Notes: generated by a model not told the origin, from the sequence alone. A DNA stretch of 63,407 nucleotides, filler included, from Reclinomonas americana ATCC 50394 (GCA_048213135.1; 16 parts of 16 records of this genome joined end to end with filler, not necessarily neighbours in it); one strand, 5' to 3'; shown: positions 1 to 63,407, numbered from the whole stretch's first letter. A program made the numbers and translations.

Positions 1-78
<78 letters not shown>
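1..78. repeat. (CA)n microsatellite
   Basis: Pure CA run at the window start. Similar CA/GT/GA runs occur at about 10927-10987, 13604-13655, 55744-55832, 55933-56020 and 63289-63407, mostly in introns or at contig ends. Confidence 0.98.
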
Positions 79-79
<1 letters not shown>

Positions 80-89
80 CACTCGGAGA

Positions 90-1261
90 ATGGCGACAAA
101 GGTGTGAATGTCTATGCGCACTTCGCGTGGTTGGTGTCTGCTTGTGCATGTGCGCTTGTTGTTTGCGTTGCTGTGTGTGTGCGTGCGTGTCTTCGAATGT
201 CGCTGCTGTGTGCGCGTCTCACCCGCGAGTGCTCGACGCAGATCATTCAGAGTCTTGCTGCAGTGCGGTCCGTCACCATCACTCCCGACGGCAAGCACAT
301 TGTGGGTGGATGTGAGGATGGTGCCGTTCGAATGTGGTCTCTGGCGAGTGGCGAAGAAGCGCGACAGCTGGTGGGACACACTGGATGGTTGCAATCTGTC
401 GCCGTCACCCCCGATGGCCAGCAGATAGTGAGTGGGTGTGGAGACTGTACCGTACATTTGTGGTCCCTGGCGAGTGAAGAGGAGGTTCGACGGTTAGAGG
501 GGCACACCGGCTCGGTGTTCTCTGTCGCCGTCACCCCCGATGGTCAGCACATCGTGAGTTGCGGTGGAGACAGCACCATCCGGGTGTGGTCGCTGGCGAG
601 TGGAAATGAGGTGCGACGGCTGGAGGGACACATTGGATGGGTGCTCTCTGTCGCCGTCACCCCCGATAGTCAGCATGTGGTGAGCGGGGGTGTAGACAAC
701 ACAGTGTGGGTATGGTTGCTGGCGAGTGGGGAGGAAGTGCGACTGTTGGAAGGACACACTGATATGGTGTGGTCTGTTGCCGTCACTCCCGATGGACAAC
801 ACATCGTGAGTGGCAGTCGAGACGGGACGATCCGTGTGTGGTCGCTGGCGAGTGGCGAGGAATTGCGACGCCTGGACGGACACACTGAATGGGTGTCGTC
901 CGTGGCGGTCTCTCCTGACAGTCAGCATATTGTGAGTGGGAGTGGGGACAGCACCATTCGGGTATGGTCTCTGGCAAGCGGGGAGGAAGTGCGACGGTTG
1001 GAAGGTCATGACGGATGGGTGTCGTCTGTGGCCGTCTCTCCCAATGGTCTGCGCATTGTGAGTGCCGGTGGTCACGACAATAGCGTGCGAGTGTGGTCCA
1101 CACCGCTTGGCCTTGCTCGCCTCGAGCTTGACGCCGCGCGCTCGGCCATGCACGCCGTGCAGGAGATGCAGGAGGAAGAAGTAGATTCACGATGCCTTCC
1201 CGAGCTGGTTCTGCGCTGCTTCATTGTCGAGGATGCCGAGGTCGTTCTTTTCCGGTGCTGA
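90..1261 (+). CDS. WD40-repeat protein, single 7-blade propeller with highly similar repeats
   Basis: Proposed exon 1 ATG GCG ACA AAG (90-101), GT..AG intron 102-241, exon 2 242-1261 in frame. Seven 42-aa repeats of consensus LEGHTxWVxSVAVTPDGQHIVSGxxDxTIRVWSLASGEEVRR. Confidence 0.9.
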
Positions 1262-1924
1262 GTTGGTGAGTCGGAGGGAGGGAGAGTGGCTGCTGGTGAT
1301 TGTGAGTTGCTTTTCTTCGTGTCGAGCGAGGGAGAGTGGGTGGAGGAAGAGAGGACGACAGAGGAAGAGAGAGAGGTCGTTGATGAAGAATTGTTCTCCC
1401 GTGTTTGTTGTCATGCCATGAGAATGACAGTGTGCGGTCGTGAAGGATGTCTCCCTCTGTGTACGTGACTCTTTCTCACCTCCATTTGTGTATGCGAGCG
1501 AGACGAATCAATTGGAGTCTGTGATTTCTTTTCCCCTCGTTGTGATGTCTGTTGTGCGTGCATCTTTCGTCGCTGATATAAGTGCCTCATGAGAGCGAGT
1601 CACCGTTGTCTGTTTCCCTCGCTTCTTGTTTTGCGCACCTCCTTGGCACCGCTATACTCTGCTTCCCATTGTGCACGTGCGCCGTGGGCATTCTCCTTCC
1701 ATCTCTGCAGGATGCCTGTCTTTCAGCTCTCTTTCTTCCTGCCTCCTGCAGAGTCTATCTCTTTCTCCGCCATCTCCCTCCTTTGTGCGCTCATCTGCTT
1801 CTCCAGTCATCCACCCCATCCCTCCCGCACAAGCTCGATCCGAGTATCTGCTCATGATGCGCCGACTGCCATCCTGCCATCGCGTCGGGCAGTCCATCAT
1901 GGTGAGCATCCCGATACCGAAGTG

Positions 1925-2116
1925 TGATGCTGTGCTGTGCTTGCTGTGCTGTGCTGTGCTGTGCTGTGCTGTGCTGTGCTGTGCTGTGCTGTGCTGTGCT
2001 GTGCTGTGCTGTGCTGTGCTGTGCTGTGCTGTGCTGTTCTGTTCTGTGCTGTGCTGTGCTGTGCTGTGCTTCAATGTGTTGTGTTGTGCTGTGCTGTGCA
2101 GTGTTGTGCTGTGTTG
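1925..2116. repeat. (GCTGT)n pentanucleotide microsatellite
   Basis: Long GCTGT run. It explains the spurious CCAVL and STAQH ORFs. Confidence 0.97.
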
Positions 2117-2169
2117 TGCGCCCTGCTTGTATTACCGTTTCTCATCATCATTATCTATGTGCGGCGCAG

Positions 2170-2660
2170 GGGCTCGGACTGCAGCAAGAGCTGCTCGACA
2201 TGCAACGCTGCCGGCACGCAATCGTGCTCGACGGGTCGCCCTGGCACCGGCTGTGTGTGCAAGAGTGGATACAGTGGACCGACATGCGCGGTCGTGGCGC
2301 CGCCGCCTGTGTGCACCAGCGACTCGCAGTGCATGGGGTACGGTGTGGGTCATGCTGACAATGGTGGCCTGTTTGTCGGCGGGCGATGCACGAACAAGTT
2401 GCGCGAAGCTAGCTAGCAGCTCACCGAAACAGCCACTTTACTTGATGCTGACACGATCATATGTGTGCTGCAGTGCGTGTTCTTGCACCTACCCGTATGC
2501 GCCGTATGCCAGCACCGGTGCCATTGGAACGCACTGCCAATGTCGCATCGAGGGTCCGTGCCAGTTGCTGAATAAGGGCGCGACTCCGTACCAGGCATTC
2601 AACTGGAGCAATGGGCAGCGCCTCGGCTGTGTTGCGGCCACGGATGCCAAGTGCGCTTGA
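2170..2660 (+). CDS. Cys-rich EGF-like protein, 3' part (5' exons not resolved)
   Basis: Exon GSDCSKSC...CVCKSGYSGPTC...GGRCTN joins in frame through a GTTGCG..CAG intron (2398-2473) to NACSCTYPY...CQCRIEGPC...AKCA-stop. EGF-like CxCxxGYxGxxC pattern. Confidence 0.55.
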
Positions 2661-2845
2661 GGAGGAGGCAGTGAAAGACCCCACTCTATGCTTCACCGTG
2701 CCATTGTCTAGAAATATGCAGTCTGCAAGAGGCTGTCGACAAGCCAGAACAGCAGCAGCAGAGTTCAGTTGTTGCCCATCGGCGGCGCTTGCGCAGCGTG
2801 AGCCACAGCAAAAGCGTGCGGGAGGGCTCGAGCAGTAGCGAGGAG

Positions 2846-3197
2846 ATGCCGAGTTCGCACGGCACACCGACCATCCCGCCAGAGTTTATGACAAACGCCC
2901 AGCCACCAACCGTCACGGAAAACAGTTGCGTTGCACTCCCGAGTCAGGTACGTGAGCATATATATTGTGTGGCCGGTGACTGTAACGCCATTGTAGATCG
3001 ATGGAATCGTTTCTGGTGGCGCTGGACGGTGCGCGCGACAGTGTCTTTATTTTGTTTGGCGCTTGTACACTCATGACCTTTTCGTCCATCAACAGCACCG
3101 GTCGCTCCCCATGTGGCTCGTGCCCGTGTGCTTCACTCTGGCCTGGGCCACTGGCGTATTCCTCATGTACCTGACATTGCTCACCGTCGCTCGGTAG
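2846..3197 (+). CDS. Small (~70 aa) single-pass membrane protein, hypothetical
   Basis: Three exons splice in frame: MPSSHGTPTIPPEFMTNAQPPTVTEN|NRWNRFWWRWT|HRSLPMWLVPVCFTLAWATGVFLMYLTLLTVAR-stop. Hydrophobic C-terminal helix. Confidence 0.5.
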
Positions 3198-3571
3198 GTG
3201 GCTCTCGGTCTTGGTAGCATTCGCGACGAGTTCTCACCTGCTCCATTCGCAGTATTCTTACCGACACGGAGGGCGCCGGCAGTGTCGCCAACGCCTCCTT
3301 CATTAGTGGTGAGTGTGCCAGCCAGCAATCCGTTTTGCGCCCTTTTCTGTTGCCTCACTGCGTTTTTCGCTCCGCAGTGGTACGTACGTGTGTGGGCATG
3401 TGACATGTCTGTTGGTTTTACATATGTCTTCTGATACCAACACCTCTTGCTATCTTTCTCGTTTCCTTTGTGGAATTCGGCGTCAGATCCATGCTTGTCA
3501 TGAGCCGTGGTTTCTCTTGCAGAAACATTAGCCATCTCGACTTTTTCTCGCTTTTTTCGTGATGTCTGAGT

Positions 3572-3641
3572 TTCTGGTGCTCACTCAAGATGGTGATCAT
3601 CAAGCAGCTGTGTTGCTGTTTGGATTAGTAAAGTTGTTGTT
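3572..3641 (+). repeat. ~65-bp dispersed direct repeat (copy 1)
   Basis: CTCAAGATGGTGATCATCAAGCAGCTGTGTTGCTGTTTGGATTAGTAAAGTTGTTGTT recurs almost exactly at 7447-7578 as two tandem copies. Confidence 0.9.
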
Positions 3642-4254
3642 CGTCCCCCCCCCCCCCTCTTGCGTACTGACGTCTGACTCTCTGTTGTTTGTTGTTTGTC
3701 ACGTTGCTTGCTGGTGGGCTCGGTAGCTGCAAGGTGACGAACTGCTGCTGATTCTCGGTGTGGTGTCGTGCCGAGCACTGACTGTGTCTCGCGTGTGCAG
3801 ATGTGCTGATCAACGAACCGGTCAAGTTGATGGGTGTGTGCAGCTGCTGTACATTTGCAAGCCGGTTCTCTCTTTCTTTCTCTCACTCTGCGTGTGTCTC
3901 AACGCCTCCTTCGCTCCTTGTAGGATGTGCAGGCACCGCGTTCATTGTGTCCCGATCGGTGACCGACGCAGTCTTTGGGATCCTCCAAAACTCTCACAGT
4001 CCATCTCTGTCCATTTCACCTTTACTTTTCCAGCCCTTTGCACAACGCAAAATCGGGAGCAAAAAAGCCCAGAACACGCTCCAGCAACGGTGTCCTGCAA
4101 TCGACTGACTGTCAGCGAGAAAACACAAGTGCGTGCTAAACATATTCATACCGACTGTGACCAGTCTCGCCACCGCCTCCCAGATCTGTGCGAGCATACG
4201 GTCTCCCTCAGCACATTCTGCTCACTGCAGTGTGCTCACAACGGAAAAAAACAC

Positions 4255-7234
4255 TCACTCACCTGCACCTTGCAAGTCACCAAGTCGCCATAGCCGAGCA
4301 GTGGCATCATCGCTCCCGCTGAATACATGGCCATTGCCGACAAATGCCACACACCTCACAGGTCCCGTATGACCGGTGCACTGGCACAACTCGCTGCCCG
4401 ACTCCAGTGACCACACCCTCAAGTACTTCTCCAAACCACCCGACACTACGCGCCGTCCATCGTCCGACACGGCCACACAGCACACGGGCTCCATCAGTGA
4501 GAACACAAAAACCTGCACACCGTCGGCAAGCGTCCACACCCGCACGGAATGATCAGCGCCTCCGGCCACGACGTGCTTGCCGTTCGGAGAGACGGCCACT
4601 GACTGCACGTGGTGGCGGTGGCCCTGAAATTGGCGCACCAGCCGACCTTCTGCATGTGACCACAGTCGCACAGACCAGTCGACGCCCCCGCTGATAATGT
4701 GCTGACCATCTCCAGTAGCCGCCAATGCGGTAACCGCAGACGTGTGACCTCGAAGGCACCGACATTCGTGACCCGAAGAGCTCCACACCCGAACGGTCTT
4801 GTCCACACTTCCCGTGGCCACAAACCACGATGACTCTCCACCAGAGACAAACGACGTCACCGTCAGCACTTCATCGGTGTGGCCATCCAGGCACTGCACC
4901 ACCTGTCCCGTGGCCAGCGACCACACCAACACGCTGCTGCAGCGACTGGCGACAACCAAGTGCGACGAGTCTGGCGTAAACGCCAGTGCAGTCACGGGGT
5001 GTTCTCTGCAGTCGAATGCAAGCACCTGCTCGCCGCCAGAAACAGTCCATACTCGCACCACGGCGGCGTGTGGGCCACCTTCGCCAGTTGCAACTAGTCC
5101 CGCCGCAGCTGAGATGGCGACGGCCGTGACAGCAGCGGAATGTCCGGCTGGCTGGCGGACTTCCTCTCCGCCAACAATGGACCACAGACGAACTGCTCTA
5201 TCTCGACCGCTACTGACAACTTGATGGCCATCGTGTAAGCTGACGACGCCGAGCACACTGCCGCTATGGCCCTCGTAGCGCTTCACCTCGCAACCACTCT
5301 TCGATGACCACACGCGCACTGTGCCATCGTCAGCACCACTGACAAGCAGCTGCGAGTCGCCCACAACTGCCACCGAGTTCACCCAGTCGGAGTGGCCACT
5401 GAATTTGTGTAGCTGCTGCCCGTCCGCTAGCGTCCACAGGCGAACGGTGCGATCGTAGCTCCCACTGACGACGTGTACCCCGTCATCGCTGATGGCGAGC
5501 GACGATATCCACGACGTGTGGCCTCGCAGATCACGCACATGATTGCCCGTCGACAATGACCACACGCGAATCACCTTGTCACCACCGCCGCTAACAAGTG
5601 TGCCGCCCCTGGGGCTCGCAGCGACGGCTCGAACGGTGTCTGCGTGTCCAAGCAGGCGTGTCACCTCCTGTCCGGTTTCCAGCGACAGAACACACACTGC
5701 GTGATCGTCGCCACCGCTAATCACAAACTCGCAGTCGTGTGTGACAGCGATCGAGTACACCACACCGGCGTGAACTGCTGCTTGCCACACTTCAGCGCCG
5801 TCGGGAAACGACCACATCCTCACAGTGTGATCCTGACTGCCACTCACAATGTGACGACCATCGGGGGTGAATGCGACACTCCACACCACCTCCGTGTGCC
5901 CGGCGAGGGTCAGCACTTCTGCACAGCCACCGACAACGGGCCAAACACGAATAGTCTGATCGCGACTGCCACTCACGAGATAGCGGTCGTCGGCCGACAC
6001 CGCAACGCATTCAACCATATGCGCGTGTCCAATGAGTGGCGACCGCGGCAGACGAGCGCCCGACAGCAGAGCGCCAGTGAAATCTGCCTCACGGCAAAAC
6101 GCACGGGAAAGGTTGACTCGTCGCAGGTCGGCGAATCGCAGCGACGTGCGGTGCATGAGCGCATCTCGGAGGTCGGCCCCTCGCAGTCGCACCCGATCGA
6201 GGACGCGTCCAGAGAAACTTACTTGGGCCACACTGAGAATGGTTGCGGCGTTGGCGGCTGCCGTCACCAAGCGCTCGCCGACCTCTGCATCTGGGCTGGC
6301 GGAGACCATGACTGTCTCCCATAGCCGCTGCTGCAGTGCGACGGAGCGGCGCACGCTGTCACCAATCTCCGTAAGTAGGCGCGGCCGATCAGCCAACAGC
6401 CGATCAGACAACAAGTGATCATGCACATCCATCGGCGTCAGTGGACGCTCGACACTGCACTGCTCCCAAGCGTAGACGTGCCGCGCGACAAAGTGCTCCA
6501 GCAGCGACGGATGCAAGAAGCCCCACAGCCACGTCCCGTATTGACGAATTATTGGGCAGCTTCCTCGCAATTCGGGACTGTGGCTGCGGAAAAACTGGTC
6601 GCACGGTCCTGGCAGCCTGGCACTCTTGCGCTGCCCAGCACCACCGAGTTCGCGGTGGCTGTCGGGGCCCAGCTCAGCATACACCTGCGACACATTGTTC
6701 AAGTACATGCGCCGCGCCAGCTCCTCGCAGAATGCTACGCACTCGTCGGTGCTGGGCACCACGCAGCAGCCGACAGTGAGCAGGCGATCTCGTTCCCGCT
6801 TGATCCACTGAAGAACAAAGCTGTCCAACAACTCACGCCGCGAATACTGCTGCAGTCCGTACACCGAGCGTGGTAGCACTTGCATCACCACGGACAAGTG
6901 GAATGGATTGGCAATCATGTCGCGCACACTGTGCGAGGGAGAATGGAGAGCACGCTGGTATTCCTCCACCGAGAGTTGTCGCTCCAGAATATCGTTGTCT
7001 ACCAGAGCACTTACGTGCTCTGGAATCACTCGACTGGTGGCCACCCAGTTCTCCACAAACAGCTGAATTTGCTGATCACTGAGTGGCAAAATGTGTCGCT
7101 CTCGCAGACGATCGTGCTGGAAACGGCCGATGCGATCGACAGGCACCAGCAGCCGTCGGTAGTCGCCGAGAGCAATCGCAAAGTCGGTACGACATGTGAC
7201 CACGATCTTGACGTCTGCACATGTCTGCAACTGT
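4255..7234 (-). CDS. NACHT/STAND NTPase (C-terminal part) + pentapeptide repeats + 14 WD40 repeats; NLR-like, 5' truncated by gap
   Basis: Uninterrupted 991-aa ORF. KIVVTCR (sensor 1), NPFHL (GxP-like), FLHPSLLEHFVA (winged-helix FxHxS), AAANAATIL then ADLRDA/ADLRRV/ADFTGA pentapeptides, then 14 GH..WD repeats. Walker A/B are not seen and presumably lie in the gap. Confidence 0.9.
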
Positions 7235-7334
7235 NNNNNNNNNNNNNNNNNNNNNNNNNNNNNNNNNNNNNNNNNNNNTTAATTAATTAANNNNNNNNNN
7301 NNNNNNNNNNNNNNNNNNNNNNNNNNNNNNNNNN
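7235..7334. other. Artificial contig spacer N44-TTAATTAATTAA-N44 (first of 15)
   Basis: The same 100-bp linker with stops in all six frames also starts at 13660, 18270, 23332, 30227, 33934, 35040, 41572, 51990, 53961, 55833, 57335, 59323, 60974 and 62242. Confidence 0.99.
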
Positions 7335-7446
7335 GGATACGCTGCGGTTGAACTTGGTCATCAAGGCAGCTGTTGCTTGTTTGTTGGTGAATGAATATTG
7401 AGGTAGCCAGACCAGTAAATTGTTGTAGTTTCCGTGATGCATCAGT

Positions 7447-7578
7447 TCAAGATGGTGATCATCATGCAGCTGTGTTGCTGTTTGGATTAGTAAAGTTGTT
7501 GTTGTTATTGTTCTGGTGCTCACTCAAGATGGTGATTTTCATGCAGCTGTGTTGCTAGTAAAGTTATTGTTGTTGTTG
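7447..7578 (+). repeat. ~65-bp dispersed direct repeat (tandem copies 2 and 3)
   Basis: Matches 3572-3641. Confidence 0.9.
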
Positions 7579-7616
7579 TCATTCTTGTGCATTAATTATT
7601 CGCCACCCGCCCCTCA

Positions 7617-8065
7617 TTACCTCTCTGTCTCCACTCGACCATCCTCCGCAACATCATTGTCAACAAATCTCGGTCCTCCCTCGAGCTCACTTCCCTCCGG
7701 AGCAGCGGCAGAGGCAGTCGGTTCACCCTCTGGCAGCAGCAGCATTTCTCGCATGGAAGCATCGCGAGAGGGTGCAGCCTTCCGTCGTCGACCGCGGTGC
7801 CACCACTGCGTGCAGCGAGCAGCGAGCATGACCACCGCATCGGCCACCACCGGAATGTACACTGTGACTGTCACCATCGACAAGATCACTGTCGTCCAAC
7901 GTGGAGTCAGCCGTCTGCTCTCACTCCACATCACAGGCGCACTGACACACTCACCCACAGAGGTCACATATTGGAAATACTCGTCGGCCGGCGCTGCGAA
8001 CACACAGCCCACTGCCGACAATGCAAACTAGCACCACCAGGAATGAGCATTGAGCAAAAACAAGC

Positions 8066-8102
<37 letters not shown>

Positions 8103-10923
8103 ACACACACCAGCATGGTCTGCTCCGACAGGTTGTCCCATCGTGTACGATAGGCGGCCACAAACAACTCGATGACAAACATGCCGGAGACGGCCAGCCA
8201 CAGCGACAAGTGGAGTGGCGTCAAGTCATCGCGTACGGCCAGTGGCGTGAAGAGCAGCAAGAGCACAATACGGCGGGCGAGCAGAACGGATTCCCACCTG
8301 CATTCACACAAGTCAGTACTTTCAGTACACAAGAGAGTCATCGAAGGATACGGAGAAGAGCAACAAACCAGTACACCGGCGCTCTGTAGTTCTCGAACCA
8401 CACGCCTGGGAGACAATGCCAGAGGATGAGCGTAGCGCATCCAACATGTTCGTCAACTGTCGTGGACATACTCACCGACAATTTTCGTGAATCGCGGATG
8501 TGCAACTGGTCTGGTGAGCGTGGGGGCCTCTACTTCTAGTCGGCCTGTACGTCGCCATCTCCACAACAGCAAGCCAACCGTTATCGGGAACAGGCATTCC
8601 TGTGAAACGATATTAACACCACACACATAATCACTCGTTTCCTTTCCTCTCCACTTTCTCTCGTTTCACTCGGGGACAGGCATTCTCGCGAAATGACATA
8701 AACATTACAATGTCGACAGACATATTCCCTCTCTCTCTTCTCCAAAGGAACATTCACTGGTCCATACACATCAATTGACTAGTCTCGTGTGCGCGCGCGC
8801 TCTTTCTCTCTCTCTCTCTGTGGAACAGGCATCTCGCGAATACAGCTTCACGACGGCGACACACAAATCCCCAGTTTTCTCTTTCTCTCACTCTCCTCTC
8901 TCGGGAACATGCATGCCTGCGAACATTACGTCACTACGGACACAACTCTCTCTCTCTCTCTCTCACGCACACTCTCTCCCATTTCTCACTCCTCTCTAGA
9001 GAGAAGGTGACCCTGCGATAGGACATAATCGCCACACACATAATCACTCATTTTTCGCTCCCTCCAAAGCACTTTCTTCTCTCCTCTGCTCCTCTCTCAA
9101 TCTCCCTGTTTCTCTTGGGAACAGGCGCTCCTGCAAAAGACGTAAACGAAGCTATGCTGACACACATACCCGCACATCCCGCTCTCTTTCTCTCCCAGAA
9201 GCATCCATTGCTGCAAGCATAGTACTACCAAACTGACACATACTTGCCCTCTCTTCTCTCCGTCACCAATCCCTCTCTTCTTTCTCTCTCTGTAGTCTCT
9301 CTTCCCTGCTCTTTCCCTCCCTTCCCCTCTCTCCCTTCCCTTTCCCCTCCCTCCCCCATCCCACTTTCGCACCAACACCAACAGCGTAGCATACAGTCCA
9401 GTCCAATGGCGGAAGGTATCCGTGTCACACTGGATGGCCGGCAAGAACGAGTTGTACATACTATGCACGCGCCAATGAGTCATGTGCCTCAAGTGCGTTC
9501 GTGGAGAAAACATGCACGCACTTGCCACCCGGGAGCGTCTTGCAGTTGAAAAAGGAGAAGGTGGTCTGCACACGGCGAGGAGATTAGAGAGAGAGAGAGA
9601 GGTGGGGCCATGCAATCAGTGTGCAATGTGAGATGATCGACTTGCGTGCTCGCTCTCCTTCGCTCTTCTTGCCTCTGAGAGTATGAGCACGAGTGAACCA
9701 CCAACCTGCGTGATGCCGGGAAAGACATTGACCACTACAGTGCGGTGGCAAATGGGTGAGTGAAATAACGCACAGCGTGCAAGGCAACTCTCTCAGCTGC
9801 TCTTCACGCAACCCATTGCCAGTGTGGTTCGCGAGTAGTAGTCCGGATGAGCCCACAAGCAAAAGTTGACGACCCACGTGGGTGATGTGGAATCTGTGCC
9901 GCACCGCCAGTGAGGAGACTGGAATCACTGGCACAGCATGCAGCATCGCAGCAGCTCACCGACAGCAGCAACTGTTCGCACAATACGTGCAATTGTCCAG
10001 TGCACCAGGAACACAATCCAGACAAACACTTGCATGTGGGGGAAAGGGCGCCCGTCAGAATGCACAGCAAGAGCGTCACACACGCGCACGAAAACATGTA
10101 CCAAAGCAAAACAGCGGCTGTATGAGTCCAACAATAAGAGTGCCGTACGGCGACACTTGGAAGGGACACTGTGAATGCAAGTAAGACACACGCCTGCTCC
10201 TTCCCGCCTCCCTCTCACACGCCCACAAGTCACAACATTCTCTGCACTCAGCTCCTCGTCCCCATTGCCCTTCAGTGTCCTCAACTCACCGACGAGTGGC
10301 CGGTGAAGGACGCGCGAAAATCGAAAGCCCGCTGAATCACATAGTACGAACTCTGCGTGCACATGTTGGCGTTGTGAGTGAAAACGCGTCGGCACCGCCC
10401 CTCCCCGCAGTCGCGCACGCACCGATGGGTAGAACATGAGACCTGCGGATTGGAAAGCAAGGCAAAAGTGAACAAAGATGCACAAAGTAGTCGCGAAACT
10501 GCACGACATCGTACACACCAGCCGACTGCCACATGAAAATGACGATTCTGGTGCTGGCCGACACCTTGCGCTGCGACAGTACGTGTACCAGTAGCGCAAG
10601 GAATAGACCTTGCGCAATCCACTGTCCAAGTCACGCACCGTCGGTCAGACCAAAGAGACGAACGCTGGGTACTATCGCCGCAATTTCTTACACACCAGCG
10701 CAATGACACTGCCGCTTCCGCTGCCCGTGCACGGGACGCAGTCGTGCATCCATGGTACGTAGCCAGCGTCACATTGACCACACAAGGGCGACGCGCTGTC
10801 TCGATGCGTCCAGGGAGCACAGAAGGTGCCTTGTGGCACCCCAGAAACCACGCCCGTGACCATGCCGGGGGTTGGCTGCCGGCAAATGGATGAGCACAGA
10901 CGCAATACGCACACACATGCTCC

Positions 10924-10989
<66 letters not shown>

Positions 10990-13602
10990 ACATACCGGTG
11001 GCGGAGCCACATTCCGAGGAGTTAATGATGACGACGGTGGGGCCGAGCTGCTGGAGCGCAAGCACCAGTCGAACGGACACCGCACAGGCGACACAGTTAG
11101 AGTCATAGGATCCACGGCAGGCCAGTACCCCTCGTCAACGATGAGGGTATTGCCGCCCTACATGTGCGCGAGGAGCTGGCAATGTGAGCGAGGGCTGATC
11201 AAAAACCCACTCTGCGCGTCACACGCAACTGGACATTGCGCCACGGAGGGACACGTGGCACAACTCGCAGAGTTGAGGGAAAAGTCATATTGGCCGTACG
11301 GACACGCACTGCAGCGTATCGGAAATAGGCGTGGAACAACACCAAAGCCAGGCGGGCAGCCGCCCATGGTGGGCGACATGGTCACCAAACCACGCACAGT
11401 CGCCGTTGCTAATCATACACGCACAAGCAGAACGTGCCGTGAGCAGCCATCTGTACGTGTATTCCATAACGATGTCTTATCATCGCAGACGCAACATGGC
11501 AACTGGTACCAACTGGGTGTGGAAACATAGACCACAATCTCGTCGCCGATGCTCCCTTCAGGAAGCAATTGCAGAAAGCCGACGCCACTCACCGTGGACG
11601 CCAGCACATCGACAACAGTGCTGCGCAATGAAAACAGCAAACGAGTTACGGCATGTACCTTGCGTCAATCCATGAGAATCACTGACCAGTTGGTGCATTT
11701 CGCCTCGACTACAAAATTGTTCAGTGTCGACATGAAATTCTCAAACACGTCGTAGACGCTGTACAACACACACAATATACGAGGGTCAGCGATATGCACT
11801 CGAAGGTGGGCAGGGCAGAGAGGAAATGCCGAAGCACACCTTACGTTGAGGGTCGTAGGCAACCCGGGTACGAAAGACCACTGCGAGCCAACGTCGACGC
11901 GGTACGGAGACGATGCCATGCTCGGACCGTACTCTGCGTAGTTGTTGTCGAACACGGTCTGCGACAGCAGATCGTCGCACAACGACACAGCCAGCAACGC
12001 CGACAGATCCTGGCAACGTCAACAGTGAACATAGGCAGGCTCACGCGCAGTCGCACAACAACAATGTACCTCCGACTGAATAAACATGCCTCCGCCACCA
12101 CCTAGCCCACCATCTGGCAGAAGCGCAGTGCTGGCCACGACACTTGGCGCGCTTGCACGATTACCACGCATGTATACGTTCTGCACGTGGAACGGCTGGA
12201 CACAGGGTGATTGCGACGATCTGGTGACACAGGCATGATGAGACAAAGGCATGCAACGAGATGCAGGTGGGTACGGGAGTACTCACGAGATCATGGGCGG
12301 CACTGCGGAACTATTGACAAACATGGCGCCACCGAGCTGCGCTGTGTTCTCCAGAAACCACTGCAGGATGGACCCACCGATGCGTTACAGCCCATGACAC
12401 CACGTCGCTACTCGCTGTCTCCCTCCTGTCGCCACTCACCGATTGCACCACCTGCACGCTCCCGGTGCTTCCGATCCACAGCCCACCACCGTTCGAGGCA
12501 GTATTACCAGATAGCGTCCTGTAGTGCAAACAAACATCAACCACCACACACCCTCGAGACGATATCCGTTGCAGTCAGACGCAACGTGTTCACCGCAAGA
12601 GCGGTGGCACTGTTCGACACAAACACTGCACCGCCCAGTGTTGCGCTGTGTTGCAGTCCAGTGAATAGGGAGGCTACTTTACGAACTTTCTGACAATCCA
12701 AAAATACGCACCTATTCGCGACAAATGACTGCGCCGCACCACCTCACAGCTGTCAGCGCAACAACACACCATCGGGAGACAAGAGCAGCAACAACAAAAA
12801 AGACGCAACGCAATTGCTCAGGGCCACCGACGACCTGCAGCATGGCGGCACACGGCAGGAGTGAGCGTACACGTCAGCACAGACAACTGCGTGGGCAAAC
12901 GACCACATAACTGCAGACGACCGCTAACAGCACCACCATAGTAGGAAGTCGAATTCCCAAATGTACATTGCGTAAAATTCACTTGGGCCTGCAAGCATTA
13001 GCGTCACGCTCCGTGGAAACGCAAACACAGTACAGAACAGGAACTCTTATTTCATCCCCAACGCACCTGGTTTTCCAGATCAACAACGCCCCCGTTGCCG
13101 ACACTCGTGCAGTTGCTGAATTGTACGTTGAAGACGTCAATCACGGAACGATCATCGGCAACCTGTGGACCCCGTGCGGGTGATCAGAATAATGAACGAC
13201 AGAGACCACCGAGGAGGCATGTGGACTGCAACTTACCAAGGCACCTCCGGCGTTGCCACCAACTGCGCCCACAACAATCGAGTCGTGGAGCTGCAATCGA
13301 GAGGCGTCTGTCACGTAAATACAGCTGCAAGAAAAACAACACCGTCAACATAAGCCCACGATTGTTATGGACACATTTGTGTCGGTCACAGACACACCCT
13401 CCTGCAGACAAGTGAGATTGTCAGAAGACTGCATGGAAGCTGCGCAAGAAAAAGCAGTCAACACAGACAGCCAACCTCGCGCCAATGCTTGACATCGCAG
13501 CAGTGATGATGTACGCACAACCATGGTCGCGGTCTGCCGAAGGATGGCAACTCCTACGTACAAGAAGATTAGCTGTCGACTGACAAATGCTTCGGCGGCA
13601 GA

Positions 13603-13658
<56 letters not shown>

Positions 13659-14169
13659 CNNNNNNNNNNNNNNNNNNNNNNNNNNNNNNNNNNNNNNNNN
13701 NNNTTAATTAATTAANNNNNNNNNNNNNNNNNNNNNNNNNNNNNNNNNNNNNNNNNNNNAATCCCCCACCATGCAGTGCATTGGCCGAATTGCTGAGCAA
13801 AACCGCCAATTGAATCGTCGCCGCTTGCGATGTGGTCAAGTAGAACGCCCCTCCCACTGGCGCTGAGTTATACTGCAGGATGGCGCTGGTCACGTGCAGC
13901 ATGCATGCGTCCTCCACAGCTGTCGCTCCACCGGCCACTGCGCAGCGACCCAGATGTTATCACCCACTCTCTCTCGCACCCCCTTCCTGTCTTCGTCATC
14001 CCATCACGCAACACAACGCCGTGTTATTGCCCATGGTTCCTCCAGTCACAGTGACTGCGCCTTGCGTGTGCGCCGACAGACAACCACCGTTCTGCGCGTC
14101 GTCGTTGAGCACAATACGCGGAGACGACAAAGTTAACACACATACACACACACACACACACACACATAT

Positions 14170-14218
<49 letters not shown>

Positions 14219-16019
14219 TACAGATCTATACGAACCAGTGCTGCCGTATTGAACTGCGTATGCGAGAGCAATAGAGTGAGAAATCAAGCAAGCCAGACTT
14301 CATCATAGACACAACTCAGTAGCACCACACACCAGACAATCTGTAGCGTACATGGTAAGGGCGCCGCTTTCGGCGTAGACGGCGCCACCATCCTTGCTCG
14401 CCGAATTATTCTTCAGCTGGCAGTTGTCAAAACTCAAGGTGCCGGAACTCTCCAGGGAAGCCGCACCGCCACTGCCCGCCACGGTATTCTGCTGCATGAT
14501 GCAGGACGAAGCGTTGACAGAGGACGATGTCTCCACCGCCAACGCTGTGGGATCGGTGTCAGAAACTGTGTTCGACGTGGACAAGAAGAGCAGTAGTCGT
14601 GCACGCGATAGTCACCAGCGCCAATGCCCTCAAACGGCAGCAGACCAAACGAGCCCAGCACCGAGTTCTCGACAAGTGTGCGCGTGAGCTGAGCGGAGAC
14701 GTACGCCGAAAAGTACAGAGCGCCACGAATTCTGTTCGACAAGCAGAGTGAGACGTTTCAACAAAGGGGCGCACACCGGTCAAGCGGCTTACCTTGGCCG
14801 CGACAAAAAGCTATACGGTTGGTCAATTGCACCCACGAGGGTCCGTGTGGCGTTGAAGAAGCAGCTACGCAGTCGGTCAGCGAGAGAGTTTGCAGCTGAC
14901 ACACACGACGTACACAAACTCGCGCAACTCGGTGACAGTCAACTGACTGTACTGGCAGGCGAGCAGCGCACCGCCACCGGCATCCACTCCCGTCGCTGTT
15001 GACAAGATTGACACTTGCACCGTGTTCGCCTGAAACTGAACATTGCTTAGCACCGCAGGAGCCACTTCCAGGAGCCACAGCGCGCCGCCACCGACCCTGC
15101 GTTCATCGTCAGATACATTGACGGTGTGATGCGACTGACCATCATCTCCCAACGCGTACCAGCTGGACTGTGCCGTTGCGGACGACACTGTCGCCACAAC
15201 AGAGCAGTTGACAAACTGGCTGTTGGTAATCCGGAGCGGTGTCGGCGCATTCGAATAGCCGGACACATAGATACCACCTGCGCACGCACGCAGCGGTCAG
15301 TCTCTCCCTCACAGACACGGCTCGGAGCCGATCACGGTCTTGCTGGCACGAACGCACCCCCTCCAAGCTGGATCTGAGAATAGGTCACGTTCTGAAAGCG
15401 AACCGAGCAGTTCGCCATGTACAAGCGATCAGCAATAAATGATGATCCTCGCCTACCACAAACGGATGTAATGTGTTCAGCGGGCAACACAGTCGCGGCA
15501 GAAAAATGAAGCTGCTGAACACGCTACGAAACCAAATAAAGATTCCACCGCCACCGGATGCGCTCAGCTGATTAGTGGCGCCCACAAACAGTGTCGCATC
15601 CACAATCGTTACATTTGAGGCCGTGACGGTACCTGCGAAATGGGGCCACAAATGAATCGGCAGCGAGGACGAGCGATCGTGATTATCACTGCATTTCTCA
15701 CCCTGCAAAAACATCGCTCCGCCGCCACCATAGTTGAAGAGATCTCTGCCGGTGGGGAAGGTCACTGAATCGAGAACGACAATGCCGGTCAGTGCACAAA
15801 CAAACGAAAAGCTTGTTGAGACAACTGGTGCACGAAACTTTCGCCAAAGTACACGCTGCACTGCGTCAAAGTGACGTTGGTGAGCATCAGGTTGAACGTG
15901 AACTGCGTCCAAAAACATCCACCGCCGCTGTTCGGGAACACTGACGGCGCGGTGGTCTGTGGCGTCGATTGCGTAATCGAAGTAGAGCACCTGGGCGACA
16001 CACACACAGTCAGTTTCAG

Positions 16020-16058
<39 letters not shown>

Positions 16059-18185
16059 AGACAGGGCCACCCACCGGGTCATCGCCACATTCGTCAGCGA
16101 TCCAAGTGCCATTGCAATGCATCCGCCAGACGATTGCACACGGCCACTCAACGTTTCGTGCACCTAAAAGATGCAAATGTCAGCCACGGCACATAAGCGG
16201 GAGCGCGTACAACGGAGACACCAACCGTGACCGACGAGCTGGTGGACGATGCGATGCGTACACAGAGCAAGTCAGTCAACACCAAACGTCACATGCCTTT
16301 ACCTCCACTCGTACGCACTTGCTTACACTGGTTCCGTGGAGGTACATGGTGCCCTCAAACGTTCCATCCAGGGCACCAACGCCCAGGACGCTACCATCTT
16401 GCTGGCAAGTTACAGACACAATCGTCCGACAACCCGCAATGTAGGAGCCGTAATCGATCCACAAACCGGCCGTTGCAATCGCAACAGCACTTCCGCCCAC
16501 GAGAAGTTGGACGGTTGGATCGACTCTGCATCAACACATGCACACCCATCCGTTGCCTCCAACTCAGTCACTGTGAGAGACGACGACGCATGTAGGAACA
16601 GATAAAATACGCAACGCCGACGGTGGTGTGATCGATAATACAGTGACTGTGGAATTCGTCACACTGCAGTCGATAGTGGTGAGATTCTGCGTGCCGGTCG
16701 CGTACAACGCTCCGCGGACATTGTACACCACAGACACGGCGGACTGTGAGCTTTCCAAAAATACCTGCACAATGCGAGTCAATTTTTGTGACAGGCAGGC
16801 GATTACTTTTCTCACCGCATGGGGCGATCCGCACCTCGTCCGAACTCATTTGCACGCGCGTGAGAACCGCAGAGCCCGTGGACAGCAATATAGAAGAACC
16901 GCCCATCAAACTGGTGTTCGCGTTAAACTGATTGCCCACCTGCGAGGCGACGATCCGGTTGCGTGCAAACACACTGCTGGTGACCGACAGCGCAATCTGC
17001 ATAGTCATCAGCGCACTTCCACCCATCAACGACATCACATGCGTGCTGTTGGTTATTTGGAAGAGATTCTACAGCGCAGTGGCCACACACAGTTGATGAG
17101 CGTGACTGCGTGGAGTATCGGGGCGATTGCATGGTGTACCTCGGTAAACGTGCAGTTGACCAGTTGCATGTTTGCATTCGTGACCGACATTGATACCGCA
17201 CTGGTGGCACTCAACCATGCCAGTCCTGCGCCGCCCGAGTTCGGCTACCAGCAGGCACACAGATGCTTAGCGAACGTATCGCGAGACACAGCGACAGTAT
17301 AGTTTGAGTCACGCACCGTTGATCCCTGAAGGTTGAATAAATTTACGGAATTCGTGACGAACTGCGAACCGGTGGCGTTGAGGCTGAGATACGTGCCTGC
17401 GACACGATCCACCACCATTACTTAGCAAGATAGTAGCCAACAAAGACACACCGAGCTGTCACCGCGATTGCCGTACCACTTGCCAGCATGCCAGCGCCAC
17501 CAAGCGCACATGTCACCGTTTCACCACCGGATTGCACCGTGTTGCCACCAACCACATTGCCTGTGAATGTGGTGCTGCCGAAGAGTGCGACGGAGAGCAG
17601 AGGTGCTGTCGAGCCCACCACACATGTATCAGTCAGTGGCCACGAAACAAACAGGAGAGAATAATCGCTACGCACCGGCTCCGGGCGGTGGGTTGTTGGT
17701 CAGTAGCTGCGTCAACACAGCACTAGTATGCATGCTAGTGAGCAAAGAGAAACGTACAACAGGATATCCACGCGTGCAGGCTACCCACCAGCCTGCACCG
17801 CCACCACCGAGGTACGACGAGCCCGTCAGGGACACCCACTGAGTGACTGTCACCGTGTTATTGGCAAACAGGCAGTCGCCAATGTTCAGCGTGGACGCCA
17901 GATAAGGTGCCGACGCTGCGATACACGGTGTCATGAACAGGCGACAACAAGATCGCACTACACAAGCTGCTGCTCACCGACAATACTATAAACGAGCAAC
18001 CCAGCGCCGGCAAACACGGGAGTGGTGCTGAGCGTCACCGTCGGATTGGACACTGTGATGGAGTTGCCCGCAAACGTAGTGCTGGTGACTGCCATCACAG
18101 TCTGCCCTGTCGACACAATGCCTACCGCTGCGCCACCCCACGCAAACTGCGTATATGGGACGCCAGCGCTGTTGGCGCCAATCTA
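7617..18185 (-). CDS. Very large multi-exon surface protein: Pmp-like beta-helix repeats (GGA[LVIM]/FxxN), Cys-rich region, C-terminal multi-pass TM domain; 5' end in gap
   Basis: Exons contain NNSASKDGGAVY, NTVAGSGGAA, NSAPVGGAFY, GGGAMF and FDNNYAEYG, then CSACPYGQY/CATCPSVAQC and GYRTGTFCGTPETTP-type Cys segments, then TM exons with WESVLLARRIVL and YRTRWDNL. Spans the gap at 13660; exon boundaries only partly resolved. Confidence 0.75.
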
Positions 18186-18369
18186 TTATGACATGTATCC
18201 GCCAGCGAGTTAGTCAACGCGTTGTGTCGGCTCCTCCTTCTCCTCCTCCTCCTCCTCCTCCTCCTCTCTNNNNNNNNNNNNNNNNNNNNNNNNNNNNNNN
18301 NNNNNNNNNNNNNTTAATTAATTAANNNNNNNNNNNNNNNNNNNNNNNNNNNNNNNNNNNNNNNNNNNN

Positions 18370-21300
18370 GCGATCTTGCAGGCGCTCCGGCAGAATCTGG
18401 AACACTGTGTGCACGAGACAGGGAACGCAATCAACACGTTGTGGATCACGAAAAACGACGACATTCATGATCAGCTCACCGTGCATCACCTCCGACACGC
18501 CCTTCAGCTCCATTGGCTATCACACCAGAGATTGTCAGTCACGCCATCGGAAAGCAGGAGAGAGAGAGAAAGAGACAGCACACAATAGACGCACCCCAAT
18601 GTAGTTGGTCACCACCGGCATGTCCAGTTCGAGTCGCCCTTCAGAGTCCTGTGTGTGTACCGCGCCGAGTGTCAGTGAAAACAAACACAGAAAAAAACGT
18701 GTGCATTCGTCAGCGACTGACACGCAACTCGTGGCAATGTGCGCAGGAACTCGTCCGATACGTGGATCATGCCGCCCTTGGCCGTGCCGGACACACGCGC
18801 ACCTCGATTGATCGTTGTGCCTGGGTGTGTCATTATGTCAGTCAGCGTCATGAATTGAATGAGTGGGACACAGGGGTACAGCGCACCGTAGTAGTCCAGT
18901 CGACCCACGACCTCGTCCATCTGTGTGTCGTGCACAACATGCAGTGAGTGAGCACGACTTCACAAGCTGAAATGGTAATCGTAGACTCTGCTCACCTTGT
19001 GCGTGGCTTCGCCGAAGTGCAAGCCCATACGAATTCTGAGTCCACGGTAGATGACGCCATATCGGGCCGAGTCCACAATCGCTCCATAGTTGAGCTTGTA
19101 GAGAGCTTTCGGCCAGCGTGTCTGCGATAGAGAAAATGGTGGTGAGATGCGATGCGATCCTTGTTTCCCGACAACAGTCGTGTCTTGTCACCTCCAGCAG
19201 CGCCATTTGCGTCTCCAGTGCCCAGTGAATCGCATCGAATGGCTTGCTGAAGGACACCATGAAGGCGTCACCTGCCCCACAGCAACAGAGTCAGGCACAT
19301 TCCTCTTGTCTTGGTGTGTTGCACGTGTGTTTGTGATCCAAACCTTCAGTCTTGACCTCGAAGCCGTTGTGGTCGCGCAATCCGCGACGCATGATGCGGT
19401 GGTGCTGCTGAATGCAGCGCGACATCAGATCGGCGTCCGTCTCCCACAAAGCCGTCGAGCCTGACAAGACTGTGTCAGTTTCTCAACTCAGTTCAACCTG
19501 CACACCGCACCGACTCACCTTCAATATCCTGTTCGATGGAAGGATACACAAAGAAGACAAGATCACAAATCAGAAACACTTCACATCGCTTTCGTTAAAA
19601 ATGAACCCACCGTGAAGCCGACCACGATCTGCACATCCGTGGAGAAAGAAAATGAGCGACCTGCTGATGGCATAAGTGATGGATGGGCGACAGCACTGAC
19701 CGTTCCCTTTGGTGCGTTGTCCAGGGCGGCGACATAGAGATCCTCGGCGTCGACGCCGTACGCCTGGCTGTCGTTGTGCTCCTCGCGGTAGGTGCGGTCC
19801 TTGTAGATGAAGCGCGAAAGGTACATGAAAACAGCGGTGTTGGCGAGCACAAATGAGGCCACGACGACGGAGGTGAATATTTGAATCAGTAGCTGCATGC
19901 CGCGATTCGCCGGGATATTTCCATGAACTATGCACGCAATCACGATAAGCCTCAAGACACATCCTGCACTCCGTTGAAAGCACGCAGGACCCACCGCTCT
20001 TCACATGCTCGTCCTTGTAAAACACGCCCGTCAATAGGAGGCCCACCACAGAGCACACTCCATGGACACCAATGGCGTCGCACGGATCTGCATGTACATC
20101 GTTCAGTTTGTCGTCGACTAGCGAAAGGAATTGTGAGAGGGCAGTACCGTCAATGTGCAGACGCCTGGAAAGCCACTGCGATGCAACAGGGAAGAGGAAT
20201 GAGAAGGAGGAGTGCGCACGGAATGCCATTGCCATGCTTTCCAACTGACCACGCCCGAATGGTACGCGGCACCGCACACGCAGCCGATGATGAATGCCGC
20301 CCACGGTTCCACGAACGCGCATGCTGTGTGTCTACACTTCAGGCAACGACGAGGGTGTGTTAAAGACTACAGCTTGTCAGACGAACCAGATGTGACGCCA
20401 ACCAAGCCGGCCAGCGACCCGTTGAGCATCGAGTTGACATCGTAGATGCCCATACGCATGCTAGACGCATACATACACACATATACACATACGTGTGTAA
20501 GTGCAAGAAAGCAATCATGTTTTGGATGTTCACTTGCACACACCGAGCAATGAACAATGCGGCGAGCGTGGCACCCGAACCGGCAACAATGGTGTTGATT
20601 GCTGCGCGACCTGTGATGCGCGTAGATGGTTCAGCGAACCGCGTCCACAAGGCACTCACTATTTGACCTGCTGTCAAGTCGTACCTGCAGTGCGCATTTG
20701 ATCTGTACCGGGTGCGATGGTGACGGTGGAGATGGAGTTGAACCCCTGGGACACGTCGCGAGTTAGTTCCAAGAAGGACGACGCCAGCCGAATGGTCAGT
20801 GCGAACTTACCAGCCATCCGAACCACAAAATGAAACTGCCCAGCGCCTGCAACATTTGTTGCGTCTTCACCCACTGTGAGCGAACCATCTCCAGTGTGGT
20901 GTCGGCCTGCACATGCACGTGTGAGTATCGCTCGTGGACGGCTGCAGATACCAAAGACACAACGCATGCATATATGCACCGCCACGTTTTCCACAGAGTC
21001 GTCCTCGGTGGCTCCGCCCACCGAGGATCCGCGGTCGGAGGAATTGTTGTCGGGGGTGACCTTTGGCGTGCCGAACACCACACCCGGGCGCGGACCGATA
21101 ATCTGAAGCGTAGGCGTCAGCAGAAGAGACCGTTGAAGTGCACGCCCAAGAAGATCTCACAGTGCGCACCGCTGCACCGGCGATCGAAGCATATCCGCCA
21201 ACCATGTGCACAGCACAGTCGCCAGCGAAATCGAGCACATAGTAGCCACCGAGAATTCGCTTCTCCACCGGCGCAGAGCTGCACAGATCGCTGAAGTTAG

Positions 21301-22661
21301 GGCACCGCTGGCGCAATCACATAGACACACATTCAATGTGCGTACCCACTGAGCCAGCCATCTGCATTTTTTCAGTGGTCAGCAAAACGAATAAAAACTC
21401 GGACATCTGAGCGCACAAACACCGTCTTCCTCACCTTTGCTCCATGTCCAGTGCGCGATCACACCATAGACCCAGCTGCAAATGAACAGGTTCAGTATGA
21501 GGTAGCCCTGCAGCAGCGTCGGGTGAGATCACAGACAGGATCACAGTGCGCACGCAGCCACCAAGTGCGAAACTGAAAACTTGATGCGCTCCTGTGTGTT
21601 GTCGCATTGTCAGAGCTCGCATTACTATCAGTGAGGGAAAGGACAAGTGGGACGCAACGGCCACAGCTCCAGACATCACAGTGCCCTGCTCAGCGAGAGA
21701 GTGTCAGACGCGCGCGCGCGTGTCGTGTGCTGCGCGGATTTCTAAACTCCATAAGGACGCAACAGCTGCAGCGCAGAAACCAAAACCGTACATCCACACC
21801 AGCGCCTCGTTGGTGTTGTTGGGAATGGCAAACACCTGATTTATGTTGAAACCAAAAACACCATTCGACTCTGTGTGTGTGCGCGGTGAGAAATAAGGAG
21901 ATCAACTGCTTTCCAATTTGAGAAACAGTATGTGCGTGCGAGCAGAGGGCAAGGAGGAGAGTCTGACTGGCTGCGCGCGTAAGCCCACGTGTGTTTGTGT
22001 GCAAGTGTGTGCGTGTATGCATGCGCTCGAGGCGAGAAGAGTACTCTGAGTGCAAAACCGAAAGTGACCGTTGACGTACCCGAATAGGCAAGAGTGCTTC
22101 CCAGCGCCCACCAGGCCAGCGCCGCCGTTCCCGTGTCGGCATAGTTTTTGAGCACGATAAGTTGCACGCCCTTTTTCACACTTGCTGCCTGCGACGTGCA
22201 CGGGGGAAAGAGAGAGCGGGAGAGTGAGCGAAAGAGAGTGTCAGAACGAAACACGAAACACCCAACGAACACACACACACACCACAAGGCATGCAACGTG
22301 CGACAACTCACCTCAATGAGCAAAAAGCCAGCCTTCATGAAGAACACGAGCGCGGCACCGACGAACACCCACTGTCATAGAAAAAAAGCGTAAGACTGCC
22401 TTCCTTGTTTGGCGCGCACACAGCAAAAAGGACGTTTCTTCTTCGTTTCAGGCACACAAGCGAGGGAGAGAGATGTGGTGGTGTGCACCAGACACACACG
22501 CACGCGCACGCACAGATCGAGAAAGAGATAAAGGAAGACAGACACACGTTTGCAACAGGGCAAGAGTGATGTTCAGAGAGTTTTGGTGCAAGTCAGTCAT
22601 CGCACGCAACAACAGCATTGACGCTCAGCGTCAGCTCTGCGCTGGCGTTGGCACCGCTCAT
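18370..22661 (-). CDS. Ammonium transporter (Amt/Mep) - class III adenylyl cyclase fusion, paralog A; last residues lost in gap
   Basis: Hand-spliced: MSGANAS..NAV|WVFVGAALVFFMKAGFLLIE|..SGAVA|ERIKFS|..HWTWS..DFAGDCAVHMVGG..ILWFGWL|GFNSIST..NGSLAGLVGVTS..ID|DPCDAIGVHG..TM11. The same exon (19701-19927) runs on to DNAPKGT|IVVGFT|DIEG|STALWE..EVKTEG|DAFMV..GLRIRMGLHFG..LDYYG|TTINRGARV..ELKG..QILPERLQDR. Confidence 0.93.
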
Positions 22662-22959
22662 GAGAGGAGGCTAAATCCGTGAAACCGACGACAGGGGGCC
22701 GAGCGACAATCGCTCCGTGCGACACAAACAACAAAACGTTAACGACGTCGCGTATACGTACGAAGGACAAATAAATTAGATGCGGTCAACGACATGCATA
22801 GAGGGGGCAGAGCGAAGTGTGGTCGCACGCAGCACTCCCCCTCTCACATATCTGTCAAGCCCGCGTACCCCCAAAGAAAAGAGAAAAAATTCTGTATTTC
22901 TCACGCGCGTGGTGCGCAACTAACTTCCAAAACTTACACAAAAACACTTCTCGACGCGC

Positions 22960-23331
22960 TCAGAACCGCTCGCCTGTGCCGCCACCACCACCGAGACTCC
23001 AGAAGTCACCCTCGAGACCTACTTGCGTGAATATGTCACGCGCCTCCTGCACGGACCACTTGCGCCAGTCGCGGCGCGCATGCTGACCGTACCACACTCG
23101 AGAGAGCGCAATGAGCTGCGGCATGGGCACGACGGCACCGCGTGCGCTCTTGATGGCCCCTCCACCGCAGTGCCGCTGCACCCACGCGTCAATGTCGTCG
23201 GCGCAGCGAAATGGCACACAGCAGCTGCACGTGTGATGCACGTTGTTCCAGGCGCGTCGAGGCGGCACCGAAAAGTGCACCACCAGCTCTGGCTGGTCAC
23301 ACTGCATCGAGTCGCCGCCATCGACGCAAAT
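22960..23331 (-). CDS. Alkylmercury lyase (MerB)-like protein, C-terminal half; 5' end in gap
   Basis: Intronless open frame from the contig end: LVVHFSVPPRRAWNNVHHTC..F..ADDIDAWVQRH..G..VP..QL..LSRVWYGQH...W.KWSVQEARDIFTQVGLEGDFWSL..ERF-stop. This matches, from memory, the C-terminal pattern of bacterial MerB-family proteins. Confidence 0.75.
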   Translation of the reverse strand: MCVDGGDSMQCDQPELVVHFSVPPRRAWNNVHHTCSCCVPFRCADDIDAWVQRHCGGGAIKSARGAVVPMPQLIALSRVWYGQHARRDWRKWSVQEARDIFTQVGLEGDFWSLGGGGGTGERF

Positions 23332-23431
23332 NNNNNNNNNNNNNNNNNNNNNNNNNNNNNNNNNNNNNNNNNNNNTTAATTAATTAANNNNNNNNNNNNN
23401 NNNNNNNNNNNNNNNNNNNNNNNNNNNNNNN

Positions 23432-26400
23432 GCGATCTTGCAGGCGCTCCGGCAGAATCTGGAACACTGTGTGCACGAGACAGGAAACGCAATCAGCACG
23501 TTGTGGATCACGAAAGATGACATGCATGATCAGCTCACCGTGCATCACCTCCGACACGCCCTTCAGCTCCATCGGCTATCACACCAGAGATTGTAAGTCA
23601 CGCCATCGAAACGCAAGCGAGGGCGAGTAAGAGACAGCACACATCAGACGCACCCCAATGTAGTTGGTCACCACCGGCATATCCAGCTCGAGTCGCCCTT
23701 CAGAGTCCTGTGTGTGTACCGCGCCGAGTGTCAGCAAAAACAAACAACAAGGAGTGTACGTTCGTCCGCGAATGGAACGCAACTCGTGGCAAAGTGCGCA
23801 GGAACTCGTCCGATACGTGGATCATGCCGCCCTTGGCCGTGCCGGACACACGCGCACCTCGATTGATCGTCGTGCCTGTGCGTGTCATCATGCCAGTAAG
23901 CGTCATGAATTGAATGAGAGTGGGACACAGGGGCACAGCGCACCGTAGTAGTCCAGTCGACCCACGACCTCGTCCATCTGTGTGTCGTGCACAACATGCA
24001 GTGAGTGAGCACGACTTTCACAAGCTGATACGGTAATCGTAGATTGTGCTCACCTTGTGCGTGGCTTCGCCATAGTGCAAGCCCATACGAATTCTGAGTC
24101 CACGGTAGATGACGCCAAATCGTGGCGAGTCCACAATCGCGCCATAGTTGAGTCGGTAGAGAGCTTTTGGCCAGCGTGTCTGCGATAGAGAAAATGGTGG
24201 TGAGGTGCGATGCAATCCTTGTTTTCCCCACAAGTGTGGTGTCTGTTACCTCCAGCAGTGCCATTTGCGTCTCCAGCGCCCAGTGAATTGCATCGAATGG
24301 CTTGGTGAAGGACACCATGAAAGCGTCACCTGCCCCACAGCAACAGAGTTAGGCACAGTTCTCTTGTCTCGGTGTGCTGAACGTGTGAACACGATCCACA
24401 CCTTCAGTCTTGACCTCGAAGCCGTTGTGGTCGCGCAATCCGCGACGCATGATGCGGTGGTGCTGCTGAATGCAGCGCGACATCAGATCGGCGTCCGTCT
24501 CCCACAAAGCCGTCGAGCCTGACAAGACTGTGTCAGTTTCTCAACTCAGTTCAACCTGCACACCGCACCGACTCACCTTCAATATCCTGCACGATGGAAG
24601 GATACACAAAGTGGACAAGATCACTATCAGCAACACATCACACAGTCAACAGAATCAGCAATGTAATCACCGTGAAGGCCACCACAATCTGCACATCCGT
24701 GGAGAAAGAAAATGAGCGACCTGCTGATGGAATAGGTGATGGATGGGCGACAGCACTGACCGTTCCCTTTGGTGCGTTGTCCAGGGCGGCGACATAGAGA
24801 TCCTCGGCGTCGACGCCGTACGCCTGGCTGTCGTTGTGCTCCTCGCGGTAGGTGCGGTCCTTGTAAACGAAGCGCGAAATGTACATGAAAGCTGCGGTGT
24901 TGGCCAACACCCACACTGCCACGGTAAGGCTGCCAACAAGCTGCATGGCCAGCTGCATCCCACGATTCGGCGGGATGAAGCCGAACACTGCACAGTCACT
25001 CTGTGAGCGATACAGAAACGGCGCGCGGAGCGCGTTTTCCTGGCGAGTACAGCACACACCGTTGAAGACATGCTCGTCCTTGTAGAGTACACCAGCAAGG
25101 AGGAGACCGACAATCGAGCACATGCCGTGCACACCGATGGCATCGCATGGGTCTGCAGCAGAATGAGAATCGTAGAACAACAGACACATCGCGGCAGTGG
25201 TGACCAACCATCAATGTGTAGCTTCTTTGCCAGACGCTATACCAATGAAGTGTGTTTGTCAGCAGCAAAAAATGAGAAGCTACACAGGTGCGGTAAACTC
25301 ACCACTCCAATGTGGTAGCACACTCCACTGACGACGCCAATGACGAATGCCGCCCACGGCTCGACAAATGCGCAGCCTGTGTGCCGTGAGACACAAAGTT
25401 GGAGACAGAATTAAACGTCTGTCGCTCTCACCTGAAGTGACGCCGACGAGGCCCGCGAGTGAGCCGTTGATCATCGAGTTGACATCGTAGATGCCCATTT
25501 TCCAGCTGCGTGTGACCACCAACGTGAGTACACACATCGCCTTCCCGATTCTCAGAAGATTCACACGTACCGAGCCACCAGCAAGGCGGAGAGTGTGGCT
25601 CCAGATCCCGCAATAATGGAATTCACCGCACACCGCCCTGCAGCACGCATTCAGCAGAACGCACAATCACTACTACAAGTGCGTGCAGAGTGAATACGCA
25701 CCTGCTGTGCGCATCTGCTCAATGCCTGGAGAGATAGTGACCGTGGAGCACGCGTTAAAACCCTGTTCGTCCCACGCGTACGCCGCAAATCAGCAACCAC
25801 GAATGCAGCACAGTACAGATGGTGAAAATGGCTGATGACGCACCAGCCAGCCAAACCACAGAATGAAGCTTCCGAGTGCTTGCAGCATTTGCTGCGTCTT
25901 GACCCACTGCGAGCGGACCATCTCGAGCGTGTTGTCGGCCTGCTCTGAGTTGAGCATAAAGCAAGAATCGCGGGAAGGAAGGTCTCTTGCGCACCGCCAC
26001 ATTTTCCACTTCATCGTCCTCCGTCATGCCGCCCATCGAGGAGCCACGATCGGACGAGTTGTTGTCGGGGGTGACCTTGGTCTCGAACACGACACCCGGC
26101 CGAGGCCCGAGAATCTGCGTCGGCGCCGTCGTGTCAACAACAAGTGTGGCCATCGGCGCTGACCGCATTATGCGAGCACTCACCGCTGCTCCAGCAATCG
26201 AGGCGTACCCACCGACCATGTGCACGGCGCAATCACCCGCAAAGTCAAGGATAAAGTAGCCGTAGAACGGACGCTTCTCAATCGGCGCGGTTCTGCAGTG
26301 CAAGCGGCGGGTGAGCGGACACGTACTTTGTGTGTGCCGAGCATACACTTCGCTGCTGTGCGACAGACCCACTCATCCAGCCATCTGCATCGCGTGTTTA

Positions 26401-27413
26401 TGAGAAAAGAAATCCATGCAACTAACGCCGAATTCGAAACCACGCACCTTTGCTCCACGTCCAGTGGGCAACCGTGCCGTAGATCCAGCTGCAGACGAAC
26501 AGGTTGAGCATCAAGTAACCCTGTGCGAGTGGGTGAGTACGGATCCAAACGGCCACCACCGCACACATTCATCATGGCCGACGAAACGGAGAGTTTGACA
26601 CGCTCCTGAAGATGAAATCCGAACCCGAACCACACGCAGACTGCGGTAAGATCCCTCTCTCGACGAAAACGGCAAACGAAACGGAAACGCAACAGCCATG
26701 GCGCCCGACATGACAGTTCCCTGTGGAGGAAGAAGGCAAAACGCTGAGTTTACATGGCTGGACTGGCGGAAGCTCTTGGACACGCAACTGCACAAGCACA
26801 AAAGCCAAAGCCGAATACCCACACTAAACCATCGGTGGTCGAACTGGGTACACCAAACACTTGTGCCGAATCAAAGCCGAATACACCATTCGATGCTGTC
26901 ATTGTACATCAAGCGAACCAGAAAGGAGTGCGGTAGGGGAGAGCAGAAAGGAGAGAGAGGAGATCGGTCACACAGGTGCCAAATCTGGAGAGACACATCG
27001 ACCGTTGACTCACGTGCGTTTTGGAAAGTGTAGCCCAGCGCCCACCAGGCCAACATCGCCGTTCCCGTATCCGCGTAGTTCTTGAGCACGATAAGCTGTA
27101 CACCCTTGCGCACACTGGCCGCCTGCGTTTTGTGTGTAATGTGACGCAAGTTTGTCACAAAATGCGACGACTCTCCGAACACAGAGAGAGAGCACACACA
27201 CACACACACACAGACTCTCCCTGCTGGTGTCTCACGACTCACCTCAATGAGCAAGAAGCCAGCTTTCATGAAGAACACCAGAGTGCCACCGACAAAGATC
27301 CACTACGGCACGCAGTGCGTGTGAGAAAAACGACAAAATACCGCTCACAGATGGGTGTGCATGAGTGGGTCGCATGCATGTGCGTATCAAGTGGGCGAAG
27401 AAGAGTGTGCACG

Positions 27414-27447
<34 letters not shown>

Positions 27448-27724
27448 CAGCACTATGTGTTGTATCATCTCAGGTCAGCACCACGCTTGGAAAACAGCAA
27501 GCGAAAGGAGATCTCAGTGCGTCTCTGTTGCAGTGCGCGTGGAAGAGTGCGCGCGTGTGTGTACGAGGGAGGGAGGGAGGGAGAGAGAGAGAGAACGATA
27601 ATCGTGTTCGCGAATGAGCCGTTAGTGAGTGGTGAGACGCAACGACAGCGTTGATACCAAACGGCAGATCTGAGTATGGATCGGGCGCCGCTGCCGCAGG
27701 CATCGATGCCGACGCGTCGTCCAT
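23432..27724 (-). CDS. Ammonium transporter - class III adenylyl cyclase fusion, paralog B; last residues lost in gap
   Basis: Same exon structure as paralog A: MDDASASMP..GINAV|WIFVGGTLVFFMKAGFLLIE..SGAMA|ERVKLS..DFAGDCAVH..ILWFGWL|GFNACST..DPCDAIGVHG. Junction exon 24761-24987, then FT|DIEG..EVKTEG|DAFMV..GLRIRMGLHYG..DYYG..NRGARV. Confidence 0.93.
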
Positions 27725-28673
27725 TGTGACGAGTGTGCAAGTGGAAACACTGCGTGTGAGTGCGTGAAAAAGCTGTTGTCTCTTCTCGCACAACCCACGA
27801 ACAAAATAAACACTCAAAATATTCGCTGCGCAAAAATGGAATCCAGTACGTATCGCGAGAACGGCCCGCCGCGTTGTTTCTTCGAGGCGTTGAGAACACG
27901 TTCACCGCGGGCATGGGTGTACGAGGAGCTGGGACGCCGGCAGCGTGCGTGTGCTTGCGGCGGTGGAACGGTGTGGTCAGTCGAAAGAAACAAGTGCATC
28001 GATTCGTTCAGGATTGCAATTCGCGGAGCTCCCTCATTTCCTCGCGCCGTTCATCATATCGCAGTTTGTCGATGGGTTTGTCCGCCCTTCAGCGCTGCGC
28101 TGGCGCGCCGCTCATGCTCAGCGGTCGGCGGGTACCGACAAATCAAGCAGAACTCTGCGGCCGGATTCAAGAAACTCTCTGCTGCTGTGTGCTTAGCCCC
28201 GAAGAGAGTGCATTGCATGATACATGTACATCTACTGCAGCGGCCACCAAAGTCAAGTTGGCTGCTGTTCACCATCTGCACTCGCTCCACCCCACCACTG
28301 CTCGTCGCCAGTGTGTGTGTCCCGACCGCCAGGGCCGGTATCTAACGACCATTCCCCTGCTCTCCTTCTTTCGCCGCTGCAACGATACTCTCTCCCTGGA
28401 AACACCAGCAACACGGCGATTCTCTTGCCTAACAGTCGAGGCTACTGTTGCTTCCCTTCTCTCGCCAGCCCTCACCCAACCCACATCTATCGATCTTCCC
28501 TTCAACATTCTCGGCATCGCGATCGACACAGACCGCGCAGTGCGGTCGCGATCACGCATTCCACAACGCTTGACACGGGCCCACAACGCAAGAGGGCACG
28601 CACGCACTATCGTCACAGCAGTACCCGTGCGCAACAAAAGACGAAACTCTAACCGCCGTCTTCGAACATCTCT

Positions 28674-29681
28674 TTACGCATCTGTTCCACCGGCACCACC
28701 GCCTGCCGCCCACCGCCGCTCACGCTCCTTCTGCCGCACCTCGCGCTCCAACTCGAACTGCCGATGATCAGCACGCACGAGAAACTCTTGCCGCTCGATG
28801 AACCTTTCGCGGTATCACATGAGAGAAACAAACAAACACACGCAGCAGCACAGCAGCTTGCAGCCGCAATCCACAAACCCGTCCTTTCGTGCACCGGCCA
28901 GCTCGTCCTCCAGACCCTGGTCGTTCTTGTACGAGTCCCAGTCGCGCTTGGATCGATCCAGCACCGACTCCTTCTTCGGCTTCTTGATGGCGTTGATCAT
29001 GTCGTCGATGGAGTTGCCGGCGGGACTGTAGGAGAGACAGAGAGCGTGGTGAGAGGAGCGGCCAAAAGAAGAGAGAACGCTCGGGCGACCAAACGTGCCG
29101 TTTCGTGCCGGCCAGTCGCGCTGTCGGAGGCGAGGCGACTGGCGGAGGTGGAACAGGCGCGGGCGGAGGCGGAGGTGCAGCAGCAGCAGTAGCAGGTGGC
29201 TTGCGCACACGACTGCTGGCCTGCATCTCGGCGAAGAAATCATCGACCGACTTGCCGGACGCACCACCACTCTTCTGTGCGCCGCCGGAGATGGTCGCGG
29301 CAATCGCAGTCGCCGCGACCGCAGCAGCGCCACGTGTCACACGCGCCTCTCGCGGTTTCACTCCACCCTCAATCGCCGCCCAGTCCTCATCATCATCACC
29401 AGAGTCCGATGTCTCCGCCTCGTCCTCCTCCTCATCCTCCTCATCTCTCCCGACTCGCTTGCCCTTCTTGCCGCTCGCAGATCGCGGAGGCTTTGCTTTC
29501 TTTGTCGCCGCTGCAGATGCGCTCGTCGACTTGCTCTTGGCCGCTTTCTCTGCACCCACACACGCACACATGCACACACACAGTGTGAGTTGCGCCTGTT
29601 GTTGCCTGTGCGGCATCACCCCGTCAAACCTGGCACGTAGTCCTCATCGGCGGAGCTATCGCTGCTTTCGTCGTCGCTCAT
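28674..29681 (-). CDS. SWC5: BCNT-domain protein (CFDP1/Swc5 family)
   Basis: N-terminal MSDDESSDSSADEDYVP. C-terminal BCNT motif KKESVLDRSKRDWDSYKNDQGLEDEL..KDG|FIERQEFLVRADHRQFELERE. Confidence 0.88.
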
Positions 29682-29807
29682 GTTTGAGTGTTTGAATTGT
29701 TGACGCAGGACATCCTTGCCTTCTTGCTGCTTCCTACGACCATTCATTCACTAACGAGCAAGTCTATCAACGACTACGAGGACGGCAACGCCACGCTTGC
29801 AAATTCT

Positions 29808-30101
29808 CTAAAACACTGGCTGCGCCGCTCGTACTTCCGGCTCGACCTCGGCAAAGGCCTTCTTGTAGGGCGAGTCGGCCCCGGGTGGTGTCACCAGAAT
29901 CACCGAGGTTGGTCGCTTGGTGCCTGCGGCGGCGCCCAGCTCGGCCTTTGACGGTGTGTAAATGTAGGGAATGCCGGCGTCTTCGCACAGCACCGCCAAG
30001 TGCGAGATCACGTCAATCGGGCTAATGTCGCCCGCAATGATGCACACTCTGTGCACGACGAACGAGAGAGAGAGAGAGAGAGAGAGAAGAGTGTAAGAGA
30101 G

Positions 30102-30148
<47 letters not shown>

Positions 30149-30421
30149 CGAGAAGAAGACGTAACGTACGTACGTACGTACGGACGACGAACGACGTACG
30201 ACGTACGTACGACGTACGTACGACGTNNNNNNNNNNNNNNNNNNNNNNNNNNNNNNNNNNNNNNNNNNNNTTAATTAATTAANNNNNNNNNNNNNNNNNN
30301 NNNNNNNNNNNNNNNNNNNNNNNNNNAAAGGGACGAACTTACGAAAAGGAAGTACCGACTTCGCGTGAGGCCGACGAAGACGTGCATGCACACGACTACA
30401 CAGACACACGACGACGAAGAA

Positions 30422-30479
<58 letters not shown>

Positions 30480-31085
30480 GGAGAAGAGCGCAGACACTTG
30501 CACTCTCACTTGCACCATCACTCAATGACACGGAGACGAATGTGTCTTCGCACTCTCTTTTCAAACACACTTGCACACAGAGAAGCACTCCCAAACACGC
30601 ACACTTCACAGAGAAGCACACAGGGCCACACTCTCATTCACACTCTCACTCCAATCATTTCACGGAATGCAATGCCGCAGTCAGGACGACACATACGTGT
30701 GAAGGCACGCACACGCACGCACACATAGAGAGAGAGAGACAGTATGTGTGTGCGTGCGTGTGAAAGAGAGAAAGAGAGAGTGTGCGCGCAAAACGCACAC
30801 ACACTCTTCACGGAAGAGAGCAGGTAAGTCACGCACCCCTTTGCGCCCTTGCGAATGCACTTGACGACCTCACGCACACCACGCTTGATGCCCTTGGCCT
30901 CCGTTGCTACAAACACACGCACACAGATGAGCATCAACACACACGCACTCTCTTTGTCACACACACATGCACATGCACACACCCTTCTTGACCAGCTTCA
31001 ACAGCGACTTGTTGAGCTTCTTGGGCGCCAGCGGACTGGCAATCGCACACACAAACTGGCCGTACGCAGCAGCAGACTCGTCCAT
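29808..31085 (-). CDS. NHP2: H/ACA snoRNP subunit 2 (L7Ae family)
   Basis: IASPLAPKKLNKSLLKLVKK|..IKRGVREVVKCIRKG|..IIAGDISPIDVISHLAVLCEDAGIPYIYTPSKAELGAAAGTKRPTS. One intron spans the gap at 30227. Confidence 0.95.
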
Positions 31086-31149
31086 GTCTCACACACAAAC
31101 AAAAAACTAACAATGAGTGTCCTTTGTGTGTCCCTCTTGTCGCAAACAA

Positions 31150-33116
31150 ATGAGTGCCTGGGAGCTTCTGTGGCTGCTGCTTGCCGCACTGTGCGCCTTT
31201 CATGTTACGCACTGCCTCTCACTCGCCTCTCTATGCGCTCTTCTGCTCACACTCTCAAGTAGGTGTGGGAGAGTGTGGTGTGGCCGCGTTTGCGCTTTGG
31301 AGGTGCAGGTGGTGCGTTGCGTGCGGGTGCGTGTGTGGTCATCACAGGTGCCAGCTCGGGCATTGGGCGGGCGGCGGCGCTGGAGTATGCCAAGGCCGGG
31401 TGTCGTGTCGTGTTGCTGGCGCGCACAGAGGTGATTAGGAGAGACGGAAGGCAAGGGAAAGGGTGTGAGACACAGACGCTTTCCTCGTTGCATCGGAGCT
31501 TTGTGGCGTCTCTGCACATGACACGCTTTGCTCAGTGCCACAACAACACCGTTCGCTGGGCGGTTCTTCCCTCGTGAGAGGCAGCACAGACGAATTCTAC
31601 TCGCTCGCCTTTCTTGTTCTCGTTGCATCGGAGCCTTGTTGCTTCTCTGCTTGACACGCCTTGCTCAGCGCCACAACAACACCGTTCGTTGGTCTCTCCC
31701 TCGTGAGAGGTAGCACAGACGCTTTCGTTCTCGTTGCATCGGAGCTTTGTGGCGTCTCTGCATGACACACAGACCTCTTCCTTGCTCAGTGTCTCTTTCA
31801 CGCTGTTCACTCTGGTCCATCTTTGTGAGAGGCAGCACAGACGCCTCTGTTCTTGTTCTCGTTGCATCGGATCTTTGTGGCGTCTCTGTACGACACACAG
31901 ACCTCTTCCTTGCTTAGTGCGTCTTCCACGCTGTTCACTCTGGTCGGTTCTCCCTCGTGAGGCAGCACAGACGCCTTCCTTGCGCTGTGCCAGTAGTGTT
32001 CTTCTTGTCGTTACATCGGCGAACCGTAGCTTCTCTTCACACTCCTTCTCTCTTTGATCCTTGCCCGACATACCGTCCTTCTCCCTTCTCCCTTCTCCCT
32101 CTCCCCTTCTACCACTCACTTGCTGCCGTGATCGATTTGTTTGTGCGTTGTGCAGTCGAAGCTGCGCGAGGTGGTGGCCGAGATCGCGCAACTCAAGGGC
32201 GGTCGAGTGCCGCGAGCCACGTACCACGCCGTGGACGTGTCGGACGCCGATGCCATGTTGAGTGTGGCCGACCGCATTGTGGCCGACAACAACGGCCAGC
32301 CGCCGGATGTGCTCGTCAACAATGCGGGCGCCGGTCAGTGGCTGTTTGCGAGCGAGACCAAGCCGTCGCAGATGGTCGACATGATGTGTGTGCCGTACTT
32401 TGCCGCCTTCAACGCCACGCACGCCTTTTTGCAGCGCATGAAGGCCAACCGACGCGGGCAGATTTTGTTTGGTGAGACTTCTTCCTCCGCCCGCTTGCTG
32501 CAAACCTTGCTGCTCTCACCTCCGCTTTGACAGTGACGTCGCCGGCAAGCTACGTGTCGATCCCCGGTGCCGCCTGCTACACGGCCGCCCGTCATGCTGG
32601 TCTGTCGCGCGTGTGTGTGTGTGAGAGAGAGAAAATGAGTGTGCTGACTGCTGCGGTGAACAGTCAAGGGCTTTGCCGAGTGCCTGCAGGCCGAGTTGAA
32701 GGGCTCCGGCCTCAATGTCTCCATCGTGGTCATGGCCAAGGTGCGGTGAAGCGAGGATAAGTGGCCACCATCCGCGTACTAACCCTCGCCACGCCCGTGC
32801 AGGTGGCCTCCACCTACTGGGCCAACAACCCGGGATCAGAAGAGGTTTTCTTCTTGTCGCCAAGCTCCTCTTGACCCCCCGCTCTTCTCACCCTGTCTCT
32901 ATGCACCCCACCCACCAGCGCGTCCCGGGCATCAGCGTGCTCATCCCGACCATGTCCGAGGAGGCCGCCGGTCGCACGCTGGTCGAGGCCAGCCGCTACC
33001 CGCGCGACCTCATCACGGCTCCGTTCATTTTCACCGTCATTTACGAGGCATATCTGCTGCTTCCGCGCGTCGTCACCTGGCTCCTGCATGTGACCTCCAC
33101 CAAGGCCAAGCACTGA
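31150..33116 (+). CDS. Short-chain dehydrogenase/reductase with N-terminal membrane anchor
   Basis: ITGASSGIGRAAA (TGxxxGxG), DVLVNNAG, SPAS..YTAARHA|VKGF. The catalytic YxxxK appears as YxxxR. Confidence 0.9.
31470..31975. repeat. Intronic minisatellite, ~4 degenerate ~120-bp units
   Basis: Recurring CACAGACG..CTCGTTGCATCGGAGCTTTGTGGCGTCTCTG..CCCTCGTGAGAGGCAG inside the long SDR intron. Confidence 0.85.
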
Positions 33117-33223
33117 TAGACAGACTGACAGAGGGAGAGGAACAAGAAAGTGAAACGTCGAGTCCTGTGAGATGTGACTCCGCGTACACTCCGTTTGCAC
33201 TCTCCACACCGAGGGCGTGCACT

Positions 33224-35438
<2,215 letters not shown>

Positions 35439-35588
35439 TGGCGATCGATCCAGTGCCGATCATGCAGCACATTCGCGTGTGTGTTAAGTGTGTACAAGTC
35501 CATAAAATCTCCTCTTGTGTAGCGCACGTGCAACGAAAAAGGGAGTCTACAATTGTTGTCTCGGTACCCACTGACTGTGCACGTCTCC

Positions 35589-37559
35589 TTACTCGTCGTC
35601 CTCCTGCTCTTCGTCTTCCTCCTCCTCCTCCTCCTCGTCTGCAACAGTTCACAGTCAGTCAGCAACCACATCGCCATCTCACTGCACCGCAAGCGCACAC
35701 GCACCTGCTTCCTCCTCCTCCTCCTCCGCTTCCTCCTCCTTCTTCTCCTCCTCTTCCTCCTCCTCCTCAGCCGGTGGTGCCGCCTCACGGGCAGCTTGGC
35801 GCTTCGCAATCTCCAGCTTCAGACGAGCGGCACGCGACAACGGCTCTTCCTCGCCCAACTCCTCGTCGTTGTCTCCCGTGTCGGCAATCACCAGGCCACC
35901 GGCCACCGGCGCCGCAGCAGACGCAGGCTTCTCCGTCGTCTTCACCTCCTCCTTCTTGGCGGCCGGAGCGGCGGGCTTGCTCTCCACCACCTTCTCCTTC
36001 ACCTCCTCCACCACCTCTTCCTCTTCCTCCTCCGCCTCCTCCTTCGCCTGAGGCTGCTCCTCGGTCGTGTCCTTGGTGGCCTCCGAGAACGTGCGCAAAA
36101 TGTTGATGCGGCGAGCAAACTCGTCGGCCTTGCTGCCTCCCACGTTGCCGGAGGTCACAATGCGCTGCAGGCGCGACATCTCGTTGGCGATGTAGTCGGT
36201 GCCCTTCTCAGCCACACGCTCGGCGAACCGGACGTACATCTCGGCAGACCTGCGAGCGAGGGTCAGATATCTTATGTTCACTGAACGGGCGATCGTGAAG
36301 ACGCAACTCCTTGGCATCGACGGCAGCCTTGGAGACGGCGGACTTGAGCGAGCTGAGGTTGTTGCGCGCGTCCTTCACAAAGCCCTTGATTGCCGAGAAC
36401 AGCGACGGCACCACACCGGCGGTCTCCTTGAGCGAGCCGTCTAGGTTGCGTTGAGTGCCGCAGCGCTCGTTGAGGAATTCCACAAAGGCGGTGGGTGTGC
36501 GGCCGGCCGTGTACGACTCGCCGTCCTTGTTGTCCTTCGGGAAGAACATGATGGTGGGGAAGCCCTTGACGTCAAACTTCTCCGCCAGCTCGCGATGCTT
36601 GTCGGCCTCCACATTCGCCACAACGCAGTTCGGCTCGTTGCGGAACGCCTGTGCCACCTTTTCGTAGTCCGGCGCCAGACGCTTGCAGTGACCGCACCTG
36701 TTCTCTCGGGTTCAGCGGCCGAGCGCTTTGGATAAGAATACGTACATGACACACACGCGTACCATGGAGCAAAAAACTCCACCAGCACGTTCTTGTTCGG
36801 GTCGCGCACAATCTTGTCAAAGTTGCTCGGCTCCAGCTCCGTCACATACGAGGGCTGGCGCACAATGCGCAGGCTGGTGCCTGTGAACGTGTCAGTAAAA
36901 CACGATCGCAGCAACAGAACACACACACATACACCCGCACACACGAACCAGCGCGCGAGTTGAGCCAGCTCAGCAAGTCGTCGGCACTGCGACCGCCCTT
37001 GTACCTACGGAAAACCTCCAAGTGAGTCATGGCAAGCCAGTGTTCGTGGTGGCGCTGGTTTGACGCAACTCTTCCGGCTCCGTGGAACCCTTTGGGAACC
37101 TGCATTCCACCATGAGTGCGCGCAGACGGCAAAGGCGAGCGCAAACAAGTGAAAAGAGACAGAGACAGAGAGAAAGGAAAAGGACATCTTCGCCACACAA
37201 AAAGCCCACACAAGATCGACTCCTCCGAGTGCAGACGGAACAGGTGGCGTTTCTCCAAGCAGCAGAACACATACACACACACACTCTCTCTCACACTACA
37301 ACACTCGCCACTTGATCGTGGGGAAGCCCGACACGTCAAAACGCTTGCCCAAATCACGATGCTCGTCGGCATTGACCTTGCCAACAATCACACCCTGTCC
37401 GGCCGCACCCGCACGCACAATCGCATCGCCAACCTCGCGCAGAGCCTGCACAGAACATCAGACACAGAAAGAGAGAGACAGGGGAGAGGGAGACATGGAG
37501 AAAAAGGTGATTGCAAACCCCGAGTTGTCTCTTTCTCACACATAGCAAGACAGACAGAC

Positions 37560-37596
<37 letters not shown>

Positions 37597-38233
37597 AAAC
37601 GCAGGAAGGCGACTGCAGAACTACTCGAGTTGTCTCGCATGCTGTCTCTTACACGCAGACAGACAGACACAAAGAGAAAGAGAGAAGGGACGGAGAAAAG
37701 GTAGATTGCAAACCCCACTTGTCTCTCTCTCTCTCTCTCTCACACACACTCTCTCTCTCCTTACACACACACAAACGCAACTCCTTCCAGAGCCTTGCAG
37801 TGACCACACCACGGAGCGTAAAACTGGGGCCAGAGAAGAAGAATCGTCAGTCGCTCATTCACTCCCTCTCTCCAACACACACACATTGGTGTGTCTCTCT
37901 CTTCTTCATCACCGCCACGTCACGCACCTCAACCAACGCAGGTCGGCTTCCGTCGACAATGCTGTCAAAGTTGTCGGGAGTCAAGTCGGTGATGCCAGGC
38001 AGCGGGTCGGCCGGGTCCTGCACAGTGCCACGAGACACAGAGACAAAAGTGAGTGAGCGAGACAAGAGCATCATGACGTCGACAACGAGTGCGTGTGTGT
38101 TGAGTAAGAGCGCGACATTTTCCTCTTCTTCTCTCTCTCTCTTTGCTCCCTCACGCGGGCGAGACGCAACAGCCGACACCACAGCAGCCAGGCAGGCAAT
38201 GGCCACCAGCACGACAAACAGCACTGCGCGCAT
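35589..38233 (-). CDS. Protein disulfide isomerase, a-a'-D (ERp29-C) type, with long acidic tail
   Basis: Signal peptide MRAVLFVVLVAIACLAAVVSA; two APWCGHCK sites; GFPTI motifs; helical D domain (YVRFAERVAEKGTDYIANEMSRLQRI..KADEFARRINILRTF); ends EEQEDDE-stop. Confidence 0.93.
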
Positions 38234-38268
38234 CCTGATCAAAAACAAAAAGAGAATGAGGGGAATTT

Positions 38269-38465
38269 TCATTCGTCTTCTCCCTCTGCTGCTTCTTCCG
38301 ATGCGCGATTTCGTTTTGTCGGCGGCATGTCATCGACGGCCACTGGACTTCCGGGCCGTTTGCTGCCGACTGATGGTAGTGGCGGTGCAAACGAAGGCAG
38401 CGCGACGGAGTCTGCAGATGGCACAAAGGACGGCAATCGGAAGGTGCCGGCTGGAGGCTCGTACG

Positions 38466-38500
<35 letters not shown>

Positions 38501-41500
38501 GGTGCTGCTGGTGGTGGTGGTGGTGGTGGTGGTGGTGGTGGTGGAGGCACGTAAGCTGAATATACAACTGGGTTTGACGACGGTGATTGTGGTGGTGCGT
38601 CGCGCGAGGCCTGCACGACGAGACGCGTAAAGTCCTCGGGCCGGATGCGCTCCGCTGTGGACTCCAGCACCCGATAAATGTGCTGAGGCATGTCCGGCTG
38701 CGCAGTTCATCGTCAGCAAACAACCACACCAGTACGACCTTTCCAATCGGCGAGCACCACGCAACGTGATTGATCCACGAGGGCGCCTGCCTCTCGCAGC
38801 GGAACTCGCCCGTGCCGGTATCGTAGGAGAACTCGAAAATCACCGAGCCGCCCGACTCGGCCGCCATAATGTCTCGTGCACGCCTCGCCAGTTTCGTCAG
38901 TCGGTACGTTTGTGGGCCTGTCTCGGTCTGGTAGTGCAGCTGGTACATGAATTCCGTCTGCAATCGAGACAGAAGGTTAAAAACCATCAATCACCAACAG
39001 CCCGATCTTCTTTTTCGAGAGGTCTGCTCAACTTCGGAAGGGGTGACCGCAAAGCACAGCGTCCGATTGCGTGGCCATTTCCACTCCAAAACACCCTTGG
39101 TGCGATCCACGAGACCGTGAGAGACCGGCGCCACGCAATCCTCCCGCCTCAGCAGCACCGACTGCGACGTGAGTTGAGCATGCCATTGGTTTCACGCACA
39201 ACGCGCACAGACATGCACGCCCAACCTGCACGCGCACAGACAGCTCCGGCTCGTCCTCAATGTACCCGCCCACCACATTGGTGTTCAGTTCGCCGGTGGC
39301 ATCACGCTTCACCGCCCGCATCAACTCCTCCAGCGAATCGTCCGTGGTCGACAGCAGCTTCTTGAACCGCAACCGGAAGCCGTGCGCCATCAACGATTGC
39401 AGAGAGAATGGCGTATTGTCCATGGGTGGCTTGGCCGGCTGCCCGGGGCGCGGTGGGAACAACTGACGCACGCACACACACACCGGTCAGAAGTAGGAGT
39501 GGGGAATAACAACCATACAAGCGCGCTGATACCTTTTCAATCTCCTCCACAATCGGCCGCAGATATTCGCGAGCCTTGCGTATCCGCTCGCTGTACGCGG
39601 GTTCGCTGACAGCCAAAACTTCATCACGCAGCAGCAGCACATCGTCGAGCTGGAGGCACACCAACATGCGTGTGTGTGAGAGAAATAAGGGCGATCAACA
39701 AGCACCGCACAGACTGAACGGCCGGCTCACCAAAAACACCCACACCCCGGCCGTTGTGTCTTGCGTTATTTGGCCAGTGATGAGTGTGTTATTCAGCAGC
39801 TTGCACACGGCCCAGTTCCAGAAACGCGCACGCAGAATACGCCGGTTCGGCAGCACAAGGAACGCCTGGTTGTGACAGACACAGATGTGGCACGACAGTC
39901 CGTCGGCTCCAATCGTCGCCGTGTAAGCGTCTGCGTTCACCCGATCATTGTCAGATACTGGCAGCAAAGAGAAACTCACACACAAAAAAATGACGCACGT
40001 GAAGAGAGATAGTTGGAGCAGACTTTGGTAAAGGTGACGGGGTCGGCGAATGCCGGTGCGCGCATTGTCAGCACCGACACTTCGTCCGGGCCAAACGAAC
40101 TGCAGCGGCGAAGAATGAGAAAGTGTACCCGCGCACAACCAGCGCAGAGCACCAGCGGAAAAGCAACCGACCCGACGGGCATGTGGGCCGGATACTCGCG
40201 AACCAGCATGTCGATCAGTTCCGAGAACGCCCGGTAGCACTGTTCGATTGCATCAGCACAACAGCGACCGATCAAAGCACACAACCAATTTTCCTCTCTC
40301 TCTCTTCTGTCACTCACATGCTGATACACGGGATGATGCTCTTGCATCGCCAGCAAGTGACCCGGTGCGTTGCTCATGATCTGCCGATCCTCAATCTCCG
40401 CCTGCACACAGCATGTCAGCGAGTGTGTGAGAAAGAGAAGGAGCGAGACTCGACAACAAGCCACGCACATCTTCCACTGGAACATCCCATCGCAGCAAAC
40501 ATCGCAGTCGCACGTACTCTTGATCGGCCGGTGGGATTGACCTGTGTGGTGTGCGGAGGAGGAGGAACGGATCAGTGCTTGCTTGGCATTGCGATTGGAG
40601 AAGCGATCAGTCATGAACGCAACGGATTGCGGACGTATCGCACTGCCTCCTTCAAATACACGATTTGCCGACGTGCAAACTCTGCGCTCCACACCGCACG
40701 TGATGAGCAACGCGTTCACGGAGAGAGAAACGAACAATTGACACTTAACTCTCATTCTGCTGGCGGACATACTTGCAAAAAGCCTCATCCTGCTGAATCA
40801 TTTCGGGCGGAAAGATGTGCTGTATATCGGTGCCCGTGCTCTCCACCTCTCCCAGGCGCTCGTTCACGCGCAACAAGTAGTCGCTGACTGCGGGAAGACG
40901 CTCCCGCAATCCAACGCCGACCACGTAGCGCTCCGAGTTGGCCGGACGACTGGTCACCGGCTTCACGAGAGCGATGCGATCGAACGCATGGTACAGGGCA
41001 AAGACGACGCCCACGGTGAAATGCGTGTACGTGTCAAAGAGCTTCAATGCAAAGCAACCGCCTGGTATAATACGGTGAGGAACCGCATTACATCGTGGCG
41101 GGTGACACATGCGACAATGGTACCTTTCCGCAGCAACCGCAATGCCAGTGTGGCCTGACAGAGCACGAGTCGCTTCATCAACACCTCCTGATTGTTCTCG
41201 TCGCCCTCGACACTGCTACCCTGTTCCCGGCACGATACAGTCAATCAATCACCCAGCCATTGCTCTCGGTATAGGGAAGACACGCAACTCCATCGCCCGT
41301 CACCAGCGCCACACCGCGCCCGTTGGTCTCCTGCGCCACATGTGCCGCAAATGCCAACATGTTCTCGTTCTTGTAAATGTCGCCCGAGTCGTCGACGCCG
41401 TAGTGCGGCACGAAGACGCCATTGAAGGGTCGTGCATCCCGTCGGAACTTGTGCAACTTGAAATCACAATCACCTGGCCACGCACTGCGTGTGAGTACTC

Positions 41501-42134
41501 TGGCGATGGTGGTGACAACAGCAGCAGCAGCTCCGCACCGCGCAGCGTAAAACCGAATCCGCGACTCCGCTNNNNNNNNNNNNNNNNNNNNNNNNNNNNN
41601 NNNNNNNNNNNNNNNTTAATTAATTAANNNNNNNNNNNNNNNNNNNNNNNNNNNNNNNNNNNNNNNNNNNNTTCACGTGATGAGCGCAAGCCACACAACT
41701 CTCTGCAGCACAACAATGACAACAGCACATGCCTTGATCTCAATGTTTTCGCGCTCTTGCGCCGGTGAGCGCGCCGAACTCGCAAATGCAGCATCGGTCT
41801 CCACCGCCTCCGCAGCCGCCGTCGATGCACTGAAGCCGAGACCTGCAGCACACTCAGTCTCCCATGCACACACACACACACACACACTCTCACACACACA
41901 TGCACTCACCTGCTCTTCCCTGCCCGGCATTCGTCTCAATCACTTTGCCCAGCTTCGACGGGTCAAAGTTGCCCTGCAACAGGAAAATGCGCGCCAAACC
42001 CCGTTCATTATCACTGCATGCGTCTCTCTTTCTTTCTTTCTCTCTCTGTGCGAGTACGCAACAAGCAGACGCCATGCACGACTGGAGCCCACAGAGCCAC
42101 TCGAGGCACTGCCGCTGGCCTCGCTCCCATCCAT
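38269..42134 (-). CDS. CMTR1: Cap-specific mRNA 2'-O-methyltransferase 1-like (G-patch-like, FtsJ MTase, inactive GTase-like domain); spans gap at 41572
   Basis: N-terminal GQGRA|GLGF; GFGFTLRG; GVDDSGDIY; LVTGDG|GSSVEGDENNQE; LKLFDTYTHFTVG; KPVTSRPANSERY. Confidence 0.88.
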
Positions 42135-42417
42135 GAGAAGTATTGGGACAGTGATGCAGCAGCGAGCCTTTGTCCGTCCTCTTTTTGTCATAACACCGAC
42201 AAAGGTCTGTCTCCCGCTGGCACCATCGTCCATCCCTGCACATCTCCCTCTCCTCTGCATCATCCACGCCATCACGGCATTCCCGTCTGCCGTCCTTTTT
42301 GTGTGTGTGTGTGTTTTGTGTTTCTGCGCGTGTGTTTGGCCATGATGTGAATGTGCACATAGCCTCTCACGCACGCGCGCCCCCTTCCCTCTCCTTCTGC
42401 CGCCTGCCTGCAGCTCG

Positions 42418-44199
42418 ATGGTGAAGCGGAAGAAGGCGTCACAGAAGAAGCGGACCGACTTGCGCGTCAAGGACGTGCTGAGCCGGTTGCCGGAGCATGA
42501 GGCGCGAGAGGCGGCACTGACGGCTGCACGCACGCTGGCCGACTCGGCGCTCTTCACCGTGTCGAAGAAGCCACCAAAGGCGAAGCATAGTGTGGAAGAC
42601 TTGATCGAGGAGGACGAGGATGGGCGACCGATGATCAATGGTCAGTGTGTGTGTTCAGATTGCACAAGATTGTGTGCTGACTGACTGTCTGTCTCGGTGT
42701 GGTGACAGGCAAGGTGGTGCGGTCGGCGGCCAAGGCACGCCGGTTGGCCATGGCCGAGAGAATACGTGCGCAGCGCGAGGCGCGACTGAATTCACACTCG
42801 GATCAGTCGATTCCTGCCGTGCCGCCGGTCAGGGACACATTGGCGGCGGTGAAGAAGCACCGTGAGCAGGTGCAGGAGAAGGCGCGTCTGCTGCGGAAAC
42901 GACGACGTGGTGAGAAGGAGGAGGAAGAGGAGGAGGATGGCGACGAAAGAGTGGATGACTCGAGCGAGGGGGAGAAGCGCTACGTGATTGAGTCGTCGTC
43001 GGACGACGATGATTACTACGGGCGGGAGCCACAGTGGAAGAAGATGCGGAGGGAGTTGGTGAAGAAGATCCCGCGCCGGCTGACACAACGGCCTGTGACG
43101 GAGGATGTGTGGGAGGCGAGCAAGAATGCTGCTCCGGAGCTGGGATACGGTCTGAAGCCGCAGCCGGATGTGGATCTCTCGTTGGTCGCCATTCCTGCGT
43201 CGATTGTGCCGCCCAAGAAGCGGCCACACAGCATGGAGACGTACAAGCCGAGCTATCGGAAAGCCACACCAGTGCCGGATCCAGCGCAGTCGTACAATCC
43301 GGTGCCGATCGACCACAAGAAGCTTCTCGACCATGTGTACAAGCGTGAGCTCGGACGCCAACGCAAGGAGAGGAAATACGAAAAGATTCTGGCACGGGTG
43401 CGTCTCTCTCACTTGTTGGGTCGCACGCTGAAGGTGGTGGGTTGCTGAGAAACAATCGTGCGTCTGGTGTGCACAGCCCAAGGGATTCGAGGATGTCGAG
43501 GCGAACGATGCCGTGGCCGGAATGCTCATCGATCAGGCCTACGAAGAGCAGCCGGAGCTGTACGAGGAGCTGGTTCGCGCCCCCCTCCACACACACACAC
43601 AAAACTGCCTCGTTATTCCCCCCGCTCATTGTGCATTTCTTGTTTGCGTGGCAGTCGGCTCCGACGGGTGCCGAGCCGCTGGTTCTCAAGCCGACCGAGA
43701 AGAAGACCAAGGCGCAGCGCAATCGCGAACAACGACACAAGGAACGCTTGCTGGAGGAGCAGGCGCGCAGAGAGAAGAAGCGAGCCGAATCTACCATGCC
43801 CGCCGTCAAGACGATTGCGAGGGAGGTCGACCAGGAACTCAGCAAGGCGCAGCAGATTCTCGAGAAACGACGCCGTCGTCGCGAGGCATTCGAACGAGTA
43901 CGCATCAAGATCCTCGGCAGTGGGCGATACGTGCGCGACGACCCCGCATACTTGCTGCCAGAGCAGCTGGCAGCCTCACTCCGCCAGACCCCCGTCAGTG
44001 TGCGTGACGAAAAAGTGATGCAGAGGGAGGGAAAAAACTATTGTGTTGACAAATTGTTTTTTTCATGCAGACGGTTGGCGCGACGCTGCTCAAGGAGCGC
44101 TACAGCAGCTTCATGGAGCGCAATATGGTGGCACCGAGGGGCACCAAGAGGCAGAAGAAGAAGAAGCACCGTTTCCGCTACTCGGAAAGACCCGAATGA
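42418..44199 (+). CDS. NOP53: Ribosome biogenesis protein NOP53/GLTSCR2
   Basis: ALFTV motif; AQSYNP..DHKKLL; KKTKAQRNR; LPEQLAASLRQTP|..LLKERYSSFMERNM. Confidence 0.85.
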
Positions 44200-44395
44200 A
44201 TGCATGTCGACGCGTCGACATCACCAATGCGCAAAATTGAACGCAGTCAAAAACACGACATTTGACCCCCACCTTTTTTCCCTTTACACGCGTGTGGAGC
44301 CGTTGTTGACCACTGCACCAAAAAAGTTACGCTTTCTGCATGGCATCTCGCGCGACAAACCTTTCGCACTCACACTCACACAGCTCCCAAAAAGA

Positions 44396-45844
44396 ATGTC
44401 TCGCTTCTTTACTCTTCTCGCCCTCGTGTCTGTGGTGGCCGTTTTGGTCGCCACGAGCAGCGCTGAGCCGCTTCTGCGCGGTGGTGCAGTGGCTGTCACG
44501 GAGGTGCGTGTGTGTGTTTGAGCACACACACACACACACACACACACACAATATTCCGAACTCACATGCATGTGTGAGATGCGCAGCTCGTCGACAAGGT
44601 GGATCCGGTCACTGAGCTGCAGGCGCTGCGCGACTTTTACAACAGCACCAATGGCCCGAGCTGGACCAGCAACCAAGGGTGTGTGTGATTTTGTGGCATT
44701 TCTGATGATGATATGTGTGTGCATTGCATCACTCATTCTCGCTTTGTGTTTGTGATTAGATGGACTGACCCCGATGCCACCGACGTGTGCGACTGGTTCG
44801 GCGTGTCGTGCCGCGACGGAACGCACGTCACCAACCTCATCTTGCCCAACAACAACCTGCGCGTTGCGTCCATGAAGAATCCAAGACGAGAAATGGGTGT
44901 CATGCTCACTGTTGTTCTTGTTGTTGTTGTTGTTGTTGCAGGGTTCCATCGTGAGCTCGTTTGGTGCGCTGGCCAACCTGGAGGTGAGTCGTGTACAATG
45001 CGGCGCTCCGCTTTTTGCGCTGCTGGCTGACGTTTCTGTTTTCCGTGCGCAGTACCTCGATCTGTCGCAGTGCGTCAGGACTCCCGTTATTGTTTTGCTT
45101 CTTTGAATGTACTCATTCGATTGTCGCTCAGGAACCAGTACCTTGCCGGCAACCTCCCGTCCGTCAACTTCACCAAGCTGCTGCACGTCGACCTGAGCGT
45201 GAGTGATTTGTTCTGTGTTTGCTGCGCATTTTTCCGGTGCATTTCACTCACGCACACGCGGCTCCCTCGTTCGCAACAGATGGGCATGAGCTCGTTCTAC
45301 CGCGGTTGGTGGCCGCTGCCATTTTTTATTGCATCTCGCCGGTTTGTCTGACATGTTCCCCTTCTGCCGCAGGCTCGCTCACTGGCCCTGTGCCCGCTGG
45401 CCTGCTGCCGAGCACCCTGCTCTTCTTCGTGCGTGTGTTCTCCGCCTCCTCTGTCACTCGTGTGCGCTGCTGACACTTCGCAAAACAGGATCTGAGCAGC
45501 CAGCAGTTCTCCCGCATGCCGAATGCGGCCCTGGACCTGCCGAACGTGACCCGCTTCACCGTGCACAACAACGGAATGGTGCGTGATGCTTGCTTTCTTT
45601 GCTTGTGTTTCGTTCATACATACTGAATTCTTGCGGTATGCAGGGCGGCTACTTCCCGTCATGGATGTCAACGACGTCGCTGACCTACTTCGACATTGGC
45701 AACAACCAGTTTGTGGGCTTCGGCACCCCGACCATGGCTGCGCCGCCGAAGAGCGCCACCTGCATCACCTCGTACAACAACTTCTTCTGCCCCTTCACTC
45801 CCGACTGGGTCAGCTCGCAGTGCCAGGGCACGTGCCACAACTAA
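44396..45844 (+). CDS. Secreted plant-type LRR protein with N-terminal cap
   Basis: Signal peptide; ELQALRDFYNSTNGPSW..W..VCDWFGVSC; LILPNNNLR|GSI; YLDLSQNQYLAGNLP; Cys-containing C-terminal cap; no TM helix. Confidence 0.88.
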
Positions 45845-45960
45845 ATCGTGTGATCGTGTGGCCACCTCTCTCCACTCCAACCTCCCCCCTTCCCCCTCTT
45901 CATCGTCATCCGCACAGACAATGACCCAATGAAATGCGCGACGTAGAACTGTGGCACGTT

Positions 45961-48900
45961 TCATGAGAAGAAATGTCGTGCAGATGATGCCAATTGATGT
46001 AGTCGCTCGCGAGTGTCAGCATCACAACACGCGGTGGCTGCCGTCGACCGCAGTGCCGCCAGCAGGTAATGTCGCGCTGCAACTTGTTCGTCGGTCACCC
46101 ACGCCTGCACAGCCGTGCGTACAGTCGACTGCATGCGCTCCAGTGGTGTCACACGCTGTGTGCGTTCAGCTGTCATAAGTCTCATAATGCGCAAAGGGGC
46201 ACGCCACCACAACACCACACCAACCGCTTCAGCATTATCGTCGTCGTCATCGTCTCCGAACAGCGGCAACTCAGAGGCACCACTGGAAGTCTTCTCGTGA
46301 CCGAGAGCATAGTGCACCGCCCACCACAGTCGCTCCTTGTCGAGCAGAGCGCACTGCGCAGCGGCCGCAGAGATCTGTGCTATGCGATGAAAACACAGTA
46401 GTGATGGAAGCAGTGATGGAAACAACACCGCACCTGACTCGCGACAGCCACCAACTCGACCATTCGGTCGAGTACGGCCTGCAAGCGCTGCTGCAGCATA
46501 CGCCGTCGCTGCGGCATGGAAGACGCAAGTTAGTGAACTGCACAGTTGTGATTGGGGAGAACACGCAACTTTGTGTGGCACCACCGCAGAGCGACACATG
46601 GCGCGCAAGCAGCTCAGCGCCCCATCACAAACCCCTGGCCGACTGTCGACAACAGCACCAAGAATAACAGTGGTGGCGTCGAGCACCAACTCGCTGCGTG
46701 TCTCCACCTCTACTACTGCTGCGGCTGGTGGTGGTGGAAGAATACCGCTCATGGTGGACAAAAAGGCAGCAAAGTTGCCGGTTCCGAGTGAGGCCACCCG
46801 GGGCACGCTAAGCGGCTTGCGTCGCAACACCACCAACGGTGGATCGTCGGTGACCAGCTGTGCAGAGCGGAAAGGAATGAGAAACAGAGAATACTGTGCG
46901 CTCTTCCTCCACAAGCACAAACCATGCCGACAACCGTCGCTTGCAATAGTGGATCGAGACACAGGGAGCCCAACACGCGCCACAGCTGGCGACCAGTCAG
47001 CGTGAATAAGAGTGCACGTTGGCGCACGGCAGAAGCGACGCAACTGTAAAGCCGTCAGTCTGCTGCCCTTGTTGCTGCTGCAGTGCGCACACGGAGAGGC
47101 AAGTGGAGAGGAGTTGTTGCAGTGGTACGGACGACGGCGAGTCGAACCACGCCGACCATTCAGGGGCAAGTGCGGTTATCGAATCCACCTGACCCAGACC
47201 CACGGCGATGCACACCTCCACGCAACGCAACACATGAGTCACGGCTGCGGCACGCCGACTGTCGGTGACTGTGCACGGAGGTATGACATGCAGTGAGCAG
47301 TGTGCACTGCCGTTGTGTGCAGTACGTGGCTTGGATGAAAACCTTGCAATAGACGCAGTTGCGGCAAGGTCTTGCACAGCCACAGGCCAGCGACACACGC
47401 GCGCTCGACCACACCGCGCCACATTCGCATTTCCTCGCACGCACTGCGAACGCGTTTCTAAGGAAACATGCACCGGCGCGAGAAGCAACGTATCACAACG
47501 CACCACGCTCGACGCACACCACTGTCGGAGAGCACTGCGACCAGACACTCGGCTGCCACACCGGCTTTGACGACACCCTCGTCACGTGTGCGCAGCGCAA
47601 GCACCGACAGCGTCACAATCGCAGGTTTCCACCACGCCCCAACTGTCAAGCTATGAGTGATGGAGACGGGCAGCACCAAGACCTGCACTCACCAATGTGT
47701 GCGATGGAGGCCGACTGCTGAAGGGTTGAGAGCAGCGCCGACGCTGCGTCCACCAGCCCATCTTCGAGATGTGACTTGACGTGAGTGGCAGCCGGCGTCG
47801 ATCGACCCAGACTGAGTACCACGAATGCGACAGCGGCTGGCGTGCGGGCCACGAACGGATGTTTGGCGAGTGCCAGCAACACTCGCCGCTCACGATCACT
47901 CCACGACTCCACGTGCTCAAGCAGCCCATCGCTCGCCGACCACGGGTCGCCTCCTTTAAGCAATATCAGTGCATCCACAAGATGGTTGCGAAAAACATGC
48001 GTGCAGTGAACGCACCAAACGCCGTCATCGCGCGATAGATGAGTTGCAGCGCCCGTACTGCACCGCCACCTCTACAGCGCACGGCCCTGCTTGCCGTGTC
48101 GCGCACCAGCGGACCCATGACACGCGACACGCAGGCTCGACTCTGTCGAGGTGACAATAAGCACACGACACGGTAGCAGCAGTGACAAAGTCGCACCCAT
48201 TCGTCGCCTCGAGCAAGACAAGCCTGCGTGCATTTAACAAATGTTTCAGCATGTTTGTATACAAGGAGCGAGACAGACACATGGTTCTCACTTTCAACAC
48301 ACAGGCGAGTGCACGTTGTCGCGTCGAGGCTTCTTCCACCAGTTGCGATTCCCCAGCATAGCACGCCAGCAGTGACCACACAATCTCGCGACTTTGCAGC
48401 ACCGTCCCGGCAGCATGCACAAGACGACACAGACTGCCAACGAGGATTGACGAGTGCGGCGACACTGCCGTGGCACGTCGACACATGACAGCCATCAGCT
48501 GCGGCCACAACTGGCACCGACGGCCATCGACCAAACACTCGTCCACAAAGCCCACCAACGCCTCATCCACACAAGACTTGTCGCTGGCATCGCTCGATCG
48601 CATGCACAGGCGAACCACCAACGCCACCGCATCGTCGACAACAGCCGGAGAACGACAACCAAACACCACCAACGCGCGACACAAGCGAACAAGAACCGTC
48701 ACATCGCAGTCATTGACAACACCCATTGTCGCCAGTCCACGCGACAACGCCATCAGCAGACGTCGCGCCTCATGCACAGAGCCCGGCAACACGGGCAAAC
48801 GCAGCAACGAGGCCGCCAGCTGCACCACCGACGAAGCATGAGTGTTGTGCATCGTCTGCAGCGCCTTCTCCAGTCGCGGCAACAAGTCCCGGCGAACGTG

Positions 48901-49227
48901 CTGCTGCCGTCGCCACGCCCATGTCCATGATACACACTGTTCTGCAACCTGCTGTGCACGCACTTTGTTCCGCACCGATCTGCACGCAGGGAGAGGTGAG
49001 AACAGTGGCGAGGGAGCGACGACACGAGTGCAGTCATGTACGAAACGAGACAAGTCGCTCCTGCTGCCACTCACGCAGCATGTCGGCGGGAACCAGAATG
49101 CCCAGTCGACGTCGTGAGGGAGACGACGTGTCATCGGCGAGCTGCAGCACAAAGCGACACAGACGACGTGGTCGCATGACGGAGAAGTAGCAGGCAAGGA
49201 TTCGGCGTTTGTTTCGTCGACTGACAT
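45961..49227 (-). CDS. Hypothetical multi-exon protein, predicted helical
   Basis: Chain of Leu/Ala-rich minus-strand ORF segments (48025-49227, 47646-47978, 45961-47169) with coding-like composition. No family recognised. Confidence 0.5.
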
Positions 49228-49326
49228 CTTCTTTGTGGAACAAGTAAGTGAGTGCACGAGCCCTTTCTTATCACAGTTAAGTGGTAGCTGACCGCGGTGT
49301 GTTGCACAGGTGACGCGATCAACAAC

Positions 49327-50176
49327 ATGGTCTGTGTGTGCATATGTGCAGTTGTCTCTCTCTCGTTCATCGCGCGCGCTTGTGTGTGACACATGTGTGT
49401 GTGTGCATGCAGGCGCGCGGCAGCAAAGTGTACAATCGAGTCAAGGACAACGAGAAGCATGTGGACCTGCTGAGCAAGATCGGCATGGGCGTCAATGTTC
49501 TGTGCATGCATGAATGCATTCATCTCATCATCATCATCATCTCACTCTCACTCGTCGACGTGCAGGCGGTATACGTGCTGGTGTGGTTCATGTTCTACTG
49601 GAATCGCATGACGTGGATGGGCTTTGGTCTGCCCTTCACCACCTTTGCTGGTGTGACAGTGATGGTGGTGCGGTACTTTGGCTCGCACACGGGTCGTGAC
49701 ATGCTAGAGTCGGGCGACGACGACGATCTGACGCTGGTCAACGACCTGCGTAACACGAGCGAGTGGAATCACTTTTTGGAGTTGTGTGCTAGTGCAAGAC
49801 TGCACACCGTCTGCGCGCGCGTGGTAGCTGAAGAACGAAGGGTTTGTGCAGGATTGCCCGCGACGCCTTGTACACGACGTGGGGTGTGCAGATTCTGAGC
49901 CTGATCTCCAACTGGTTCCTGCTGCTGGCGTTGTGGGTGCGTGCCTGCGTGTGTCGTGGGGAGGTGATGATGTTTGTGTGCGTGGTTGTTGAGTTCGTGC
50001 CTCTACAGCTGCCGGGCTGGGGCGTCTACAAGCTGTTTGGTCTGTGCGGATCGCGCGGTGGTGCCGAGAAGGAGTACGTGGAGAGCAAGGACGAGGAGAA
50101 GCGACGGCTGAAGAAGGAGAAGAAGATGGAGCGGATGGAGCGTCAGGGTCTCATCTACCGTGGCAGTGGTCGTTAG
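49327..50176 (+). CDS. TMEM208: TMEM208/SND2-family ER targeting protein
   Basis: M|ARGSK..KDNEK; TM helices; NDLRN..|IARDALYTTWGVQILSLISNWFLLLALW|LPGWGVYKL; basic tail EKRRLKKEKKMERMER. Confidence 0.8.
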
Positions 50177-50524
50177 AGAGAAAGCGGGTGCGGCGAGATG
50201 GGAGGGATCGCAAAACTGCAAAGATGAACCACGAGCAAAAAAGTTCTGGGGTTTGTTTTTTTCTGCGTCTCACACCGCCGACATCTCTCTAACACACTGC
50301 GTCGAAATAGCCGAAGACAGGTGAAAGAGAGTCGCAGCGAGTGAAACACGCACACATTGACACACAAACACGCACACACGTTGAAAGCATTAACAGCAAC
50401 ATGCACAGACAAAATAGAGAAGAAGGGGGTTGGTTGCAGAGGGGGAGAAACGGAGGCAACGCTCACACACACACAAACAAACAGAGACACACAAAAAAAC
50501 AAGCAAGGAAATGATTTAGGGAGG

Positions 50525-51655
50525 TCACCGACGCCTCGGCAACTCGAGACTCGGCCGCCGTAGTGCACCAGCTGCAGCGCCGGCCGTGGACTGCGCCACC
50601 GAAGGCGGCGTGCTTGTGCCGCGGGCGGAGGCGGCGCCGAGGCTCGGTTGCGGTCCGACTGACGAGTTCGAGCGCGGACTCTGTGCCGGCACTCCGAAGC
50701 TCAGGTTCGCACGCATCGGAGCACCGAGTGCGGCCACTGCCATCGACGTCGTGCTGCCGAGCCGTGGTGGCCCCGACATGTGACCGGTGGTGTTGTGTCG
50801 CAACAGGAATGGATCGGCGGCGGCAGCAGCGGCGGCCGCCGATGCCGAGCTGCCCGACTCGCCATCTTCGTCCCTGGTGAGATACCACAATTGTAAGCAA
50901 CAAGGAAGCGGCACGACGAGGCTCGTCGCCTGCCACGCAACTCGTCCACATGAGAGAGCAAGTGCAGTCGATGAGACGACTGCGTCGAGTCGCCTGACGA
51001 ACGACTGCCATGACTGTTGGTGACGAGCAGATCGGCGACTGGCGGCGCCTGCGTGCCCATGGGGAAGTCGTGCATGGGAAAGGCGACCACTGTCGGCGCC
51101 TCGCCGAGCAGGTCACGTGAAGGCATGTCGCGCGCAATACCTGACAGAACAAGAGAGAAAAGCGTGAATTCATCTGCGCCAAGACACCAAACCTGTCTCT
51201 CTCTCTCTCTGTGCGTGCGTGTGTGCCAGTCCGTCTCTGTCTCTCTAATTCTCCCTCCCCTCTCCCCCTCTCCCCCTCCTCTCTCTCTCTCTCGCAACTT
51301 CTTGCATCGAGAGCCACTTCGGAGGGAATGACGGGCACACGCTCCACGGCGGAACTCGACAGCTTGTCACCCATCAAATAGAAATCCACTCGCGGCAATA
51401 GCCGTGTTCTCCTGATCTCGCGGTAGATTTTACCGGCCAAACACGGCGCGCAACAGCACGCTGTACATGCGTCGGTCGGCGTCTGCATCCGCGCGGTGGG
51501 GTGAGGGGAACACGAGAGTGGAAAAAGGGACAAAGAAAGACGCAACAGCATCCGTGTAATTGTTCAATCGTCGCACACGACGCTCCATGCCGCGCAGCTT
51601 GGTGCAGGCGGTGCAGGGGAACAACGTGGAGCAGCAAACGCTGCAATCGCTGTGG
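50525..51655 (-). CDS. PLAC8/DUF614-like Cys-rich protein, partial
   Basis: DCSVCCSTLFPC and DACTACCCAPCLAGKIYREI motifs, then a low-complexity tail. The 5' end lies beyond the (GAA)n tract and gap. Confidence 0.55.
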
Positions 51656-51659
51656 CAAT

Positions 51660-51989
51660 GAAAAGAAGAAGATGTGTGAGGAGAAGAAGCAGGAGACGAA
51701 GGAGAACAAGAAGAAGGGGGAGAAGAAGAGGAAGAAGATGAAGAAGAACTAGAAGAAGGAAGAAGAAGAAGGAGAAGGAGAAGAAGCAGCAGCAGCAGAA
51801 GAAGAATAACAAGAAGAACAACAAGAAGAAGAAGACAACGCCGCCTAAGAAGAATACGAAGAAGGAGAAGAACAAGAACAAGAACAACAAGAAGAACAAG
51901 AATACGAAGAACAAAACAACAATAACAAGAAGAAGAAGAAGAAGAAGAAGAAGAAGAAGAAGAAGAAGAAGAAGAAGAAGAAGAAGAAG
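51660..51989. repeat. (GAA)n-rich tract
   Basis: Degenerate then pure GAA run up to the gap. Confidence 0.95.
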
Positions 51990-52173
51990 NNNNNNNNNNN
52001 NNNNNNNNNNNNNNNNNNNNNNNNNNNNNNNNNTTAATTAATTAANNNNNNNNNNNNNNNNNNNNNNNNNNNNNNNNNNNNNNNNNNNNCGGACGCTGTG
52101 ACGGGGGGAAGCTTGAGAACGAAGCTCGCGTGTCCTCCACAATCAGTCACAGTCACGCACTTTTGTCACGCGA

Positions 52174-53960
52174 ATGGGATGCCCTGCGTCGAAACGCGGT
52201 CACGGCAGTGACGACGACATAGGCGCGCACCGCTCACCCGCCTACGGTGCTGTGTCGTCGTCCACTGCAGCAGCAGCAGCACAGAACCGAAAGAGTTCTT
52301 CGTCGTCGTCTTCGGGCACTGGGAATAGCAGCAACAAGAAGAAGGGTGGCGGCAGTGGATATGTGTACTCGCAGCCGCCACCGCATCCTGCTGCTGGCAG
52401 TGTGCGATCGCTTTGTTGCGTGTGTGTGTGTGTGTGCGCTGGGGAGAGAGGGAGAGTGCGATGGCAATGGCCACGCCAGCACACTTGCAGCTGGCGTGCC
52501 TCAGTCTCTCTCGCACTTCGTGAGTGCGTTTGTGAGAGATCTGTGTGTGTGAGAGTCGCATTGCATTCTTGTGTATTGCATGCATGTTTCTCCGTCTCTG
52601 TATTGCGTTTCTTCGCCCTCTCACTCGCCTGCGTCAGTCGCTTTCCATTGGTGCCTTGCTGCTTCCGTTGCCTTGCTCCCTGCATGCTTCGGCACTCTTG
52701 TTTCTCTGCTCGTGGCCTGCATGCTTCGGCACTCTTGTTTCTCTGCTCGTGGCGTGGCCTCACGCTCATGTTCCTCTGCTCTTCTCTGCGTTTGCCAGTC
52801 GCTTTCCACTGCTGGCTGCCTTGGCGCTTCCTTTGCCGTGCTCCCTACACTCTTGCCTCTACGCTACATCACCCGTGGCGTCGCCTGTTGCTCATGTTCT
52901 TATCACGTTCCATTTCTGTCTCCCTGCGCCTCAATCGTTCTGTTCTTCGCTCACCTTCTTTTCCTCTCTTCTCATCCACTCTCCCCCCCTTTACCTCTCC
53001 CGCAGTACTGGAGGGCGGCGTGTCGCTGGAATCGTGCTACACTTACGTCGGCGCGCTGGACGCACTGACCAAGATCGACGCGCTGCACGCCATTTCGCGT
53101 TGTGGTGGATCCATGATGGGTGGCGCAGTGGTGGCCACGTTGTACGCATTGGGATGCACCGTGTCGGATATGAATCGTTTCCTGGAGAGCGTGCAAGCGT
53201 CACTGGACGACATTCAGCCGGCGCCACCGACGGCGCTGGTGGCACCTGCCGATCTGGGCACGCTGCGCGTGGACAAAGCGCTGGGAGCAGAGGAGATGTG
53301 GGCCGTGTATGAGGCGCTCGGCATTATTCTCAATGTGCGCGCCTACTCACCAGACGCCACCTTTCGACAAGTTGCGTGTGGCGCTGCCCGCCCATTTATC
53401 ATTCTCCGCGGCGCACTGACATGTAGCTCGCAGCTCAAAGACCGCTTCGGCATGACGCTCCTCATTGGTGCATACAACTTGACGCAGTCGGCACCGCACG
53501 TGTTTGGACCCGACAGTCATCCGAGTTTCGTTCGTCTCTTCCGATTCGCGGATCTCTTGGAAGTGACACTGCCTCACTTGTTTCCCCGACAGACATGCCG
53601 GTGCGGCTGGCCGTGCGGATTGCCATGTCGTATCCGCTTCTCTTTGCACCCGTTGTGTGGAACGACGCTGTGTGGGTGGCTGCCGACTTTCACGTGGCCA
53701 CGTTGCGTGCATGTCGAATGACTGACGCACACTGGTGTGGGCGCTCACCGTCCTCCCACAGTCTGTGCCAGCTGGAGTCCATGTTGACAGACAAAAAGTC
53801 GCTGCGACTGGCGATGGAGCCACCAAAGCTCGGAGTGCCCGCCGACTGTCGCGTCTCTGCATCCTTTCTGGAGCAATTACGGGTGCTCACAAATCGCGCT
53901 TCCCACCCGAAGGTACGCTTGCCCAGGCACGCTTTCTTCCTCCTCCTCCTCCCCCCTCAC
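52174..53960 (+). CDS. Patatin-like protein with degenerate catalytic motifs; 3' end in gap
   Basis: SL|LLEGGVS..YVGALDAL..CGGSMMGGAVVATLYALG..DATFRQ|LKDRFG..LLIGAYNLT..FGPDSHP|NMPVRLAVRIAMSYPLLFAPV..WVAAD. N-terminus MGC. Confidence 0.78.
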
Positions 53961-54060
53961 NNNNNNNNNNNNNNNNNNNNNNNNNNNNNNNNNNNNNNNN
54001 NNNNTTAATTAATTAANNNNNNNNNNNNNNNNNNNNNNNNNNNNNNNNNNNNNNNNNNNN

Positions 54061-55740
54061 TGCTGGCGCAGCGGCAGCCGGTGGCTTGAAGCCGGTGACG
54101 GCGGGCTTGGCGGGCGCCGCCGCAGGTGCTGGCGCAGCAGCTGCCGGCGGTTTGAAGCCAGTGAGTGCAGGCTTGGGTGGCGCCGCTCCCGCCGCAGTTC
54201 CGGTCGTCGTGCTGGTGGTAGCGGTGGCGGTCGTCGTCGTCGCGGCCGCCGGTGGCTTGAAACAAAGTGGCGGCTTGGCCGCAGCAGGAGCAGCAGCAGC
54301 AGCATCGGCCGGCTTGGGTGTCGCGACCGCCGTCGATGACGAAGATGCCGGGGCGAGTGGTGGCTTGCTGGCACTGGTCGCAGTGGTAGATGTCGTCGAC
54401 TTGAGGCCACTGAAAGGCGACGCCTTGGCCGCGGGCGGTGTGGACGACACCGCGGGAGCAGCAGCGGCACTTGCCGGAGCAGCAGCAGTGGTATCTCGTG
54501 TGAGCGGTGTCGGCTTCTCGCCGTCTTCTGGCAGCCTCAGATCCTTGGGCAGCGTTCGCTTCAGCTCCGGCAGCGGGGTCGACAGGCGCTCCAAGTGCTC
54601 CATGATGCGTCGCGCGGTATCACTGAAAGGCACCTCGCCACCATTCTGCTCGTGGTGTCGTGCACGCTTGCGCGCATCAAAGCCACCCGAACGGCCGTCT
54701 ACGGAAACCCACAGCAAGAAATGAGTGGGAGGGGAATGGTCGACACCATTGGTGAAATGAAACACACACCGACACTCTCGCGCACATCCTCTGCGTCGGC
54801 AGCTGCCGACGCCCGACCAGCACGCTCCTCAATCTCCTCGACATCCTCGCCACCCACACGACGCCGCTTGCCGAGTCGCACCGACGACAGATCCAACTGT
54901 GGTGCTGACTGGCGCAGTGCCGACGGCGACGGTCCGCGGACAGACGACTGCAAATGCGAGTACGACTGCGCGGCGTACGGGTTGTTCACCGAGCGACGCA
55001 ACGTGTCCGGTCCACGCACCGTTGGTCTGCGTCGAAGTCAGCGCACAATTCCCAAAACACGCACGCATGCACCTACAGAGATGCCCTCCACATACAAACC
55101 TCATTGACGAGCGACCGTCGACACCAGGACGAGAAGCGCGGTACGACGCCACGCTCGACACGTAGCGGAACGGTGTCGCCTGCTGCGCGGGCGTGAGGAA
55201 CTGCGGGTAGTTTTGCTGGAATGACGAGCGTGCCACTGTCGCTGGCTGGTAGGCGTGCTGCTCATACATGGGTCGCCGGCGGTACGCGGCTCCAGTGGAG
55301 AGCGGTGCGCGTGCACGCACGAGCGGCGGCTGCGCTGGCGTCGTCATGTCGAAGCTGAGCAGGGTTGATATGATTTGAGGTCAACAAGACTCTTGAATTA
55401 CTGCCATAACCACCACCACCAAGACAAAGCGCAACTCGTCTTCGTCCTCCTCTCCCTGCATGAATTCCCCGTCGCCCTCGGCAAACGGCGGCAGGTCACC
55501 ACCACCCATCGGACCATTCATCGAACCGTACAACATCTCATCGTCCTCGGTCTCGAACTTGGAGCGTGCGCCTCCCGGTCGAGTTGTCGACATGCCTCCA
55601 CGGTACGAGAGACGGCGCTGCACTTGCGCAGTAGCTGGCGTGGCCAGCGAGAACGCCGAGTGCGCAATGCGCGGCGACGTGGCAGAGGCTGTTGGCGCCG
55701 CCGCCGCTGATGATGATCCGCGTTGACGAACAAATGCTCC

Positions 55741-55832
<92 letters not shown>

Positions 55833-55932
55833 NNNNNNNNNNNNNNNNNNNNNNNNNNNNNNNNNNNNNNNNNNNNTTAATTAATTAANNNNNNNNNNNN
55901 NNNNNNNNNNNNNNNNNNNNNNNNNNNNNNNN

Positions 55933-56022
<90 letters not shown>

Positions 56023-57231
56023 GAGTCACGGCGTGTATGTATGTGTGTGTGTCTCTCTCTCTTCGACTCACGCGAATGACATCGTACGTCGTCGGACTGG
56101 TGACGCGCTCGGGACGCGGACGAACCAGGCCACCACCGTTGCCGGCGTCAGCAGCAGCAGACGACTCTGCCATCGAGTCCAACCGATCTATGCTGCCGTT
56201 GCGCGAGAGCTCCTCGCGCGCCTGCGACATGGCCTCTTCCAGCTCATCCACGGGCCCGGCTGCGGCCGCCGCCGCCGCTGCAGCACCACGTCGAGTCTGC
56301 AAGCACAATAAGGCGAAACCCACCAACGCAGCAGCAGCAGAGATCTTCCCGACAACACACCATCACTGACGATGCTGTTCCGGCCGCCGCTGGTCGCCGT
56401 GGTGGTGGTGGCAGCGTGCCGAGCTCACGCACAGCAGCCTCTGCACGAAAGATGCAAACACAATGGCATTGTGAGTGAGAAGTCCAACTGAGAGTGGCAC
56501 ATTATCACACGTACACACACACACACACAAACAAACAGAACACACGACAAGATGTAGTTGTGTGCACGCCCCGCGGCAGCACTCACCCTTCTCCTCCCGG
56601 AACGCACGCGCCTCTGCCAAGTGCTGCTCCACCAGCACTTGCTCCTCCGCGGCCAATTCCCGCTTCTCATTGCTGCTCTTTCCCGTCGCCGCCACCTCCT
56701 CCACTGCCTCCTCCTCTTCCCCCCCATCATCACCACCAGCAGTAGCAGCACCAAGCTCCGCCTCATCACCGTGCCAGCCATTGGCGCGGTTTCTCGTGGC
56801 CATCGCCGGTGCGTACGGTTGACGCGAACGCGTGGCCGCAGCGACCACCCGGCGATGACGATGCTCGGCATCTCCTCCCGCCTTCACTGCATCGCTGTAG
56901 TGCACTTGTTGCTGCTGCACATCGTCATCGTCGTCGTCAAAGTGCATCGAGTCACTGTCGAGCACACTGCCGGGTGTCACTCGCCCGCCTCCATCCTGAT
57001 CGCTGTTGCGTCCAAGCAGATGATTGACACGATCCACCACGTAGCTGGCCATGCGTGCAAACAAGCCACGCTTGGGCGCCTTCGAGACAGAGAGAGAGAG
57101 AGACATGAGCGCGCAATGACGAGACACACTTTTTTCTTGCATGCGTGCAAAAAGGCGTTGCTCACCCGTGGATACGGTACGCCACTGTTGGCGCGTGCAA
57201 GTTGCACACGGCCTCCAGGAACGTAACTCAT
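54061..57231 (-). CDS. Nuclear basket nucleoporin, Nup153/NUP1-like; spans gap at 55833, 3' end in gap
   Basis: N-terminal GGRVQLAR..VPYPR|APKRGLFARMASYVVDRVNHLLG; SDTARRIMEHLERLSTP motif; Ala/Pro/Thr-rich region with repeated (G)FKPPAAA. Confidence 0.65.
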
Positions 57232-57534
57232 TGGTGTGTATGCGACTTGGGGGGGGGGGCACGCGGTCAGCACACGGTGTTAAACACAAAAGTAGGGGTA
57301 CAGTACCCCAGGAAAAGGAAATTTCGAGTCGGGANNNNNNNNNNNNNNNNNNNNNNNNNNNNNNNNNNNNNNNNNNNNTTAATTAATTAANNNNNNNNNN
57401 NNNNNNNNNNNNNNNNNNNNNNNNNNNNNNNNNNGAGAGAGATGCTAGCCAAGCAAGGAGCACATAACCCACACAGCAATGATGACAAGTTTCGTGCCAG
57501 TACATATAGCAAGGAGCATCATCATGATCATATC

Positions 57535-57633
57535 GGTGATCGCCAACAGGTCTCGTGTTCTTTCCACTTACAACCAACGCTGTTCAAGTGGATGCACATG
57601 TTACATACACGAGACTTGTTGGTGACGATCACC
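57535..57633. repeat. Imperfect inverted repeat
   Basis: GGTGATCGCCAACAGGTCTCGTGT (57535-57558) pairs with ACACGAGACTTGTTGGTGACGATCACC (57607-57633), with one mismatch and a 3-nt bulge. Confidence 0.85.
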
Positions 57634-60600
57634 TGCTAGCAGTGCACTGACGTCAAGATGCTCATTACTATGGATCAGTGAACTGGCCAGAGTACTGTCG
57701 CCGAGCACTACAAGAAGAGGGACACCAGAAAAAAGAGAGCGACGAGAGACCTATGCATATATGGGACGACATCACACAGAGAGGTAAACAAGTGAACCAT
57801 AACACACATACAGAGAAAAATAGTGCACGCTGAAGTGCGTATGCGCAGCGTGCGTTGAGTGTGCTCACACTGACAAACAACCATGATAGGAGAACCTTTT
57901 CTACTCACACACTTACCTTCTGTCATGAGTCTTGGATATCGCAAATCCAGAGGGTGTACGTGCTGGTTGCTGACAGCACCGTGTGCTGGCGCCAGCAAGT
58001 GTCTGTGCCCTGCGGCCTGCGCGCTATCGTCCTGCACACCAAGTGCGTCTTGCCTACCGAACAACAGTGCGGTACTGCGTTCTGACTGCACAGCGCCTAC
58101 AAAATGAATTGCACTTGGGTGAGAGATCGGTCTCAGATCAGCAGAATGCATGTGTCGACTGACTCTGTTGTGCCATAATAGCGCTATTCACAGTCTGCCC
58201 TTCTCTTTTCCACATAGTGATACACGACGCAACTTGCTATGGCATCAAGGATTCTGACGTGATCTGATAACGCCTTCAAGGCCGTTTTTTCGGCCGTGAA
58301 CGCGCCAATCTTCGTCCTCATCAACATGCACCTGGTGCATTCTGCACCGCCGCAGTTGAAGACACGGTGGCGATGATCAATGTCGGAGCTGACGCCTGAC
58401 GACGTCAGCAGTGCATCCAGCAGTGCACTGGACTCTTCCTTGGCAGTAAACAGTGTCGACATCTCATGCATATGACTCGCCGCCGAGAAGAGTGCCGCAA
58501 GTTTCAGTGCAGAGCCAACCAACACTGATGAGCATGTGAGCCAACCAGCCTCTGGCACAAGTACTCGCAGCGCAAGTCGTAGATCAGTGTCGGTGAGCGT
58601 AGCAGCACGAGAGCGCAACTGCGTGCGCACAGTGGCGGTGGAACCGCAGTCTGCAGTGGACCCGCCTGCATGCGCAGCTGATTGCAGTTGAGTGTCGGTG
58701 CCAGTGCCGTCCAGACGAGTTGACGTCTTCTCGTCGATGAACACGGAGCACTCATCCACCAGTCTCCCAAACGCCTCGCGGATCACATCATGCGCATCGC
58801 GTCGTGGTGCACCACCACCAGCTGCCACTGTTCTTCCAGCGCCAACGTAAACGACATCAGTCGATGATGCATGCGGTGGTGCTGCAGCAGTGGTCTCCGA
58901 TGCGGAACGAGGCTGCATGTGAGACGCTGACCCCAACTGCATACGATACGATGTCCACATCCTAAACAATTGGTCATAGCAATGCCGAAGGCGCATAACC
59001 TGTCTGTCATCCTCATTCCGAGTAAAAGGCGGGAGTGTCGGTGCCGTGACGCCGTCACCACTCTTGCACACATCATTCTCGACTCCCACAAGATAAGCAC
59101 GTGCCCTCGTCAAGACGATGCCGTTGCAGGCGATAATACGAGCTGGCGGCAGTGGCAGCGTGTTTTCAGCTGCAGCTGGTGGTGAGGCCAGCCAATTTTT
59201 CTCCTCGACTCCGCCACCACCATCCGGCGGCGGAGCCATGAGCATGAATTGTGAGTTGATGATTGCAGCAACCGTGCACAGATACTCATCCAGGGTCCAG
59301 TCGCACACTGAAGGTGGCAACGNNNNNNNNNNNNNNNNNNNNNNNNNNNNNNNNNNNNNNNNNNNNTTAATTAATTAANNNNNNNNNNNNNNNNNNNNNN
59401 NNNNNNNNNNNNNNNNNNNNNNCGTGGACCAGACGACGTTGCATCTAGGAGAGAGAGAGAGAGAGCGCAAGTCCGGCAAGCAAGCGACAAGTGCATTCAG
59501 ATGAGCAACCAACACGAATGCACATCAAAGATACATGGCGCACTCACCGTCGTCATCATGCTGAGCACTCTCACGTTGATGATTGGGCCCGGGGGCAGCG
59601 GGAGAAGAAGAGTTCCAAAACTGTGCGCCCGCGCCAGCAAGTACGGCACACTGAATGCGGCGAAGGGCGTGAACCACGCGCTGTCTCTCCTCACTGAGCT
59701 TGTTGAGGTGGATTGCACCAGCATCCGGGTCGCTCAAGAGGGCGACCCACAGGCGAGGCAAGTCATTGCGCAAAAAGCGCATGAAATCGACAGCGGACAA
59801 GTGAAGCTGGCGACCATCACCACCACCACCACCACCATTGCCACCACTCGCAGCTGCGCACCAAACAATCAAACAAAGATGCCGTGTCAACAAACAAATG
59901 ACATGCGTGCTGCGCACGATCCACACATAAATTAAATATGCACACACCGCCACCGGATTCTTGGTCAGGCCTGTACATGTGCTCACAATCGCGAACGACA
60001 CCGGCAGCCGCCGTCGCACTGCTTGTCGACGTGTCCTGATCATGCATTGTTGCAGTGACTGCAGAGAGACGATGCAATGAAGACTGTGAGTACACCGCTG
60101 GTGGTGCACCGATGCGATGCAACAACAACAATCTCACCTCCACCAACACCTGCTGCACTGTGACCAGCATCGACATCGTCGGTGCCAGCATCGTCGACGT
60201 GCATCGGCTGTGATGATTCATCACACTGAATGCGCGACAGGAGTGCTCGCAGGTGCGACACCGACAGATGGAGAGGAGACTCGCCACTGTCCGCATGTGA
60301 TTCAGTGGAACCAGCTGATGCGGAAAAACATCGGATGCAGTTATCGATCTGCTTCTTCACGTGCAGCAGTTCCCGCGCGATCGTCGCCGTTTCGTCACAC
60401 AACGACCCGAGAGAGAATGCGTTCCTCTCGCCATCCCGCGCAAGCATCTGCAAGTGCGCCGACACGCCTCCATGCGTCACGCGCACGACACCGTTCGACA
60501 AGCTTGAGGTACACGGCACGATGCTCGCCAGTGCGTCCAAGTAGCTCAGCCAGCACTGCAGGTCCACCACATCCTCCTCTGGATCTGCCATACTTTTGGC

Positions 60601-60973
60601 GGCAAGCACCAGGGTGCTGAACTTGCCGCGCAGCTGTCGACGCAGAAAATTGGCGAAAAGCATCAGCCTGTCAACCGCATCAACCTCCTGTCGCAATAGC
60701 TTGCAAGGCAACGAGAAGTCGTAGTCGTCGCCACCATTGGCCGCTTCCGCCAGCAAATCTGGCAGCAAATGATGTTGTAGGCAAACAACGATACACACAC
60801 TAACTGGAATCGAACACAACAAACCAGCAGGAATGATGGCATGCAAAGGGCAATACGCGAGCGCCGCTCGCAGTGAGCGCTCCAGTCCAAGTCGTCGTAC
60901 ACCACCACCAGAGCTCGAGGCACCGGCGTGTGCTGCTGCGCCGCCGGATCCATGCTGGACGTCACCGGTCGTA
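57601..60973 (-). CDS. Large hypothetical protein with long exons; spans gap at 59323, 5' end in gap
   Basis: ORF segments 60040-60846, 59525-59900 and 58234-59322 join through GTTGCG..TAG (58233-58097) and GTAAGT..TAG introns to a last exon ending QQVSCM-stop. No family recognised. Confidence 0.55.
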
Positions 60974-61073
60974 NNNNNNNNNNNNNNNNNNNNNNNNNNN
61001 NNNNNNNNNNNNNNNNNTTAATTAATTAANNNNNNNNNNNNNNNNNNNNNNNNNNNNNNNNNNNNNNNNNNNN

Positions 61074-62241
61074 CGATCCGTAGTAGTTCGCATCACACTG
61101 GCACGTTCCATTGACGTTGCACGAACCGTGGCCGGAGCACGCAGTAGCCGCCACGCAGTTGACGCTGCACGATGGTCCGTAGTAGTCCGCGTCGCACTGA
61201 CACGATCCGTCCGTCTGGCACGAACCGTGACCGGAGCACGTGGTGGCCGCCACGCAGTTGGCGTTGCACGATGATCCGTAGTAATTCGCAGCACATTGAC
61301 ACGTTCCATCCATCTGGCACGAACCGTGGCCGGAGCACGTCGTCGCGGCATTGCATGGTGACCCGCCGACACTGCTGCCGCACGACGCACCACTGAACCC
61401 TGTGTCACACTGGCACGTTCCATCCGTCTGGCATGAACCGTGGCCGGAGCACGTAGTAGCCGCCACGCAGTTGACGTTGCACGATGATCCGTAGTAATTC
61501 GCAGCACATTGACACGTTCCATCTGTCTGGCACGAACCGTGGCCGGAGCACGTGGTGGCCGCCACGCAGTTGACGTTGCACGATGATCCGTAGTAATTCG
61601 CAGCACATTGACACGACCCATTCGTCTGACAGGTACCGTGACCAGAGCACGTGGTGGAAGCCACGCAGTTGACGCTGCACGATGATCCGTAGTAATTCGC
61701 ATCACACTGGCACGTTCCATTGACGCTGCATGAACCATGGCCAGAGCAATTCGCCGACGGACTGCAGTTGCAGTCGCTATTGACATAGTCGCCAGCGCAC
61801 TGACACGTTCCATTCGTCTGGCACGAACCGTGACCGGAGCACGTGGTGGCCGCCACGCAGTTGACGTTGCACGATGATCCGTAATAGTCCATATCGCACT
61901 GGCACGTTCCATCCGTCTTGCACGAACCTTGACCGCTGCATGTGCTTGCCGCCACGCAGTTGACATTGCACGAAGACCCGTAATAATCTGCAGCGCATTG
62001 GCAGGTTCCGTCGGCCTTGCATGAGCCATGGCCGGAACACGTGCTGCTCGCTACACAGCTGACGTTGCACGACGATCCATAATAGTCCGCATCGCACTGG
62101 CATGTACCGTCCGCCTTACACGAACCGTGGCCGGAGCACGAAGTGGCCGCTGTACAGTTGACGTTGCACGACGATCCGTAATAGTCCGTATCACACTGGC
62201 ACGTTCCGCCTGTCTGGCATGTACCGTGACCGGAGCACGTC
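61074..62241 (-). CDS. Tandem EGF-like repeat protein fragment (33-aa/99-bp units, ~12 copies)
   Basis: The whole contig is open in one frame: repeats of CVAATTCSGHGSCQTDGTCQCxANYYGSSCNVN. Both ends lie in gaps. Confidence 0.92.
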
Positions 62242-62346
62242 NNNNNNNNNNNNNNNNNNNNNNNNNNNNNNNNNNNNNNNNNNNNTTAATTAATTAANNN
62301 NNNNNNNNNNNNNNNNNNNNNNNNNNNNNNNNNNNNNNNNNAGAGA

Positions 62347-62382
<36 letters not shown>

Positions 62383-62425
62383 AGAGAGAAGAGAGAAGCA
62401 TGATCAACTCTGTGTTCCACTCGCT

Positions 62426-62611
62426 GTGCGTCTGACGTGCATTGTCTGCCGAGCAGTAATGGAGGACTGTCGACGACGAGCGGCGGAGATGGAGGGCAAG
62501 CCGTCGAAGAACTGGGTGGCCGGTGCATTTGTGCTGCTCTTGTGGGTGTGCGGTGGCGTGTGGATGTATCGAGTGATCACTGCGGCCGTGTCGTCGTCGT
62601 CGTCGTCGTAG
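62426..62611 (+). CDS. Probable last exon of a C-terminally anchored membrane protein
   Basis: ..EMEGKPSKNWVAGAFVLLLWVCGGVWMYRVITAAVSSSSSS-stop, downstream of intron-like sequence. Confidence 0.35.
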   Translation: MRLTCIVCRAVMEDCRRRAAEMEGKPSKNWVAGAFVLLLWVCGGVWMYRVITAAVSSSSSS

Positions 62612-62640
62612 AGGGATATTCTTTTTATATATGCTGCCTC

Positions 62641-63030
62641 CTACAATACAACGCACGCGGAAGGCGCTTCTCGCGTGCCGAGGCCGGCGGATGACGCTAA
62701 TGGTGGCGATGTTGATGATGATGATGATGACGAGGGACCGGCGCCGACAGGAGCGGACGATGGTCGACTGCCCAACGAGGGGCGGTACACGAATGGCTTG
62801 TGGCCGCCGCGAACCGATGACAAAATAAAGTGGCGAATGGCTTGTGCGTGAATCTCGGCCGGTTGTGAGTCCAGCGATACCAGCATGCCTCGCCGGCCAT
62901 TCATCTCCGCCACGTCCAGCACGCCACCAAGACGGGCGGCTACCGATGTGGAGTATGGATGTGCCTCCTCACCGGGCGTCGGCAGCTGACGTGAGTCCAC
63001 GTCGTCGACCACCAGGAAGAGGATGGGCGC
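62641..63030 (-). CDS. Last exon of a hypothetical protein ending in a CaaX box
   Basis: Coding-like exon after a pyrimidine-rich acceptor region, ending EAPSACVVL-stop. Confidence 0.5.
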   Translation of the reverse strand, partial: APILFLVVDDVDSRQLPTPGEEAHPYSTSVAARLGGVLDVAEMNGRRGMLVSLDSQPAEIHAQAIRHFILSSVRGGHKPFVYRPSLGSRPSSAPVGAGPSSSSSSSTSPPLASSAGLGTREAPSACVVL

Positions 63031-63286
63031 TGTGTGGACGAGGAATGGGAAAGGGAGGGAGATAAGCAAAGAGAAGATAGAACGTGAGAGAGGGAGAGTG
63101 AAAAACCGGGTTTGAAGCGAAGGAGTCAGACACACAGACTGGTAGGCAGGCACGTAGGCAGACAGATAGACAGACACACAGACACACACCATGCACAGAG
63201 AGAGAGAGAGAAAAAAAAGAACCAACAAATGACAGACAAGGGTGACAGACATGATAGTGGGCGAGAATAGACGAGACAGTCAACTG

Positions 63287-63401
<115 letters not shown>

Positions 63402-63407
63402 GAGAGA

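What the first reader, a model, noticed from the sequence alone, without database searches (positions are those of the whole stretch)
18370..27724. Tandem Amt-adenylyl cyclase fusion genes: candidate one-component ammonium-to-cAMP receptor in a eukaryote
Seen: both genes splice into a complete 11-TM Amt followed by a class III nucleotidyl cyclase. The fusion does not rest on a guessed splice. A single 227-nt exon (19701-19927 in A, 24761-24987 in B) reads without a stop from Amt TM11 through a ~35-aa linker (YKDRTYREEHNDSQAYGVDAEDLYVAALDN) into APKGT, the start of the cyclase fold. The cyclase keeps both metal-binding Asp (FTD, EGD), the ATP-selecting Lys and Asp (VKTE, LDYYG) and the transition-state Asn/Arg (NRGAR). 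Established: prokaryotic sensor Amts are fused to a His kinase (Kuenenia Amt5) or a diguanylate cyclase (Shewanella Amt1). In eukaryotes, yeast Mep2 and Dictyostelium AmtA/AmtC reach cAMP/PKA signalling indirectly. Inference: these proteins couple ammonium binding directly to cAMP synthesis. I know of no characterised eukaryotic example, but I cannot search to confirm novelty.
Basis: partly seen in the sequence, partly recalled or inferred. Interest (0 to 1): 0.93.

Follow-up and report, generated by a model that had tools for sequence, protein, structure and literature searches.

The report
Eukaryotic ammonium transporter fused to adenylyl cyclase
Two intron-rich eukaryotic genes each encode an ammonium-transporter membrane domain joined directly to a catalytically complete cAMP-making enzyme, so they may turn ammonium into a cAMP signal in one protein, a link not yet described in eukaryotes.

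Summary
The core observation holds. On the minus strand, two paralogous genes (A 18370-22661, B 23432-27724) each splice through 27 GT..AG introns into one open frame of 672 and 681 residues. The product is a complete Amt domain with every AmtB pore residue I mapped. A linker of about 35 residues follows, then a class III cyclase with all six canonical catalytic residues in the ATP-type set.

Two unrelated database fragments carry the same join in a single ORF. Both halves are under purifying selection, with omega about 0.1.

Caveats:
- The window is 16 contigs joined by N spacers, so "tandem" crosses an unsequenced gap.
- Both genes are cut at their 3' ends at the same homologous base, so the C-terminal tails are unknown.
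- No RNA data could be listed.

Ammonium-regulated cAMP synthesis is inference. The sensor-Amt N1/N2 residues are mostly present, but the published signature is not met strictly.

Eight literature searches found no description of this architecture. Earlier unchecked notes of this scan report cyanobacterial Amt-PAS-cyclase fusions. I therefore rate it a new variant (eukaryotic, direct fusion) of the known sensor-Amt kind.

The parts
18370..22661 (-). Gene A, 28 exons, 672 codons, 3' end cut by the contig edge. Exons: 22661-22611, 22371-22312, 22188-22080, 21870-21764, 21685-21659, 21591-21574, 21507-21435, 21361-21346, 21278-21170, 21102-20980, 20906-20811, 20745-20685, 20610-20544, 20460-20387, 20323-20250, 20175-20148, 20087-19995, 19927-19701, 19628-19611, 19528-19519, 19460-19344, 19271-19192, 19121-18996, 18920-18887, 18820-18729, 18648-18595, 18516-18480, 18404-18370.
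   Evidence: Coordinate-based exon chaining with A/B comparison. The spliced frame is open and all introns are GT..AG.
19809..22661 (-). Gene A Amt module, TM1 to TM11 (exons 1-17 and the first half of exon 18).
   Evidence: blastp against E. coli AmtB, E=3.8e-35. Pore residues map to A residues W146, D170, H178, W262, F265, S269, T329 and H373. Single-exon PF00909 matches are collinear along the profile.
19701..19927 (-). Gene A junction exon (227 nt): TM11, a linker of about 35 residues (19808-19716) and the start of the cyclase domain (19715-19701).
   Evidence: Open frame of 75 codons. 12 invariant columns are shared with B, P0004 and P0006.
18370..19715 (-). Gene A class III cyclase domain (end of exon 18 to exon 28). 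It is complete up to its last strand at the contig edge.
   Evidence: blastp of the spliced product against L004 (PF00211, 58 bits) gives E=2e-24. Against L005 (CHASE2 + PF00211, 59.8 bits) it gives E=2e-21. Exon 21 is best matched in the PDB by T. brucei GRESAG4.3 and 4.1, E=4.8e-4. Catalytic residues: D478, D521, K517, D597, N604, R608.
23432..27724 (-). Gene B, 28 exons, 681 codons, 3' end cut by the contig edge. Exons: 27724-27644, 27302-27243, 27122-27014, 26895-26789, 26720-26694, 26605-26588, 26520-26448, 26384-26369, 26292-26184, 26114-25995, 25939-25844, 25762-25702, 25637-25571, 25505-25432, 25376-25303, 25236-25209, 25152-25060, 24987-24761, 24688-24671, 24586-24577, 24518-24402, 24329-24250, 24179-24054, 23977-23944, 23875-23784, 23707-23654, 23575-23539, 23466-23432.
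   Evidence: blastp against AmtB gives E=1.4e-26. Against the two cyclase references it gives E=1e-24 and 5e-22.
24761..24987 (-). Gene B junction exon. In B the two flanking introns happen to be in frame, so 24671-25156 reads as one 162-codon ORF from TM10 into the first cyclase strand.
   Evidence: Pfam PF00909 scores 32 bits (cut-off 23.2) on residues 2-102 of that ORF, at profile positions 303-380 of 399.
18370..19810 (-). Recently homogenised tract of gene A (partner in B: 23432 to about 24870). It covers the linker, the cyclase exons and their introns.
   Evidence: dS is 1.06 in the TM11 half of the junction exon, 0.04 in the linker half and 0.13 in the cyclase exons. Introns 18-25 are 75-100% identical, against 44-70% for introns 1-17. 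blastn gives 87% identity over 1741 columns.
18270..18369 (.). Spacer or assembly gap that cuts the 3' end of gene A.
23332..23431 (.). Spacer or assembly gap that cuts the 3' end of gene B and separates it from the contig holding gene A.

Best explanation
Each gene encodes a single polypeptide. An 11-helix Amt/Mep-type ammonium channel module carries, right after helix 11, a cytoplasmic tail of about 35 residues. That tail runs without any HAMP, PAS or coiled-coil element into a class III cyclase homology domain with a full ATP-type catalytic set.

The most likely working is an ammonium receptor or transceptor of the sensor-Amt kind:
1. The Amt module forms the usual trimer in a membrane.
2. 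It takes up NH4+ at the outer Trp/Ser site, passes it past the Phe gate and the twin histidines, and probably also holds it at an internal site like N1/N2 of Sd-Amt1.
3. The resulting shift of the cytoplasmic face and of the C-terminal tail changes how two cyclase domains pair.
4. Class III domains act as head-to-tail dimers, and here each chain holds all six residues, so pairing sets cAMP synthesis. This gives a trimer-to-dimer symmetry break like the one proposed for Sd-Amt1.

Shown: the fused architecture, the conserved residues, the conservation of the junction in other organisms, and purifying selection. Inferred: trimer and dimer states, cytoplasmic location of the cyclase, ATP as substrate, and any regulation by ammonium.
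For: - Architecture: one open exon joins both domains in A and in B. Full spliced frames are open over 28 exons.
- Amt competence: 8 of 9 mapped AmtB pore residues align directly. The ninth (F107) aligns when an alignment gap is removed by hand.
- Sensor-type features named in PMC11152129 (passages): counterparts of Phe-25, Glu-29, Lys-44, Asn-45, Asp-48, Thr-104 and Ser-107 are present in A as F33, E37, K51, N52, D55, T111 and S114. The signature's D[F/T] position is T56, and the matching residues are present in B.
- Cyclase competence: both metal Asp, the Lys/Asp pair and the Asn/Arg pair are present, in end-to-end alignments to two PF00211-verified domains.
- The linker aligns with, and is as long as, the cytoplasmic C-terminal region of AmtB. 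12 of its columns are invariant across A, B and two fragments that are only 33-40% identical to A.
- Selection: omega is 0.10 on the Amt exons (dS 1.58) and 0.12 on the cyclase exons.
- Precedent: Ks-Amt5 and Sd-Amt1 show that an Amt with a fused C-terminal transducer works as an ammonium receptor despite the trimer/dimer mismatch (PMC11152129, passages).
Against: - There are no transcript data (one search listed no run), so an Amt-only isoform is not excluded.
- The published N1/N2 signature is not met as written. Gln is replaced by Lys, and the Glu-to-Asn spacing is 14, not 15. The same signature also occurs in plant AMT1 transporters, so it does not prove a sensor role (PMC11152129).
- All pore residues are intact, so the module may simply transport.
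- The linker is short and has no known transducer element, and its likeness to the AmtB tail is weak.
- The C-terminal tails are missing and could hold further regulatory domains.
- The spliced proteins could not be given to Pfam, to structure prediction or to complex prediction, so the fold and oligomer statements are not computed.
Confidence: 0.55

Rival explanations
1. This is a working ammonium transporter that merely carries a cyclase. The cyclase would be controlled by something else (cytosolic pH, bicarbonate, Ca2+, phosphorylation, or a domain in the missing C-terminal tail). Alternatively it responds only indirectly to the ammonium that was transported. The fusion would serve co-localisation rather than allosteric coupling.
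For: All AmtB pore residues are kept. The strict sensor signature is not met. The C-terminal tails are unknown because both contigs end there. No HAMP- or PAS-like coupling element lies between the domains (searches gave no other family).
Against: The linker is highly conserved across distant members, with 12 invariant columns. This argues for a specific role rather than a passive tether. Six of the seven signature positions of the internal ammonium site are kept.
Confidence: 0.25
2. Control runs the other way. The cyclase domain (through ATP or cAMP occupancy, or its dimer state) gates the Amt pore from the cytoplasmic side, taking the place that the PII protein GlnK has in bacteria.
For: The cyclase starts right after the tail that aligns with the AmtB C-terminal region. 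From recalled knowledge, that region is where Amt, Mep2 and AMT1 activity is regulated. Eukaryotes mostly lack GlnK partners for Amt (recalled).
Against: A full catalytic residue set under purifying selection (omega 0.12) points to real catalysis, not a mere plug. No precedent is known to me.
Confidence: 0.1
3. The fusion is an artefact. Either two separate genes or a pseudogene were read through, or the contigs are chimeric.
For: No RNA evidence is available. The assembly is fragmented and both contigs end at the same base. The 3' halves are near-identical, which can confuse assemblers.
Against: - The join lies inside one exon with no stop, in two contigs whose Amt halves differ at dS 1.58.
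- The cyclase halves also differ (15.5 synonymous and 6.5 non-synonymous differences), so they are not one collapsed copy.
- Two independent assemblies hold the same join.
- Neither 28-exon frame contains a stop.
Confidence: 0.05

Closest known systems
Sd-Amt1 of Shewanella denitrificans (Amt-HAMP-GGDEF ammonium receptor; PMC11152129, passages read)
   Same: An Amt module with canonical pore residues is fused at its C terminus to a nucleotide cyclase that needs to dimerise. Most residues of the internal N1/N2 ammonium site are shared, including the Phe and Glu that open the side path and the Lys-Asn pair.
   Different: It is bacterial. Its output is a diguanylate cyclase making c-di-GMP, and a helical HAMP linker of about 60 residues joins the domains. 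Here the organism is a eukaryote, the output is a class III cyclase, and the linker is about 35 residues with no HAMP. Lys replaces Gln and the signature spacing is one residue shorter.
Ks-Amt5 of 'Candidatus Kuenenia stuttgartiensis' (Amt-histidine kinase; PMC5764959 searched for terms only; described in PMC11152129 passages)
   Same: An Amt domain reused as an ammonium sensor with a fused C-terminal transducer.
   Different: The output is a histidine kinase in a two-component system; it is bacterial; it is reported not to complete transport.
Cyanobacterial Amt-PASx3-class III adenylate cyclase proteins
   Same: The same input and output domains, implying the same ammonium-to-cAMP idea. They are also uncharacterised.
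   Different: They are prokaryotic, about 1200 residues long, and have a HAMP-like linker and three PAS domains between the Amt and the cyclase. The genes here are eukaryotic and intron-rich, and join the two domains directly.
Trypanosoma brucei receptor-type adenylate cyclases GRESAG4.1 and 4.3 (PDB 1fx2, 1fx4)
   Same: They are the best solved-structure match of the largest cyclase exon (E=4.8e-4 and 1.4e-3, 39 of 39 residues aligned). They are membrane receptor-cyclase fusions of a protist.
   Different: From recall, their sensor is an extracellular periplasmic-binding-protein-like domain with a single membrane helix, not an Amt.
Rhodopsin-guanylyl cyclases of Blastocladiomycota (PDB 6ao9, 6aoa, 6sir, 5oyh seen) and the K+-channel-like adenylyl cyclases of Paramecium and Plasmodium (recalled)
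   Same: These are eukaryotic one-component proteins in which a polytopic membrane sensor is fused directly to a class III cyclase.
   Different: The input is light or membrane potential, not ammonium, and the membrane domain has a different fold. The match of the cyclase exon is only weak (E=0.22 to 1).
Transceptors Mep2 (yeast, Candida) and AMT1 (plants)
   Same: They are eukaryotic Amt proteins thought to signal as well as transport. Their cytoplasmic C-terminal region is the regulatory switch (recalled; Mep2 as sensor is stated in PMC10433425, passage).
   Different: They have no fused enzyme, and their signalling to cAMP/PKA or other pathways is indirect and unresolved.

Membership tests
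Amt/Mep/Rh ammonium transporters (Pfam PF00909) | Sequence match to the family over the whole domain | tested here: met
   Spliced A against E. coli AmtB gives E=3.8e-35 with 31% identity over 405 columns; B gives E=1.4e-26. The contiguous ORF P0003 scores 32 bits against a cut-off of 23.2. Single exons hit PF00909 at collinear profile positions 27-63, 114-138, 146-176, 236-269, 267-296 and 303-333. The spliced protein itself could not be given to the Pfam tool.
Amt/Mep/Rh ammonium transporters (Pfam PF00909) | Pore residues: outer Trp/Ser site, Phe gate, twin His, conserved Asp | tested here: met
   The equivalents of W148, D160, H168, W212, F215, S219, T273 and H318 are identical in A and B. 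F107 falls in a MAFFT gap but matches a Phe when the stretch before the AER motif is aligned without the gap (my reading).
Amt/Mep/Rh ammonium transporters (Pfam PF00909) | Eleven transmembrane helices, C terminus inside | tested here: inconclusive
   The alignment to AmtB runs from its first helix to its C-terminal tail. A crude hydropathy scan found only part of the helices above threshold. No topology predictor was available.
Class III nucleotidyl cyclases (Pfam PF00211) | Sequence match to the cyclase homology domain | tested here: met
   The spliced product aligns to L004 (PF00211, 58 bits) at E=2e-24 and to L005 (PF00211, 59.8 bits) at E=2e-21 across 212 columns. On single exons Pfam gave only 14.1 bits, against a cut-off of 21.9, once and nothing. 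Membership therefore rests on the pairwise alignments and on the PDB hit.
Class III nucleotidyl cyclases (Pfam PF00211) | Six canonical catalytic residues (two metal Asp, substrate Lys and Asp, transition-state Asn and Arg); Lys/Asp marks ATP | tested here: met
   A has D478, D521, K517, D597, N604 and R608; B has the same residues at +9, in register with the references. The assignment of roles to these positions is recalled knowledge of the family, not a tool result.
Class III nucleotidyl cyclases (Pfam PF00211) | Active as a head-to-tail dimer | not testable with these tools
   Spliced sequences are not accepted by structure prediction or complex prediction.
Sensor Amt / ammonium receptors (AmR; Ks-Amt5, Sd-Amt1) | [quoted passage not shown] | tested here: met
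Sensor Amt / ammonium receptors (AmR; Ks-Amt5, Sd-Amt1) | N1/N2 signature Q-x6-E-x15-N-x2-D-[FT]-x54-60-T-x2-[ST] (PMC11152129) | tested here: not met
   The pattern finds nothing in A, in B, or in E. coli AmtB as control. A has K30, E37, N52, D55, T56, T111 and S114: six of seven positions are kept, Lys replaces Gln, and 14 rather than 15 residues lie between Glu and Asn. The second half, N-x2-D-T-x54-T-x2-S, is met.
Sensor Amt / ammonium receptors (AmR; Ks-Amt5, Sd-Amt1) | Binds NH4+ without completing transport, and modulates the transducer | not testable with these tools
   This needs electrophysiology and enzyme assays.

The most novel reading that the evidence does not exclude
These proteins are the first eukaryotic one-component ammonium receptors. 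In this reading the Amt's own conserved cytoplasmic tail, the part that regulates Mep2, AMT1 and AmtB, acts as the lever that directly sets the pairing of an adenylyl cyclase. External ammonium would then be written into cAMP with no G protein, kinase or PII partner. Such a protein could be the kind of metabolism-independent ammonium chemoreceptor that has been inferred but not identified in flagellated algae (PMC11621555, passage). It would form a conserved protist family so far seen only as gene fragments.
Probability: 0.4. Interest if true: 0.85.

Novelty: new variant of a known kind. Interest (0 to 1): 0.7.

Why it matters
How eukaryotic cells sense ammonium is unresolved. Yeast Mep2 and plant AMT1 are called transceptors, but their link to cAMP/PKA or other pathways is indirect. 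For Chlamydomonas, a metabolism-independent ammonium chemoreceptor has been inferred but not identified (PMC11621555, passage).

A protein in which the Amt domain is wired straight to a catalytically complete adenylyl cyclase gives a direct enzymatic read-out of the Amt conformational state. The transceptor idea could then be tested in a simple heterologous assay.

It would also extend the bacterial sensor-Amt class to eukaryotes and to a third output, cAMP, beside histidine kinase and c-di-GMP. The coupling would be unusually short and free of HAMP. That makes it attractive for structural work on the trimer-to-dimer symmetry break, and possibly as an ammonium-controlled cAMP tool.

Tried and rejected
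- RNA evidence: the look-up of sequencing runs for 18370-22800 listed no RNA holder. None was listed, which is not evidence either way; read laying was therefore not used.
- Own genome: none is held.
- Full-length relatives: three homologous-protein searches among longer proteins gave nothing. The queries were the junction exon, an alignment of four junctions, and the 162-residue ORF of B.
- Exhaustive HMMER gave only 3 hits. One of them (P0005) is a low-complexity repeat protein matching an intron-derived stretch, and I ignored it.
- Metagenome loci from the junction alignment: 283 pattern matches, none confirmed.
- A degenerate DNA pattern for the junction motif found 2 metagenome loci and 1 prokaryotic genome locus. 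tblastn with both spliced proteins and AmtB found a cyclase match in two of them (L004, L005) and an Amt match in none of the three. L004 is a free-standing cyclase start and L005 a CHASE2-cyclase; both served only as references. L003 has no family.
- ESM Atlas: only plain Amt clusters, scores 0.75 and 0.93.
- PDB searches with three short exons: two gave nothing and one gave only weak hits.
- Plasmid tblastn for a cyclase reference: the 136 records with a match (135 Ralstonia, 1 Citrobacter) turned out, for the one I opened, to be a response-regulator gene, that is a chance hit. A second query found nothing.
- The control-genome search for PF00211 gave no loci.
- Rfam found no RNA family in the window.
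- I considered that the alkylmercury-lyase-like ORF (22963-23331) or the acidic ORF end at 18213-18269 might be the missing C-terminal exons of B and A. The two are unrelated to each other while the gene ends are about 93% alike, so this stays open.
- I could not see figures or supplements of PMC11152129. Its Fig. 7B lists the domain organisations of fused Amts and may already include cyclase fusions.

Full report
**What the window is.** The 63,407 bases are not one continuous sequence. They are 16 contigs of 1.0 to 10.3 kb, each pair separated by 44 N, TTAATTAATTAA and 44 N. Gene A lies on contig 18370-23331 and gene B on contig 23432-30226, both on the minus strand. One other spacer (55833-55932) is flanked on both sides by the same (AC)n run. 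This suggests the order reflects a scaffold. Even so, the adjacency of A and B crosses an unsequenced gap, and an ORF with an alkylmercury-lyase (MerB) C-terminal match lies between them at 22963-23331 (PF03243, 30.1 bits). Both gene-bearing contigs begin with the same 20 bases. Both genes are therefore cut at the same homologous point of their 3' ends. No Rfam family was found in the window. Other ORFs carry eukaryote-typical families: WD40, ERp29 and Nop53.

**Checking the observation.** Window 19701-19925 and 24761-24985, minus strand, each translate to 75 residues without a stop. Canonical AG and GT sites flank them. In gene B the introns on both sides of this exon happen to be in frame and free of stops. 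As a result, 24671-25156 is one 162-codon ORF from helix 10 of the Amt domain into the first strand of the cyclase. Pfam places PF00909 on its residues 2-102 at 32 bits, against a cut-off of 23.2.

**Gene models.** I built the models from coordinates, using A/B protein conservation and GT..AG sites. Each gene has 28 exons (10 to 227 nt, median about 73) and 27 introns. All introns are GT..AG, 58-239 nt in A and 55-341 nt in B. The spliced frames have no stop: 672 codons for A and 681 for B, both open at the contig edge. The proteins share 563 identical residues.

**The Amt half.** Spliced A aligns to E. coli AmtB at E=3.8e-35 (31% identity over 405 columns) and B at E=1.4e-26. In a MAFFT alignment, the residues equivalent to AmtB W148, D160, H168, W212, F215, S219, T273 and H318 are identical in both proteins. 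F107 falls in an alignment gap but matches a Phe once that gap is removed. The module therefore keeps the outer recruitment site, the Phe gate and the twin histidines.

*Sensor signature.* The paper on Sd-Amt1 (PMC11152129, passages) proposes a signature for the internal N1/N2 ammonium site of sensor Amts. As written, that pattern is not met in A or B, nor in AmtB as control. Six of its seven positions are nevertheless present: A E37, N52, D55, T56, T111 and S114. Also present are the Phe four residues before the Glu and the Lys before the Asn, both of which the paper describes. The differences are a Lys in place of the Gln and one residue less between Glu and Asn. The paper itself notes that plant AMT1 transporters carry the signature. 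These residues therefore make a receptor role plausible but do not prove it.

**The linker.** About 35 residues separate helix 11 from the cyclase. In the alignment they lie opposite the cytoplasmic C-terminal region of AmtB and have the same length; the similarity is weak. No other Pfam family is found there, so there is no HAMP, PAS or coiled-coil element. From recalled knowledge, this tail is the regulatory element of AmtB, Mep2 and AMT1.

**The cyclase half.** Single exons are too short for Pfam. One ORF gave PF00211 at 14.1 bits, and exact exons gave none. The largest cyclase exon finds the Trypanosoma brucei receptor-type adenylate cyclases GRESAG4.3 and 4.1 as its only PDB matches (E=4.8e-4 and 1.4e-3, 39 of 39 residues aligned). 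Another exon weakly matches rhodopsin-cyclase catalytic domains (E=0.22 to 1).

*Whole-domain test.* To test the whole domain I used two bacterial references found with a degenerate pattern for the junction motif. L004 is a cyclase start (PF00211, 58 bits). L005 is a CHASE2-cyclase (PF05226 at 117.7 bits and PF00211 at 59.8 bits). The spliced product aligns to L004 at E=2e-24 (35% over 156 columns, starting exactly at the APKG motif). It aligns to L005 at E=2e-21 over 212 columns, up to the last strand at the contig edge. These alignments cross ten exon joins and so also validate the splice model.

*Catalytic residues.* Both metal-binding Asp (A D478, D521), the Lys/Asp pair (K517, D597) and the Asn/Arg pair (N604, R608) are present once each. 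Reading these as the canonical six residues, and Lys/Asp as ATP-specifying, is recalled family knowledge. With all six on one chain, a homodimer would have two active sites.

**Is the fusion real and maintained?** Three lines of evidence say yes.
- *Two separate contigs.* The Amt halves of A and B are old duplicates (dS 1.58, dN 0.16, omega 0.10 over 363 codons), and both contigs show the same join.
- *Independent assemblies.* An exhaustive HMMER search of 1.84 billion representative proteins with the 162-residue ORF gave 3 hits. Two are short predicted proteins from other assemblies: P0004 (159 aa) and P0006 (79 aa), each from contigs of about 0.9 kb. Each carries in one ORF the last Amt helix, the same linker and the first cyclase strand with the metal Asp. 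P0004 also gives a weak PF00909 match (16.8 bits). They are only 40% and 33% identical to A over the junction, yet 12 columns are invariant, including the whole APKG motif. The third hit is a repeat protein matching intron-derived residues.
- *Selection on the cyclase.* The cyclase exons differ between A and B mainly at synonymous sites (15.5 synonymous against 6.5 non-synonymous differences, omega 0.12).

**A side result: recent homogenisation.** Divergence switches sharply in the middle of the junction exon. The helix-11 half has dS 1.06 and the linker half 0.04. The cyclase exons have dS 0.13, and introns 18-25 are 75-100% identical against 44-70% for introns 1-17. The linker-plus-cyclase part has therefore been homogenised recently, most simply by gene conversion. 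The boundary lies at the domain border.

**How it most likely works.** By analogy with Ks-Amt5 and Sd-Amt1 (PMC11152129, passages), I take the Amt module to be a membrane trimer that binds NH4+, and the fused cyclase to be the transducer. The tail that leaves helix 11 is short and conserved and leads straight into the cyclase. Ammonium-dependent movements of the cytoplasmic face would then alter the pairing of two of the three cyclase domains, and thereby cAMP synthesis. This is the same trimer-to-dimer symmetry break discussed for Sd-Amt1.

I put this at 0.55. The main rival (0.25) is a true transporter with a co-localised cyclase that is regulated otherwise or only indirectly. Less likely are reverse control of the pore by the cyclase domain (0.10) and an artefact (0.05). 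None of the functional steps is shown. No RNA run could be listed, and spliced sequences could not be given to Pfam, folding or complex tools.

**Comparison with what is known.** It works like a sensor Amt, but the published signature is not strictly met. It also differs in domain of life, in output (class III cyclase rather than histidine kinase or GGDEF) and in lacking a HAMP linker. It resembles eukaryotic membrane-sensor-cyclase fusions in logic, but not in sensor fold: rhodopsin-guanylyl cyclases (PDB entries seen), K+-channel-like cyclases of ciliates and Plasmodium (recalled), and trypanosomal receptor cyclases.

**Literature and novelty.** Eight full-text searches found no paper on an Amt fused to an adenylyl or guanylyl cyclase:
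- 0 papers;
- 1 paper;
- 4 papers;
- 11 papers;
- 12 papers, 10 listed;
- 21 papers, 20 listed.

I read passages of PMC5322657, PMC9561859, PMC12710649, PMC11621555 and PMC10433425. In PMC5764959 none of six search terms occurred. I could not see Fig. 7B or the supplements of PMC11152129, which list the domain organisations of fused Amts. No InterPro-type architecture search was available.

Earlier notes of this scan (AI notes, unchecked here) describe cyanobacterial proteins with Amt, three PAS domains and a class III adenylate cyclase (e1-3137638, e1-3133192). The ammonium-to-cAMP fusion idea is therefore not unique to this window. The eukaryotic, direct-fusion form appears undescribed.

**Verdict.** I rate it a new variant of a known kind, with interest 0.7.

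Noticed in passing
window 7235-7334, 13660-13759, 18270-18369, 23332-23431 and 11 further places: The window is 16 contigs joined by identical 100-base spacers (44 N, TTAATTAATTAA, 44 N). The spacer at 55833-55932 has the same (AC)n run on both sides, which suggests scaffold gaps at microsatellites.
   Followed up: partly
window 22963-23331 (-): An ORF open into the gap and ending in a stop at 22960-22962 matches the C-terminal half of the alkylmercury lyase family MerB (PF03243, 30.1 bits, cut-off 27). This is unusual in a eukaryotic genome. It lies between genes B and A, and could be a separate gene or, less likely, the missing 3' part of gene B.
   Followed up: partly
window 18213-18269 (-): The contig next to the cut 3' end of gene A ends, on the minus strand, in an ORF open into the gap. 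It reads as a run of Glu codons from a (GAG)n microsatellite, followed by a stop after 19 codons. It might be the C-terminal tail of gene A.
   Followed up: no
window 18370-19810 and 23432-24870: Divergence between the paralogues drops sharply inside the junction exon: dS is 1.06 before and 0.04 after, and the introns are also near-identical. This points to recent gene conversion of the linker and cyclase part only.
   Followed up: yes
window 61075-62240: A whole 1.2-kb contig is a tandem array of 11.7 copies of a 99-bp unit (72% matches). By my own reading of the consensus, the minus strand encodes Cys-rich 33-residue repeats of EGF-like appearance.
   Followed up: partly
window 2-1258 (+): A long open frame encodes a WD40 beta-propeller protein (PF00400, 240 bits, 6 stretches). 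Its 126-bp internal DNA repeats show in the self-comparison.
   Followed up: no
window 42681-44518 (+): Nop53 (PF07767) matches are split over two overlapping ORFs in different frames (profile 78-227 and 277-384). This implies an intron or a frameshift.
   Followed up: no
P0004 and P0006 (database fragments): In P0004 the reading frame leaves the cyclase sequence right after the FTDVEG motif. That is the position of the intron after the 10-nt micro-exon in genes A and B, which hints at a conserved intron position. Neither fragment has the two introns that split this region in A and B.
   Followed up: no
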